A stretch of 59,851 nucleotides of DNA, the filler included, from Catajapyx aquilonaris (lineage: Eukaryota), in assembly GCA_000934665.2 (NCBI GenBank). It is 3 parts of 3 records of this genome, joined end to end, with 100 filler letters (N's around TTAATTAATTAA, not from the genome) between each part and the next. Parts side by side here need not be neighbours in the genome. Positions count along the whole stretch, not along the records: positions 39,872 to 59,851 come from KZ539526.1; 2 more parts are not named here. One strand, given 5' to 3'. Made by a program: the position numbers and the translations under genes. The notes beneath the pieces were generated by a model. That model saw nothing but the letters and a program-made list of their open reading frames with translations. It searched no databases and was not told the origin of the DNA. Below, one piece after another: positions 1 through 59,851 of this stretch; the first letter of the stretch is position 1; every line of letters begins with the position of its first letter.

Positions 1-190
1 ATCTCATTGACTGACTTTGTACATTTTATGTCATTATAAGAAGGGGCCTCTAACATGATCCTGCCCCGGGCCTCAGACAAGCTCTGCAGGGCCCTGGTTG
101 TAAGCCTCAGTGCCAGTATGCTAGCCTCTCGAGTTTACTGGAAACCAGAAATTCATGTCCTAAATTGTAACTTAATACATGCACTTTTAG

Positions 191-1879
191 GGGCCATCTC
201 GTGGGATGATTAAAAAACCAGTGATAGCAGCTGTAAGTGGCTATGCAGTTGCAGGCGGTCTTGAACTTGCCCTAATGTGTGATCTGAGAGTGGTGGAAGA
301 CACTGCAGTCATGGGGGTGTTCTGCAGGAGATTTGGTAAGCAGTGCAAATGTTTTGAAGTTCTCGTGAAAAATCATGCTGCCACCCTGCCACCATCCTCT
401 TCACCCATATTATTTTGTACTTTTCAGTTGTAAGTATCAACAGTGCAAAAAGAACTGTCCCAGTCATCCTGACGTGTGGGCTGGCCGCTCGACACACACC
501 ATGTAACTTACATGGTGTGTGTCGAGCGGGCAGCACACACATCAGGATGACTGGGACAATTCTTTTTGAACTGATGATACATACATCTTGTTGGACTTGG
601 AAGCAATTTTTGTTTTACCGGAATAAAAATTAATTGTGGCAGTAACACAAGCAGGCAAGTGGCCTGTACAATTATGTCTCATAGCCTGCATTTCAACCTC
701 TGTCCACCATTTCAGGACCCTTGGCATACGAGCGTGTGATAGAGTAGGCCTACACTTATGTTATATGCATTCATTGACTTTTTGCTTAATAAAATTAGTT
801 GTGTGGCAGCATTGATGAGTGCAGGATGTAGGATGATTTCTAAATGCATATTTTGCAATAGGTGTGCCCTTAATTGATGGAGGAACAGTACGTTTACCAG
901 CGTTGATTGGATTCTCCAGGGCCATGGACATGATCCTGACTGGAAGACCAGTCAGAGCTAAAGAGGCACTTGAGTGGGGACTTGCTAATAGGATAGTTGC
1001 CTGTGGAACATGTAAGTAATTGACTGGTATTGTATAATCTGAAACAGTGTTTTACCATATTGTTTTCATCACTAGCACTTGGACAGGCAATAAACTTGGC
1101 CAACTCACTGGTGAAATTTCCCCAGGAATGTATGCTGGCTGACAGGAGTTCAGCATACTACAGCACCTATTCATCATCCTCGTATGAGAATGCATTTGAT
1201 AATGAATTGGAAAATGGTCTTCCTATTGTTGTCAAGGTGATCTGTAATGTACTGTAAAGGCTTGTATCAGTGCCGAGTGTGCAGGCCTTTCAGCCCCTTT
1301 GCCTACATGTGGTGCCATTCCATCACGTATCAGCATATGCTAATGACGAGCTGGAGGTGGGATTGTCAAGAGTTTGTTGCTCTTTTAAGACCATGCTTAA
1401 GTTGGAATACTTCAATAATTATGGAGTATATTTCATAATTGAGCTTACTTCCACATCAGACGAAATCTTGTAGTTGCTCATTTCCACTTGCTCCTGTTGC
1501 CTTGCCTGCAAAATGTAGTAAAGATTTACATACATCATTGGAAACTCTTCCTGTATCTTTTGAATATGCACTGCCAATATTTGAAGGAGACGTTATTTTT
1601 ACATGTGAAAAGGCCAGAAGTGATGCCCATTTGTCACTTTGCTGTGACTAGGATCACACTCATCACAGTGAATCCAGTCCTACACCTAGGGGTTGAAACG
1701 GGTTGAAAGGCCTGTAAATATGACAGTTGATGTAAGCCATAAATAAGGGAAAAGTGCACACTTATTAATACATGGCATTGGTTTTGCAGGAGTCAATCAA
1801 GGGAGCTCAACGATTTGTGTCTGGAATTGGACGACATGGAAACTTCCACTTGGATGACCCTATGAAATCCAACTTGTGA
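191..1879 (+). CDS. Enoyl-CoA hydratase/crotonase-family gene, 3' part (exons 191-335, 862-1011, 1076-1236, 1790-1879; 5' exons lie before the window)
   Basis: The spliced translation GPSRGMIKKPVIAAVSGYAVAGGLELALMCDLRV..CRRFGVPLIDGGTVRLPALIG..AMDMILTGRPVRAKEALEWGLANRIV..FPQECMLADRSS..GIGRHGNFHLDDPMKSNL* has crotonase motifs. All introns are GT-AG with consistent phase. AATAAA at 1921. Confidence 0.92.
429..585. repeat. Near-perfect 157-bp fold-back palindrome (MITE-like) in the ECH intron
   Basis: Arms 429-506 and 508-585 are reverse complements with a few mismatches. One-nt loop at 507 (TGTAA-C-TTACA). Confidence 0.9.
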
Positions 1880-2089
1880 TACTTTAAAAATGTCACATTT
1901 TCAGGAAACTTCTCTAAAACAATAAAGTGCAATTTGAAAACTGGTCAAATGGGATTTTAAATTAATGTCAACCATGCGATGTCATTACATATGGGTGTGG
2001 GCGAATCAAGTTCTCCCACTACAGACCAGGTAATTGAGCCTTTCTGTACATGTGGCCTACTCTTTACCCTTCGGTTGGGAAATACGAAA

Positions 2090-2304
2090 ATTTTCCATAC
2101 TCGTCAACATGAACTTTGACTTAGGGAGACTGAAAATGCATTGATATCCCATTGTAAGGCCCTGCCTGCACTTCGAGTTATAGAAATTCGAGTTAGGGAA
2201 GTTTATTTCCTATTATTATACATTGTGACCTACCAAGTTCATAATTTTCTTTGACTTATAGAGATCTTCAACGTAGGGAAGTTCAACTTACAGTAGTTTT
2301 ACTG
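2090..2304. mobile_element. Degenerate pogo/Tigger-like MITE remnant (one TIR end), related to 57801-57921
   Basis: Repeated TTCGAGTTATAG/TTAGGGAAGTT motifs and a terminal ...AGTTTTACTG-TA resembling the TIR at 57801. Confidence 0.45.
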
Positions 2305-2444
2305 TACTAGGAAAATTAGATCTTTCTTATTTATCATTTTCAAAAAATAGTAGGTAGGTGAAGATTATTTTGTTGAGTTTCTTATTATTATCCACTAAAA
2401 CTTGTATGCAATGAAATAAACGATTTTGAAATGATGGATGCAAC

Positions 2445-2742
2445 CACGGTCTTAGAAGGATAGGTCGGGAAACTCCCCGCCATCTTGCGATCCGTTACTC
2501 AATCCCGCCGTGGCGCTGACTGGAGGTCGCCATGATGTGAACTGGATCGTGAACATCTCCATATTGCGGCCATCTTGGTATACGCTATTGGTAGCACGAG
2601 TTGTACCGACAGGGTCGCTAGTTTGTTATGGCGAATGAACGACACGCACAGCGAGATTCCATTGTTTTTACTAGCGCCGCTGCGGGAAGGAATAACGGAT
2701 CAGCCTTTTCTATTGCGCTGGGATAGAAGTGTCTAGGGGCTG
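2445..2742. mobile_element. Non-autonomous hAT-type element (MITE), copy 1
   Basis: 8-bp TSD GATGCAAC at 2437-2444 and 2743-2750. Ends CACGGTCTTAGA...TCTAGGGGCTG. Highly similar second copy at 18245-18574. Confidence 0.88.
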
Positions 2743-2991
2743 GATGCAACGATTCAGGCCCCTTTCAATCCAAAAGGGAAGTTATGGTTTTGAACATTTT
2801 AATTTCATGAATTCCAGTTTCAATAAACAATCAGAACAGGTAGCACCTCAAAAAAATTAGTCACAGTAAAAATGTATTTAGAACTGACACACTTACAGCT
2901 AGATATCAACTGTGTACCTGGAAAATGGATGGATTGAATAACAACACAGTTTACAACCTGCTGTTTATTTAGATTGGTGAACAAATGGTGC

Positions 2992-5900
2992 TCAGGATGA
3001 CTCACTCTTTTTTTCATAACTAATCTTCTCAATTATTTTGACCACCTTCCAAACATCATCAGCAAGGAGCTTTGGTTGTTCCATTGCTGCAAAGTGACCT
3101 CCTGTAGGCATTTTGGTGTAACTAATCAAATTGGTGTAACGATGCCTCAGAAAGTTTTCTGGTTGGACTAAAAGCTCATTGGGAAAAGCAGCACATCCAG
3201 AAGGGACTGTGATAGGCATGCTATCGAGTCCTCGAGCTAGGTGCCTTAAACTGAAGCTCTCAGAGTAAAGCCTCATTGAAGAAGTAATAGACCCTGTGAT
3301 GTAGTAGACCATGACATTATCCAGTAGCTCAGTCATAGTGTATGGTCCTGGAAGCCCTCCCTTGGTTTGCTTCATCCATGCTGGGTTGGTCCAAGTGGAG
3401 AATTTCTCCAGGATGTAGGCAGCCAGACCAATTGGAGAATCATTCAAAGCAACTCCCACTGTGTCAGGCTTCGTGGCTTGGAGGTGGAAATAGCCTGACT
3501 CACGAAGTATCCGCTTCAGTGTGTCTCCCAGTGGGTATACCTTTAATGAATAAGTCATTGGCATGACAAATTGATTCCAACAGTTTTGATATATTGTTCA
3601 GAAGACCATTTTATCTAGTTACTTGATTTAGTAATAATCAAGTGTTAAATGATAGTGAGGAGTGCAGGAGAACCAGCATTTCCCCAACAAAAGACAACCC
3701 TTTTCCAAGGAGTTGTAACTATAACTTGGGCAGCTAGGCATCTGGATGAAAATATTACTGTCTTTAGACAAGGAATATAACTGTCTCCCGTAAACAGAAT
3801 GCTCATATGATCCACGAAGCTGGTCATAATCGAATAATACTTTCATCCAGGCACCATCTTCTTACCTCAGGTACAGTTCCTTGGAAAGTTCCTTTCTCTT
3901 ATCAGCTGTAAAAATCCACAGAATATCCTTTGACATACCTTGGACGCCTCCCATTCATCCATGAACAGTGATGGCCAATATGTACCCACAAAGAGCTTGA
4001 GATTGGTGGCGAGGGTGTTGGCAGAACACATGTTTGAGTGCAGTCCTTTGATCCTGTCAGGGTGGAGCAAGGCCATCTGAGCCACTATCATGGCTCCCCA
4101 GTCTCCACCTTGTACGTAAAACTTTTCATGGCCTAGCCTTGCCATCAGCTTGTGCATTATTTGTGCTATCTCTAGTGTTGCCATTCCAGGCTTTCTGGCA
4201 CCATCTGAGAATCCATAACCCGGAAGTGATGGGATGACAAGCTCAAATACAAAATCATGACCTTTACGAGGTGTAGTTAGCAAGGGAATTATTTTTAGAA
4301 ACTCAACAAATGATCCGGGCCACCCATGAAGCATGATCATGGGGACAACTTTCTTGGGACTCTCCTGCCCAGTTTGATCTGGCTTCACATGGATGAAATG
4401 AATTTTAAGTCCCTCAATGGAAGTCATGAAGTGTGGCAGCTTGTTAAGTTCCACTTCACGGTCTCTCCAGTGGTATTCATGCAACCAAAACGGCTGGAGT
4501 TCCTGAAGGAAGAGGGAATTCACTCCATATTCAAACTCAGCATCCTTCAGGGACATGGCAAATCGGTTGGCCATATGGATGCGTTCCTCCAGATCCTCCA
4601 GCATCTGGAAAGGACACAGATGTAATGACTGTAATAGCTGTCCAAGTACCCTGGTACTGTACTATTTGCACAAAGTTCAGACACTTATTAACACGCTTTA
4701 ATTTTTCAATCTTATCATTTGAATTACATGCAAAGTAGAAAGTATAGATTTTAAAAATTCTCCATTCAGTATCTTTCATTTGTTACAAAAAGTGAACTCA
4801 TCCATATTGGTGAAAATCTAGATTCTAGATGATGATCCTTTCCACTCACCCCTGTACCTCGCCTTTTAGGGTGCAGTGAGTTATACCTACGGTAATGACT
4901 AATGGTATACATAATTGGAAAGCTCATTAATGCTTTCCATTGGTATCCATAACTGTACAGTAAATATGAATCACAGATGACTGGGGTGAGTGTCTGCAAA
5001 ATTTTAACTGATATGGATAAGGTAAATTCTGAGAGAGACAGTCTAATAAAACAACCATAAAATAATTTTCCTATTAAAGGAATAGTTAGTGATGCATGAG
5101 GGACATAATCTTTATCCAGTACAATACCTGAAATCATCATAAAATGTCAAAAGATGCTGTATTACCTTATTTGGTTTTTTCACAAACATCATACTAAAAG
5201 AAGGATACTCTCAAGAGGCATGCCATGTGTAATAAAAATAACTCTATGTACTATATAGATAGAGATAGATATAGATAGAGATGAAGATAGAGACGATTTT
5301 GCATTTGACTCAAGTGCAACTTGCACTTGAATCAAATGCCAATCGTCTCTATCTTTTTGAGCGATATAGTACATATCTTTTGAGACAGAGTGGAACATTT
5401 GCCAAATAGCCATCCGTTCATACAAATACATGACAAGAAAACAGCATGTATCGTAGTTTCAGTTGGCATTAAACTACAACATTTAAGTAATATATTATAA
5501 GATGGACGTGATTATTGTTTTGCAACTTCACAATTCACTTTACACTTTTGTAGCATAACAGGGGCATTTTGTACACACACAAAAAAAGAATAATGATGGA
5601 AGCAAGAATCATCAAAGGAATCCAAGGCTGACACGTCCTGCAATATCATCATGTAATTTGCCAATTTTACTGCTGCAGTGGTGTATACAGAAGGTCACCG
5701 TAATTATTATGTGGTAGCATTGCATAACATGACTGTCAGTAGCAGCGAATGTTTTGCTCCCTTGTACATCCTGTTATGGAAATAGTAATAATATGGAGTT
5801 TTTACTATCACTTATACCGTGGATGTGTTGTTCATAAAAATACTGCATTAATGTTACTACTTATTAATTACTTCTTGTAATGTGCTCGCAAGAAGTTGAT

Positions 5901-6103
5901 TGCCAGGTAGATAATATTACCTCATCAGGGATCTGTATTCTGAAAGGTTTAACGCTGGTGTCCTCAGTCTTGGGCCTCTCCTCAGCCCAGAACTGGTCGT
6001 CTGGCAGGACTGGCATCTGCGGTACATCGCAGCAGCCGAACCAGAGGGCTATCCCGATGGCCGAAACTGCACCCAGGAGAAACAGCCTGGCGAACATTCC
6101 CAT
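2992..6103 (-). CDS. JHEH: Microsomal / juvenile-hormone epoxide hydrolase (EPHX1/JHEH family), 465 aa; exons 6103-5921, 4604-3939, 3540-2992
   Basis: N-terminal membrane anchor, HGWP oxyanion motif, QGGDWG nucleophile Asp, GYFHLQATKPDT, FPNE acid residue and GGHFAAMEQP His. Phase-0 GT-AG introns give a 1398-nt CDS. Confidence 0.95.
5284..5355. repeat. Fold-back palindrome (about 35-bp arms) next to an AGAT/AG microsatellite in the epoxide hydrolase intron
   Basis: AAGATAGAGACGATTTTGCATTTGACTCAAGTGCAA-C-TTGCACTTGAATCAAATGCCAATCGTCTCTATCTT, apex at 5320. Confidence 0.85.
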
Positions 6104-6782
6104 GCTTCCTGTGCTGGTGGCCTCCTCGCGGTTCCTCAGCCAGTGACGCCCTGCGAGCGGAGGAAGAGGGAAAGACCTCTGTAGTTACGTGCAGCTTATT
6201 ATCATCCTTCCCGCGATATAAAAAAAATGCTGCAAAAAAAGGCAGCAAAGGGGAGGAGACCGCAAAAACAGGTTTTTCCCGTCGTACATCATTGCAATTC
6301 ATTGGTGCCCATCGAGTCGCATAACGATTAGGTGATGAGGAGCAGTGATAATAAACACGCATTGTACTGTATTATGAAGAAAGGGTCTTCCCTAATGACG
6401 CGTGACCCTGAGGAATCAGCTGCTGGCGCCCAACCAACCCCACCCTGGGTTTGACGCGGTTTGACCAGGGCCTGGTTTGACCTTCGCTCTCTTCTTCATC
6501 TGGTAACCCCGCGAGTGAAGTTCCCTCCTCATCTGGCAACGCGGAGGGGAATAAAAATGGCCGACTACCAACGGAAGGTGTAAAAAAAAAGAGAGAAGAG
6601 GAGAGAGAGAGAGACACGGCTGTCGTTTCCTAATGCGAGGTGCAACGATGCGTGGTTACTTGGAGGCCGCTGCTCTGCGGGTATGCGCATTTGCCCGAGT
6701 GGCACTGCCAGGCACCTTCTGTTTCCAGGCGCGATGGATCCACGTCTTGTTGTCGTCTCGGGAGTACAGATAATCAGAACGC
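6104..6782. promoter_or_regulatory. Putative bidirectional promoter and 5' UTR region of JHEH (-) and ABHD13 (+)
   Basis: CpG-rich stretch between divergent genes with repeated motifs GGTTTGAC (x3) and TCATCTGG(T/C)AAC (x2). A candidate donor GC|GTATGT near 6782 could supply a non-coding ABHD13 exon to the acceptor at 8386. Confidence 0.5.
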
Positions 6783-7492
6783 GTATGTGGCTGTCTGCGT
6801 CACCGTCCTTCATTGATTGATTTAGTTGGTTGCAGAGGAGAGGGGCCAGGAAGTGGGCAGTTGTGGAGCACTCTCAAGTTGTTGGGTATTAAGGTGTGCA
6901 CACATACTTTCCCATTGATGGTTCGCGAGTCATGCAGCTTTTGGTGGTATTTGTGATAACTGATGGATCTAAACGAGAATCGTGAAGAAACTGCTGGTAA
7001 AGTACCATATAATGATTGGATAGGATGTCTAGCGTCGTAAGATAACATATCATGGAAATGTGAATGTGACAAATGTTACGTGGTGTATTCAGTGATATAG
7101 CACATGTTATCCCCAGCCAGTGAGTCGTCTATCTTTAGGAGGCCTCCTCTAGGTAGACAGGTAGATAACAGTCTTTGGAACGGGTTAACTCAAGCTGGTT
7201 GACATTGCAAGACTTTCATATAATACCAGTAATGCCAAGTTGGGCATGGTGTGGATGTTGAGATTTTTTGATAAGCTTTATTTGAACGTATTTGAAGCAC
7301 TTTCAGTTATTTGATTTTTGATAATATATTTGTCACATGATCAGAAATGTGCAAAATTCTAGCTTCAATAAAGCAGAAGGTACTCTTCAGCTGTTTTCCA
7401 TTAAGCAATGATTTGGAGAGAAGATTTCGTCATACACATTCAGGATATCTTTTTAGGCTTGATTTGGTATTGCCATTAGACTTCCTTGTGAA

Positions 7493-8154
7493 TGCTAAAG
7501 TAGCAGGTCAAGAGGGATAAAATAGAGGACTTTCTTATTTCCACTTCCCCTTGCATGTTACTCAATAAGAGGTTTCATTACAATAACGACTGGACAGATT
7601 TTAAGAAAAATTTTGGAACCCTTCTTCATAGACATGATGATAATAATTGCACCAGATATCATTGAACGTCAAAAAATTATGTGAGTGCTTAAATATTTCC
7701 ATTTCCTAGATGTGCTGAAGTAGCAGGTCAAGAGTGATAAAATAGAGGACTTTCTTATTTCCACTTCCCCTTGCATGTTACTCAATAGGAGGTTTCATTA
7801 CAATAACGACTGGACAGATTTTAAGAAAAATTTTGGAACCCTTCTCCATAGACATGATAATAATTGCACCAGATATCATTGAACGTCAAAAAATTATGTG
7901 AGTGCTTAAATATTTCCATTTCCTAGATGTGCTGAAGTAGCAGGTCAAGAGTGATAAAATAGAGGACTTTCTTATTTCCACTTCCCCTTGCATGTTACTC
8001 AATAAGAGGTTTTATTACAATAACGACTGGACAGATTTTAAGAAAAATTTTGGAACCCTTCTCCATAGACATATGATGATAATAATTGCACCAGATATCA
8101 TTGAATGTCAAAAAATTATGTGAGTGCTTAAATATTTCCATTTCCTAGATGTGC
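7493..8154 (+). repeat. Tandem triplication of an approximately 220-bp unit
   Basis: TAGCAGGTCAAGAG recurs at 7501, 7721 and 7938. The units are nearly identical apart from (GAT)n/(AAT)n slippage and a few substitutions. Confidence 0.95.
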
Positions 8155-8463
8155 ATCCAGAAATTTTAATGAAGGGAAATGAAGAGTTACCTATTATTGA
8201 ACTCCTTCTCTTACATAGATATTCAAAATTTTCTTCACTATTGGGAGTGACTGAGTCAAGAACCTGCATCTAATCATTTGGGCTGTTAATGTTTACATTG
8301 ATCCTCACTCACATATGAAGTGGGCTTAAATATTTTGTTTGCTGATGTGCTGCACCACTAACAATAAATTTTTGTCTTTGTTATAGCATGCCACAAGAGC
8401 AAGAATACATCAAGAAAGCTTGAGAAAGCTGAAGTGACACATTCAGTGAGTAAGCCTGGCCAC

Positions 8464-11400
8464 ATGGCTGAAACAAATCTGGGTGCAGTCGGGAGTGGTG
8501 GCGTGAAGGAGGCAGGAGGACTCGGTGGCAGTGACGGGGGGCCGGGGTTGAGTCCAGGAAATGTGAAAGGGGCCACCTCCCTGAAGCTGCCCCTGGTTCC
8601 AAGCCCACGCCAGCAAGCTGACTTTGAAGTGATCCGCTTTGTGGCCAAGTTGGTACTCCAGATAGTGATGCAATGTTGGGCGTTGTCAGGTGCAGCCATA
8701 CTGGCCATCCTGCTACTGTACTGGCTCTATGGTGGACTGCTCGCTTTCTTGCTTCTGTGCTTTGCTTCTACTGGTAAGTATCAACTTCCACGCATGATTT
8801 TAGATTCATTATACTACTGGCATTAAATCATGTGGAAGTATAAGTGAAAAGAAGGTGGCAAAAAAATGTGAACTGTTCACATGGCTCAAATTCAATCAAT
8901 CAATCAATCAATCAATTTTATTTTGACCTCCCTATATAAGCATAGGGAGGGACTCCACTCTTTTTCGTAAACATACAGTTGGTAGTTACAAGATGTTTTT
9001 ATGCCATTTGGCTACATACGGCGTACAACATACGGCAAAAATAGATATATCGTCTTCTGTTGTAATATGGATGGTTCGTGGAGGATATGCCAGATATTTT
9101 CACTTTGTATTACAGGGATAACTCTTTGTAGCTTGTACCTTCCCCCTTCAAATATGGGGCATTCACTTAACACATGGCTAAAATTGACCTTATAGATTCC
9201 TGAAGGGTGGGTGAACTATAAACTGCACGTAAAAGAACGTACAAGTGATCAAGGGAGGTCACATTGATCACAGAAAAAAAATTTAGCTTGTTATGTTGCA
9301 GGTGCAGTTAGCGTCAGTCATGTTCAGTTGCCATGAGTAAAGTTATCATTAAGGGCTGCTAAGTTGGCTTTTTTTCTAAATTTGATATTTGATATCTAAT
9401 GCTACATTTTAGATTAATCCCTTGTAAAAAGTTGCCCGGAGTAAGAACCAGCAAAGGATTCGTGACATTACTGCCATAATTAATTCTGTGGTGTACCATG
9501 ATAATTTTGGGTGGAAATCATTCTTAATACTATTAGATGGAAAGTGAGACTTGTGTTTTTAAATACTATCTGTTTTTTAGTGAAAACCTTGAATTGAGAA
9601 TTTTGCACTTTTTTTTACATTTAAAAGGCCACGGGTACTAATCTGCCACAATTTTAATTATAAGTTATAAGATAATGATACCTAATGTCTGATTTTTTTG
9701 ACACATGTCCACCAAAAGAATTTGTGACAAAAATTTTTGACAATAAGAAATTAAAATGTCAAATACCATACCTGATTCCCTTGTATTAATGCTGTCAGGG
9801 AGAAGTGAGGTTATCAAGTGCAGCTACTGATTGTCTCCACTGGTTGTAAAAAGGCAAGGTTCCCTAATGGCTTCCACTTGGACTCTGATCATGGCCTATG
9901 TCCTTGAGACTCATAACTTATCAAGCAATGACCATGCACTGTATAAGAGGATTATCTTTGTCAGGGTCCACTCATCCTGACCTTTAAAGAAGGGAGAATG
10001 TCTAAACTGCTGCATAGGCATGGAGGTTGGGTGTTGGGGAAAGACTGTGAAATGCAAGTCTACATAATGACAAATTACATAAGTCGACATAGTAAGGAAT
10101 TACGTATAAATTGTATTAAAATAAATTTCTTAAGACAAAAATTTGTCCACCTTGTGTGTCACAGCCATATTATTTAATATGCTATACTTTCTATACTATA
10201 AGTCATGAATACCAATGAAGTTCCCCTGCATTAGACAATGCCATATTTTTTTAAAGGAAATTGTTAAGGCACATTAACATGCTTTTGAATTGGCTCCCCA
10301 AATCTCTTGTTTTTTAAATTTTGTATTTGCTGGTCCAATTGCCATCTTCTCCCACAAGGGCAATTTTTTTTGCCTGCTCTTTATTCACTCTCAATTTTGC
10401 AGCAAGCCTCAGTTTGCAAATATGTGGAACAGCCATTAATGCAGGATTAGTTCCATTATGAACAGGGTTTTCCATAGTAAGGAGCCTAAAACTACCATCA
10501 CTTCCACATTAGACAGGAATGCTTACAAACTCCTATCTCTTGCCGAGACCACAAAAGTTTCCTGTGGTAGACAAGTTTCTGTTATATCTATGATCTGATA
10601 TGGACAGGTTTCACTGTATTATTTTTGCTAGGTTTTTTCTGAGTATTGTTTGTTCACACATACTCTTCTTCCCCCATCCAGGTATAATTTATCATGCTGG
10701 TGACAGGTTGCTCTTCCACCCAGACCAGCCAGTGCACTCGAGGCTGTTTGTCCCAGTTCCATCGATGTTCAGTATGCCCTATGAGAATATATTTTTCAAC
10801 ACCAGAGATGGGATAAAACTCCATTCTTACTTTATTCGTCAGCCCCATCCACGAGCTTCCCAAGCTGCCACAATTATCTTTCTTCATGGAAATGCTGGTA
10901 ATGTGGGACACAGGTATGCCTCTTAGTGCAATATTGCACTTCATTTGACAGCTTCAGTGACATCATTTGCTAAGAACTGTCACTTACATTATTTTGCTAA
11001 GAGAACTGCTTTGAAAGTTTGATGATACAATTGCTTGGATATGACCATAAGTATTAATTTCAAACTTTTAAAAATGTGTTGTTGCAAGAAGGTTGGAAGT
11101 CTTATCATTCAGAAAATGATACTTTCAAATAAGGTTGTTTAATTAATGTTAATACTTTGTTCTAACATAATAAGAAACTGTACTTTTCCTGAATGTTCAG
11201 GTTAGGCAATGCTCGTGGACTCTATCACCATCTGCAATGCAACATACTGATGATGGAATACCGAGGCTATGGACGCTCCCAAGGGAACCCCTCAGAGGAA
11301 GGGCTTTATTTGGACTCCCAGGCTGCTGTCGACTATCTGTACACCAGAACAGATATTGACCACAGAAAAATTATTATCTTTGGGAGGTCTTTAGGTATGT

Positions 11401-13793
11401 AGAATCAATAGTGGTTCTGGAATGGGTCTGATTTCCTTAGTGCTGTGTAAATGACAGCAATACTGTACCTGTTTATAGTGGAGTTACTCTTATCGAAGAA
11501 ATGTTTCCTACTGAACAGGTTTCTGGTATCTATGTCGGTGTCTTGAAAATCCTCTGCTGGCACCAAACAAAAGTTCCGTAATGGACACGTTTATGGTGCA
11601 GCTAGTGTCCATTTTATAAAGGCTTCACTGCATTAGTAAATGTAAAATTCTATAGTTAAGTGACTCACTATGCATATTCTTACAAAAAGGGAAGGAATTA
11701 TGTGAAGTTGAGTGATTAATGGAATCTTTTTTTGTATAAAAGCTTTTATTATTTTAGTTTATGAAATTAGAATATGCAGAGTACATGACATTTAAAGATA
11801 AATTTCCTTCCCTACAGGTGGTGCTGTAGCAATAGATCTATGCAGCAGGAAGGAGTATTCAGATAAAGTAGCCTGCCTCTTGGTGGAAAACACCTTCACT
11901 AACATCCCTGAGATAGCACGGGTCCTGTTCAACTTCAATGCCCTTCGTTATGTCCCCAAGTGGTGTTATAAGAACCAGTTCCAGTCACGATGGAAAGTGC
12001 CCCGTGTACAGATTCCAGTGCTTTTTGTGTCTGGTTTGTCAGATGGACTTATACCTCCTAGAATGATGGTGGAGCTGTATCAGCTCTGCAGCAGCTCTCT
12101 CAAGAGGTTGGCACAATTTGAGACTGGAACCCACAATGAGACCTGGCTTTGTCCTGGGTATTACCACACCATCAACATGTTCATTGATGATGTAAGTTGA
12201 CGACTTAGCACTGGTTGCATGAACAAAAGTAATACAAACTGCGTAGTCTTCACATAACCAATAGTTAGCAAGGAGAGCGTTGTATGAGCAAAAGTCGGCT
12301 CTTAACTTTGGGGCAAACTCTCAAGCAGCGACACAGCTAATTTTACACATTATGCAGTCATGTTAGGTGGTGGTCATGTGACTGTTTGAACTAATGGGGT
12401 ACAAGCACAAGGGAGGATCATGGGTGGAATGGGCCTGATGATGTTCACAATTTTTGTTAACTCAATTGTTAAGTTAACCTCAAATGCTCTCATACAACGT
12501 GACACCCAGTAACTTGTACAGTGGAGCATCGATTATCCGAACAGAATCTGCCCAGGGGGTGTTCGGATAACTGATTGTTCGGATAACCGATCATTTACGG
12601 GGGAAAATTGTACCAGTGTCATAGGAGCAATATGAAACTAAGAAGCAGTGATATTAACCACAAAACTGCATATTTTCTGTCACAGGCATGTCTTAAAAAT
12701 ACTGTACATATACCTTAGTGTCCTTACATGAAGTAATCCTACAGTTTAGGGGAAAAAAGGCCAATTTTTGTCGACCTGAAAACGTTTCGTTGATCGGTGT
12801 TCGGATAATTGATGCTCCACTGTATAACAACTTTAGTAATAAGGAAAGATTTGAAGACCTCAGGGGAAGAATGATCAAAGTCCACTTTTTGTCAAAAATG
12901 AGTTACATATCTCAGAAGATACTTTCACTAGTGTAGAATATGATGGTTTGGTGGTGGTTGTGGAGTAATGATTATATGTCACTATGGAAGGCCCCGAAAA
13001 TTGGATTTACAATAGAACCAGGTTATGGGCCTTCGAAATTTAAAATAGGAATATCTCAGTTTCGCCTGAGGTGGACCTTGATCGTTGTTCCCCCGACGTC
13101 GTCATTTGCACCTTGTGCATGCAAAACAAATTAGCATCATGCTAAAGAGTGTGGAAGATGCAATTTTATAAATATGGAAAGCTGAAAACAAATCATTTAC
13201 ATTTTGGAATACAAAAATTTTACTTTGTTTTTGGAGTGGTGTTCACTGCTCTCAACTGGAGGGCCATGTAGAGTCCATTAATTTTAAAAAAAAGGTTTAT
13301 TGCATAATTTGGTGTGAAATTGCCATGCTTCGTTAGAGCCCCATTCAAAAGTTGAAAATTTTCGAATCAACACAAGTACAATATGGAAGGATACTTTTTT
13401 TCCCTGCCCTTTTACTCTTTGTTTTGACCCAGGTGACAATTCTGTGCAGGGTTTTCATCATTAAGGACTTTTGTTGAAGGTAACTTTTATTTTGGAAAAT
13501 TTTGGAGGAAAGAAAACTTGCATCTGACTGTTCTGCACCAGTAATGTTTTGCAGTTATTGTATGCCTACTTAAATATTGAGATCCTCAGGCCACAATGAA
13601 AAGCTAGTGATTCCAGGAGCAATATCAATGTACATTTGCACAGTCAGTCATGATAATGGAGAGAAGTGTAATACAATAGCATATTGTGATTTTGACTTTG
13701 CAGGTGATTTTTACAACCCAGGGCTGCCCAAGGCAGAAGCATCCAGCTCACCTAGCAGGAGTCATAGTAGATAAGCCTCATCATGTTGTCTAG
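8464..13793 (+). CDS. ABHD13: Alpha/beta-hydrolase domain protein 13; coding exons 8464-8773, 10682-10913, 11201-11394, 11818-12191, 13704-13793
   Basis: Transmembrane segment, then LLFHP, FLHGNAGNVGHR, EYRGYGRS..PSEEGLYLDSQA, FGRSLGGAVA (GxSxG), VENTFT, SGLSDGLIPP and GTHNETW, which fit the ABHD13 signature. Splice phases are consistent; the last exon is less certain. Confidence 0.92.
8893..9170 (-). mobile_element. 5'-truncated LINE (ORF2 C-terminus, 3' UTR stem-loop and (TTGA)n tail)
   Basis: The minus strand reads LSECPIFEGGR...RRM*. Stem-loop CCTCCCTAT/ATAGGGAGG at 8927-8950, AATAAA, then a microsatellite tail. 15-bp TSD CACATGGCT(C/A)AAATT at 8878-8892 and 9171-9185. Confidence 0.75.
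12276..12500. mobile_element. Degenerate TIR element (possibly PIF/Harbinger-like MITE)
   Basis: Inverted CGTTGTATGAG / CTCATACAACG with internal TAACTT/TAAGTTA motifs. No clear TSD. Confidence 0.35.
12519..12822. mobile_element. pogo/Tigger-like MITE
   Basis: 25-bp TIRs CAGTGGAGCATC(G/A)ATTATCCGAACA with one mismatch; TA on both sides. Confidence 0.88.
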
Positions 13794-15036
13794 CATTCAC
13801 TATGCCAAAGTTGGATCTGTTTTGTGACTCATCTCAAAGAACAGACCGACAAGATCACATTTTGTTCTTGTTGTCGAGAATTGTTGTTGGAAACTGCATT
13901 GTGATTTCTTCTGCAATACCATACCAAACAAGTGAGGCCACATTTTGTGCTAGTCAATTACTGACTTCTGTTAACACAGCTCTAGCGATGTATTAATGTC
14001 ACTACTTAACCAAAACCAAAGACTAAGTAGTCTGTGAGGTGCCTTGACTGCAACAATATTAACGATTCACTTGCCTTTTAATGACCACTTGTGATAATAA
14101 TCAAGAGTGTGAAAAGTCGTGATTGAGAATAAACCCCAGGAATGGCTGTAGAATGATTTATGCAACATCATAATATTGTGTATTATTTATTAAGTTTTAG
14201 CAGTGGAGTGTGGAATGTAGAACTAGCACAAAGAGTGCAAATATGCCATTATAATATAGGATAACCTGCCTGTAACATACCCTTTATACAGTGGACACTT
14301 GTCCATTTTAGAACCTTTGATTAGCTCCAGAAGATTGTCAATCAGTGGACTGAGTAAAGTTGTGCCTGCCGGAGAATAACTACATTTTGTGAGATTATTT
14401 TGTCTGCAGAACCTGCAAAAACAAATTATCCGTTTACAAAATTGTGATCTGCGAATTCTATAATCCCCTGAGAAAAATTCTGATAGTGTTGCAAGATGGT
14501 GAGCATAATTTAAAAAACATAACTGATTGATTATTATTGCCAACCTATCGACCAAAATGTGTTGACTTTTTATCTGAGTCCCTACTTCCCACACTTTATA
14601 TTATGAACTTCTGTTCCATCTCACGTGGCACACACATTATACTTGCTGTCACATGCAAATGTGCAAATGCGATAGGTAGGAGAGGGGAAACTAGTGTCCA
14701 ACACACTGCACTGTGTCATTTTGACAGTACCATACGCTCGCAAATTGACAACTTGAAGTTAGTCGCCAAATGGTGCTGACAGAGCCATCTGTAGTGTTTC
14801 CCCGTCAACACCGGTCATGTGGGCGACGATGGGAGGAGTTTGCAGGGCGGAAGAGTGGTGGGGACGGGAGGGCGGCGCTGCGCTGGCGCCACTGCCCCGA
14901 CTGCCCCTTACCCGCATTGTGTCGCGTGCTGCGTGACTGTGTGTGAGTGAGTGAGTGAAACAGGCCGACCCACACCCGGCGGGACACTGCCACCGCTGTC
15001 GTCCCCACCAGACACACGAGCGACACTTGTTTCGCC

Positions 15037-16602
15037 ATGGCACACATCGTCATCGAGGCCCTTCTGAGCCTCCTGCACGCGATCTACGTCGCGCTGAAAG
15101 GTCTGGTGCTGCGTTGCTTCCCGAGCTCGTACAGGTTCAAGGATGTCTCCAGGGACATTGTCCTGGTCACAGGCGCAGGGTCCGGCATCGGGCGCCTGAT
15201 GGCCGTACAGCTGGCTTCCTTGGGGTCCACTATCGTCTGCTGGGATATCAACAAACAGGGTGCGTGTCCACTCTGACTATTGGCGGACAACTCTGTCCGA
15301 CTGTCCGATTCGGTCTTTTCTTTGTCCCATCCAGGCAATGATGAGACGGTGCGGGAGATAGTGGAATCTGGAGGGAAGGCCAAAGGTTATGTTTGCGACG
15401 TAAGTTCCAGGGAGGCTATCTACAGGACCGCTGCCACGGTGAAGGAAGAGGTTGGAAAGGTAAGAATGGGCGACGGATGCCGATACGATTAGGAGGGTCA
15501 AAGGTCGGACCTTCCCTTTTGTTACCTATACTCCACATTGTGTAAACCGAAGACTGTTATCTGGTTCAGCTTGATAACCGTAAAGGGGTGAAAGGTTGAA
15601 GGGCCTTCTATTCCGGTATCATTTTCTCTGCGGGGGTGGAGGGGCTTCACACACACATACAAAGGACACAAAGAGATATGGGAGATATACGATTCAAAAG
15701 ACCACGTGCTACAAGTTCGATGCCAACACTGTCGTTCACCGGTCTATCGTTGATGTCAAGTTGAACGCGACCACCAGCAGTTGAACATACTTATTGTATA
15801 TCATATCAACATGTTGACCTGTGACTTGTTGATTGGCTCTCGATCAATGAGTCACATTGAGGAGGGCAAAAGTGATTACCCCTTGTTGTTGAGTTGATTG
15901 CAGTATGGGGATTTAAAATTATTCAGATCTGAAAATATTGTTAGTTATTATCTGCTACAAGCTTGAATTCGCCACATGCTATACTGAATGCCTGAAATAT
16001 GATACGTGCAATATGGTGCGACATATGGGAACGAGTCATACATCTGAGCTAGTAGACTGTCATTTTTTGCTGAATGAGTTATCTCGTACTGTACGCAATG
16101 AAAAGGCAAACGGTCGCATCCTGTAGTACGGCACCCCCGACCATTGATTGCATTCATGATGGCATTATGATTAAGCAATTGTGAATAGCCAGTCAAACTC
16201 TCCTGCTAACTGCTAAAATAAGTACAGAACTGTAGCTTAATGCCAACAAATTGCCATGTTAGTCGGACAAGTATTTTGGATCACCCTGTATTGTTATAAA
16301 TTTTGGTACTTTTCCCCCGCGTAGAAATATGTACTGTACATTCATTATTTCTCATCCGGATTAAAAGTCGGGCATTGTTCATGGTAAACGATGATTTCCC
16401 GGATGCATAACCACTTTCCGTACTTTTTATTATACTTCGACTTGATCCTTACTCCCCGGAATTCACTTGTATACCCTGCCACACTTTTCAGGTGTCCATC
16501 TTAATCAACAACGCTGGAGTTGTGACCGGGAAGCCGCTTCTGGACTGTCCAGACCATCTCATCCAGCGCACTTTCGATGTCAATTCTCTTGCACCTTTCT
16601 GG
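15037..16602 (+). CDS. Short-chain dehydrogenase/reductase, SDR16C (epidermal retinol dehydrogenase 2 / 17-beta-HSD11-like), 5' part only; exons 15037-15259, 15335-15459, 16492-16602
   Basis: N-terminal hydrophobic anchor, VLVTGAGSGIGR (TGxxxGxG), CWDINKQGNDET, YVCDVS, ILINNAGVVTGK and TFDVNSLAPFW, followed by a GT donor. I did not find the catalytic YxxxK exon in the window. Confidence 0.9.
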
Positions 16603-17908
16603 GTAAGACAAAGTTTTCCACTGTCCGTGCGATGTTGTGTAAGCAGTAAGATGACGTACCCTGTAGCATTCATGATATTCATCATATCCTTCCGTCTCAC
16701 GCACACATAAGCACTAATCGATGTCACCCTAATTCGAAGCTCTGGCAATATGATGATTCATGCTGAGTGTTCAAAAAGCACCCGGTCACAGGGTGAAGGT
16801 TGGCTCGTCCGCTATCATGAGTTTAATTTTAGACCGTAAAAGTTGGAGGATAATAGATCGAGAGGATGAAGCAAACAAAGGGCGTGGCCTCCATGTCCTT
16901 CCCATGCACTCAGAATGACAGATTTATTTATTTATTCACACCCGACGTAAAATATTTCATGGCATGTGGTACCAAAACGCATTAATAAGAGCTGGACCAT
17001 TCTCATTATATTTGACAGCGTTATATGCAAATAATTGATACAGTGTACTACATGTAAGCAGATGTCACTCTTGATATAGTGTTAAAAAGTTGTGTCGATA
17101 AAGATAGGCCAGGAATGAGGCGTAGAAAGTGTAGAAAGATATGGGGGAAAATAATCGATATGTTTGTGGATGTGATACGCGTTCGTAAACCCCTTGAGGT
17201 CGATATGATTTTAGTCTCTGATATGATCAATTAATAAGCAAGTATTTTCATGCACGCAGCAGCAGGATGTTGAATGACAGTGGGGTTGACTCTGGAGTAT
17301 AAATTGACGGTTTCTTTTGATACATGCTGCCGTTCAATTAAATCATGAATGGAGATGGTAAATAATATTATAAAAACGCCTTTGAGAGTTCTTGGGTTAC
17401 TGTATACCCCCACTAACTCGCTCGAATCCCAGAGTCTATTTTAAGGACGGAGAAGGGGTGATCCTTTGCTACTGCAAGGCAGTTTACACTTGTGAATGCG
17501 TGGTAATAATCCAGAAAAGGCCATTATACAATATGGAGCAATGGCATCGAGTTGCAGTTTCGACCAGGACTAAGCAGGAACGTCTATAAAATTCTGTGTA
17601 TCAAGGACAACGTAAAATTTGAGAATCATGGCAAAAGTGAAGAAATTCTTCCGGCGCCACACAATCACGGGCAATATAATGCAGGCTGAGCTAGACTTAT
17701 TTTACGAGCTATTGTTTGTGCCTAGAGCAGGCTGCAGGTGAAGGATTGGTTATCTTTGCAGTGGACTGTGCTGGAGCCTTTTCGTTAAGAAATTGGTTTT
17801 TACGTACAGTAGTGTTTCAGGACTTACCGGTAGTGTGACACAAGTAACATTATTTGTCTGCAGAGCCACTTTTCATGTACGGTATTATCGTATTATTAAG
17901 TGCCAGTT

Positions 17909-17979
17909 CAGAGCCTAACTTATAGAGTGAACATGCTCAGCTAACTTAGCGGAGCATGTTCACTCTATAATTAGGGCTT
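17909..17979. repeat. Fold-back palindrome (core of 25-bp arms at 17920-17970)
   Basis: TTATAGAGTGAACATGCTCAGCTAA-C-TTAGCGGAGCATGTTCACTCTATAA, apex at 17945. Confidence 0.85.
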
Positions 17980-18244
17980 TCAATTAAGTCTTTCAATATT
18001 ATTATGATAATAAGTGCAAGTCTCAATATCCGGCCAGGTATTATTTTCCGCATTTTTTAATTTTTTTTTAAATCCTTATAATATTGAAAACCTCAGATTT
18101 TCCTGCATGCTCTACGGTCTCCGGTTGTCTGTGCCTCGGGTCATATGCTCATTTTCCGCCTAGACTAGCTGCATTTTACCATACAGGTATGCCCAGCGTT
18201 GCATAACAGCGCAGGATACGAATTCAATTTCTCTTAGTCTGGAG

Positions 18245-18574
18245 CACGGTCTAGAAGGATAGGTCGGGAAACTCCCCGCCATCTTGCGATCCGTTACTCA
18301 ATCCCGCCGTGGCGCTGACTGGAGGTCGCCATGATGTGAACTGGATCGCGAACACATCCATATTGCGGCCATCTTGGTATACGCTATCGGTAGTAATCGG
18401 GAGGGGGGTCGCTGATAAACCTAGTAATCGGGAGGAGGGTTATGGCGAATGGAGTTGTTATGGCGAATGAACGACACGCACAGCGAGATTCCATTGTTTT
18501 TACTAGCGCCGCTGCGGGAAGGAATAACGGATCGGCCTTTTCTATTGCGCTGGGATAGAAGTGTCTAGGGGCTG
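18245..18574. mobile_element. Non-autonomous hAT-type element (MITE), copy 2
   Basis: 8-bp TSD GTCTGGAG at 18237-18244 and 18575-18582. Same ends and body as 2445-2742 except for a variable internal segment containing a duplicated TAGTAATCGGGAGG. Confidence 0.88.
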
Positions 18575-18615
18575 GTCTGGAGGATAGCAGAAGGCGAAAC
18601 TTCCTATCCGCATGG

Positions 18616-19680
18616 TTAGACGGAACAAAACCCAGCATCAGCTGTGTTCTCTGCAATAAACCGGTAGTAGCTGGAGAGCCTGGTGTAGACATCCGGATAT
18701 CTAGAGTCACCGCAAGCTCCTGAGATTCCGAAAGAGACGAGTCCGATCTGCGTCCATCGTCCTCTGCCTGTGCGAACCATCAGCGGACCACCGCTGTCCC
18801 CGTTGCAGGTACCCATGTTGGACCAACCCTTCTTCCTACAATATCAACAGAGACAAGTCAATCGAGAGCACATAGTGCATATGTCTATCAGAAAGAAGCA
18901 ACACACCTGTTTGTGCACACCATTGAAGGTTGGATCCGTCCTCCCAAGTTTCTCCATGCTGCTTGGCATACGCGGTTGCTTAGGATTTGGACTGATAACT
19001 CTATTAAAAAAAAATGCAGTCAAGGACCGGCATGTACGCAACTATACAAGACGAAATACCTCTTAGAATCCGAGGAAGCTGTCCCCGGTAGCTAATTCTT
19101 CCCCATCCAACGACGGTTGCATCGGTACCGGACAAGTTAGGTGCTGGAGGTCCAGGAAGGCAAATGGGCGCTGCATTCCTTCCGAATGTGACGGGCTCAT
19201 CAAGCTGAATCAAACCGACGTCATTGTATAAGCTGCCCGACTTGTATCCAGGATGAATAATCAATTTTTCTCCATTCCTTAAAATCGCCGAAGAATTTGG
19301 CTTGCGTCGATTGTTGGAACCTAGTCGAATCTTGACACTGCGGGGTCTGCGTATGCCTTCAAGGCAGTGAGCAGCGGTCAGGACGTACTGGTCGTTTATC
19401 AGGGAGGCTCCACAAAAGACTGGTTTTGAAATGCTTCAGTGTGAAGTCACATGCTAGGCAAAATATTGGGATATGATCATTTGAATCACTTACACCCAAC
19501 GTTCTTAAGGCTGAGAGAGGCCATCCATGGGTACTCGTTCGTCCCAGCTGTTTGGCCTCCAACTATCTTCTCAGCTTGGTCAGCGTAGATTTGCCCACCA
19601 CAGATGCAAGAAGGAAGTTGGGTAGAGGCAGGGTTGGTACCTATCCACAGAGTAAGAATGAATAGCACCAGGCCGGCCAT
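18616..19680 (-). CDS. Secreted S1A serine protease, 286 aa; exons 19680-19494, 19419-19060, 19000-18907, 18835-18616
   Basis: Signal peptide, CICG..EK|IVGG activation site, EYPWMASL, FCGASLIN, LTAAHC (His57), NDVGLI (Asp102), PICLP, GWG and GDSGGP (Ser195). Phases sum to 861 nt. Confidence 0.93.
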
Positions 19681-19838
19681 GTGTTGATTGTCAACTGACA
19701 ATACGATGCAAGATTCACGGATATTATACGTATGTAGGGCATTGTGCAGGGAAAAAAAACTTCATCACTCCAATTACTAACAATAATGTTCCTATTGTGT
19801 GCTGGAAATCTGGGATGTAACAGTGCCGCAACGAATGG

Positions 19839-19938
19839 NNNNNNNNNNNNNNNNNNNNNNNNNNNNNNNNNNNNNNNNNNNNTTAATTAATTAANNNNNN
19901 NNNNNNNNNNNNNNNNNNNNNNNNNNNNNNNNNNNNNN
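19839..19938. other. Assembly gap with artificial TTAATTAATTAA linker
   Basis: 44 N, then TTAATTAATTAA (stops in all frames), then 44 N. Confidence 0.97.
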
Positions 19939-22900
19939 TCTGAATCGGCCCTAGCAGGAGATGAGATTTTTAATATGGCGGCCGCAGGCACCTGCGATAT
20001 TACTCGAGCTCGAAATACAACCTGACTGGCTCCCAGCGATTGAATCGACTGCTAGCTCTCGTATGGAAAAGAAATTCGCTAAAAAAAAATGCGTAGGAGT
20101 AATAACACAAAAAATCGGCGCACCTGCTGCATTAGACCCGATGTGGGAATCTCCGGATGAGATTATTTACAGCTGTTAGTGATATGCGAAAATAGTTCAA
20201 AGGGTAGTTATCGGTGCTTGGAATATTCGCGTAGTCTGAGGTTGAGACCGTCAAATGCAGAATGCCAGATGCAGGGTTTTGAGAGGAGCGATGAAAACAA
20301 TTGGTTATTTTGAAGCTTCCTTTCTGAATCATCGGAGGGGCCTTTCCCCACTTGACTTGATAACAGTTCGTTGTATCCAGGTGCCCGCATTGTTCCTGGC
20401 ACATGATGGACCGAATTTCGATCACGTCATCGCCACAATTCCAATCCACCTACACCCGTTTTCTACATGAAAGGTAGTATAGTAGATTATTGGTATGTAT
20501 GCTTACTGCATGCTTACAAAGTGTTTTGATGCCGAATGCTGAAATATTAATATTTAGTTGATAACAAGCCATAAATAATGTTACTGCATCTTATAAATCA
20601 ATTAATCATTATTCACTAACCAATTAGTAACTATCAATGAAAACTGTTAGTTAATTTAACATTTAAGTTGAATTGCAATGTGCCCCAGATATCAGACGAT
20701 CAGCTGATGAGACACAAGAGATGCTTTATGTCAAATATTTGTCTTCTTCCAAATTGACGAGAGAAGCGCTGTAAATATCGTGTTTACCATAGGGGCATAT
20801 TTCTTCCTTGACGAAATGAGAGTTTTTTTGTGTGTGCGCAGAATTCTGAGTTTTCCATCGAGGCGGGTTTGAAACGCCGAAAGAGACTGATTGTATCTGT
20901 ATTCACCGGGCACTGCGCTCTTTTGTGGCCAGCAAAAAATGTTGCGCACATAGGATTTCCACATCGCTCTGCTGCAAAATGAAATATGATCCTAGTTGCG
21001 GGTTGGAAAGTTCAGTTATCAAACGATTCCGACTGTCCTCCATCAAATTGTTGACAATCCTATATATTCAAGCGGATGTTACGATCAAGTGTATAGCTAT
21101 TCAGCAGCATGTCTGCCACGTTGCGAATATTCTACAAAATGGTACAGTACCTGGAATAACTCCTATTTTCTCTGCTCTTAAATGAGGACCGGATGGTGCC
21201 CGTAATTAAATCTGTTCCAAAGAATCCTCTCAAGAAACGCGCCTTAGAACAGACAAAAAACCATCAGCAGTGTAGACATAAGGAAAATCATTAATAAGGT
21301 TTAGCTAATGGAATTTTTAATTGGGTTAGGCACGCAATGAACTGGCAGCTTGCTTAAATAGACGTTTCCCGCTATCTCACAGCCGAGTTCCTTTTCCGGC
21401 CTGATCAGCGTCACCCAACGCCATGTTTATTAATTCTGGTGGCGCTACCGTCGCCCCAATAAAGAACAAGAGCAAAAAATGGGAACAAAGGGAACGCGTC
21501 TCGCGGGATATCTCATTTGGGCAGCAAGTTTCACAAAAGGACAGCGAAGCAGAAACAGTCCATCCGATTCTTGAAAGCGTGGTATCAGGGCTTGGCAAAC
21601 AGGCTTGCCGAATATCAAAGGGAGGTGACTCCCAAAATGCTTGGCGTAGTTGCTAGTGGTCGAGATCAAAGTCAAAAGATGCATGCAGGGGGGCTTCAAC
21701 TTAGCAGTTATAAGTACTTGAACTTTGGAGCGATGGGAGAATCAGGCATTTCATCTTCTGCACTTCAATTAATCAGCTCGAAGTAACAGGTCACGAGAGT
21801 TTAGGAATGTCACTTTTGTTCGCCATCGTTCAAATGGACAAGAACCTTTTTAATAACTGCTCTTTCATTTCATTCTGCGAATTCTATTGAACCAAAGTGG
21901 CCTCTCCATATATGAAATAATCAACCCAGGGCAAGCACCACATATGTGATGCCGTGCTTAAATCGCGGTCATACTGGCGACGCATAAACCAGTGTGAAAA
22001 AATACCCTACACTCTCTGTAGTTTAATGTGGCTTAACGCAATTCCATATTGGCAGTAGCCTTGTTGATCATTTTATAGAATGAATGAATTTACGGCCAAC
22101 GATCAAGCGGTGGGTTCTCCCATATGCTCTAATCATGTGGCATTAGGCACAAAAGGAGCATACTCTATATACAGGCTCTGAATGAGGTGGACAGTGCTCT
22201 ATTGAAGTTTGGTATGGAAAAAAAAGAGGCGAGGGGTCACTCACGTGATTAATCTGACATTAATGGGGTTTAGATTGCAAGGGCTGGAAGGTATAGGTCG
22301 TCAAAATGGAATGCGTGTAAAAGTCCATTGATGGAATCGGACGCATATATGACATCCGACTGATCATGCCGAATGCTAGGGCGATGGAAGTGTTGTGTTT
22401 GTTAATAAAGTCAAATGCGACTTGAAACGAAATGCATGTACGGTTTTAACAACAGCCCCTTATCCGGAAACCGGACCGTAAAGCGTTGCAGACCCATTCG
22501 TATTAATTTGCTATATTACCAGCCAGCATATGTGTACACACATATCCCACATTTGGTCCAAAACAGTGGTACCCCGTACACGGTGTCGGGAGGCCTTAAT
22601 GCAATTATCTGCTAACGTTTTACGACCCAAATAGATTAACCAATCATGGGCTAGTGCTGGTGTAAATGGTGATAGAGAGGGTGGTGATGTGCTAGAGGGG
22701 GAAAAAAAAGGGGGGGGGGGTCTTATTAGGCATTTTGGATGCCGTGACTAGGAATGCCGTGTTTTAAGCCCGTGTTACACGCGGGGTGTGCATTTATTGG
22801 TGTTTTAGGCCTCTTAGGAGGTTCGGAAAATGTTGGGTCGTAAAAAGAACGTGGAGTGCTTTAAGGATGGCGTGCGTTGGGCGATAGGCAAATTGGGACA

Positions 22901-25900
22901 ACTTTTTAATGACACTTTTAGTGGATGAATTGCATTGTTTTTGTGGGCGATCATGTACATGTGCGGGCATGTGCGTTGGACATTTGCTAACTTTTGTGTC
23001 GTTAGGTAGTGGAATTTTTGAAGTATGGGTGAGTGTAATGAGATGTATGAACTAAAGTAAAACAGTACAGGATGATTATTCCAAACTTTTACTTACAGCA
23101 AGCGTTAATGACAGAATAGGAAACATGGCACGTATTAAACGCATTACTCAAAATAATATTATGCATACGGTACAGTTGACGTGGATGAATATGGGAATTG
23201 GCTAGAAATATACCTCCATACCCTTTGTGCTCTATTTTATCATCGCTTCTTGTATAAACTGGACGTTTTTTTTGCTTCATTGCAAAATAAAGCACTGTCC
23301 AGAAAGTTTCTCTGAATAACGCATGATCAAAAGAAACCAATACTGCGAAAAACCCTTTCTACAAACCGGAATTTTACCGTAATGCTGGTACCACAAAGAG
23401 TTTTCCCCACCAATGGTATGTGGAAAATGGACCGTAGAGGAAAAGTATGACATTTGTGCAGACAAGGGATAACTTTGGCAACCAAAAACAGAGGACACTG
23501 GTCAGAATGTTGACATTTCAATATTTTGTTGGCATGCTCCGCAAAAAATAAACGCTGAAGCTGTGTGCATGATTTACATGTTTTTAGGGCTACTGAGAGT
23601 GAGCACATAAGATGCATAATTCACCAAATGTTCGCTTGCGTTGTTTGCCTCATTTTCTAGTCGAGTTAGTAACAAAAAATTTCGTAAAAGTAAACATCTC
23701 AGTTATTCGTGTTTCATGTCCTAAATATAGATTCTAATCATTTCTTATAATGCAAAAACCAATAATTAAATTATGTTTTTTTTCCGCACACCTTGTGTCG
23801 ACAGCATGCCACTCATCTACCTGGTCACGGTCAACTCACTACTCTTCATTGGCTTACCTCCAGCTAATGCAAACAAATTCCTCCCCGTTCCACTTCCATG
23901 CCAAAAAGGTCACCATATTCAGGAGATGGACTCCTCCCAAGGGCATCTCAGCGGAAAAAACGCGGTGTCTCTGTCGGAATGCTCATACATGCAACAGGCC
24001 AAATGGGAATGAAAAGCAAAGGAAATTATTATAGTCAGCTAGGGTCTGTCGTGATGTCAACCTCCATGGAGAGAAGAAAACAGACACCTCTTCGAAATAT
24101 TGCATCAAATTACATGCACCTCAAGGACACAAACTATATAGACCTGAATATGGGAATGAGAAAAGTTGCATAATTATATGCAGTTTTTTTCGCATATGTG
24201 GGGTACAGTACATGTTGCGGTCAGCAGCATTGCGGCTCTGCATTAATTCTTCAGGGAGGAAAAGTACGGAGGCACGGAGTAGTTTTTATGTTTCCAATGT
24301 GGCTTTTTAGGAGTTCCAGACTGAAATTGCTAAGGGATGGTTGTGTTACGTACCTTTTCATTCCGTCCTTAGTGCCAAAAACCATATATGAAAAGAGTAA
24401 TATTCAGAGCCGACGATGTAGGTCTGGGAATATTGCGTGCTATCAAAACTTGGAAAGCACTTTCTGCACCTCGGGTTCATTTCAACAAACGTTGTAGGTC
24501 TCTTTCGGTCGACTGTGCCCTGTGTACATTACTGTATATTGTAATGAAATCATGCTCATGGGAAAAGAAAAATATAACGTCAACTGTATGTGAAAGGATG
24601 CATTCAAAACAAGTTAGTGACGCACAATATTGCTTATATAATGTAACTCAGCATATGAGCAGACTCTATGACCATAACGTTGAAAAGTATAGGAGAAGAG
24701 ATCGGTTCTGTTCCAACATCAAATTGCCGTTTCGTTATCTATCTGACGTGAATAATAGCTTAGCTTGCCACACTCATTGTTGAGCTTATTTACGGACTGC
24801 ATGTGTGTGTGACAGTGTCGCGATAAAATATTGGCCAAGTCTGGCAATTTCCAACGGGATGATGTATTGTCCTTGAACCCACTCTTCTTAACTGTCTACT
24901 TGCATAAAGCAGTCAAGTGTGGTTAAAGACCTCTTTGGTGATGTTGATATTCAAATTGACTGGCAAAATGAAACACGGTCCGGATGACGAGCAGCACGTC
25001 ATATTGAGTTTATTTCGCCTCGTAAGACACTCCAAACTAATTACTCACTTAATGAAGTTAGTTAATAAGAAATTCCTTAAGGCTCTTGGGATGCTTAAGC
25101 ACCACATAAAAGGGATAGTTAGCGTGTATTCCTTGATGTATAAGGGGCTTTACAAAGCCTGTTCAATTTTGCTCCTATTCAAAATGTGCTCCGCAAATAC
25201 CTATAACAGTTTGTGTGCTATTGGGTTTTGCAGTTTAAGTATCAGTTTGTGCTATAATTTTGTGGTGTGGCCTTTCACGAAGATGATGGGCCCACCATGT
25301 AACTATTGTTAAAAATTCGCCAATTTCCAGGTGCTTTGGTTTAGGGTATTGTTGCATGGCGGTTACTGCGTTTTGCTAGGTGCGGCCGATTTGGCATGAA
25401 ACTGCGCATCAGGTTGTTAATAACGGAAATCCGTGGTGGCGCAATAGGTTTCGTAAAACTAATTAGAGCAGCATTGAAGCAGCAGCGATGAAGACAGTGG
25501 TGCAAAATTACTGCAGGCGGGTTTCCACTGATGGCAGGGTCAAACGTTGCAATTAGCGTGGTTGTTAGTATTTTTCATATTTTTGGGATGGATTCTTTTG
25601 AATTTTGTTGAAGCGGAAAAATTCAGGTAATACGTTTTCCGATTTGTAACTGCGTAGTTTATGTTGCGTTAGGAATGTTGGGAAAGAAGTTTTATAACAT
25701 ATTACGTCAAAAAAGTGGGAATTACTCGTAATGTGGCAAGAGTTGTGGTTGTTGGTAATCTTAGGAAGAAAATATCATGTGATTCAAGTAACCTGCTAGC
25801 TTTAAATGCAGATTTCACTTTTATAAAGTTTACCCGGAGATATGCATGATTTATTTGGTTCATTATACTTTTAAGATAGCATGATGTTAGGAAGTGTAAA

Positions 25901-26214
25901 TAAATTTTTAAGGTAACTGGAAACCTCATTGAAAATTTAATGTTTTAAAAAAATGTAGTGTGGCATTTTAGTGAGGTCAGTGGCGAACAGGATGGAGACA
26001 AAATTGATGGTGGAAAGGTGAGCATATCTGAAATTTAGGGTCCTTGAGACGTTCTACTCTCTACTGGATGTGACATCACCAAGATCAGCTGCAGGCTATG
26101 AAAGGAAAATGAGCCTTTATTGAGCAAGGAACAGTATTCTGATAAAAAATTCGTATTTTCCACTATCATGTGTGAAAAAAGTACTTTAAAGACCATGGCT
26201 ATGGACCATGGCAT

Positions 26215-26317
26215 GGGTGGAATATTCATCTCACTAATAGTCACTGCTAACTTATCAATTGCCAACACTTGTACTGCTAAGTTAGCAGTGACTATCAGTG
26301 GTACGAAAATTCCACCC
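26215..26317. mobile_element. Short palindromic element with GGG...CCC ends (PIF/Harbinger-like MITE)
   Basis: GGGTGGAATATTC..ATAGTCACTGCTAACTTA is inverted against TAAGTTAGCAGTGACTAT..GAAAATTCCACCC. TSD not clear. Confidence 0.6.
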
Positions 26318-29300
26318 TAATATTATGAAATACGCGTACAATGATTAGCCTTAACACCACTGACGTCAGGTGTACTTTTGGCCGATAGATTGGATACAGT
26401 ACCAGGGAGCATATACTACATGACAGTACACTGATTTATGCCATGGGAAATAAAAGTACTGAACAAGATTTTCCGTGTACGTGTGAGCGGGTAAGTAAAC
26501 ATTCATTACTCTCGGAGCTCTACAGTATTAGGCCCATAATTAGGCATATTTGAATTTGACGCAATAAATCGCATTTAACATGCAATCCGGCACACTGAGC
26601 AAAAGATTTAATTTGTTGAAAATTAGCAATACAGTATATATTAGTCCCTAAACAATAGAGCCTAACATAATAAGCTTATTATTAAGGTTCATTACATTTG
26701 TGAATTTAATAGACAGTATTGATAAAATTATCTCTTTGTATATTCCACTAATGTTAAAGATTCGTCGGGGAATAACGTATAAGGAGGCTTTTCATTTTAA
26801 TGCGATTCGCGATTTCAAAGTTAAATAAAATAGTTTTTTTCATATTCTTTGTTCAAATTAAGTTCTTTGCCCTGCGTTATTGGCTCACCAAGAAGAACGA
26901 ATAAAAGTAAGAGGAAATCAAATAAAGCAAAGTGAGTAAAGAAAGAGAAGAGAAAAGGACAAAGTAAGTGGGACGTGACTATCCGCCTCTGGGGGGTATC
27001 TCGTATTGTCCTTGAGATCTGGAGCCCGAGGAAAACTTTGGAGACCTTTTATGTCTGTCCTACAAGTATATACAGTATAGAGTCGTCATGGGTTTGTCTG
27101 CAACTAATCCATTACAGATTAAAGGGACATTGAGAGAAACAGAACATGAACAGGCTTCGGCACATGATAATATTGATAATATACATTAGATATAATGTCT
27201 CGTAATAATGATAATATATACACTAGATATGTTTTTCTGTCGTTTATTTCTCAACACTTTGGTATAATTCGAGCTATTAGGTTAATTGTTTCACTTATTC
27301 GATATTTTTATTGTGTATAAATGCATAATACGTACTGTGCGGGATAAACAAATTATCACATTGCCATTAATAGTATATTTTATGAAAAATCAAAAGCCGA
27401 TCTGAAATTAGTGCAGTACAAAAAAAGGTTAGGACATCTATCAAAGCTTTCTTTTACAATTTTGCAGAGTAGTATAATTAATGGTATGCACTCCATTTAA
27501 TTTATTTATAAGATTTTTAAAAAAACTGGCCAAAAATGCTCTATTGCCTACATGACCAGTGAACTCTTTAGAAAAATGAGACTGGGCGGTCAATATTTGC
27601 TTAAGATGGAAGAAGCGAGTTTGCTTCTCTTTTTTTGCTGAAGGAGATTAATGGGCTCACGGAAAATGCGGTGGTCTCAAGGGATCTTTCTTGAAATTCT
27701 TGTTCGATCCTGTGGTGTGAATGACTTCCACGTTGAACTTGTCAGCTTATCTGTTCAATACGCCGATAAGGAAAATCTGCCGTGAAAACAGTTCTACGCA
27801 ACGTTTCGTTTAACACATTTAAACATTTAAAAGAAACTTACTGACATTTTATTTGCTCGTGTGCATGTAACTCTTGAGCTTGGTTATCAAATCATATGTA
27901 TGAAATTTACAACCTCCCTGTATATGAAGGAATTTGGACGCCTTAATGGACTGGTGTTACATCACCCACATCGAGAAATTACACAATGATTCAAGAAAAC
28001 ATAATTTGGTCTACACAGCCTCGCTACCTAGATTGGGCTGTAAAAAAGTAGCATAAAATATATCCGGATAGGTCTCCATCCCTCCGAACAACCTTGCCTT
28101 TTAACATGTATTTATTGCAGTTGTTACCATGCAATTTCAACTTAAACTGCATCATTAGGCTACTGTAGCTGGTAGCAGTCGCCGATGCGATGAAAGTGTC
28201 CCAGTAAGGCTGCAGAAACCAAATGGCATACCATTCAACTTGTAATCATCTAGTGATCAGGAATTCACCCTATAGAACCCCCCTTTACCTGAATCCCGAT
28301 AAAACATAAATGTGCACTTGCTGATAGTTTTTATTGCAACACGGGACACTTTAAGCAAAGGAGTTATCAAAGCACTGCACGTGCACCATAACATAATTTA
28401 ATGGCTCAAAGTATCACCTTGCCCCCTGTTTTAGTCCATAAAACCGTCGCGTCGTCTACGATACGTGCATCTACATTCCGCAGGATATGTATCTACACTC
28501 TACAGTCTACACTATAAGATGGAGAATCAGTTGTGGCATGTACAATATTAAAATTTTAATATATCTGAAAGACTTTTGGGTTTTGTTTCTCATATGATGT
28601 TGAAGGTCCTGACAAAGTGTTGAAACACATGCTGCAAGAGCTTCAAGTAAGTCTTAAATAAATATAATACTGCACTATGTAGTGGAAAACTTTAACAATA
28701 AGATTGATTAATTATGACGTTAATTGAGTGTGCATTTGACCGCAACATGAGCTCGTATATCTTAAAGTTCCCTTCATACTTCACCGGACCCTCTGCGGGA
28801 CCACTCGTAATTTGGGCTGGTAAACAAAGGTAACATAATTAAGACAGAATTGATGGCTTGGAGAGATTGAGTCAGTGGGCCAGTGTTTGTCAGTAATGAA
28901 TTGCTGGAGGAAACTCGCGCTGTTGGTTGCTGGAAGAATTAAAGTATGAGACACATTACTGTGTTTCAGTACATTGCAGAGCTTTAAGTAGTGGCACCGA
29001 TGTTTGTTTACACATTTATCAGTGATTCAGCATCGTGCAGCATCCTGTTACAAAATTTCGGAATAGAATTTTTACGGTGTTGTGTTGTATGATGTAAAAT
29101 GTTAATGCAGCTGCTACATTTTCGCATAAAACTTTCACCATGTAACCTTTTTGCTAATCTACATTTTTTACAATAATTTCTTCATTTTCAGGCAACTTGT
29201 TGCGCATAATACGGCTCCAGAAGAAAGGCGTGATATGAAAATTAGAGAGCAATTATGTCATCAGTTTTTTCGTGAAATTATATGCTAATACGGGACACTT

Positions 29301-32254
29301 ACATAGGCCTATAAGAGAATAGAAAATAAAAACAAGACCGATTACCCACTTTCATTAACACTGCGTTTGAGCCAAAGGTTCAGATTAAAACGAAACTGAG
29401 AGAGCTAGATCAATGTTGGTTATACTCCTTCCTCTCTGGAAAGTAATGTAAATAGCATTATTAATTTGAGAAGTATAATATTAATGTAAATATTGCAGTT
29501 GTATATACTGTAAGCTATCCAATTGCATACAGTAGTCTATATTCGTACATGCCAGAAAGCACTAATTATGTGTGCACATCTATATTTCGTTTAATTATAC
29601 AGTGTTATGCTATGAACTGTGTAAATACATATAAAACACTCACGTGCGTAAGCTTAGTTTCTTACAAGAAATAATAAACAACGATTTTTTTCAGTGTGAG
29701 AGTGCCGTGGGAATGTTCAGATGTTACTTTTTCTGGAATTGAACTACTGAACATTTCTTCCTCAGCACCTTCCTTTCCAATATTGGACTTTTTTCCCGTA
29801 TCGAAGTCTGCTTCAATTTACCTTCTTTCTGCAGGGAAGAATCGTTTCCTGCTTCATAAAGCATCTGTCACTCTTACAAATAACAGTTGGAAACGCCATG
29901 TCTCGTGTTATATCCCTACAGGATATTTTTGAAAGATCGGAAAATGATCTACATTTTCTATTTGGCACTGTCGAGGCTCCACGTCACAACGTAAGAGGAT
30001 GATCTGAAATGATGAAACACGATGTGTCCATGCTAGACGAACTGCTGTGTTCCATCACAATATAAGCAAAGTGATGCATGGTGACAGTGGACACAAAAGG
30101 TTATACCAACTCTGTAACTATCACATGACAACATTTCGCTTTAAAAAATTTCTCCATTCAATATAATAGCTCTCCCCATTTTAAGGCCTTGCGACAAGAC
30201 ATGCTACTTAGAACCTACCATTACGTCGTACCCTTGCTTTAGCAAATACCGCACAAGAGAAGCAAAGTGCAAGGTCTCATATTCTCCTCTCATTTGTTAT
30301 CTTGCTAACGAACCCAACACCTACACATTAGCCTTCTCTTGGCTTCACTGATGATTATTTCCTTAAACAAGGACTGGTGCAACACGCCATCGCAGATAAC
30401 CATGTTGCTCTAACGATTTCTTGTAACAACCCCTCGAGCAGAATCGGTGCATGCTCTTTTTTATCTGATATCTCGTGACGTAACGTAATTAGCAACATTC
30501 AGATTGATCTATACTATCTTGTTTCTATCGCATCATTACTGTGCTAGCAGTAGTAATCACGTTCCCCTTCGCTTAATTTTGGCAATGTGCCAAGCTGGCA
30601 TTGCAACTCTCTTGGTCATTACACTTCATATTTTTTTGTTATTGTTCAGCATATCCTAAGACGTACCTGGTACAGTTGAAAATCATCACACCGTAGCTTC
30701 GTCCAATTTTTGAGCCCTTATCCCTTTGTAAACAAGGTGCAAAAAGGGAGCATTTTTGAGGAAGTCCATGAGCAGACACTAGTTGCAACTTGTTGGCTGC
30801 AGCTACAAACACGCTCGCACATAGTAGGCATATAGTCTTTTGTATCTCCGGATGAAAGCACTCCTAATGAAAAGGGACGGTGGACAAAAGTAATTACCGG
30901 GACATGAACCCTTAATTTTGTTTTTTCACCGTTGCGAGGCCTCGTTTTCAGACGAAGGGTGAACGAGTTGACTTGGAAGGCGACGAGAAACTTCCTTTTA
31001 TTCTCCTTTTCCTTTTTATTGTGAAACCTAATACTCTTGGAGGACAGATTGAGCCCCTTTTCCTCAGAGACGTTACTCGACGACAAATGACGCTGTAACA
31101 AAGTCCAATCGGCCCATTCTTAGGGGAACGGATATATATTTTTTTTCGAAAATAGTTTTTTTTCCTCCGATATTCCCCGGGGCACGCTTCCGAGTCATTT
31201 TCACCACTTCTGACAACTTTGACAATTTTGGGGATCAACAAGTTTGGCGAGACGAAAGGACTATCACTGAGTGATTGAAAACGTGCTGGGATATGGAATT
31301 CTCGTGTTTGTTGTAAATAAGCCTAATATACCATCGGGTATAAATACATATATTAATAAGTAAAGTCAGTAGCAAATGAGGTCAACCAGAAATGTGACAC
31401 GATTAATGATCATGTGATTCTAATGATGAATTAATGCTATTACTGCAGTTGGCCTTGGTTGAGACTCTATAGGGTTTGTTCGAATGTAGCTCTTGCATAA
31501 CTGAATTAATTTACTTAGGTCCGTTTGCCCTACTTAATACATAATTCCACACTTTGCACATTTTTGGCCGTCAACCTTGATTAAATATTTGCGTGCACTC
31601 TGTAACTCGACCGAGACAAGCCGGGCCTCAAATGTGGGGTGATAACATTAGGATGAGATTGGTCCGGAACTCATCACGAGATTGGATTAGGCTTTTCACA
31701 GCAGGAGAGGGGGGTCGACCCAATATCACGTGGCTGATTACATCATAATACATTCCGCAGTAATGTCTAGAGAAAAGCTGCGCCAAGACTCTCACCGAGA
31801 TGAAAATCACTCATTTTACGACTCCACCTCTCGGTCCAAACGACTCACGTTAGGATCTCTAAAATTACCCAAATATTACTTCGGGGAGACCAGAGAAGAT
31901 GATAAAAGATGATATGTGTGGAAAGAGAGTGAAGCACGTACGATCGTTATCGGTACAATATTCCACAAATTTTCAGAAAAAATGTAATTCAATTTAGCCT
32001 CGAAATGTCTATCTACAGGTGTCTGGATGTGTGCTCGAAAACCTGCGTGCCATTTCGTAAATTATGTAATTTGAACAAGCCTGCTAATGTATGTGACTGT
32101 ACCCAGTAGGCCATATTTCACACAGGAAGACATCACGGAGAGGTATTATTCCTGGAGTAAGCCAAGCATTACTCTAACATCGTACATTGTATGAAAGGGC
32201 CAGATTACAATGTGAAATGCATGAAATTACATTTCGATAAGCTCACTGAGCATA

Positions 32255-32584
32255 TCTTCTTCTATATAAATAAAGCCGTTTGTGAGTCTGTCTGTCTGTC
32301 TGTCCGCCTGCCAACCGTCATTTAGGCAAATGACGGTTGGCAGGCGGACATCTGTGCTCCACCCCCAGGCCGGGAGAGGATGGAAGTGTTGGGGGTTGAT
32401 TGCAGATGGCAGGCCAATGATGGTTGCCGTTATACAGGCGGGAGAGGTTGAAGGTGTTGGAGTAGGAGGATCACAGATGGCATTGGTGGGCGGACACACA
32501 GAACGACAGACAGTTGACGGGGCTACTGGCAGGTGATTTCCCTTCATTCATTTCTTCCCGGGCAACGCCGGGTGCCGAAGCTAG
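32255..32584 (+). mobile_element. Non-autonomous Helitron
   Basis: 5' A|TC...TCTATATAAATAAA start, (TCTG)n microsatellite, and a 3' GC-rich hairpin CCCGGGCAACGCCGGG followed by CTAG. Confidence 0.75.
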
Positions 32585-32779
32585 CCTGAAATAAGCACAA
32601 AAATCCGGTTAATTGTGACTCGACTTTTGGCTACTCCCCTGCTATATCGTGTAACCAAGCTGCCAGTTGCAATTACACCCCCAACGACTCACGAACGTCG
32701 CTGTAAGGTGTACGTGACAAGGGAGATGCTTGACGGGTTGCCCAAATGAGTCTTGAAGTCTGGTAATGGAGGGCGCTGG

Positions 32780-33350
32780 AGCATTTCCACGCATTTCGTT
32801 CCAGGCTGGAACATGACTTTTCCACCATGCGAAATGAAGTAGATTCTGAGGGACGCTTTGTAATCGCTGCATCGGGTGACACCCCCTACTTGCTTTTGCT
32901 TAGTTGAATTCGTACCACCCGTCGAGATATTAAAGAGGGTGGGGGGTGGTTCTTCTCTTCAAGTTGTCTGCTGGAGGAGACAAAAGGAGAATGTTTGTTC
33001 TCCAAGGGACGGTGGCTGCGAGAGAAATTCCAAATATTAGAGCTTGAGACTTTCCTTGCCAGGCTTGTAGAGAAAGGTGGTGTAAAGGGTATTTGAAGAT
33101 GAATCTTTCATGCGCCACTCTTGGTGATGTAGTGCTTTTTGACACTGCTTTCTAGCCCTGCATAACGGCATTTAAAGATGTCAGGATGCATTATTTTGAG
33201 GAAGCCGAGGCGTAGCACTTGGAAGGCTCGGTGGTATTTCTTTGAGGATTTTCAAGGAGATGGTATATTGCATATTCTATAGACAAATGTATATTTGAGT
33301 GAATATTGGGAGTAAGAATAGTGCTAGCTTTCGAAGCACTCCGACTGAGA
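32780..33350 (+). pseudogene. Possible decayed ionotropic-receptor remnant (S2 to last transmembrane region)
   Basis: One frame with stops reads CLFSKGRWLREKFQILELETFLARLVEKGG, resembling the IR S2 pattern FPKGSPLREKF..RLVEAG. Later FEDFQG and a hydrophobic ..LAFE segment. Motif resemblance only. Confidence 0.25.
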
Positions 33351-36300
33351 GTGGGAGAATAGTGACGGTGCTCTTTGTTTAACATTTGAAGAATCTTTAG
33401 GGCTGAAATTTTGGGAAGAAATTTGAATATTCGGATTACTTCTATATACGGAGGACATCATTGTGATTGTAACAAGACTTGTGTAGGAGTTCACTCTGAT
33501 TATGGCAATTTCCTAATGAAAGGCTGAAATTTCAACTTCTGGATTTACTAAAACTAAATGCATCACCCTTCAGGAATTTGGTGCATTACATTACAATTAA
33601 AATACAATCATGAAATACGAGTATGCAGTATAGTGTACATATGATACGTGTCTAGCTTCGACACTTTTGTTTATTCGTGCAAAAACATTTTTAGCCAAAA
33701 CCTCTGAAAGTGTCGATATAAAGTGCGGAGGGTGTGAAGGTAAAAACCGTCCATAGATTATGTCCACAGTAAGCCGACCATGCCTCAATAAGTACTTTTG
33801 TGCACAGGAACTAGGGCGTGAGTAAATGAAGCACAATAACAGCATTTTAAAGCACTCACCAAAACGGCATGACGTGAATCAAACCGGATAGTCTGCGTTA
33901 CAGATGCAATTTAATTTTTGTTTAATTGGCTTTAATCTGTAAATTAATTCCTAGATAATTACTTATTATTTGATAGTGTTAGCCTAGAGGAATGTCACAG
34001 AGCAGATAAGGTGGAGACAACGGAGTTCTTTAGAGCTTTAAAGCACTGCATCATGCAAATTGACATGTCACTTTGGAATGAAAATTTACTTCTTAAAACC
34101 CGTTCTGAATGATGTGCTCTAAACTTACACGGATAAAAAGCTCATACCGCCTGTAATTAAATTAATATGACACCCCGCGTAATCAATATACATTGCATGA
34201 CGTAGTACAATGCACCGCTTGCTGTGCAGATTATAGTTCAACTGCATGTTTCCCAGTTCATTGAATCCCTAAGATTGCCTGACTCTTGAAGCCGGTTGGT
34301 GCATTGTGAAAGTCTCTCCTGGACTTTGGCGTAGTGTCGTTGGTATATTGAGGCACCCCGTCGGTATCAAAGGCCCTCTTTTCATGCATATAAATGGGAA
34401 AGAAATGTTCAAAAAGCACCGGATCTTCAATAGCATTCAGTTCCTCCAGATAGGAATGAATCATTCATAAGTGCCCTTCAATATTTTAGTACAGGGCGGT
34501 GCAGTGAACTGCAAGCACCTGATAAATTCCATAAGCATATAAAAATGCCAAACTTCTCTCAGCCTTAAAATCTAGGCATGCAGCTCTGTTGGCATGTATA
34601 CCAAGAGATTACGGGATTCTTTTTGATCAGGCATGTCCTGCCATATTTATGGCTTCTTAGAGTCAGTAGCCTCTCTGGACCTGCGAGTAGGTGGCAAACT
34701 ACAGGTATTGCATGCAAGAGGTCTATAAGTATATTTGAAAAAAATAACGCCCTTTGCCTCCAGACAGAGATCATGATGGGTTTCTCTACCCCAGCTCAAT
34801 GTACTGGAAGAAAAATATGGCAGACCTATAATGGAAACAGGTTGTGTGGTTGTCAGAGTTTGAGGCAGCAGTGGGAGTATAGTGATTGCGTGTAGGAGAA
34901 AGGCATTGCCCATTCTAAGTCGTTTACTGTGAGAAGCATAGGAGGATAAATTGTCGGAATTGCATCTTTCTTCGTGCGACTTCGTGCGAGGAATGTGACG
35001 ATAAGGGGATCTTTGTCAAATGGAGCAGAAGATTACCTTTGAAGATAGAGGCGGGAGTTTTTCAGACAAAGTGAATTTCCCCTTGGGAAGGACAGGCGTG
35101 ATGGCCATCTCTTTTGAAGTCTTGCCAAAATTGCCTAATGACACTTTCGTGCTCCTGTCATCATTAGGGCTCTGTCAATGCACATGAATAGTGGACTCAA
35201 TTCTTGTATGTAAGGTGCGCAGAAGTATGGTTTCGCTTGGAAGTTGTCAGCAACGTTTGAATCAAAGCTTAGAAACGGACGAAACGTTGGTAAACTAGTT
35301 AAAGCAGAATGAGGGCTAAACGAAAGTCACTGTCATGTTAGTTTTCTCTGATTCAGACGTTCCAATTTTAAATTATCAAATAAAGAATAGGCTGCAGGTA
35401 CTTCATCAGTGAGATAATTGTTCTAAAAATGGGATGTCAGAAAACTTACATTTACTAACAAGTCGCATTTGCCAATATCTTGATTACCAGTTGTTACTGA
35501 TTCCGGATTAAAAGGGCAATGGAAGCGGCCTAGAGTAGGCTATAGACTCTCCTCTCTAAGCTTCAGCTTTCACCTGCCTCCCAATCTCCCAACTTCATTT
35601 CCGCTACCAGATTAGGCGGAATTCAAAACAAACAATCCCGCGAGAGTCTTGGAACTATCCAAATAGCGAAATGTTTTTCCCTTACGGAGATTCAAGAGCG
35701 ATATTTTGCTCGCACGCATGCATCCTCAATTGAGATTATGCAATGTTTTTGAAATTCTAAATTTTAATACTCAAGTAGCCGGGTTCCACGCCTAAGACAT
35801 TGGTGAATGTTAGGGGATATTATTTAATGTCACATTCAGCCACATTTGAAACGTTTATCCTTACTATTCATAGCTACCCATCATGCTCTTCTCTTCACCG
35901 AAAAGTCTACTTTACAGGATAAACACGAGGGGAATGGAAAGCTGATTTAGACGTCTCACTGGCACATCTACAGGCTAACTTTATGCTGCACAATAACTTT
36001 TATGGAACCGATTTAATGCAGATGTTCAATTACACTCCTTCAATAATTTATGTTCCTTTTGATTCCCTCGATGCCCGTGTGGCTATTGTGCTGCAAATTG
36101 AGTCACTATTACCGAAAGCCGATTCTCGATTCCGCCAACGTTTTCCCAGGGCAGAGACGAAAGGCGAGGTGGACGATCGTACCATTTATCAACCCAGGAT
36201 ACAATCGACCGAGGCAAGCTGGCGGTGAGAATCAATTGATCCGCAATCCCCGCGAAGCAGTCACCAATATCCGCCAAAATGCTTCCCACACGTCTCCTCC

Positions 36301-39300
36301 ACTACGATTTGTCTTTCTTTTTTTATCTGAAAGCTGAAATAGATTTTTTTTTTTTGTTTTGATGCTAGAATTCAATGTTGCTGGGTATCCACTGTTAATG
36401 GCAGAGAGTGGGAGACGAGAGCGCAGAACAACAACACGATGGCCCGTTTGTTTTTTTTGTGGCCTCTTCTGTGCAATTTGTTTTACGAGTTATCGTAAAA
36501 CGAGTGGAGATCCGGACGTTTTCAATTCTAGCCACCTCTCTCCCTCTTTTTGTGGTGGTGCCAACTGGAGCTATATTTAAAGCCATGTGAGATGAGAGAA
36601 GTGAAAAAATGTTCGTGCAAAGTGGCAATTTCTTGCACGCCCAAAGTTTATATCAGCTCGGAAGGATTCAGATGGAATATTAAATTTATCCGTAATAAAA
36701 ATTATGAGCAGGCCCGCTGGCTTAAAATACTGTATATGCAGTTGAAGACAAGTGACCTAAAATTCATATAATAATACTCAAAATTATGACGGTTGGGGAT
36801 CTGTATTTTTTTGCTGTGTAATGTGTTAGGCTATATGATCGCCTTAACATTTTCAAATGAAATTAAACCGTTCAAGTTAAAGTCTCGCAGCTAATGAACC
36901 TACAGCACCTCAGCTCATTAATGCTACAGGCACTTAAAAGTGATGCATACTTTCTAATTAAATCATTCAAAACTGTATTTTCGGTGCAAACTATTGGAAG
37001 ATGACTCGCCAGGATTATAATAAAAAATGAATTTAAGCACAGCTGATGCCGAACCTATGAGTTAATAGACAAATTAATTCCCACGCTGTTCTCATGAGCA
37101 GTGACGCTTTATTCTCACTCGAATTATGTGTGCGATGTATGCTTTTAATAATGTGAATGGCCTCAAGGTGTTTAGGAAACTTGCATCGCACTTGTGGGAC
37201 ATAAAATGGCAAACAACCATTTGATTCATTAAATGCGCTGGGAGATGAGTCCCCGGAGAATTTCATCGATATTATCTGCGCAGTTTATTAGTGTCATTGC
37301 ACCTGAAAATGCACCACAGCAGAACTGTATAATATTTGCGTTAGTAAGGTTGCTTCTCAGTAAGCGCATATTTTTTGGGATCTATAATAGCGGTGTGTGA
37401 ATCAATCAGTGAACATAAACAGGATAAAACGCAGACATGGTAGAAAATTAATGTGCTTTTGGAAGCTCTTTGATCCAGGGATTTGAGGCTAATGATCGGA
37501 GAATTTGAGATTTCAAGCTCCAATGAACTGGCAGTGCGAACAAATTAATGAATTCAATCAATGAGCAACGGCACGTACCAAAGTTACTAGTATAACCTCC
37601 GTTGCTTCTCTTTCGAGGTCATTCACGTAATCCGCTACTTTTTTGAACGATCAGATTTTTTGTGTGCAAAAAACTCTGTCCTTTTCGGACAGGACACTGA
37701 CCCTGGTGGGTGTGTCCGGCTAAATTTACAGAAAGTGCTCTCGTTTTTGTCAACGGAATGAGAGAGGTCAATGATCTCCGACTGTGCAGAAAGGACTGGA
37801 AAATGTTTCGCTTCAGTGGCGTTACTAGCTTTGACACTTTTTTTGGCCGAGCTCTCTTCCGCCAGAACGAGAATTATACTGTTCTCCATGTTTCAGTATG
37901 TGAGGTCTCATATAATATATACTGTTCGTCCCAGACTGACCATCTGCATTAAAATTAATGTATGACATTTGCTTCATGAACACGAGCTGCCTCAGCTGGA
38001 GTCATGTCGTCTGTCATTATTGAAATCATCAAGCTCTTCGAGGCTGTGCTGCCCACTTTGAAGTTGTCCTGGGAACCAATTTCACGTGACGTTGATACAT
38101 CAAAGGAGGGCATATAATTATGCTTGTTCATACTTTACAGTTTTACAGTATGTGTACATGCTGGTAAGCCTACCTTCACCTGTCAAGGTATGGAAGAATG
38201 GTAGGAGGTCTGACATATTTTACGTGCCGAGAGCAAAGACAAATTCCATGTCAAGTTTCCCGAAATACTCATGGAGACCTGTAGCAACGATTTCGACCTT
38301 TACCCCGCAGCGAATGGCTACTTCTAGCAATCACAATATAACAATAAAGATTAGCGGACTTCAATTTGCTTTCGACCTTCACTTAATTTTGCCAGCACGT
38401 TGACTTAAATATCTACTTGATGGTAAAAGTCGCACGCTATACTCTACACATGGGCAAGTGATAGAGTTTTCACCCCATTATCTTTCGTGACAACGCTCAT
38501 GGAAGATACCGCATGAATAGGTTTTGCAATGAAACCATTGTGTGCCAATATAGCACACATGACCTTTGTTGTTTGTGTACGCCCAGTTTTAATGCCGAAG
38601 CGACTGTTTTTAGACGCGTTCATTTGTGACAAGCATGACAATCAAGTGGTACAAATAATCCATTTGGTGTAAAAATCTAATCAGTTGATTGAAAGCGTAA
38701 CAATTTTCCAGCTGTTCAACCTTCATAATGAGAAAGTCTGGTGAATTAGTGTCCCTTGTGACCTTACTACAATTGCATTCTGCCGATCGTTATTTTTCCA
38801 GCATTACGAACGAATTAATGCAAAATCACTAGAGACCATATTAAAATCAAGCCATCCATTCAAACATCTATGCAACACGACTTTTCCTAAAGATGGGTAG
38901 TCAGCGATGTACTGTACTGATACGTGATCCAAGTCGATGATAAAATAGATTGCCCATAGAAACAACTACTCCTACAGTTAAAAAAACATGATAAAATTTA
39001 CAAGTACCAAACATAATTCCAGCACATTATTCACCAACTCGTAGAGGGTATCATTCTATGCACCCACCCTTAATATTGAATTGCGCCTCATACACCTGTA
39101 CACACATTTGGATTGATGGTTTTACTGCACCATACACAGGAGAGAAATGATGCACATACACTATAGACTATACAGTGTGAGTCAAATTACTTTACCACAA
39201 CTCAAGGTGCCTTGCCACGGTTAATTCCGACACTGATCCGTTCATTTTTGGATCGGCTTTCAGATAGGACAAGGTAAACCATATTCCGTTACTAGTAAAC

Positions 39301-39771
39301 ACAATGTGCAAATAGACTCGGGTACCTTTGTCAATCTCATTGTGTCATTTGAGCAGTGTGAATGAAATTAGAGTGGGTGTATTCTGCGTCCTCCTGGGAT
39401 GGAAGTGGGAGAGGATGGGATTATGTGCGGTCTACGTGGCCAAGTTGATGGGCTACCTCATTGAGTGGTTTAAAAAAGAGAGATGCCACTGCTCCTGAAT
39501 AACCATCAAAATGTAAAACAGTAGAACGGGTAGAATAGTACAGTTCGTAATAGAGCAGCTGAGGTTTAGTTCAAAACTTCCGTACTCCCAATATGCTGAC
39601 ATCATAGGTCACATTGATTTGTTAGTCAAGTCTTGGCCGATTAGGGACCGTTTTGCTATAAGTATAGTACCGGTAGTTGTCAGGAACCCCCACCTGCGGG
39701 GTCCCTGGCTCCGTACTAGCTCACGGGTTCAATCAAACACGGACACCGGATGAGGTATAAATGTAACTGTA

Positions 39772-39871
39772 NNNNNNNNNNNNNNNNNNNNNNNNNNNNN
39801 NNNNNNNNNNNNNNNTTAATTAATTAANNNNNNNNNNNNNNNNNNNNNNNNNNNNNNNNNNNNNNNNNNNN
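39772..39871. other. Assembly gap with artificial TTAATTAATTAA linker
   Basis: Same 100-nt structure as 19839-19938. Confidence 0.97.
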
Positions 39872-40764
39872 GCAACTGTTTGATTTCTGCACAGGTCGCC
39901 ATGTTGCCAATTTAACCAGCGGAGGGGAGAAGCGAAACGCGCAAACGTCCGACCTTGCCGGACTCTCTAGCCTGTCTGTTATTTATGAATTTTTACAAGC
40001 TATGAAAGATACAAATTGTTTGCGGACCAAATGGAACAAGGGCATAAAAAAGCAAGTAAAAGAACACACAGATTGCTTCCCAACCTAACGGTGCGGTGCA
40101 AGAATGGCAAGAACTACAACACTATTTAAAACATACACTTCAAAAAGATAGCAAAACCTGACATAACAAATAAGCTTCATCATAATACCATTACTTTACT
40201 ATAAAATAATTGTTGTCAATGCGCATTTTAATGGAATATTTTAAAGTTCCCATTGGCACAACCAACCTCGTGTCTACTTCTGGAGTGCCTGCAGATTATG
40301 GAAATATTTTGCATCATGATGGCTGTTTCATTCTTACTCATACTTCATACTTGACATTGTTTATCATAATCCATGTCAAACACATGAACACTACAATCCT
40401 GCACATTTGTTTAAATAATAATAAGTGGTCACAGTCATGTTAATCATATAGCAATGCCACAAATGAACGGAAAATGTGACTGTAATTATTACTTCTCTTG
40501 CCAGCATCCAAACCTTCACTCATATACAAGAGTGGTTTACACATTCAGTAGCAATAATACTTTCAAATGCATTATTCTCGCATATTCATCCCTCGCTGTT
40601 TTTCATTTCTATCAGCTCCTGGAAATGCAAGCAAGCTTCCAGTTGTACGACATAATGCCTTAAAGTAAGCTGTACTACGTAATTAAACAAGACATGTTAG
40701 GTAATAGTGTAATATTAAATTGTAGTAATGCTAAAATTGCCATCATAAAGTTAGTGAAGACCTT

Positions 40765-42893
40765 TTATTCGCTTTTCTTTTCAATTATTGTGTCTAAAAT
40801 GCGATTTATAGTTAGGCCCTGCTGGGCAATTGTCTGGAGAAACATTTCTGTAATTTTTTGCTCATGCTCTCTGGCAGCCTTCAACTCTTTCTTCTCCTCC
40901 TTATGTGTCTCTTGGACTGCTTCAATTTCATTCAGCAATCTTTCTGTGGTGGCACAACAATAGTTTGCATGTGTGTCATCAGTTCTTGTGCGCTTACGGG
41001 CAGAACTATCTTCTGCAGCTGGAGGAAGTAAATTTAAAAAAAACACACATGTTATTTGAATCGTGATACATATATGTACTGTATTATGAAAGATTTAATT
41101 GCGTAATGTATTTGAACTTGATATGGTCCCCATGCATGTTCAATACCAACCTAATTGTAATGAATTCCCAGAGAAAATGATGTACATGCCAAGTTGGTTA
41201 GAAGAGTGTATACAGTGGTATACAGTATTCTGACAAGTTAGTGACAACCACAAGGTCTGCGAAAGGAAGCAACATGTCTGTCTCCCACTGCAGGTGGAGA
41301 CAGACAAATTTTTATCTACATATTAATTGGCATAATTGAGACCAACCATGGTTTGTCTCAATAATGGCAATTAATGTACATATTTTTTAAGTGAAAACTT
41401 ACTGAATGTGTGAATCATAGAAAATGGTGCGATAAGATTACGCGAATCAACAAATGAAATATTTCCAAAAAGACCAGGAAAGAAATTGTACAGTCATGGA
41501 TAATTACCAAACAATTAGTCATGACATAATGTTTCAAAAAAAACCCTTCCTTTTCTGTGAGGAAGAGGCAAACATACAGGTTAGCCCTATCCCAAAGTAC
41601 AGTAATTACTCCCAAACTTCCATGTAGCGATGCAGGCCATCACATTGTGACTTCCTTGGCAGGAAGAAATAATTCAGTTATGTTAAATAAAGCTCAGATG
41701 TAATTCAAGCTGAATATATTGACTGGATTGATTGATATGTCAAAATCTTAATGGGTATCACTATAGTATCGGAGAGTTCAGTTACAAGGTCAAGTTAACC
41801 GTAGCTTTGGCACCTTCCCACTTACAATAAAAGTGTTCAAACCTTTGTCATTATTTGTGGATTCCTCATCACTACCTATCTCAGATAAGGAGTCTTGGGA
41901 CGGTCCAGCTTGGTTATCATGGCCTGAAATGATCGTTGTTAATACTCGTCGTATTATTGTTATCAACCATTTCGCTACCAGCTATAGGCCAAAACGTCAA
42001 TTTATATACGTACCTTTTTAGCCCTCCTTAATTATTGCTTTCTACACTTCATAGAAAAATGCGGCAAGTCCCCAAGTGTAAGTGGATCGTTTTGCAACAT
42101 TGTAAGTCAAATTTTACGCACACAGAAAAATGGCCGCGTCAGGTGACACGCTATGGTAGTCAGGTGACGATATCCAGTTTGACTCGGCAAGCAGAGTCAC
42201 AGTCAGTTCACTCTCCACACAAGTCGCCTGACACCTCAGGGGAGTCAAAGGACCACCCCTCCCCGAACTGCTCTGACTATCCTGGCGAGTCCACTGATGA
42301 CCCTGGGGAGTCCCTCGACCATCCTGGCGAGTCACAGGACACCCAAGAGGAGTCAAATCCTTTGACTCCCCTGAGGTGTCAGGCGACTTGTTTGGAGAGT
42401 GAACTGACTCTGCTTGGCGAGTCATGACTACTATAGCGTGTCACCTGACGCGGCCATTTTTCTGTGTGCGTAATTAGGATAGTTTAAAATCATACAATGT
42501 ACTAGGCTATAATTATTATGTAAGTTATGCGCATGGCAGAATTTTTTAAAATGAAAATCCAAATCTATTTATTCCAGAGCTACAAAAGTTGGAGATCGCA
42601 TGTATTGTTATTATCACAACTATAGTAATAATTGCTAATGTCACTGTAATTAATACATGCCGAGACGTACATATTATAATCTATTGAGCATACAAGTAGA
42701 ATTGAAATGCATCCAGCCAATGTTAGCAGATTGGAGTTATTTACACCAACAAGTGGCTTTTTTGCTCTATCACCTGGTAAAGTCCATTTAGTCTTAAAGA
42801 TTCGCAATGTTATATATGAAAGTGTGGAGTTCTGTCGGAAGAAACTTACCCCTCTTGTAATTCTGTGGTTGTGCTGATGGCCGATCCGGTGTT
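40765..42893 (-). CDS. Partial multi-exon gene of unknown function with an acidic linker and C-terminal coiled coil; candidate exons 42893-42850, 41923-41843, 41018-40765
   Basis: Polypyrimidine-AG acceptors and GT donors with compatible phases. Translation ..GHDNQAGPSQDSLSEIGSDEEST..SARKRTRT..ERLLNEIEAVQETHKEEKKELKAAREHEQKITEMFLQTIAQQ..KKSE*. AATAAA overlaps the stop. The 5' end was not found. Confidence 0.45.
42117..42470. mobile_element. Long-TIR MITE with CAC termini and internal GAGTC subrepeats (CACTA/EnSpm-like or TA-targeting MITE)
   Basis: Inverted arms of more than 100 bp starting CGCACACAGAAAAATGGCCGCGTCAGGTGACACGCTAT; flanked by TA. Internal approximately 21-bp CCTGGCGAGTC repeats. 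Confidence 0.85.
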
Positions 42894-43188
42894 CTGCAAG
42901 GTAGAATAAACATACCTGGAAGAAATGCCTAAAAATTCATGTCTTGCAGACTAGACTGCATAGGTTTTCCACAGTAGACATGCATCGATGCATGCAGGAT
43001 TTTTTAGTGGCAGATTTCACTGCACTTTGCCTACCATGATTGGAATTCATCCTGCCAGATTGCCCTTCGCTGACACTTGCACTGACAGTTTCTACACTCC
43101 CTGGGTCTGTAATGGAACCAATATAGCAGTTATAGCTTATTGAAAATGATCAAATGAGAAATTTTTAGAACATACTGTACATTCACAA

Positions 43189-43741
43189 GAAGGGTTAAAT
43201 GCAATAAGGGGTTAAGTCCACTTTTGGGGCAAATGGAGATTTCAGGCGCAAAGTGTGGGGGAAAAAAATTCTGCATCAATATGTGTAAGAAGGGTACACG
43301 TACCTAGAATAGCAGGCGACATATGCCCATACAATATATTCTTTTGTGCAACAAAGTTGTGCAACAAAGAGGCACGTCCATGGACGTGTATCGCTACTGC
43401 ATTATCTTGCTTTCAACATCACTGCTATAAGGATACAAGTCCGGCTGACGTGTACCCTTATTGCACGAATCTGATCCTTTATCAAGATGGATATCCTTTA
43501 TCAAAGATGGTGCTAAGCTACTATTATTCGGATTTCATTGCCTTCCCTAGACTTTGTTGAGCTATAACTACAAACTTATGACAATTAAGAATCGAGAATG
43601 AACTGGCATGGTCCTAAGGTGAGGAGTGACATAATATTTAATTTTGGATGCAATAGCTCTATTCGTTTTTTCAATTGGTTTTTTCTTGTTTAACAAAAGT
43701 TGGGTTCTGTGGACTTAACACCTTATTGCATTTAACCCTTC
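43189..43741. mobile_element. Non-autonomous DNA transposon with 33-bp TIRs
   Basis: GAAGGGTTAAATGCAATAAGG(G/T)GTTAAGTCCAC inverted at both ends with one mismatch. TSD not evident. Confidence 0.8.
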
Positions 43742-44280
43742 ATATTGATAATTATGTTCTTTCCCATTGACATGCTGCATGCGTACATGTAGGGCCTACT
43801 GCTTTCTGTTGTTAGCTACACTCTTCCTTCTATCATCTGGAAATGGCCAGGAATGGTGGTCGTTAGAGAACACTTCTGTTTAAAGTTTGGTCTCTTTCCT
43901 GCCACAAAATGACTCCAGTTTTTCTAGAGAAAATAGCACACAACAGGTGTTTATTTATTTGAATACAAAGGAGCTATCTTCTAGAAGATTAGATTACATG
44001 GGGGATGGGGCAAATTGAGGCAAACGAAGAGAAAATTGAAGACAAAAGAAAGGCTGTGGATCTTCCTTTGCCTATCCTCCTTACTCCAAAACGATCTAAT
44101 ATACCAGGTTTATTGGGTAAACAAGTTCCTTATGATCTCTCAAGAAGCAGGTGGTTAATCTGGATAGCTCACAGTCCACTTTTTCTTTTCGGAAATTCCA
44201 TGTAAAAGATGTGGCATCATAATTATGAAAATGTCTGTCACATAACTGGTAGGTTCTTTAGCAACAACCTCCGGAACTAC

Positions 44281-45360
44281 AGTATTTGCATAAATTCCAT
44301 GTCAATGTTTATAAGCAGTTTAATTTTCTTAACAAATATCAACATACAAACTAATATTCAGTTACACAACCACAACATAACAAAGACATAGTGATCGCAT
44401 ACAAAAATATTAAAACGGATACTGGTACCTAGTCTTCCACAGTACGGCACCTTTGAAACTGATATATAGAGAAGAGGTTCCCAACCTGGGGTATGTGGGA
44501 GGATTTCAGCGGGGGGGGGNNNNNNNNNNNNNNNGTGGTTGGGGGGGGGGGGGGGCGTGAGGCTATGAGAAATAAGGAAAATAATGTAACATGCTTGCGC
44601 TTGGCGCTGCTGGAAATAATTATGAAGGGACCGACTGTTCTACTTCCTTACATCCGACAGTCATTCCTGAAGGTCTCGCCTCATAAATATTTTTACGTAC
44701 AGTAGACTATTTGCATAAATTCCATGCAAATATTATGCAAACACTGCATATAAAATTATTTATGAGGTGAGACCTCAGGAATGACGTAAGCAGTGCAGTG
44801 GTTCCCAACCTTCTTTTTTTTTTTTTTTTTTGATCGCGGCTACGCACACCGAAAATTCTGAAGGCACCCAGGCACCCCTAACTTCATAAATAATTAGTAT
44901 AATACTTCTGTTGCAAATAGTGCCTTAACGGCTGGGTAAGTCCATTAAAATCCTTAAGAGTCAATATTTCATAGTGAATAGTGGTATATAGTAAATGTAG
45001 TTATATTACATTTCAACAGTATTATGACACTTATTGTATAAAATATTATAACACCATCGATTTCTAATTTCATTTTCGCCCGTGGCGTAACCGCGGAAAA
45101 CTATATAATTATATGCCATTTTTTCGCGTCACCCCTGAATGACATCCGCGGTACCCCAGTTGGGATAAATGTCAAATTGCTGAGGAGAGAAATAAAATTT
45201 CCATGCCAATTTTTAACCTATTCAATTTTCTTTAAAGATCAACACGCAAACTAATATTCAGTTACACAACCGCAACATAACAATGTAGACATTGTAAAGA
45301 CATCATGATAACTATTACACCAATTTTAAAACGGAGAGTATTTCCACAATACCTTTGGAT
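44281..45360 (+). repeat. Diverged local duplication (44281-44456 vs about 45197-45360) separated by TE insertions and a fold-back at 44660-44785
   Basis: Shared CAAACTAATATTCAGTTACACAACC.CAACATAACAA...TTAAAACGGA. Inverted GTCATTCCTGA..GGTCTC.CCTCATAAATA arms. Confidence 0.65.
44796..45171. mobile_element. hAT/Charlie-like MITE
   Basis: 5' CAGTGGTTCCCAACCT and a degenerate 3' GTTGGGATAAATG end, with GGCACCC subterminal motifs. Confidence 0.55.
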
Positions 45361-46654
45361 GCGCCAGTCGTTCCCAGAGTGGGACCGTTGAAAGGCAAGA
45401 CGCAAGAGTCAACTCCAAAAAAAAGTCAAGAGATAAATCATCTTTAGATTAAAAGGGGAGACCAAAATGTCCAAAAATCCCACCCCCAAGCCTTTTTGTC
45501 CCTATCGCTTCTCTTTCCATCGAGGGCCGAATATGTCCCTTTTCTGGCTTATAGGACCGTTCCCCATCGTCCCCCGGACCCTCGGGTTTCTTTCTTTGTG
45601 TAAGGTACTTCTGTGTGTGGAGGGTCCCGAGAGAGCCCGGTTTTTCACCTGGCTAAATGGTTTTGCAATCCCTTCCATAAAAATCCGGCACTCTAGGCAA
45701 GGCCAGCTACTTGAACCCACATCTCAAACAATGCAAGTGGAGATTACACGGTTTCTGGTTTTAGTCACAACTTTTAAACATGAACAAATCACTATTATGA
45801 GTCGAAAAATCATATATCAGAATGATAAGAAACAAAGTTACAAAGGTTTTTCAGACTTTCTGGACTGAGAAAGAATATCCAGTGTATATCATACTACTTT
45901 CTACTCACTCAAGTACCGTGCTAACACAAGGCTTGACGAGACAGTCCATGCGATGCGATGGCATGGGTCAAGATAAATGGCCTCACCTGCCCCCCTGGGT
46001 GTAATAAGTTATTAAAGGTTACTCAAAAGGGGCCATAAACTTAAGTGACATGCACATGTGACACCACGTTGGTTACATCATGATATGTAGGGCTATTCCC
46101 TCCGGTCTTGTCGCAAAATTAATCATGCCAAAACGTAATACTACAATGCAATAGGTGGAAATAGAATACGTACAATTTCATATAGCATACTACGCATATA
46201 TTATGAAATGCAAGTTAACCTGTTACCATATACGTAAAAATAGTGAAGAGCTTTTCTTGCCTTTTCGTAGCTCACATTCCCTTTCATAGTTTCATGTCAA
46301 AGCTGCATTCCTCTCTATTATTCACATCACTCTACTCTATGAGGTAGTCATGATTCATGCTAAAGTGCAGTCTATGCTGACCAGTTCTCGGAAGTGAAGT
46401 TTAGTGTCCTCTTATGCTTTCGTGACAACACACAATTGTCCTCAATTGTTGAGAGCATTTACCCAGCGAGTGAATTTTCTTATCTCATTATTGTGTTGTG
46501 TCTGTCACATTTCTTGCGACCACAATCAATTGGAGACACACAAAGTGCGCCGAATGAAACACTCATAAACCACGACGCATAGATCTTTCTGACATTAAAA
46601 TAATTATAACCAGAGTTGAAGAGCAGTACTAAAGCTATACGAGCGTTGTTCAAG

Positions 46655-48580
46655 ATGTGGTCTTCTGCCGTACTGGTGCTACTATCGCATCTTTGGACAT
46701 GTTACGCAGCAGGTCAAGTGACTCGAACAGAGCTGGACAATGAAGACCTGCTGGTGTCTACCCTGCTGGCAAATCTTGTGATGACTAATGAACTTAGAGA
46801 GTGCTCTTTGGCTGTAGTGTGGAATTCGGATTGGATTGGTCATCACATACGAATGGCATTACTCCTGCAAGGTCATCTCTACCGTCCCATAGTACTGAGC
46901 AAGATGCCAAAGGACTACCACCATCCTTTGGACAAGTACAAGTGGCTGACCTCAAGAGACCAGCTGTACAACTTCAGAACCATGCCCCCTGACCTCAAGT
47001 CCCGTCTGTGGCCTGGAGGATCCTGCACCTTCCACTTCGTCATGGTAACCCACGCCTCACTCTTTTCGGACATAGTGCTTCACATGGTGGAATCAGTGCA
47101 CGTGAAGAACCTGGACTCCAGGTTCCTCTTCCATTTCCAAGAGGGAGATCCGGATCAGGTCATGTTGAGGTCACCTGCTGAAGGAATCAAGTTCAAGTTA
47201 GCAACAAAGGTCACTCCTGAAGGTCTGTCACTGTCCACTGTGTGTCTGTACTGCAATTCGGGTAAACCGGTCATCACGAGCCTTGGTCTGTACGAGAACA
47301 CCACACAAAACCTGTTCCCGGACACAGCACGGTTTATGAACGGCCATGAAGTGAATACTGTGTACATCTCAGACGTCGACATGGAGCAAGTTCGCAAAAC
47401 TGATCGTGAGTTTGGTGAAAACGCGAACTACATCACAACCCGGGGTTTTGCAGTCAACGAGCAGAAGCTTGGGCTGCGATTCACTGTACATGAGTTGCAG
47501 AATCTGGAAGAAGACTTTGAGCACAGATTGCCTAACGGGTCATGGAGTGGAATGGTTGGAGAAATCTTGACTGGTAAAGCGGACAACTCCGTGTTCACTG
47601 TGCTGACAGACGAATCGGCCAGGTTTGTTAGAGCCACGTTTCCGGTACTGTACATAACATTCAAGTTCGTTGCTAAGGCGCCTCGAGGTGTAATTCGATG
47701 GCAAATTATATACGAGCCATTCGAGCCCATGGTATGGTTAGCATTGACCGCTGGTGTGGCCCTATCAACCGTCGTTGTGTTTGTAATATTCCGGAGTCGG
47801 TATGCTTCATCGCCAGTGACATTCGTCAGGTCTGCCAGTTTCGCAGTACGAGCTTTGATAGAGCAGCCTGTGGATCTTCCGTCCTACCAAGTGTTTTACG
47901 CGTTTGCAGCATTTTACGCAATTTTTTATATCGTGATTGCTTGTGCGTACAGAGCCAAACTTGTGGGTTTCTTGTCCTATCCTAGAAAAGAGTTTGTGCC
48001 TTCCACGTTCGAAGAATTGGTCGATTCAGACTGGGATTACGGAGCGCCGCTAATTGAATACTTGGCACTCAGAAAAAACGCGGCTCTAGCCGGAAATTCA
48101 TTGTACATAAAATTGATGAAAAATGCTGAATTAGGCGGGGAAATTGAGCAATGTCTTGAATCGGTCATGTCTCGTAAAAAATTCGCTTGCATTTGCTCCG
48201 ACATCAGACTCGACATGGAGAAGGCCAAGTATGTGGACTTGGATGGCCACCTCAGAATACAAATATCGTCTGAGGGAATCATGAGCATGTTTCTTTCCCC
48301 GATATATGGCATGGGAGAGACATTTGCTCCAGCCAGCGAAGAACTGCAGAAGAGATATGTAGAAGCCGGAATTTTCAACCAATGGCTCATTGACGACGAA
48401 TTCAAAAGTTTTGCCAAGTATGTGCTGCCAAATTATAAGGGCGTATTGCAAGGGATGGTGGAGGAAATGGAGAATGATATATTTAGTATGGAGGAATTGT
48501 CAGCTCCGTTTTATTTGTTGATTTTTGGAATAACTATTTCCACAGTTGTGTTGGCAGTGGAAATGTTTTATTCTGCTTGA
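46655..48580 (+). CDS. Divergent ionotropic receptor (IR, variant iGluR chemoreceptor), intronless, copy 1
   Basis: First ATG at 46655 with a signal peptide. S1 LPNGSWSGMVGEI, IYEPFEPMVW-M1, pore ALIEQP, M3 CAYRAKLVGFLSYP, PSTFEELV, S2 RYVEAGIFNQW, MEELSAPFYLL-M4. Confidence 0.9.
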   Translation: MWSSAVLVLLSHLWTCYAAGQVTRTELDNEDLLVSTLLANLVMTNELRECSLAVVWNSDWIGHHIRMALLLQGHLYRPIVLSKMPKDYHHPLDKYKWLTSRDQLYNFRTMPPDLKSRLWPGGSCTFHFVMVTHASLFSDIVLHMVESVHVKNLDSRFLFHFQEGDPDQVMLRSPAEGIKFKLATKVTPEGLSLSTVCLYCNSGKPVITSLGLYENTTQNLFPDTARFMNGHEVNTVYISDVDMEQVRKTDREFGENANYITTRGFAVNEQKLGLRFTVHELQNLEEDFEHRLPNGSWSGMVGEILTGKADNSVFTVLTDESARFVRATFPVLYITFKFVAKAPRGVIRWQIIYEPFEPMVWLALTAGVALSTVVVFVIFRSRYASSPVTFVRSASFAVRALIEQPVDLPSYQVFYAFAAFYAIFYIVIACAYRAKLVGFLSYPRKEFVPSTFEELVDSDWDYGAPLIEYLALRKNAALAGNSLYIKLMKNAELGGEIEQCLESVMSRKKFACICSDIRLDMEKAKYVDLDGHLRIQISSEGIMSMFLSPIYGMGETFAPASEELQKRYVEAGIFNQWLIDDEFKSFAKYVLPNYKGVLQGMVEEMENDIFSMEELSAPFYLLIFGITISTVVLAVEMFYSA

Positions 48581-49602
48581 AAAGGGACTGATACAAATAA
48601 GCGAAATGTTACTGCCAAATCTTGGGACAGATTTCTGAGATAGGATACTCGAAAATATTGCTCCTTATTATGTAAAATATCCCTATACATAAAATGGTAT
48701 CCTGATTGTACTGCATTTTACTGTGTTTTTGCCATAATTACAGTATGTGTATATAAAACACTGCATTTATGTAGTATAAGTTTATGCGAAAAGCAGATAT
48801 GTTTTTAGAAATATTTCATACGGTAGGTAACTTTTATACGCGCATGATATCTTTCAGTGCCTGTATACGTACAGCAAATAAAGTAGTTATGATGATTACT
48901 TTGTATAATTTTTTGTTTCTTTCAATATAGGATTACAAGCAGTGATTGAGTGAGATTTATGCAGATGCGGAATTGTTTAATGGCGCAGACTACGATATTC
49001 TGCAAAAAAAAATCGTACATAATTACACCTGCAATCCCTACCTCGCAGCATCAAACAGAATTAATCATACTCTAATTTTCAGCTGCAAATATTTTTATCC
49101 CCTATGCAAAAGGAACAGGCTAAAATAATCATTGTATGTAGGGTAGTGTATACACTGCATAACCTCTTAATGGTCACAGCTCAATAATGTATAGAATATG
49201 GCGGGTGCTTTAACCGAGCCATGCAGGCCTTCGTTCATCGACCTCACACACCACGCAACGTGACTCTTACTTCTGCAGTTAATCAAGTTGATGGGTAGCC
49301 CGAGCTGATATCTTGTCTATAGAATAAAAAGAGGTCGACCTCTTGCACTTGATATCATTCTCTCTAAATTATTTATGTAGCACTATCCGAAAACCATGTT
49401 TGCCTTCCATTATTTACCAAACAATTTCATCTTTGTCATTTACTTCCATTTGAATAATGATGAGTCTGGTAAAAACACCTTTGATATATTTTTGTATGTA
49501 TAGAGAGTAGGCCACATACAAAACTTGAAGCGTGACAATTGGGTCCAATATATATGACAGGTTAGCATGCAATTCAGTTCTCTTCCTCAGTGAGTATTCG
49601 TT

Positions 49603-51540
49603 ATGGCAGGTGTGTGGTATTGTGCATCAGCAGCATTGTGTTTATGGATTTGTGCAGTGGGACAAGTGATTCTGTCAGTGGACAACGAGGACGTGCTTGT
49701 GTCTACTTTTGTAGCAAATCTTCTGCGGACCCCAGACCTACAGAAATGTTCGTTAACATTTCACTCAGATTCAGATCGCACTGGCAGCAAAACTCAAGAC
49801 ATGTTATCTGAACAAAGCTACCAGTACCGTCCTGCAGTACTGAGCAGGATGCCAAAGGACTACCACCATCCTTTGGACAAGTACAAGTGGCTGACCTCAA
49901 GAGACCAGCTGTACAACTTCAGAACCATGCCCCCTGACCTCAAGTCCCGTCTGTGGCCTGGAGGATCCTGCACCTTCCACTTCGTCATGGTAACCCACGC
50001 CTCACTCTTTTCGGACATAGTGCTTCACATGGTGGAGTCAGTGCACGTGAAGAACCTGGACTCCAGGTTCCTCTTCCATTTCCAAGAGGGAGATCCGGAT
50101 CAGGTCATGTTGAGGTCACCTGCTGACGGAATCAAGTTCAAGTTAGCAACAAAGGTCACTCCTGAAGGTCTGTCACTGTCCACTGTGTGTCTGTACTGCA
50201 ATTCGGGAAAACCAGTCATCATGAGTTTAGAAGCCAGTGATAATTTAAATGGTTTTTTTCCTGACACTGCAAAATTTATGAATGGTCACGTGGTAACATG
50301 GGTGTTTGTTTATGACATAAATATGGATGAGTCGCGTCGGATTTGGAAAGAGCATGGAGAAGCTGAGCTGCTCATTTTAGCTCGAGGATTTGTAGTCGGC
50401 GAGGACAAGCTGGGTGTAACTTACAAAGTGCATGATATTCTAGACCTGCAGCCAGACTTTGAGAACCGGCTTCCCAACGGGTCTTGGAATGGAATGGTCG
50501 GAGAAATCCTGACATACAAGGCGGATGCTGCAGTATTCACAGTCTTGACAGAAGAATCGTTCAAGTTCGTCAGAGCATCAGCCCCGATACTTTTCGTGAC
50601 ATTCAAATTTGTCACGAAAGTTCCACATGGTGTGATTCGTTGGCAAGTGATCTACGAACCTTTCGAAGTGTTTGTGTGGCTATCTGTAGCAATCAGTGTG
50701 ATCGCGTCGTCTGCAGCAGTGTATTTCATCTTTAGAGCCAGTTTTGTTAGCCCCATGTCATTCACAAGATCATTGTATTTCTCACTTCGTGCCCTTCTAG
50801 AGCAACCAATTACCATGCCATCACATAGAGCTTTCTATATGTTTGGAGCGTTTTATGCCATGTTTTGCATTGTCATGATTTGTGCCTACAAGTCTAAGCT
50901 TGTTGCCTTCTTGTCCTCGCCCAAAAAGGAATTTGTGCCATCCACGTTTGAAGAATTGATCAAGTCTGACTGGGACTGGGGGATACCTATCATAGAATAT
51001 TTCGGGCTAAAAAAATCATCCGAGCTGGCCAAAAACCCACTGTACACCAAAATGATGGAAAAGGCTGCACTAGGCAGTGATCTTCCACAATGTCTAGATG
51101 CAGTCATGTCCAGAAAAAAATTCTCGTGCATATGCGCTGATATCAGGCTGGAAATGGAGCAACCCAAGTACTTGAACTTGGATGGCCTTTTGAGAATTCA
51201 AATCTCGTCTGAGGGAATAATGAGCATGTTTCTCTCTCCAATATTTGGGTTTGGAGAGGTTTATGTTCATGCCATAGAATGGATGCATAGAAGCTTTGTC
51301 GAAGGTGGTATTTACCGTAAATGGCTATCAGATGACGAGTTTAAAAATTTCGCAAAGTATGTACTACCTAATACGAAATATTTACTGGAACAAATGGCGG
51401 TGCAAATGAACAATGATATATTGACGATGAAGGAATTGTCGGCTCCGTTTTATTTGTGGATATACGGAGTAACAACCGCTGTCTTGTTACTGGCTGGGGA
51501 GGTCATATACTTTTCTTGGAAGTACAATAGTAATCGATAA
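49603..51540 (+). CDS. Divergent ionotropic receptor (IR), intronless, copy 2 (tandem paralog)
   Basis: 645-aa ORF collinear with copy 1: LPNGSWNGMVGEI, IYEPFEVFVW, CAYKSKLVAFLSSP, PSTFEELI, FVEGGIYRKW, MKELSAPFYLW. Confidence 0.9.
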   Translation: MAGVWYCASAALCLWICAVGQVILSVDNEDVLVSTFVANLLRTPDLQKCSLTFHSDSDRTGSKTQDMLSEQSYQYRPAVLSRMPKDYHHPLDKYKWLTSRDQLYNFRTMPPDLKSRLWPGGSCTFHFVMVTHASLFSDIVLHMVESVHVKNLDSRFLFHFQEGDPDQVMLRSPADGIKFKLATKVTPEGLSLSTVCLYCNSGKPVIMSLEASDNLNGFFPDTAKFMNGHVVTWVFVYDINMDESRRIWKEHGEAELLILARGFVVGEDKLGVTYKVHDILDLQPDFENRLPNGSWNGMVGEILTYKADAAVFTVLTEESFKFVRASAPILFVTFKFVTKVPHGVIRWQVIYEPFEVFVWLSVAISVIASSAAVYFIFRASFVSPMSFTRSLYFSLRALLEQPITMPSHRAFYMFGAFYAMFCIVMICAYKSKLVAFLSSPKKEFVPSTFEELIKSDWDWGIPIIEYFGLKKSSELAKNPLYTKMMEKAALGSDLPQCLDAVMSRKKFSCICADIRLEMEQPKYLNLDGLLRIQISSEGIMSMFLSPIFGFGEVYVHAIEWMHRSFVEGGIYRKWLSDDEFKNFAKYVLPNTKYLLEQMAVQMNNDILTMKELSAPFYLWIYGVTTAVLLLAGEVIYFSWKYNSNR

Positions 51541-52917
51541 GCAATCCACTTGGTTTATTCTTGGGTCCTAAAAGCAATCACCTCCCTATTACATTTATCT
51601 ACACAGAGATCCTTCAAATATGGTCAAGTTCCTTTGACGGCAAATAAATATGAATTGTTGACACATGCTGAAATTGTTGTCAAAATTTTTCATGTTTTAA
51701 TTAACATCAACGAAGTCGAGGCACAGTAGATTTCTCTAGTCAGCAGTAACAATAGATGGTGGTCAGGTTGGAATTATTAATACTTTAATCCTGCAGGGGG
51801 ATTTTTATTTGCACAATTTTTGGGCAGAAGCACTGAAAAAATAGAAAGTGGTTGTGAGCCAGCTTTCCTGGAATTACTTGGGTAAATCTGGAAGAAAACT
51901 CCTAGTTAGGATGGCCATCCCCAGGACTTAAAACCCAATACCATAATATGTAAGTGATTCACGTCAAATGGCATAACTATTTCCCATTGCATGTGATCAT
52001 CTACAAGGTACAGTACAGTGTTCAAACCTGAAACAAGTTTTTGGTACTCACTCAGTATTTTCTTGTATCTACAAGTCCTTGGCATAATTATTTTTTTCCA
52101 TGTGGCCATTCTTGCACGATGATCCCTACTCCAATTACTACGTGCATTCCTGAGACACATGCATTATTCAAAACACTTCACAGTACAAATGTAGAAAAAC
52201 AGAAAATAGAGGCAATTACACACTTTTCCTGTTACTGAATTTAATACAGCACATACTAATCATATGCAAGAGTGCACTGACATTCCATGTAACAAAAATA
52301 TTTCACTGTTGAGGACTGCTAAACCACACGAAACCATTAAAATGTTTGGTATAATTCTGTGTTCTGAATCTAGCCCTGACATCTCCATTTCAGAGACAGA
52401 CATTTGATGAATTTCATCACTTTCACAAGTGCATATGGAAGAAATGAAGTTCTGTATAGTAAATCAATAATGCAGTGGACAGCAGTCCTGTCACATTCTT
52501 TTCCAGAATATGCAGCACAGTTGTCATCATCTATTCTGGAATCTGCACTCTACTGCACAAGCCAACGAAGTCTGAAATGCAAATTATGTGAGAAAGGTGG
52601 TCGCGCCAAGGTAATCATAGAAAACAATAAAAATTTGAGCGAACTTTAGGAACCCATGCCAACCTCCTGGTATGCACCAATGTGCTCAGCCTAGGTACAA
52701 GAAAGAACATAATCAGCATAATGATCCATACATGTTTTAAGTACATGCACAGAGAGGAAAGAATGAGAGCACACTGCCCGGAGAAGGTGCTACCATGTGC
52801 ATGGCTACTAATTTCTAAGGATAATAACCCAAATGTTTAGCGTCATCTGTGTTGGTACTGCCTACAGGTTGTATACACTTCCACATTTTCACACTCATAC
52901 TTTTTCGTCTTGCACTG

Positions 52918-53246
52918 GGGAGCTGAATGACTTGCAGTGGATGGCTATTATCTGCTATTATGTAATGCAGGCTATGATGACATGGAAGGGAATCTACGGG
53001 TCATGTCTATACCTTCTTTTGCGCATGTTTAATTTTTCCAGAAAATTTTTAGATGCATTGTGGAAAGTTGAAGGAAATGCAAATAATCTTGCATCATATG
53101 CTAATTTTATTGATACCTTACAAATGATAAGTTATGGTTACAAAAGGTGCCCAAGACTTAGCTACATCTACATGTGGAAAGAGGCCATATCACAAAAAAA
53201 AAATTAAAATATTTTTTCTGTGTCTGTGTTTCAAAGTTTGGGCATA
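52918..53246 (+). repeat. Dispersed repeat, copy A (homologous to 59467-59851)
   Basis: Collinear shared blocks GGAGCTGAATGACTTGCAGTGGATGGCTATTAT, GGAAGGGAATCTA, TCTTGCATCATA..CTAATTTTATTGAT, AAGTTATGGTTA and AAGACTTAGCTA. Confidence 0.8.
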
Positions 53247-54838
53247 TTTACTCGTAAATACCAGGGACTAAAGTGACCATTGCAACTGAAGATAATGTCA
53301 GACACATTGTTCTGATAGTGGTTGAGACAGCCACACAGAATAAAAGCACCTATTGACATATATCATTCAGATATCAATGCAGACATCTGTAACATCACAC
53401 CACGAGTCATTACAGTCTCATGATGGTGTGATGCAGACAGTCACAGGAGTATACAGAGGCAGCCCAACTATTTATCGATTTAAAATAAGTACCGTTTCAC
53501 AATTTTATACCCATTTCATACCCATCTGGGATTCCCTAATAATGTTACCATTAGTAATGTCTGTGTCATATAGCAACCTGAAGATGGACGAAATCCAGAG
53601 TGGCAGAAGCAGGAGGCCAGCAGAACCTTAGCAGGAAGACAAAAAACTCACCCAAATATAGGGTAATCAATTTTGAGATGCTATTTTCAACGTCACCTAT
53701 TACAGGTACAGTACCAGCATTGCATTTTGATTCAGCGCAAGTTCCTTTTTGCAGTTACCTATCATGGGGAAATTACCTTTTGGACAATTCCATTACTGGT
53801 TGGTGTGCCTCATGAAGGTGATCTTACCTTCAGCTAAATTGTTTGTTGGTTGCACATACACTTACGAACACATCATACTGTGGTACGAGTTGTACATACA
53901 TTTACGAACCCATCACACTGTGGTCACAACCAATACGTACACCCATAACTTTCTACGTATATGTCAATGATTGGCTTCTGAATTATTTTTTCCAAAAAAA
54001 TTACAAAACATGATACTCGTAAGTGTCGATCCCAAAAGTTACGGAGTTACCTGTCACTGGATTCATGGATAGGTTAGGATCGGATATTCAGGCGGCGCAC
54101 CTGCTGGCCCAAATATCATTTCCTACCACCGGGTGTATACTCAGGTGGCGCTAGCCTGCTGCCCCAAGTATGACCCCCAGTCGGTTACCTATGCACCAAT
54201 GGACCCTATCTGAAATCACACACAAGTGCTCAATTCAAATCAGGGCCGACAAGTCAGTCAGTCGGTCGGTATCTATAGTCTCAGGGGGAGAGCACTCCGG
54301 AGAGGTCCTTCCCCTTTGACCTCTGCCAACTGACTGCCTGACCGAGCCGGCTGTCGCTTTATTTACACCTCGGTTTGTTTGTCAGCGTCGTGGGCAACAC
54401 GTGTTTCCAACTAACATCTCCATGGAGTTTGATACACAGCAACCGGAAACATGGTTACACCACTACAACAACCATACATTAAACAAGACAATCTTACCAA
54501 TTGGTAAGGAACATAATACAAAATCTACTAATGAAAAAGAGACATTACACAAGTTAGGTGTAGTAGGTGGCATTGTCATTAGTCAATCCAGTTGTCTATA
54601 TTTTATTTGGAATAAATTGACTGCACAACATTATGAACAAGTCAAAACAGTATTTCCTTTTTCTTCCATCCACAACCTTGACTGATAATAATCCACATGA
54701 ACTTTGTAAGTAACTTTAGACAATAAAATTATAACCACACCCAAATTGTAAATCTAACAGTAACCCTCGTCAGGACAATATATATGGGTGTCAGTCTGGG
54801 GCATGGAACCACTGAAAAGTTCTACCCCAACTTGCAGT

Positions 54839-57800
54839 TCATGTGTTTCCAGCATGTACTTTTGCATGAAAGGAGAGTGCAGTCAGGGTAGGAAACATCA
54901 GATTACATACTTTACAAGCAATAGGCTTGTCAGCCATGTGTGACATTTTGTGGGCTTGCAAATTAGTTCGAGAACAGTATGATTTGTCGCATATGTTGCA
55001 TGTAAATGACTTTTTACCTGAATGTATCCTCATATGTGCCATTAATGCAGAATGTTGCAAAAACACTTTGCCACACAATTCACAGATGGCTGTCTTCTTC
55101 TTGGTGTGCACTGTGGCATGCTCCAGCAATTGAGAAACACTTTGAAACATCTGTTTGCAGGTAGGGCAAGTCACAGTGTTTCCTGAAGATAAATTCGCAA
55201 GGGGGTCCTGAGTCTCTGTGGTACTAGTTGATGCAACCAGCACTATTTCCATCTCTTCTTCTCTAGGCATTGCTAATGAAGTCTTGGCTGGATTTGCGGT
55301 CTGCAAATAATAATAACAATGAAAGAATTTTGATGCATATAGTGTGGAGAAGAGTTGCTTACCTGCTCTGAACAAGTTGCTAATGCATGCACTGTTGAAA
55401 AGTTGTTTTTGTCAACTTGCCCCACCAGATCTTCTCCGCTATTTGTGGAATATTCATCAGAGCCATCCTCCAAATAGCTCATGGAATCATCTGGTTCTAT
55501 TTTACAGTTCACCTTATAAGGAAGATTTAAAAAAAAATTACTTCAGAAAGTTCTAACACCTGAAAGCTGCCTACATGAACAATTAGCAAAAAATAACCCC
55601 TGGATTGCAAACAAGTACATCATATATTACCATACATTGCATCCATTTCCATACTTTCCCTTCCCTGAATCGAAATGTTGATTTGATTTCTAAAAATGTT
55701 TGTGGCATACATAAATACGTAAGCAAGAGATGAAGTAAAAGTTAGAACACGAGAGGCATTACCATTTCTATTTCTGGCATCTCTAATTCTTCCTGGCCAG
55801 AAAGGCTTCCCCCAGACTCAATGTGTGGACCTTGTGGCACATCATCTATTGGGGAAGCTTCTGATGGAAATATTTCAGCATCTGACTTGTCATTTCCACT
55901 GGGAATACCTACAGTACACGAAATATTGTATGTTAAAAAAGTATTTACCACAAATTGGCATTCACTTACCAATGGTAGAATTATTCTTACTGGCTCCAGA
56001 AGTATCTTCTACCTCAGCAACACGTTTCTAAAAGTATACAAAGTATCAGTAATGATCCAGAATTTACAAAATTTTTGGATGATATCTCCACATAATACTT
56101 CTCACAAGTACATATTGCATCGAAGTTAACACCTAGGGAAAACAGATCAACGAACATTACTAGAGAACGGATTTCTAGCTTTTTACCTACTTTTCCTTCT
56201 GTAGGCAGAACACCGGAACCAAAATATCTATCCATTTTATAACACAAGGACCTCTAAAATTGTATTTTATAGTTAACCTATAATTGCCTATTTCGGGCAT
56301 TGGGGCCTAAGTGGCCTATTAGTGCCTATTTTCACCTTTTTGACGCCATTCCGTAAGATTTTCGAGAGTTTCGTGGAGAGGTCCGTTCAAGGAATCCTTC
56401 CCACTTTAACCCGTGATGGGTGAAGAAGCCATAGGCATGCCAGAGGAATTGACTGTCGATGACATTTCACTTTTCAAGTATATGATCCAGTTACTTCCTG
56501 TGACATCAAAATGTCATTTTCAGCAAATAAAGATGTATTTTCAGACACCAAATAATTGCCATTAATCAACGAAAATATGCAACAACTATTAGTTTGTTAC
56601 TGTGCTACAAAATTCCATGCCCAAGAGTATGCTGTAATGTTGCATAGGAATGAAAATAAATTAGGACCTGCTTGATTTTTAGTGCCTATTTAAGAGCCTA
56701 TTTTGACTGTTTTCAGGTCCTAAATGCCTACCTGTTTGAGGGTTTTTCAGAACCTAAAAATCCGTTCTTTAAACATTACCATATATTAAAGAATTGTGGC
56801 CAAAAATCTAACATATACCGTATTACCTCACATAAAGCGGCATGCCGGTGTAGCCGAGGTCGACAAGTTTTTAGAAATGCACGTTCTGGTGGCTATACCG
56901 GCATGCCGGTATAGGGCGAGGTATGTTGGTATAAGGTGAGGTTTTCATATGATACATTATCCTTTCTAAACTCGACATTTGCCTGAAAATCGAAATTCAC
57001 GTAAAGGCTATGGAAAAGGCACATTTTCCAAATAGGGTACCCGTACCATATATTGTTTTCAATTGCAGTGTTTGGCAATAATCTCTATTTAAACAATAGG
57101 TTAGAGCAGGGGGTTCCCCTGTCAAAGCAGGCTGACGATGGGATTGGTCATACGCTCTACATTTTTTAACGCACTGTGCAATAGAACTGACATATTCTCA
57201 CACCCTGTATACTCGCCCATTTTCATTGTAACATTATTTTAGTATGGTACCAGAAGCATTACAAAAAATTTGGCAAGGATCAAAATTACGGAAATCTACC
57301 TCGGTTATTGCATGCTGGCAACCCCTGGGTTATACCGGCATACTGGTCGACTTCGTTTTATATCGGCATGCCGCTTTATGTGAGGTAATACGGCAACATC
57401 TCTTTTGGCAAATTATTTTACATGTATAACATATATCATGATCTACTCTGACAGAGATGTAGCATAGTCATCATCACCTCTGGTTCATGTAATCATGGTA
57501 GATCTCATTTACTACTTCCTTTACGTTTCTTAGATTGAAAAACTAGATCTGCATGAGGTACAAAACCATATTTAGAGCCAGCATGTACAGTGTTGGACAT
57601 AAATCGAGGCATACTCCTAGCGACATTTTCCACAGCGGCAGAAGAAGGAATCTTGCTCGCCCAGCTTGTAAGTATGCTTATCTCCGATTCCTTCTTCTGC
57701 CGCTTCGGAAAATGTCGCTAGCCACCAATGCCTCGAATGCCTCGATTAATGTCCAACACTGTACTATAATGAACCTAGATCCCTTCCCTGTAGCACAATA

Positions 57801-58698
57801 CAGTAAAACTTCTATAAGTCGAATCTCCATGGGAGTTTATTTCCTGTTATTTTACATTGTGATTGTTGCATACTGGTGCAACCAAGCTCATAATTTACTT
57901 CAACTTAGGGAAGTTTGACTGTATTGTAACCCACTTTGCCTTGCAATGAACAGGATTTTGACATGTATAATTATGTTCTGATGCACAAAAGTTTCATCCA
58001 GCCAGTATATCTCAGAAACTGGATATCTCATCAGTATGCTTCACATGTTCCGGAGATATATGGTCCGGAGGGTTACCACATCACTCCGTTCCATAAGCAC
58101 CTTGCGGCCTTCAGGTGTGCGTGAGAACTTCAAACCCATGGAGAGCATGACCTGCCGCATAGACGTCCTGCCTCCTTTCCACCCTGTACTCCTCTGGAAG
58201 GCCTCTCGCAGGCGTTCAATAGTTGGTGGAGTGTTCTGCACCATCATGTCATGGTACAGTCTCCGCAACAAATCTTTGTCGAAACTGTCGGCCTGTGTGA
58301 CAGGACTCCCCCTCTTGTGGTGTTTACCTGTCAACAGGAATATTCATTATGTATTTATTACACGACATAGTACGGTTTCCACCTTTCGCAGTGGCAAGCG
58401 GCACCTACACACAGGGGCATGCATGCAGAACATGAGAAGCAAGTTTTATACCTGGGGTGGTAAAATTCGGCGCTTCCTTCGCTATCCTCGAGACCATGTA
58501 GTAATTTACACCCGTGGCATCAGCTGTCCTTTGAGTGGCTCTGGCAACGTCGCAGAGGGGCCCACCGGCCTCTTTCTCTCTCTTGAAGTATGTGTACACC
58601 CGATTGATCACTTCTCGGGTTTGGCCTGTCAAAATCCTCCTAGGGTTATCGCCTACCTCCTCAGAGGGACCCAACCCAAGTTTGCCGCTCTCCGACAT
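54839..58698 (-). CDS. Predicted transposase-derived DNA-binding domain fused to 4 C2H2 zinc fingers (about 437-446 aa); exons 58698-58452, 58327-58077 (or 58101), optional 56132-56106, 56027-55970, 55908-55763, 55512-55363, 55300-54839
   Basis: The last exon has four C2H2 fingers (CPTC..HATVH, CELC..HMRIH, CNIC..HKMSH, CKVC..HAKVH), preceded by acidic linker exons. The first two exons encode QTREVINRVYTYFKREK..ATQRTADATGVN..VSRIAKE and GLKFSR..RKVLMERSDV, typical of arthropod DDE_3/ITm transposase N-termini. All junctions are GT-AG and phase-compatible. The splice joining the two halves is inferred. Confidence 0.75.
56161..56771 (+). mobile_element. hAT internal-deletion derivative retaining a transposase C-terminal dimerisation remnant
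   Basis: TIRs TAGAGAACGGATTTCTAG / TAAAGAACGGATTTTTAG. 8-bp TSD AACATTAC at 56153-56160 and 56772-56779. GCCTA subterminal repeats. Remnant PVTSCDIKMSFSANKDVFSD..ENMQQLLVCYC at about 56486-56603. Confidence 0.88.
56818..57393. mobile_element. pogo-like MITE with CCGTA termini
   Basis: TIR CCGTATTACCTCACATAAAGCGGCATGCCG is perfectly inverted at both ends. TA on the left, CA (probably mutated TA) on the right. Confidence 0.85.
57588..57761. mobile_element. Tc1/mariner-type fold-back MITE
   Basis: TIRs CAGTGTTGGACAT..ATCGAGGCAT and an almost fully palindromic body. TA duplicated at 57586-57587 and 57762-57763. Confidence 0.9.
57801..57921. mobile_element. pogo/Tigger-like MITE (121 bp)
   Basis: TIRs CAGTAAAACTTCTATAAGTCGAA / CAGTCAAACTTCCCTAAGTTGAA; TA on both sides. 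Confidence 0.85.
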
Positions 58699-59466
58699 GG
58701 CAAGGTGCAGAAATCTGCTTCGAAATCACGTATTGACCGATCTACAAAGACGCAGTGAACGACGCCATCTGGAAAAGGTGCGTTCGGTTTGCTGGCACGA
58801 ATAACAGCGAGTCGGTGCATTCATGTGGCTGCGTTCAGCGCCACCTTTTAAATACAATCAAAGCCACTTTGCAGGTTGCAAAAATGATTAATTGCATGCA
58901 AAAAAAAAAACGGAGATTGAGTGCAGAAAAAAATGATGGTGCCGTGTCTGCCCGTATTGGGCGGGTTCCCCCCGGTGTCCCCCTCCCAGGCGCGATCCCA
59001 CTGCTGCCCAGCGCGGGCACGGTTGTTAGAGTATATCCTTCCTATGGTTGGACCGTCCGGCTAGTGGGCGGTGATTGGTGGANCTGGGGGCGGTGGGCTC
59101 CCCCTCCGCCCCCATGTTGGCGCGGGGCTCAGTGCGGACGCCCGGTCTGCGAGGGTCAGGCCGAGGAGATGGGGCCCCGCCCTCAGGGCATCCTCCGGCA
59201 CCGGCCTCCCAGTCGCGGGATCACAGGAGAAAGCCAACTCTCCCAGCCGATGGACAGGGCGCCAAATTGGGCTATTTATGCTGCCTTGCTCCAGGCCGAG
59301 GAGGAGGAAGGGCGGGGATAATTATGTAATATTGTCAGCATTACTTATGAACGACAATGAAAGAAAAACGAACATCTGTTGTCTTGGGTCGTACTTGGGA
59401 CTGTTGTGTTTCCGTGACATTGTATAAGCACAAAGTAGATACTTTTCATTGAATATATTGCTTCAT

Positions 59467-59851
59467 GGAGCTGAATGACTTGCAGTGGATGGCTATTATG
59501 TAGTGCTGTGCACGGCTGTGATGACAGGGAAGGGAATCTATGGGTAATAATGTCGATAACTTCTTTTGGACGTATCATTTTTGCAGCATTGATTGTAGAT
59601 GCAATTATTCACTGTGGACGGTGGAAGAAAATGCAAATAATGAGTCTTGCATCATACCCTAATTTTATTGATGTACCTCACAAGTCCCCCTCAAAAACCC
59701 ATAAGGGTTATCGCAGGGTATAAAAAATAAAAAATAAAAGTAAATAAATGATACCTTACAAGTTATGGTTATAAAAAGTGCCAAAGACTTAGCTATATCT
59801 ACTTGTGGAAAGGTAGGGATGTCTGTGTCTGTGTGTCAAAATTTGGTAATA
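59467..59851 (+). repeat. Dispersed repeat, copy B (homologous to 52918-53246), runs to the window end
   Basis: Same collinear blocks as copy A with an extra insertion around 59670-59750. Confidence 0.8.

Follow-up and report, generated by a model that had tools for sequence, protein, structure and literature searches.

Does the stretch of Catajapyx aquilonaris DNA analysed here (the window, 59,851 nucleotides) carry a gene in which the DNA-binding half of a transposase has been spliced to zinc fingers, or do two neighbouring genes only resemble one? The original prediction proposed a domesticated chimeric factor running along the minus strand from an ATG at 58698 to four C2H2 fingers ending at 54839. 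We consider it moderately probable that the locus instead holds two neighbouring units on the same strand, a transposase remnant that is still expressed and a zinc-finger gene; that the two are separate is what we infer from the evidence below.

The upstream unit starts at the ATG at 58698, with an in-frame TGA 27 nt upstream on the minus strand. The coding part of exon 1 (58452..58698, minus strand; 82 codons plus 1 nt) is predicted to comprise a disordered N-terminus followed by a three-helix helix-turn-helix (HTH) unit. A 124-nt GT..AG intron (58328..58451, minus strand; donor CAG|GTATAA) separates it from exon 2 (58044..58327, minus strand), which encodes a GRPR-like linker and a predicted winged helix, and together the two exons provide 176 open codons up to the in-frame TGA at 58043-58041. 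The coordinates of these stop-free exons, and their proposed likeness to the N-terminal HTH region of DDE_3-type transposases, hold. A 94-aa exon 2 query, run against 1.84 billion representatives, gave 210 matches with E<=1e-3. P0002 (430 aa) ranked first (E 6.3e-29, 62% identity), and exon 1 aligned to residues 3-72 of the same protein with 56% identity (tblastn). Each of the nine positions of exon 2 that are near-invariant across the family is conserved here.

DDE_3 is annotated in nine of the 13 exon 2 matches examined and lies above Pfam's own cut-off in six of them. A Pfam search with both transposase exons, a profile comparison of the kind suggested with the original prediction, returned no family. 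Profile A1 matched 5cr4, the catalytic domain of Sleeping Beauty, with E 1.5e-5, and a PDB sequence search with P0002 gave no match. The D-to-E spacing is 82 in P0002, P0014 and P0021, which fits the definition of Sailor in Shi et al. 2021 (PMC8533490), and we assign the exons (58698-58452 and 58327-58044) to Sailor on the strength of these matches and this spacing. They encode the DNA-binding N-terminus of a transposase of the Sailor (DD82E) group, IS630-Tc1-mariner type, with homology far above chance.

Structure prediction points the same way. The AlphaFold2 model of exon 1 (mean pLDDT 83.8) has helices at residues 25-44, 54-62 and 66-75, and that of exon 2 (pLDDT 88.4) has three helices, a beta hairpin (65-69/75-79) and a further helix (81-93). 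Foldseek searches with the two modules returned the right classes, with weak scores (E>=0.05 and >=0.66); the best rows for exon 2 were winged-helix DNA binders at E>=0.05. The models give a two-part, paired-like N-terminal region with two HTH motifs, an HTH unit and a winged helix.

The rest of the transposase has decayed. Its continuation (57470..58043, minus strand), recovered by tblastn and three-frame reading, corresponds approximately to residues 167-250 of P0002 and includes the first catalytic D motif (YWLDET). The frame is broken by the TGA at 58043-58041, by two insertions (one of ~120-150 nt, the other a MITE) and, near 57515, by a frameshift. The high-copy MITE (57588..57761) has 28-nt terminal inverted repeats and a TA duplication, and its DNA word depth reaches ~33,000 compared with ~30 in single-copy flanks. 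The other small insertion (57795..57927), with 29-nt inverted arms, likewise sits inside the transposase frame, at the place where the alignment to P0002 is interrupted between HQNI and ATGKG. Similarity stops near 57470 (around residue 250 of 430 in P0002), which leaves the DDE triad with its first D but without its second D and its E. No inverted-repeat pair was found bracketing the remnant, nor was a TATA duplication, and its 3' half is gone. The remnant is present once in the genome, as its DNA depth (30-38 across 58026-58811) is close to the 22-33 of the flanks, and one 1,025-nt DNA contig covers 57805-58829.

Is this remnant still expressed? None of the five sequencing runs is recorded as RNA, and X5 is a probable RNA run, which we treated as such solely on the ground that three GT..AG introns kept in DNA contigs are absent from its own. 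X5 record 21 joins 58753-58449 to 58324-58104, placing the start of the remnant transcript at or above 58753. The intron at 58451-58328 is skipped in this contig and retained in the DNA contigs X1 record 7 (57805-58829) and X2 record 15. The transposase exons are thus transcribed and spliced, and so are the zinc-finger exons, each unit separately. The depth of these X5 contigs is low (5.4 for the transposase contig, 5-6.1 for the zinc-finger contigs), and areas without X5 cover (55851-56191 and 58812-59851) are uninformative either way.

The second unit lies ~2 kb downstream: a chain of three exons, the last carrying four C2H2 fingers, whose splicing in X5 follows the prediction. The terminal coding exon (54839..55300, minus strand; stop at 54841-54839; X5 records 17 and 18) carries four zf-C2H2_4 stretches in Pfam (E 7e-16), and the 3' untranslated region (54352..54838, minus strand) extends at least to 54352, record 17 covering 54352-55099. 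It is preceded by two acidic linker exons on the same strand, 55363..55512, with both junctions supported by X5 record 18, and 55763..55908, for which that record supports 55763-55850 and the 3' junction. The joint 55300/55363 has CT..AC ends in record 18. The linker is open, acidic (26 D+E versus 6 K+R in 117 aa) and also serine-rich. The locus therefore contains a small C2H2 zinc-finger gene whose tandem fingers lie in an expressed open frame. A search for relatives returned only 25 generic C2H2 proteins with 29-38% identity, and its product would most likely be an ordinary sequence-specific DNA-binding factor. The sequencing-run contigs also imply that the finger exon has at least one near-identical paralogue.

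In exon 55763..55908, 42 codons are open before the first in-frame ATG (P=0.075 by shuffling), and in the predicted bridging exon (55970..56027, minus strand; 19 codons plus 1 nt; phase-0 acceptor, donor TTG|GTAAGT) the linking frame is the single open one of three (P(open) 0.22 by shuffling). Across these 42 + 19 codons the frame is open and ATG-free (joint shuffle P ~0.017), and hence an upstream coding exon is needed. The coding frame extends upstream of 55908, probably through 56027-55970, and the start may lie in a local exon at 56235-56191 or beyond the end of the window, only 1.1 kb above the remnant. The proposed downstream chain stands for its acidic linker and four-finger exons. The predicted exon at 56027-55970 lies within a stretch (55930-56191) that has no X5 cover, and the acceptor at 56132 was rejected as part of the chain, having no good donor in a compatible frame (65 nt to a GTAAAT donor).

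The leading alternative, which we regard as unlikely, is that the transposase exons are fused to the finger gene. Transcription from the remnant's promoter would, in this tentative scheme, splice from a cryptic donor at 58101 or 58077 to the acceptor at 56027 across a repeat-filled 2-kb intron. Much of that space is occupied by a palindromic high-copy repeat (56818..57393; DNA depth 3,000-6,000). The product would be a protein of 429 or 437 residues with the Sailor-type two-part DNA-binding region, the acidic linker and four C2H2 fingers. Both donors exist as predicted close to the damage (GT at 58100-58099 and 58076-58075, within 58075..58100, minus strand): AAG|GTGCTT (exon end 58101) precedes the stop by 58 nt, and GTG|GTAACC (exon end 58077) by 34 nt. 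The frame joined through either one is open for 429 or 437 codons with matching phases. No contig joins the two halves, and the bridging exon is uncovered by RNA in X5.

On a crude scale both donors are weak (1.44 for 58101 and 0.10 for 58077), yet they score like two weak donors among the RNA-confirmed ones at the locus (1.0, 1.63 and 7.12, against 5.05 for the donor at 55969, which is predicted only), and they are the two best-scoring donors inside exon 2, both in phase 0. In the structural model, donor 58077 would spare the whole predicted winged helix, a point in favour of fusion, whereas donor 58101 would cut off the second wing strand and four of the nine near-invariant exon 2 residues (L77, E79, R87 and L91). 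A further donor after codon 14 (GAG|GTAGGC, GT at 58656, score 3.66) was set aside: it would leave a leader peptide only, and the assembled contig reads through it.

Expression bears on both sides. X5 contigs cover the transposase and zinc-finger parts at similar depth, and exon 2 cover in record 21 ends at 58104, 3 nt before donor 58101, as the fusion would allow; the same contigs, from a single probable RNA run of low depth, include none that bridges the two. The RNA check proposed for the fusion was a junction from 58077 or 58101, and among the X5 contigs none joins either donor to 56027. The finger gene does need an upstream exon with an ATG, and the remnant supplies one in the right phase. 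The earlier statement that there was no other 5' exon for the fingers is nevertheless contradicted by a crude scan, which returned 13 ATG-plus-phase-0-donor candidates upstream of 56027, 12 of them besides the proposed one. One is local (56191..56235, minus strand; ATG 56235, 15 codons, donor AAA|GTAGGT), and its donor scores 2.92, above both transposase donors. X5 depth is 20 in the bin 56192-56453 and 0 in the bin 55930-56191, with cover ending within a few bases of 56235-56191; this is a hint only, since the stretch overlaps repeats.

Comparisons with other proteins also weigh against a fusion. None of the 150 best relatives contains a C2H2 pattern, and neither an orthologue nor any gene model or transcript-derived protein with the linker exon, exon 2 or finger exon was found. 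The gene-model search is weak evidence because it also missed P0002. We rate as more doubtful still the full remnant-first form, in which promoter, start codon and the two-part Sailor region would all be spliced onto the linker and four fingers.

The original prediction had further argued that an intact exonic half beside a ruined intronic half indicates selection on the captured part. Substitutions show no such contrast. Identity to P0002 is 55% in exon 1, 59% in exon 2 up to 58101 and 67% over 58100-57966, and ten other family members rise likewise (30, 32 and 36% over the same three segments). Divergence past the donors does not exceed that of the retained segment and gives no sign of relaxed constraint, so the comparison offers no evidence of selection on the captured half. 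Counted against separate units is the position of the damage, all recognisable lesions falling after codon 176. By our own arithmetic this placement has P ~0.09 for two point lesions, falling to ~0.008 when each of the two insertions is treated as an independent event as well.

That lesion placement (P ~0.09 to 0.008) would equally suit a 176-residue DNA-binding-only protein selected independently of the finger gene, for example as a regulator or repressor of related elements. The start codon, splice sites and 176 codons are intact, the product is transcribed and spliced, and the frame closes precisely where the DNA-binding region has ended and the first catalytic D has yet to come. The intron is also present here, while P0004-cluster relatives are called as uninterrupted frames on metagenome contigs, from which we infer that they lack it. 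We nonetheless consider such a domesticated fragment improbable, given the low RNA depth (5.4) and the equally good preservation of sequence past the stop, which means that the stop may have arisen recently, with too little time since then for the open frame to decay.

Under the preferred reading of two separate units, the upstream one would be an immobilised Sailor (DD82E) remnant that has kept its start codon, intron and two-part DNA-binding region and lost its catalytic core. Still transcribed and spliced, it could encode only a 176-residue DNA-binding fragment. Provided that this product is stable, binding to Sailor-type ends is the most that would be expected of it.

Transposase capture is documented mainly in tetrapods, and we know of no domesticated member of the Sailor family. 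If true, the fusion would give Sailor its first reported domesticated element and would add an arthropod case; a transposon at the 5' end would give the gene its promoter and first exons, and the protein would combine two unrelated DNA-reading modules in a transposase-first order, opposite in polarity to the vertebrate cases. In the account of Cosby et al. (bioRxiv 10.1101/2020.05.07.082677), host exons of KRABINER, SETMAR, GTF2IRD2 and others come first in eight of the nine cases examined and splice to an acceptor that lies a short way ahead of the transposase ORF, transcripts are shown, and 81 of 81 tested fusions are under purifying selection. The appeal to SETMAR and KRAB-transposase precedents is apt in that here too a transposase DNA-binding region lies in host-exon orientation with compatible splice phases, but compared with that account the polarity is reversed, the transposase coming first through a cryptic donor within its own ORF, and there is neither a joining contig nor a substitution contrast. 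As the evidence stands, the locus comprises a truncated transposase remnant, still expressed and spliced, next to a zinc-finger gene of an ordinary, lineage-specific kind. This is useful for annotation, since the two units should stay unmerged in gene models without junction evidence.

Copies of the TLEWI elements reportedly keep full-length transposases, whereas the remnant keeps the front end only. TLEWI are Tc1-like mollusc elements with spliceosomal introns as described by Puzakov et al. (bioRxiv 10.1101/656579), and resemble the remnant, which is of Sailor type, in that a spliced intron divides a transposase gene of the Tc1/mariner type. Sailor itself is a superfamily of IS630-Tc1-mariner DNA transposons, is reported from 174 species of arthropods, in most cases with few copies, and has GT/CC ends and a TATA target duplication (Shi et al. 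2021, PMC8533490). The remnant shares its N-terminal two-part DNA-binding region with Sailor, and its closest full-length relatives have the DD82E spacing; unlike Sailor, it has the first D motif only and no terminal inverted repeats or TATA duplication that we could find. Its spliced intron is not described for Sailor in the main text of PMC8533490, where "intron" occurs once, in the reference list. The MITE within the remnant was considered as a binding target of the remnant's DNA-binding region and rejected, its ends and TA duplication being classical Tc1/mariner rather than Sailor-type GT/CC with TATA. An AATAAA at 57841-57836 is a candidate poly(A) signal for transposase transcripts.

The locus on the minus strand is most likely, on modest odds, an expressed, spliced and truncated Sailor remnant with a separate four-finger C2H2 gene. 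The coding part of transposase exon 1 (58698-58452, minus strand) opens with an ATG at 58698, 27 nt downstream of an in-frame TGA, and ends at the donor CAG/GTATAA. A 124-nt intron (58451-58328) separates it from exon 2, in which the frame stays open from 58327 until it meets a TGA (58043-58041). Pfam returned no family for either exon. With exon 2 by itself (94 aa) as query, exhaustive HMMER searching recovered 210 proteins at E<=1e-3. The top match, P0002, is a full-length transposase relative of 430 aa (E 6.3e-29, 62% identity, its residues 79-166 aligned). DDE_3 was listed in nine of the 13 scanned matches (above Pfam's cut-off in six), aphid proteins named Tc1-like transposase occurred within one match cluster, and a 36-sequence profile matched the Sleeping Beauty catalytic domain (E 1.5e-5). 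In P0002 and two further full-length relatives, P0014 and P0021, 82 residues separate the second D from the E, a spacing described as the signature of the Sailor superfamily in an account that reports it from 174 arthropod species (PMC8533490). The spacing in these three relatives marks the remnant as Sailor-type. Separately, PF27940 ("C21orf140-like") occurs in the three closest DDE_3 clusters (P0002-like; ESM Atlas), on 18-39% of their members, which hints at a named vertebrate relative for the Sailor-type N-terminal region.

In AlphaFold2 predictions with family alignments, exon 1 folds as a unit of three helices (pLDDT 83.8), and exon 2 as three helices followed by a beta hairpin and then a helix at the C-terminus (pLDDT 88.4). 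The top Foldseek rows were weak matches, to homeodomains for exon 1 (E>=0.66) and to winged-helix DNA binders for exon 2 (E>=0.05).

The decay of the element could be followed by tblastn with P0002, whose residues 3-72 match exon 1; residues 68-192 align with 58340-57966, reading through the stop. After HQNI, an insertion of ~120-150 nt with inverted arms (57795-57927) interrupts the frame, which resumes as ATGKGSRFIIV; a MITE (57588-57761) that has 28-nt inverted ends and a TA duplication splits it again before it resumes as AGSKYGFVPHADLVFQ, 15 of 16 residues being identical to P0002. The frame shifts near 57515 and all similarity is lost near 57470; thus, about 250 of the 430 residues are traceable, and neither the second D nor the E remains. 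An inverted-repeat search found no terminal repeats bracketing the remnant. The MITE has a DNA word depth of about 33,000 vs about 30, implying roughly a thousand genome copies.

None of the listed runs is on record as RNA; we counted X5 as RNA because its contigs skip three GT..AG introns that DNA contigs keep. X5 contig 21 joins 58753-58449 to 58324-58104, contig 18 joins 55850-55761, 55510-55363 and 55300-55088, and contig 17 covers 55099-54352, so that both units are expressed and spliced as predicted, at similarly low depth (5.4 for the remnant vs 5-6.1 for the finger gene). A nine-codon upstream frame (58768-58742, minus strand) lies near the remnant's 5' end; its ATG at 58768 is 15 nt upstream of the RNA contig's first base, and a good acceptor-like site, ttttccag, precedes it.

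The finger gene comprises a terminal exon with four C2H2 fingers by Pfam (55300-54842), two upstream exons (55512-55363 and 55908-55763) and a predicted exon (56027-55970) outside X5 cover, all on the minus strand; in each of these three upstream exons, the linking frame is the sole open one. Its coding start probably lies further upstream, since the 42 codons preceding the first in-frame ATG are open (P=0.075, shuffling) and the predicted exon is open through its 19 codons (P=0.22, shuffling). Searches for an orthologue or gene model found only generic C2H2 proteins at 29-38% identity. The finger exon (54861-55258) is fragmented into short DNA contigs. The presence of a full-depth variant contig, with differences at 54869-54878, 55042, 55070 and 55091, suggests that the genome also contains at least one paralogue that is nearly identical.

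The sequence observation behind the original prediction was confirmed. Its interpretation, that the transposase exons are spliced onto the finger exons, is partly supported, by expression and splicing of each unit and by an open joined frame; the fusion itself we consider unlikely. Joining either donor, 58101 or 58077, to the acceptor at 56027 leaves one frame open throughout, 429 or 437 codons long, and would supply the upstream start that the finger gene needs. Both donors are phase 0 and the top-scoring GTs within exon 2, scoring 1.44 and 0.10 against 1.0 and 1.63 for two RNA-confirmed donors of the locus, on a crude scoring table. Also in favour, contig 21 stops 3 nt before donor 58101. 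The contig ends at 58104 and 55850 are typical of thin cover, and no X5 contig in this low-depth run contains the junction or bridges the two units. The claim that the finger exons lack another 5' exon did not hold: 3.8 kb upstream contain 13 ATG-plus-phase-0-donor candidates, among them a nearby exon (56235-56191) whose donor, AAA/GTAGGT, scores higher (2.92) and at which X5 depth falls from 20 in the bin above to 0 in the bin below, a hint only, as repeats overlap. A first exon may also lie beyond the window, which ends 1.1 kb above the remnant. Furthermore, splicing from donor 58101 would truncate the predicted wing, losing four of nine near-invariant family residues, and the C2H2 pattern occurs in none of the 150 best relatives.

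An intact exonic half beside a ruined intronic half had been proposed as a sign of selection, a contrast that the substitutions do not show: identity to P0002 rises from 55% in exon 1 through 59% in exon 2 (as far as 58101) to 67% across 58100-57966, a gradient that recurs in ten other family members (30, 32 and 36%). Damage to the remnant amounts to a small number of discrete events. Of the 250 traceable codons, the last 74 contain both point lesions (chance about 0.09 by our arithmetic, or about 0.008 with the two insertions as independent), which weakly hints at constraint on the front end. A DNA-binding fragment selected in its own right, separate from the finger gene, would fit these positions as well as a fusion does and is more doubtful still.

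Copy number accords with a truncated remnant beside a separate gene. In DNA contigs from two runs of one sample, depth is 30-38 across 58026-58811 vs 22-33 in unique flanks, and a single contig covers 57805-58829, so that at >=95% identity the remnant has one copy. As low copy number is described as usual in Sailor (PMC8533490), this alone is no sign of domestication. Depths of 1,000-33,000 indicate that the stretch between the units consists of high-copy repeats. Upstream, a GC-rich, moderately repeated element (58830-59320, DNA depth 70-360, with an N at 59083) adjoins the remnant's promoter region.

Among the tetrapod fusions described by Cosby et al., the acceptor used by the host exons lies just 5' of the transposase ORF in eight of nine cases, and purifying selection is reported in 81 of 81 tested; in contrast to this host-first order, a fusion here would have reversed polarity, transposase first. 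Tc1-like elements with introns have been described from molluscs; this remnant also has one.

Elsewhere in the window, tandem long uninterrupted frames of 656 and 648 aa (46610-48577 and 49594-51537, plus strand) look like intronless ionotropic-receptor-type genes; Pfam finds Lig_chan, a ligand-gated ion channel domain, in the second (E 8e-8) and no match in the first. Minus-strand exon(s) of an epoxide hydrolase (3870-4661, EHN and Abhydrolase_1) and of a trypsin-type protease (19007-19435) are also present.

Follow-up and report, generated by a model that had tools for sequence, protein, structure and literature searches.

A Sailor (DD82E) transposase fossil behind an open DNA-binding head in the genome of Catajapyx aquilonaris

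Introduction

Sailor (DD82E) transposons are reported by Shi et al. (2021, PMC8533490) to be common in invertebrates, with 206 species recorded there, 174 of them arthropods. Transposases may also become parts of host genes, and in the host-transposase fusions surveyed by Cosby et al. (10.1101/2020.05.07.082677) the captured part was predominantly a DNA-binding domain (76.5%), while in 8 of the 9 cases examined in that survey a host exon splices to an acceptor upstream of the transposase open reading frame. Spliceosomal introns in Tc1-like elements have been published as well (10.1101/656579).

Here we analyze a locus from Catajapyx aquilonaris (assembly GCA_000934665.2) lying in a stretch of 59,851 nucleotides, hereafter the window. 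As in Sailor, the motif at the first catalytic Asp, ...IYWLDET, fits the printed I/VVYLDET (PMC8533490), and the relatives of the locus have VIVMDNA and HC..NPIE with an 82-residue spacer, which fit further motifs printed in that paper. Unlike the Sailor elements described there, the present copy has neither terminal repeat and no TATA duplication, its triad lacks the second Asp and the Glu, and it is no longer mobile. Coordinates of all features are given in Table 1.

Table 1. Features of the Sailor-derived locus and its surroundings, in window coordinates
Feature	Position	Strand	Description
Exon 1	58452..58698	-	ATG 58698-58696, 82 codons + 1 base; first helix-turn-helix module of Sailor head
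Intron, 124 nt, GT..AG, phase 1	58328..58451	-	within Gly codon of ...TTPG/KHH...
Exon 2	58041..58327	-	second helix-turn-helix module, hairpin, linker helix; ends with TGA 58043-58041
Fossil piece a	57924..58040	-	end of linker helix and strand beta-1 with first catalytic Asp; frame of exon 2
MITE-type element, 121 bp	57801..57921	.	29-nt inverted ends, 86% complementary; TA at 57799-57800 and 57922-57923
Fossil piece b	57764..57800	-	12 codons, GKG..R..II motif (strand beta-2)
MITE-type element, 174 bp, hairpin-like	57588..57761	.	28-nt outer inverted ends, 96% complementary; TA at 57586-57587 and 57762-57763
Fossil piece c	57505..57587	-	AGSKYGFVPHADLVFQ... (strands beta-2/beta-3); ends at in-frame TGA 57507-57505
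Frame-shifted YHDYMN	57483..57500	-	last recognisable transposase motif; homology stops there
Third insertion, 576 bp	56818..57393	.	35-nt inverted ends, 94% complementary; downstream of fossil
Possible fourth element, ~611 bp	56161..56771	.	weak ends, 21 nt, 86% complementary
Zinc-finger gene	54839..55908	-	exons 55908-55763, 55512-55363, 55300-54839; four C2H2 fingers; 2.1 kb downstream of exon 2

Results

Beyond the TGA of exon 2 (minus strand), the same frame reads ...IYWLDETFVHQN and enters the motif around the first catalytic Asp of an IS630-Tc1-mariner transposase, with the Asp codon GAT at 57998-57996; an earlier sequence-only reading of this DNA had placed the stop and the Asp at these coordinates, and both were confirmed on this strand. 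A HMMER query with exon 2 extended past its TGA found 337 matches at E<=1e-3 among 1.84 billion proteins. The best match, P0002 (430 aa, 62% identity, E 3.8e-41), gave an alignment that crosses the stop to residue 193; among the matches listed no other relative exceeded 50% identity and none exceeded 62%. By our own count the best stretch extended beyond the Asp (query position 110) in 127 of the 150 matches listed. In tblastn, fossil piece a aligned to P0002 without gaps up to residue 192, and exon 1 was 55.7% identical to residues 3-72. As a separate observation, 23 of the 150 matches listed were short proteins ending near the position of the TGA, which could be head-only genes, reading frames cut by introns or broken copies; they were left out of the evidence.

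In a profile made from 27 full-length relatives, exon 1 corresponded to positions 8-70 (i-E 6.4e-13), exon 2 was spanned by positions 73-199 and fossil piece c corresponded to positions 224-249 (i-E 6.1e-6). A single profile domain crosses the stop into the remnant, so fossil and exon 2 are of the same family, as the earlier reading had supposed. Across the 27 relatives, the triad columns held D in 23, D in 23 and E in 22, and the second spacer measured 81-84 residues in 25, being exactly 82 in 15. The GKG..R..II motif of piece b fits the consensus of alignment A1, and the signature GKGxRxIIxHAG..GFV..DYHxEMN, named in the earlier reading, agrees with the family consensus. The Pfam DDE_3 cut-off was passed by 8 of 10 full-length relatives, and the DDE_3 stretch of P0002 (178-371) includes the part aligned to the fossil; the former placement in an ITm/DDE_3 family is in keeping with this and could be narrowed to Sailor/DD82E. 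When the three fossil pieces, unjoined, and the single exons were submitted to Pfam, nothing rose above cut-off (28.6 bits for DDE_3, PF13358). A model of P0002 (pLDDT 86) matched the transposase structures of Mos1, Sleeping Beauty and SETMAR with E down to 4e-9. On this predicted structure, exons 1-2 map to the six-helix head, with exon 2 at helices 86-134 and 153-171, and the fossil to strands beta-1 to beta-3. We regard it as close to certain that the fossil derives from a Sailor (DD82E) transposase of the IS630-Tc1-mariner group.

The remnant is interrupted by two MITE-type elements. Scored against the 27-relative profile, the sequence with both elements excised and one TA left at each site gave one domain over positions 82-249 with 169.4 bits (E 4e-53), compared with 116-118 bits for three wrong treatments, namely no excision (116.3 bits, main domain), excision with both TAs kept (118.5 bits) and excision with both TAs removed (118.0 bits). 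Excision of the first element alone gave 131.3 bits (+15 bits) and of the second alone 117.2 + 39.1 bits, and piece b can be read in frame only once both have been removed. The restoration of the frame foreseen in the sequence-only reading was thereby obtained, and because only removal of an element plus one TA restores it, the exact TA duplication and the MITE borders are proved to the base. The same reading had called the elements nested; both are TA-duplicating insertions in the remnant, but they are separate insertions and neither lies inside the other.

Both elements (121 and 174 bp) are short and non-coding, with terminal inverted repeats that begin CAGT, a duplicated TA and many copies in X1, and we take them to be Stowaway-like MITEs mobilised by Tc1-mariner transposases. 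X1 is a run of unrecorded kind that contains 0.30 of sampled words and whose GT..AG joints point to RNA. Its highest word depth fell in the bin 57216-57881, and loose ends of 5+2+5 X1 contigs at 57797-57799 represent other copies that diverge at the border of the 121-bp element; within the 60-kb window itself no second copy of either element was found. The 174-bp element, with inner arms of 36 nt that are 94% complementary, is self-complementary end to end. It matched two microRNA families of Rfam below their gathering scores (33.1 vs 54 and 32.2 vs 68), which we read as an effect of the hairpin. Sailor targets TATA while these MITEs use TA, and therefore a different transposase moved them. 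Further downstream, high X1 word depth indicates many copies of the 576-bp element, and several X1 contigs show variant letters and internal skips over 56191-56718, within the possible fourth element. Earlier, four further insertions had been counted here: four bounded by inverted repeats do lie between 58040 and 55909, the fourth being weak.

The surviving cutting domain amounts to only about 75 codons, and the restored frame is limited to these. Fossil piece c is identical to P0002 residues 219-234 at 15 of 16 positions (tblastn, E 3.8e-5). The frame-shifted YHDYMN that had been reported to follow was found, shifted by one frame, at 57500-57483, where it matches DYHDDMN of P0002 in colinear order; it is too short for significance alone. 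Beyond it, profile positions 250-451 had no match in any of the six reading frames across the window and P0002 residues 253-430 had none there by tblastn; neither the Glu nor the second Asp occurs in the window. With only the first Asp of the Sailor triad, the window holds a fragment of a member of the family and no complete member. The ends of the parent element did not come to light: no inverted repeats pair 58699-59851 with 53000-57480, no terminal inverted repeats were found inside the genomic record of the nearest relative (L001), and the flanks of that record showed no similarity to those of the window above controls (15 vs a shuffled mean of 17.4; 26 vs 24.5). The end of an SRP RNA gene at 58936 leaves just 237 nt for the 5' end of the element. 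Neither terminal inverted repeats of the parent nor its TATA duplication were found in the window.

The head itself is intact, with exons 1-2 giving 177 codons and a stop and encoding a DNA-binding head. An X1 contig joins 58324/58449 (cut +3), with CT..AC on the plus strand and a shorter side of 221 letters; this contig (record 5) matches 58104-58324 and 58449-58753 letter for letter, and we infer that the head frame is transcribed and the 124-nt intron spliced out. P0002 is encoded by an uninterrupted genomic open reading frame (L001, 283-1572), without an intron at the position of 58451-58328. With this difference, exonisation may have been an event in the host, as suggested earlier. In the zinc-finger gene, X1 joints at 55510/55761 (cut +2) and 55300/55363 both have CT..AC, and the fingers match Pfam zf-C2H2 at 7.2e-16. 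Its first, acidic exon (55908-55763) is open from the acceptor and has its first in-frame ATG six codons before the exon end, a position that hints at coding exons upstream of 55908. No paralogues of the acidic exons of this gene, from which its usual first exon might have been read, were found in the window.

Discussion

The anatomy of the locus is best explained, at a probability of roughly 70%, by a head-only transcription unit whose fossil does not belong to a fusion-gene intron, be the head in use or not. A Sailor (DD82E) transposon would have inserted here and decayed in place, its 5' part remaining as the intact 177-codon frame with two helix-turn-helix modules and a linker. This frame is transcribed, its 124-nt intron is removed and it stops at TGA 58043-58041. 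The dead cutting domain follows this stop directly, in colinear order and without a change of frame. Two unrelated Tc1/mariner-type MITEs each entered a TA and duplicated it, and the cutting domain was also hit by one frameshift and by loss of everything after DYH..MN, the second Asp and Glu included. With its cutting domain broken and its C-terminal part lost, the copy can neither cut nor move. The head protein, if made, would be expected to bind Sailor ends or similar DNA. The transcript presumably ends without joining the zinc-finger exons; no 3' end was seen in X1. Counted against this anatomy are an in-frame fusion path, the open acidic exon and the clustering of lesions, along with the missing 3' end and the fact that X1 is taken as RNA from its joints.

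In its simplest form the head-only anatomy could be a transposon that is simply dead and serves the host in no way: the head would be intact by luck, its death being recent, the intron would be native to this Sailor lineage and transcription would be leftover promoter activity. We hold this form tentatively, at somewhat less than an even chance. Over 58 codons, the fossil differs from P0002 at codon positions 1/2/3 by 17/7/32, the pattern expected of past selection, and the identity ratio of fossil to head is 1.16 compared with a median of 1.13 in intact family members. Together these comparisons show no excess of protein-level decay in the fossil, and with so little neutral decay an unbroken head of 528 nt is not very surprising. 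The published introns of Tc1-like elements also agree with a dead transposon, as does the absence of any sign of a conserved orthologue, P0002 alone exceeding 50% identity among the matches listed. Set against this, all four small or insertional lesions (one stop, one frameshift, two insertions) fall after codon 177, in the last third of the 783-nt transposase-derived sequence, and none before; by our own arithmetic, uniform placement would give this with a chance of about 0.33^4 = 0.01. Insertions likewise spared 19 TA sites in the exons, compared with 24 sites in the fossil. The head has also retained its GC (54%, with 25 CpG in 528 nt) while that of the fossil has dropped (37%, with 1 CpG in 225 nt; GC3 29% vs 61-65% in the exons), a contrast of ambiguous value as evidence for neutral decay, given that the nearest relative drops too, if more mildly, over that segment. 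The clustering of lesions would be in keeping with selection for the head, and hence with a function, either stand-alone or fused. Of the marks of a domesticated gene, the locus has immobility, an intact head frame and expression (X1), and co-option of the head is possible.

An alternative explanation is that the coding sequence of the C2H2 gene begins with exons 1-2, with the dead cutting domain and four insertions intronic and a product consisting of the Sailor DNA-binding head, an acidic middle and four zinc fingers. The zinc-finger exons do lie on the same strand, and exon 2 offers two candidate donors, GTG/GTAACC at 58076 (phase 0) and CAT/GTGAAG at 58044 (phase 2). A direct splice from either to 55908 is out of frame and reaches a stop after 182-186 codons. 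A path that is open on paper leads from 58077 through a mini-exon at 56027-55970 (58 nt) or 56027-55991 (37 nt) to 55908, giving 437 or 430 codons, with splice-site strings TTGTATACTTTTAG/AA and TTG/GTAAGT. A TAG immediately at the acceptor closes the frame of this mini-exon, which can therefore be coding only if entered by a phase-0 splice, as the donor at 58076 offers; the acidic exon, in turn, carries an open frame from its own acceptor on. However, by our estimate such compatibility of the mini-exon frame would arise by chance in roughly 1 of 8 cases, and GTAACC in the donor is merely two conserved transposase codons (Val-Thr). A self-contained zinc-finger model, with an ATG at 56120, donor CTT/GTGAGA, a 78-nt intron and the mini-exon, is equally open over 276 or 269 codons, and its small introns resemble the confirmed ones. 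A word-index search of 5.8 billion proteins found none that contains either the acidic exon or exon 2. No X1 contig joins exon 2 to any downstream exon; since none covers 57922-58103 or the span from 55851 to the repeats, this says nothing either way about the end of exon 2 or the start of the zinc-finger gene. We consider such a fusion gene unlikely, and the intronic location claimed in the sequence-only reading did not find support, there being neither a contig that links exon 2 downstream nor a direct splice in frame. Nor did support emerge for the order of events proposed in that reading, with insertion followed by exonisation, catalytic death and then four more TE insertions.

The more specific version, in which the Sailor head was captured in situ as the promoter-bearing N-terminus of the C2H2 gene through the 58-nt mini-exon (437 codons), seems to us rather improbable. 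It would resemble fusions of the KRABINER/SETMAR type in placing a transposase DNA-binding domain as spliced exons beside host regulatory exons (10.1101/2020.05.07.082677). Unlike the 8 of 9 cases in that survey, the head here would be the N-terminus and the donor of the promoter, along an on-paper path that no X1 contig joins. Were it captured, this would be an invertebrate Sailor host-transposase fusion with an orientation opposite to most vertebrate cases and with the discarded catalytic domain still legible in an intron.

The locus is a real and ordinary transposon fossil that is neatly documented, and it serves as a worked example of transposon decay in which MITE borders are known to the base and the family is Sailor/DD82E. 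The fossil shows that the element died on the spot; it does not by itself show adoption by a host gene. If the head is used, a DNA-binding product and the discarded half of its transposase would be preserved side by side, and the locus would then give direct evidence for truncation in place, as opposed to retroposition or duplication, as the origin of such head-only or fusion genes.

Results

The window is eukaryotic DNA and consists of three contigs joined at about 19839-19938 and 39772-39871 by N runs around TTAATTAATTAA, and features therefore cannot be linked across these places; the TTAATTAATTAA between the N runs is an all-frame stop linker. On the third contig two exons encode the head, the DNA-binding part of a Sailor transposase, and beyond its TGA the frame of exon 2 reads on into ...IYWLDETFVHQN, the start of the cutting domain (the fossil), as the sequence-only reading had written. 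Both interrupting elements were located exactly where that reading had placed them.

Features of the remnant and its surroundings (window positions unless L001 is named)
Feature	Position	Strand	Details
Exon 1	from ATG at 58698	-	82 codons (translation)
Intron, exon 1/exon 2	58451-58328	-	124 nt, GT..AG
Exon 2	from 58327	-	frame ends at TGA 58043-58041
GAT (Asp) codon in ...IYWLDETFVHQN	57998-57996	-
Element 1	57801-57921		29-nt inverted ends; TA at each side
Element 2	57588-57761		28-nt inverted ends, further inner arms; TA at each side
YHDYMN	57500-57483	-	one frame off
Possible zinc-finger gene start	56106-56120 and 55970-56027	-	ATG 56120, donor GTGAGA, 78-nt intron, 58-nt mini-exon, 61-nt intron
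C2H2 zinc-finger exons	55908 or less to 55763; 55512-55363; 55300 onward	-	confirmed 62-nt intron 55362-55301
SRP RNA gene match	58936-59247	-	full-length, 136.7 bits
Dispersed repeat	59645-59846; 53087-53241		direct copies, about 90% identity
Tandem intronless ORFs	46610-48580; 49594-51540	+	656 and 648 codons, 65% identical
Nested inverted-repeat pairs	42114-42473		outer 49 nt, 98%; inner 55 nt, 96%

Single exons and fossil pieces had no match in Pfam, nor did exon 2 in a word-index protein search. An exhaustive HMMER search with exon 2 translated past its stop codon (TGA taken as W) returned 337 proteins at E<=1e-3, the top match being the nearest relative protein (P0002, 430 residues; 62% identity, E 3.8e-41), with an alignment unbroken from exon 2 over the stop up to its residue 193; among the matches listed, the best stretch extended past the Asp in 127 of 150. 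The Pfam DDE_3 cut-off was passed by eight of ten full-length relatives. By tblastn, P0002 fell on the window in three colinear pieces, namely residues 3-72 on exon 1, 68-192 on exon 2 and its read-through, and 219-234 behind the second element (15/16 identical), and a profile from 27 full-length relatives matched only these pieces across the whole window in six frames. Behind the reconstructed peptide, YHDYMN has its counterpart in DYHDDMN of P0002.

Excision variants were scored by script against this profile. With both elements out, one TA each, a single domain over profile positions 82-249 scored 169.4 bits, compared with 116.3 bits when nothing was removed, 118.5 with both TAs kept, 118.0 with both TAs removed, 131.3 with only the first element removed and 117.2 + 39.1 with only the second. 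These scores prove the borders and TA duplication of both elements to the base. The peptide obtained after excision shows significant similarity to a transposase from the family of exons 1-2, in keeping with the claim that removing two MITEs restores a transposase frame. The second element, a 174-bp MITE, is itself a near-perfect hairpin with sub-threshold Rfam matches to the microRNA precursor families mir-5890 (33.1 bits) and mir-4667 (32.2 bits).

Among the 27 relatives, D, D and E occupy the catalytic columns of 23, 23 and 22 sequences, and the second spacer measures 81-84 residues in 25 (exactly 82 in 15). The motifs agree with those of the Sailor (DD82E) superfamily as printed in PMC8533490, which describes Sailor as frequent in invertebrates, with TATA duplications and ends that start GT or CC. 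The P0002 structure model (pLDDT 86) resembles Mos1, Sleeping Beauty and SETMAR transposase structures on structure comparison; mapped onto it, exon 1 corresponds to the first three-helix module, exon 2 to the second module together with a hairpin and the greater part of the linker helix, and the fossil to strands beta-1 to beta-3, ending where the catalytic core's first helix starts.

Residues 253-430 of P0002 had no counterpart in the window by tblastn or six-frame profile, and this copy has lost the second Asp and the Glu. Terminal repeats and a TATA duplication of the parent element were sought in the relative's genomic contig (L001) and the window flanks, and none was found. The SRP RNA gene lies on the same strand as the head and limits the space for the parent 5′ end to the 237 nt before the ATG of exon 1. 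This metazoan SRP (7SL) match (gathering score 70) covers model positions 1-299 of 299, with a T run behind and one N inside.

The dispersed repeat flanks the locus, and we read a contig of the public run X1 that joins its two copies as a probable third copy elsewhere. The tandem ORFs look like ionotropic-receptor-like genes, since the second weakly matches Pfam Lig_chan (32.6 bits); a block of about 120 residues is almost unchanged between them and may come from gene conversion. The nested inverted repeats form a foldback or nested MITE structure within a spliced minus-strand gene (X1 joints 41018-43035).

Discussion

One public run, X1, contains part of the stretch, and we take this run to be RNA-derived because 7 of its 11 skipping joints on the third contig have CT..AC ends, that is, GT..AG on the minus strand. 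A single X1 contig spans 58104-58324 and 58449-58753 with zero differing letters, and exons 1 and 2 are therefore transcribed and spliced, as far as X1 is RNA. Other X1 contigs give the three exons of the downstream zinc-finger gene, and none of the X1 contigs joins these to exons 1-2. A fusion of head and zinc fingers is unlikely. In gene-model tests, direct splicing to 55908, which needs phase 1, meets a stop from either donor, 58076 (phase 0) or 58044 (phase 2). A route via a mini-exon that begins at 56027 and is 58 or 37 nt long stays open over 437 or 430 codons. So does a self-contained zinc-finger model (276 or 269 codons), which begins at ATG 56120 and reaches this mini-exon across a 78-nt intron. 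The candidate 5′ introns of this gene are all small, like its confirmed one.

Whether the head is under selection bears on two further explanations. A stand-alone head-only gene in use, which we consider rather unlikely, would gain from the position of the lesions: all four of them (stop, frameshift and the two insertions) fall beyond codon 177, with a chance of about 0.01 by arithmetic under uniform placement over 783 nt, which would count for selection on the head. Against such selection counts a fossil free of excess protein-level decay, its differences from L001 at codon positions 1/2/3 being 17/7/32 over 58 codons and its fossil/head identity ratio 1.16 (family median 1.13). GC and CpG fall sharply at the stop, a drop that the relative partly mirrors and that is ambiguous for selection. 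The copy's death looks recent, which would make an intact head less remarkable, and a copy that is simply dead, with residual transcription, is a possible, if tentative, account. A head-only anatomy is the best explanation; because these two accounts share it, its probability is put at about 0.7. The identity of the stretch and its two insertions stand from the sequence-only reading, but its intron, exonisation and order of events exceed the evidence, the first two being unproven since sequence alone fits both the fusion path and the self-contained zinc-finger model.

The nearest relative lacks the intron that separates exons 1 and 2; its genomic ORF (L001 283-1572) has no interruption. This relative may carry a different 5′ intron. 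In L001 the called ORF begins at GTG; upstream of it, within 181-282, are an ATG followed by AAG|GTAATT and, immediately ahead of the ORF, a ...TTCCAG| acceptor. These signals would make a first exon of short length and a 5′ intron measuring about 70 nt. If this intron is real, Sailor copies of that lineage would have introns, at another place.
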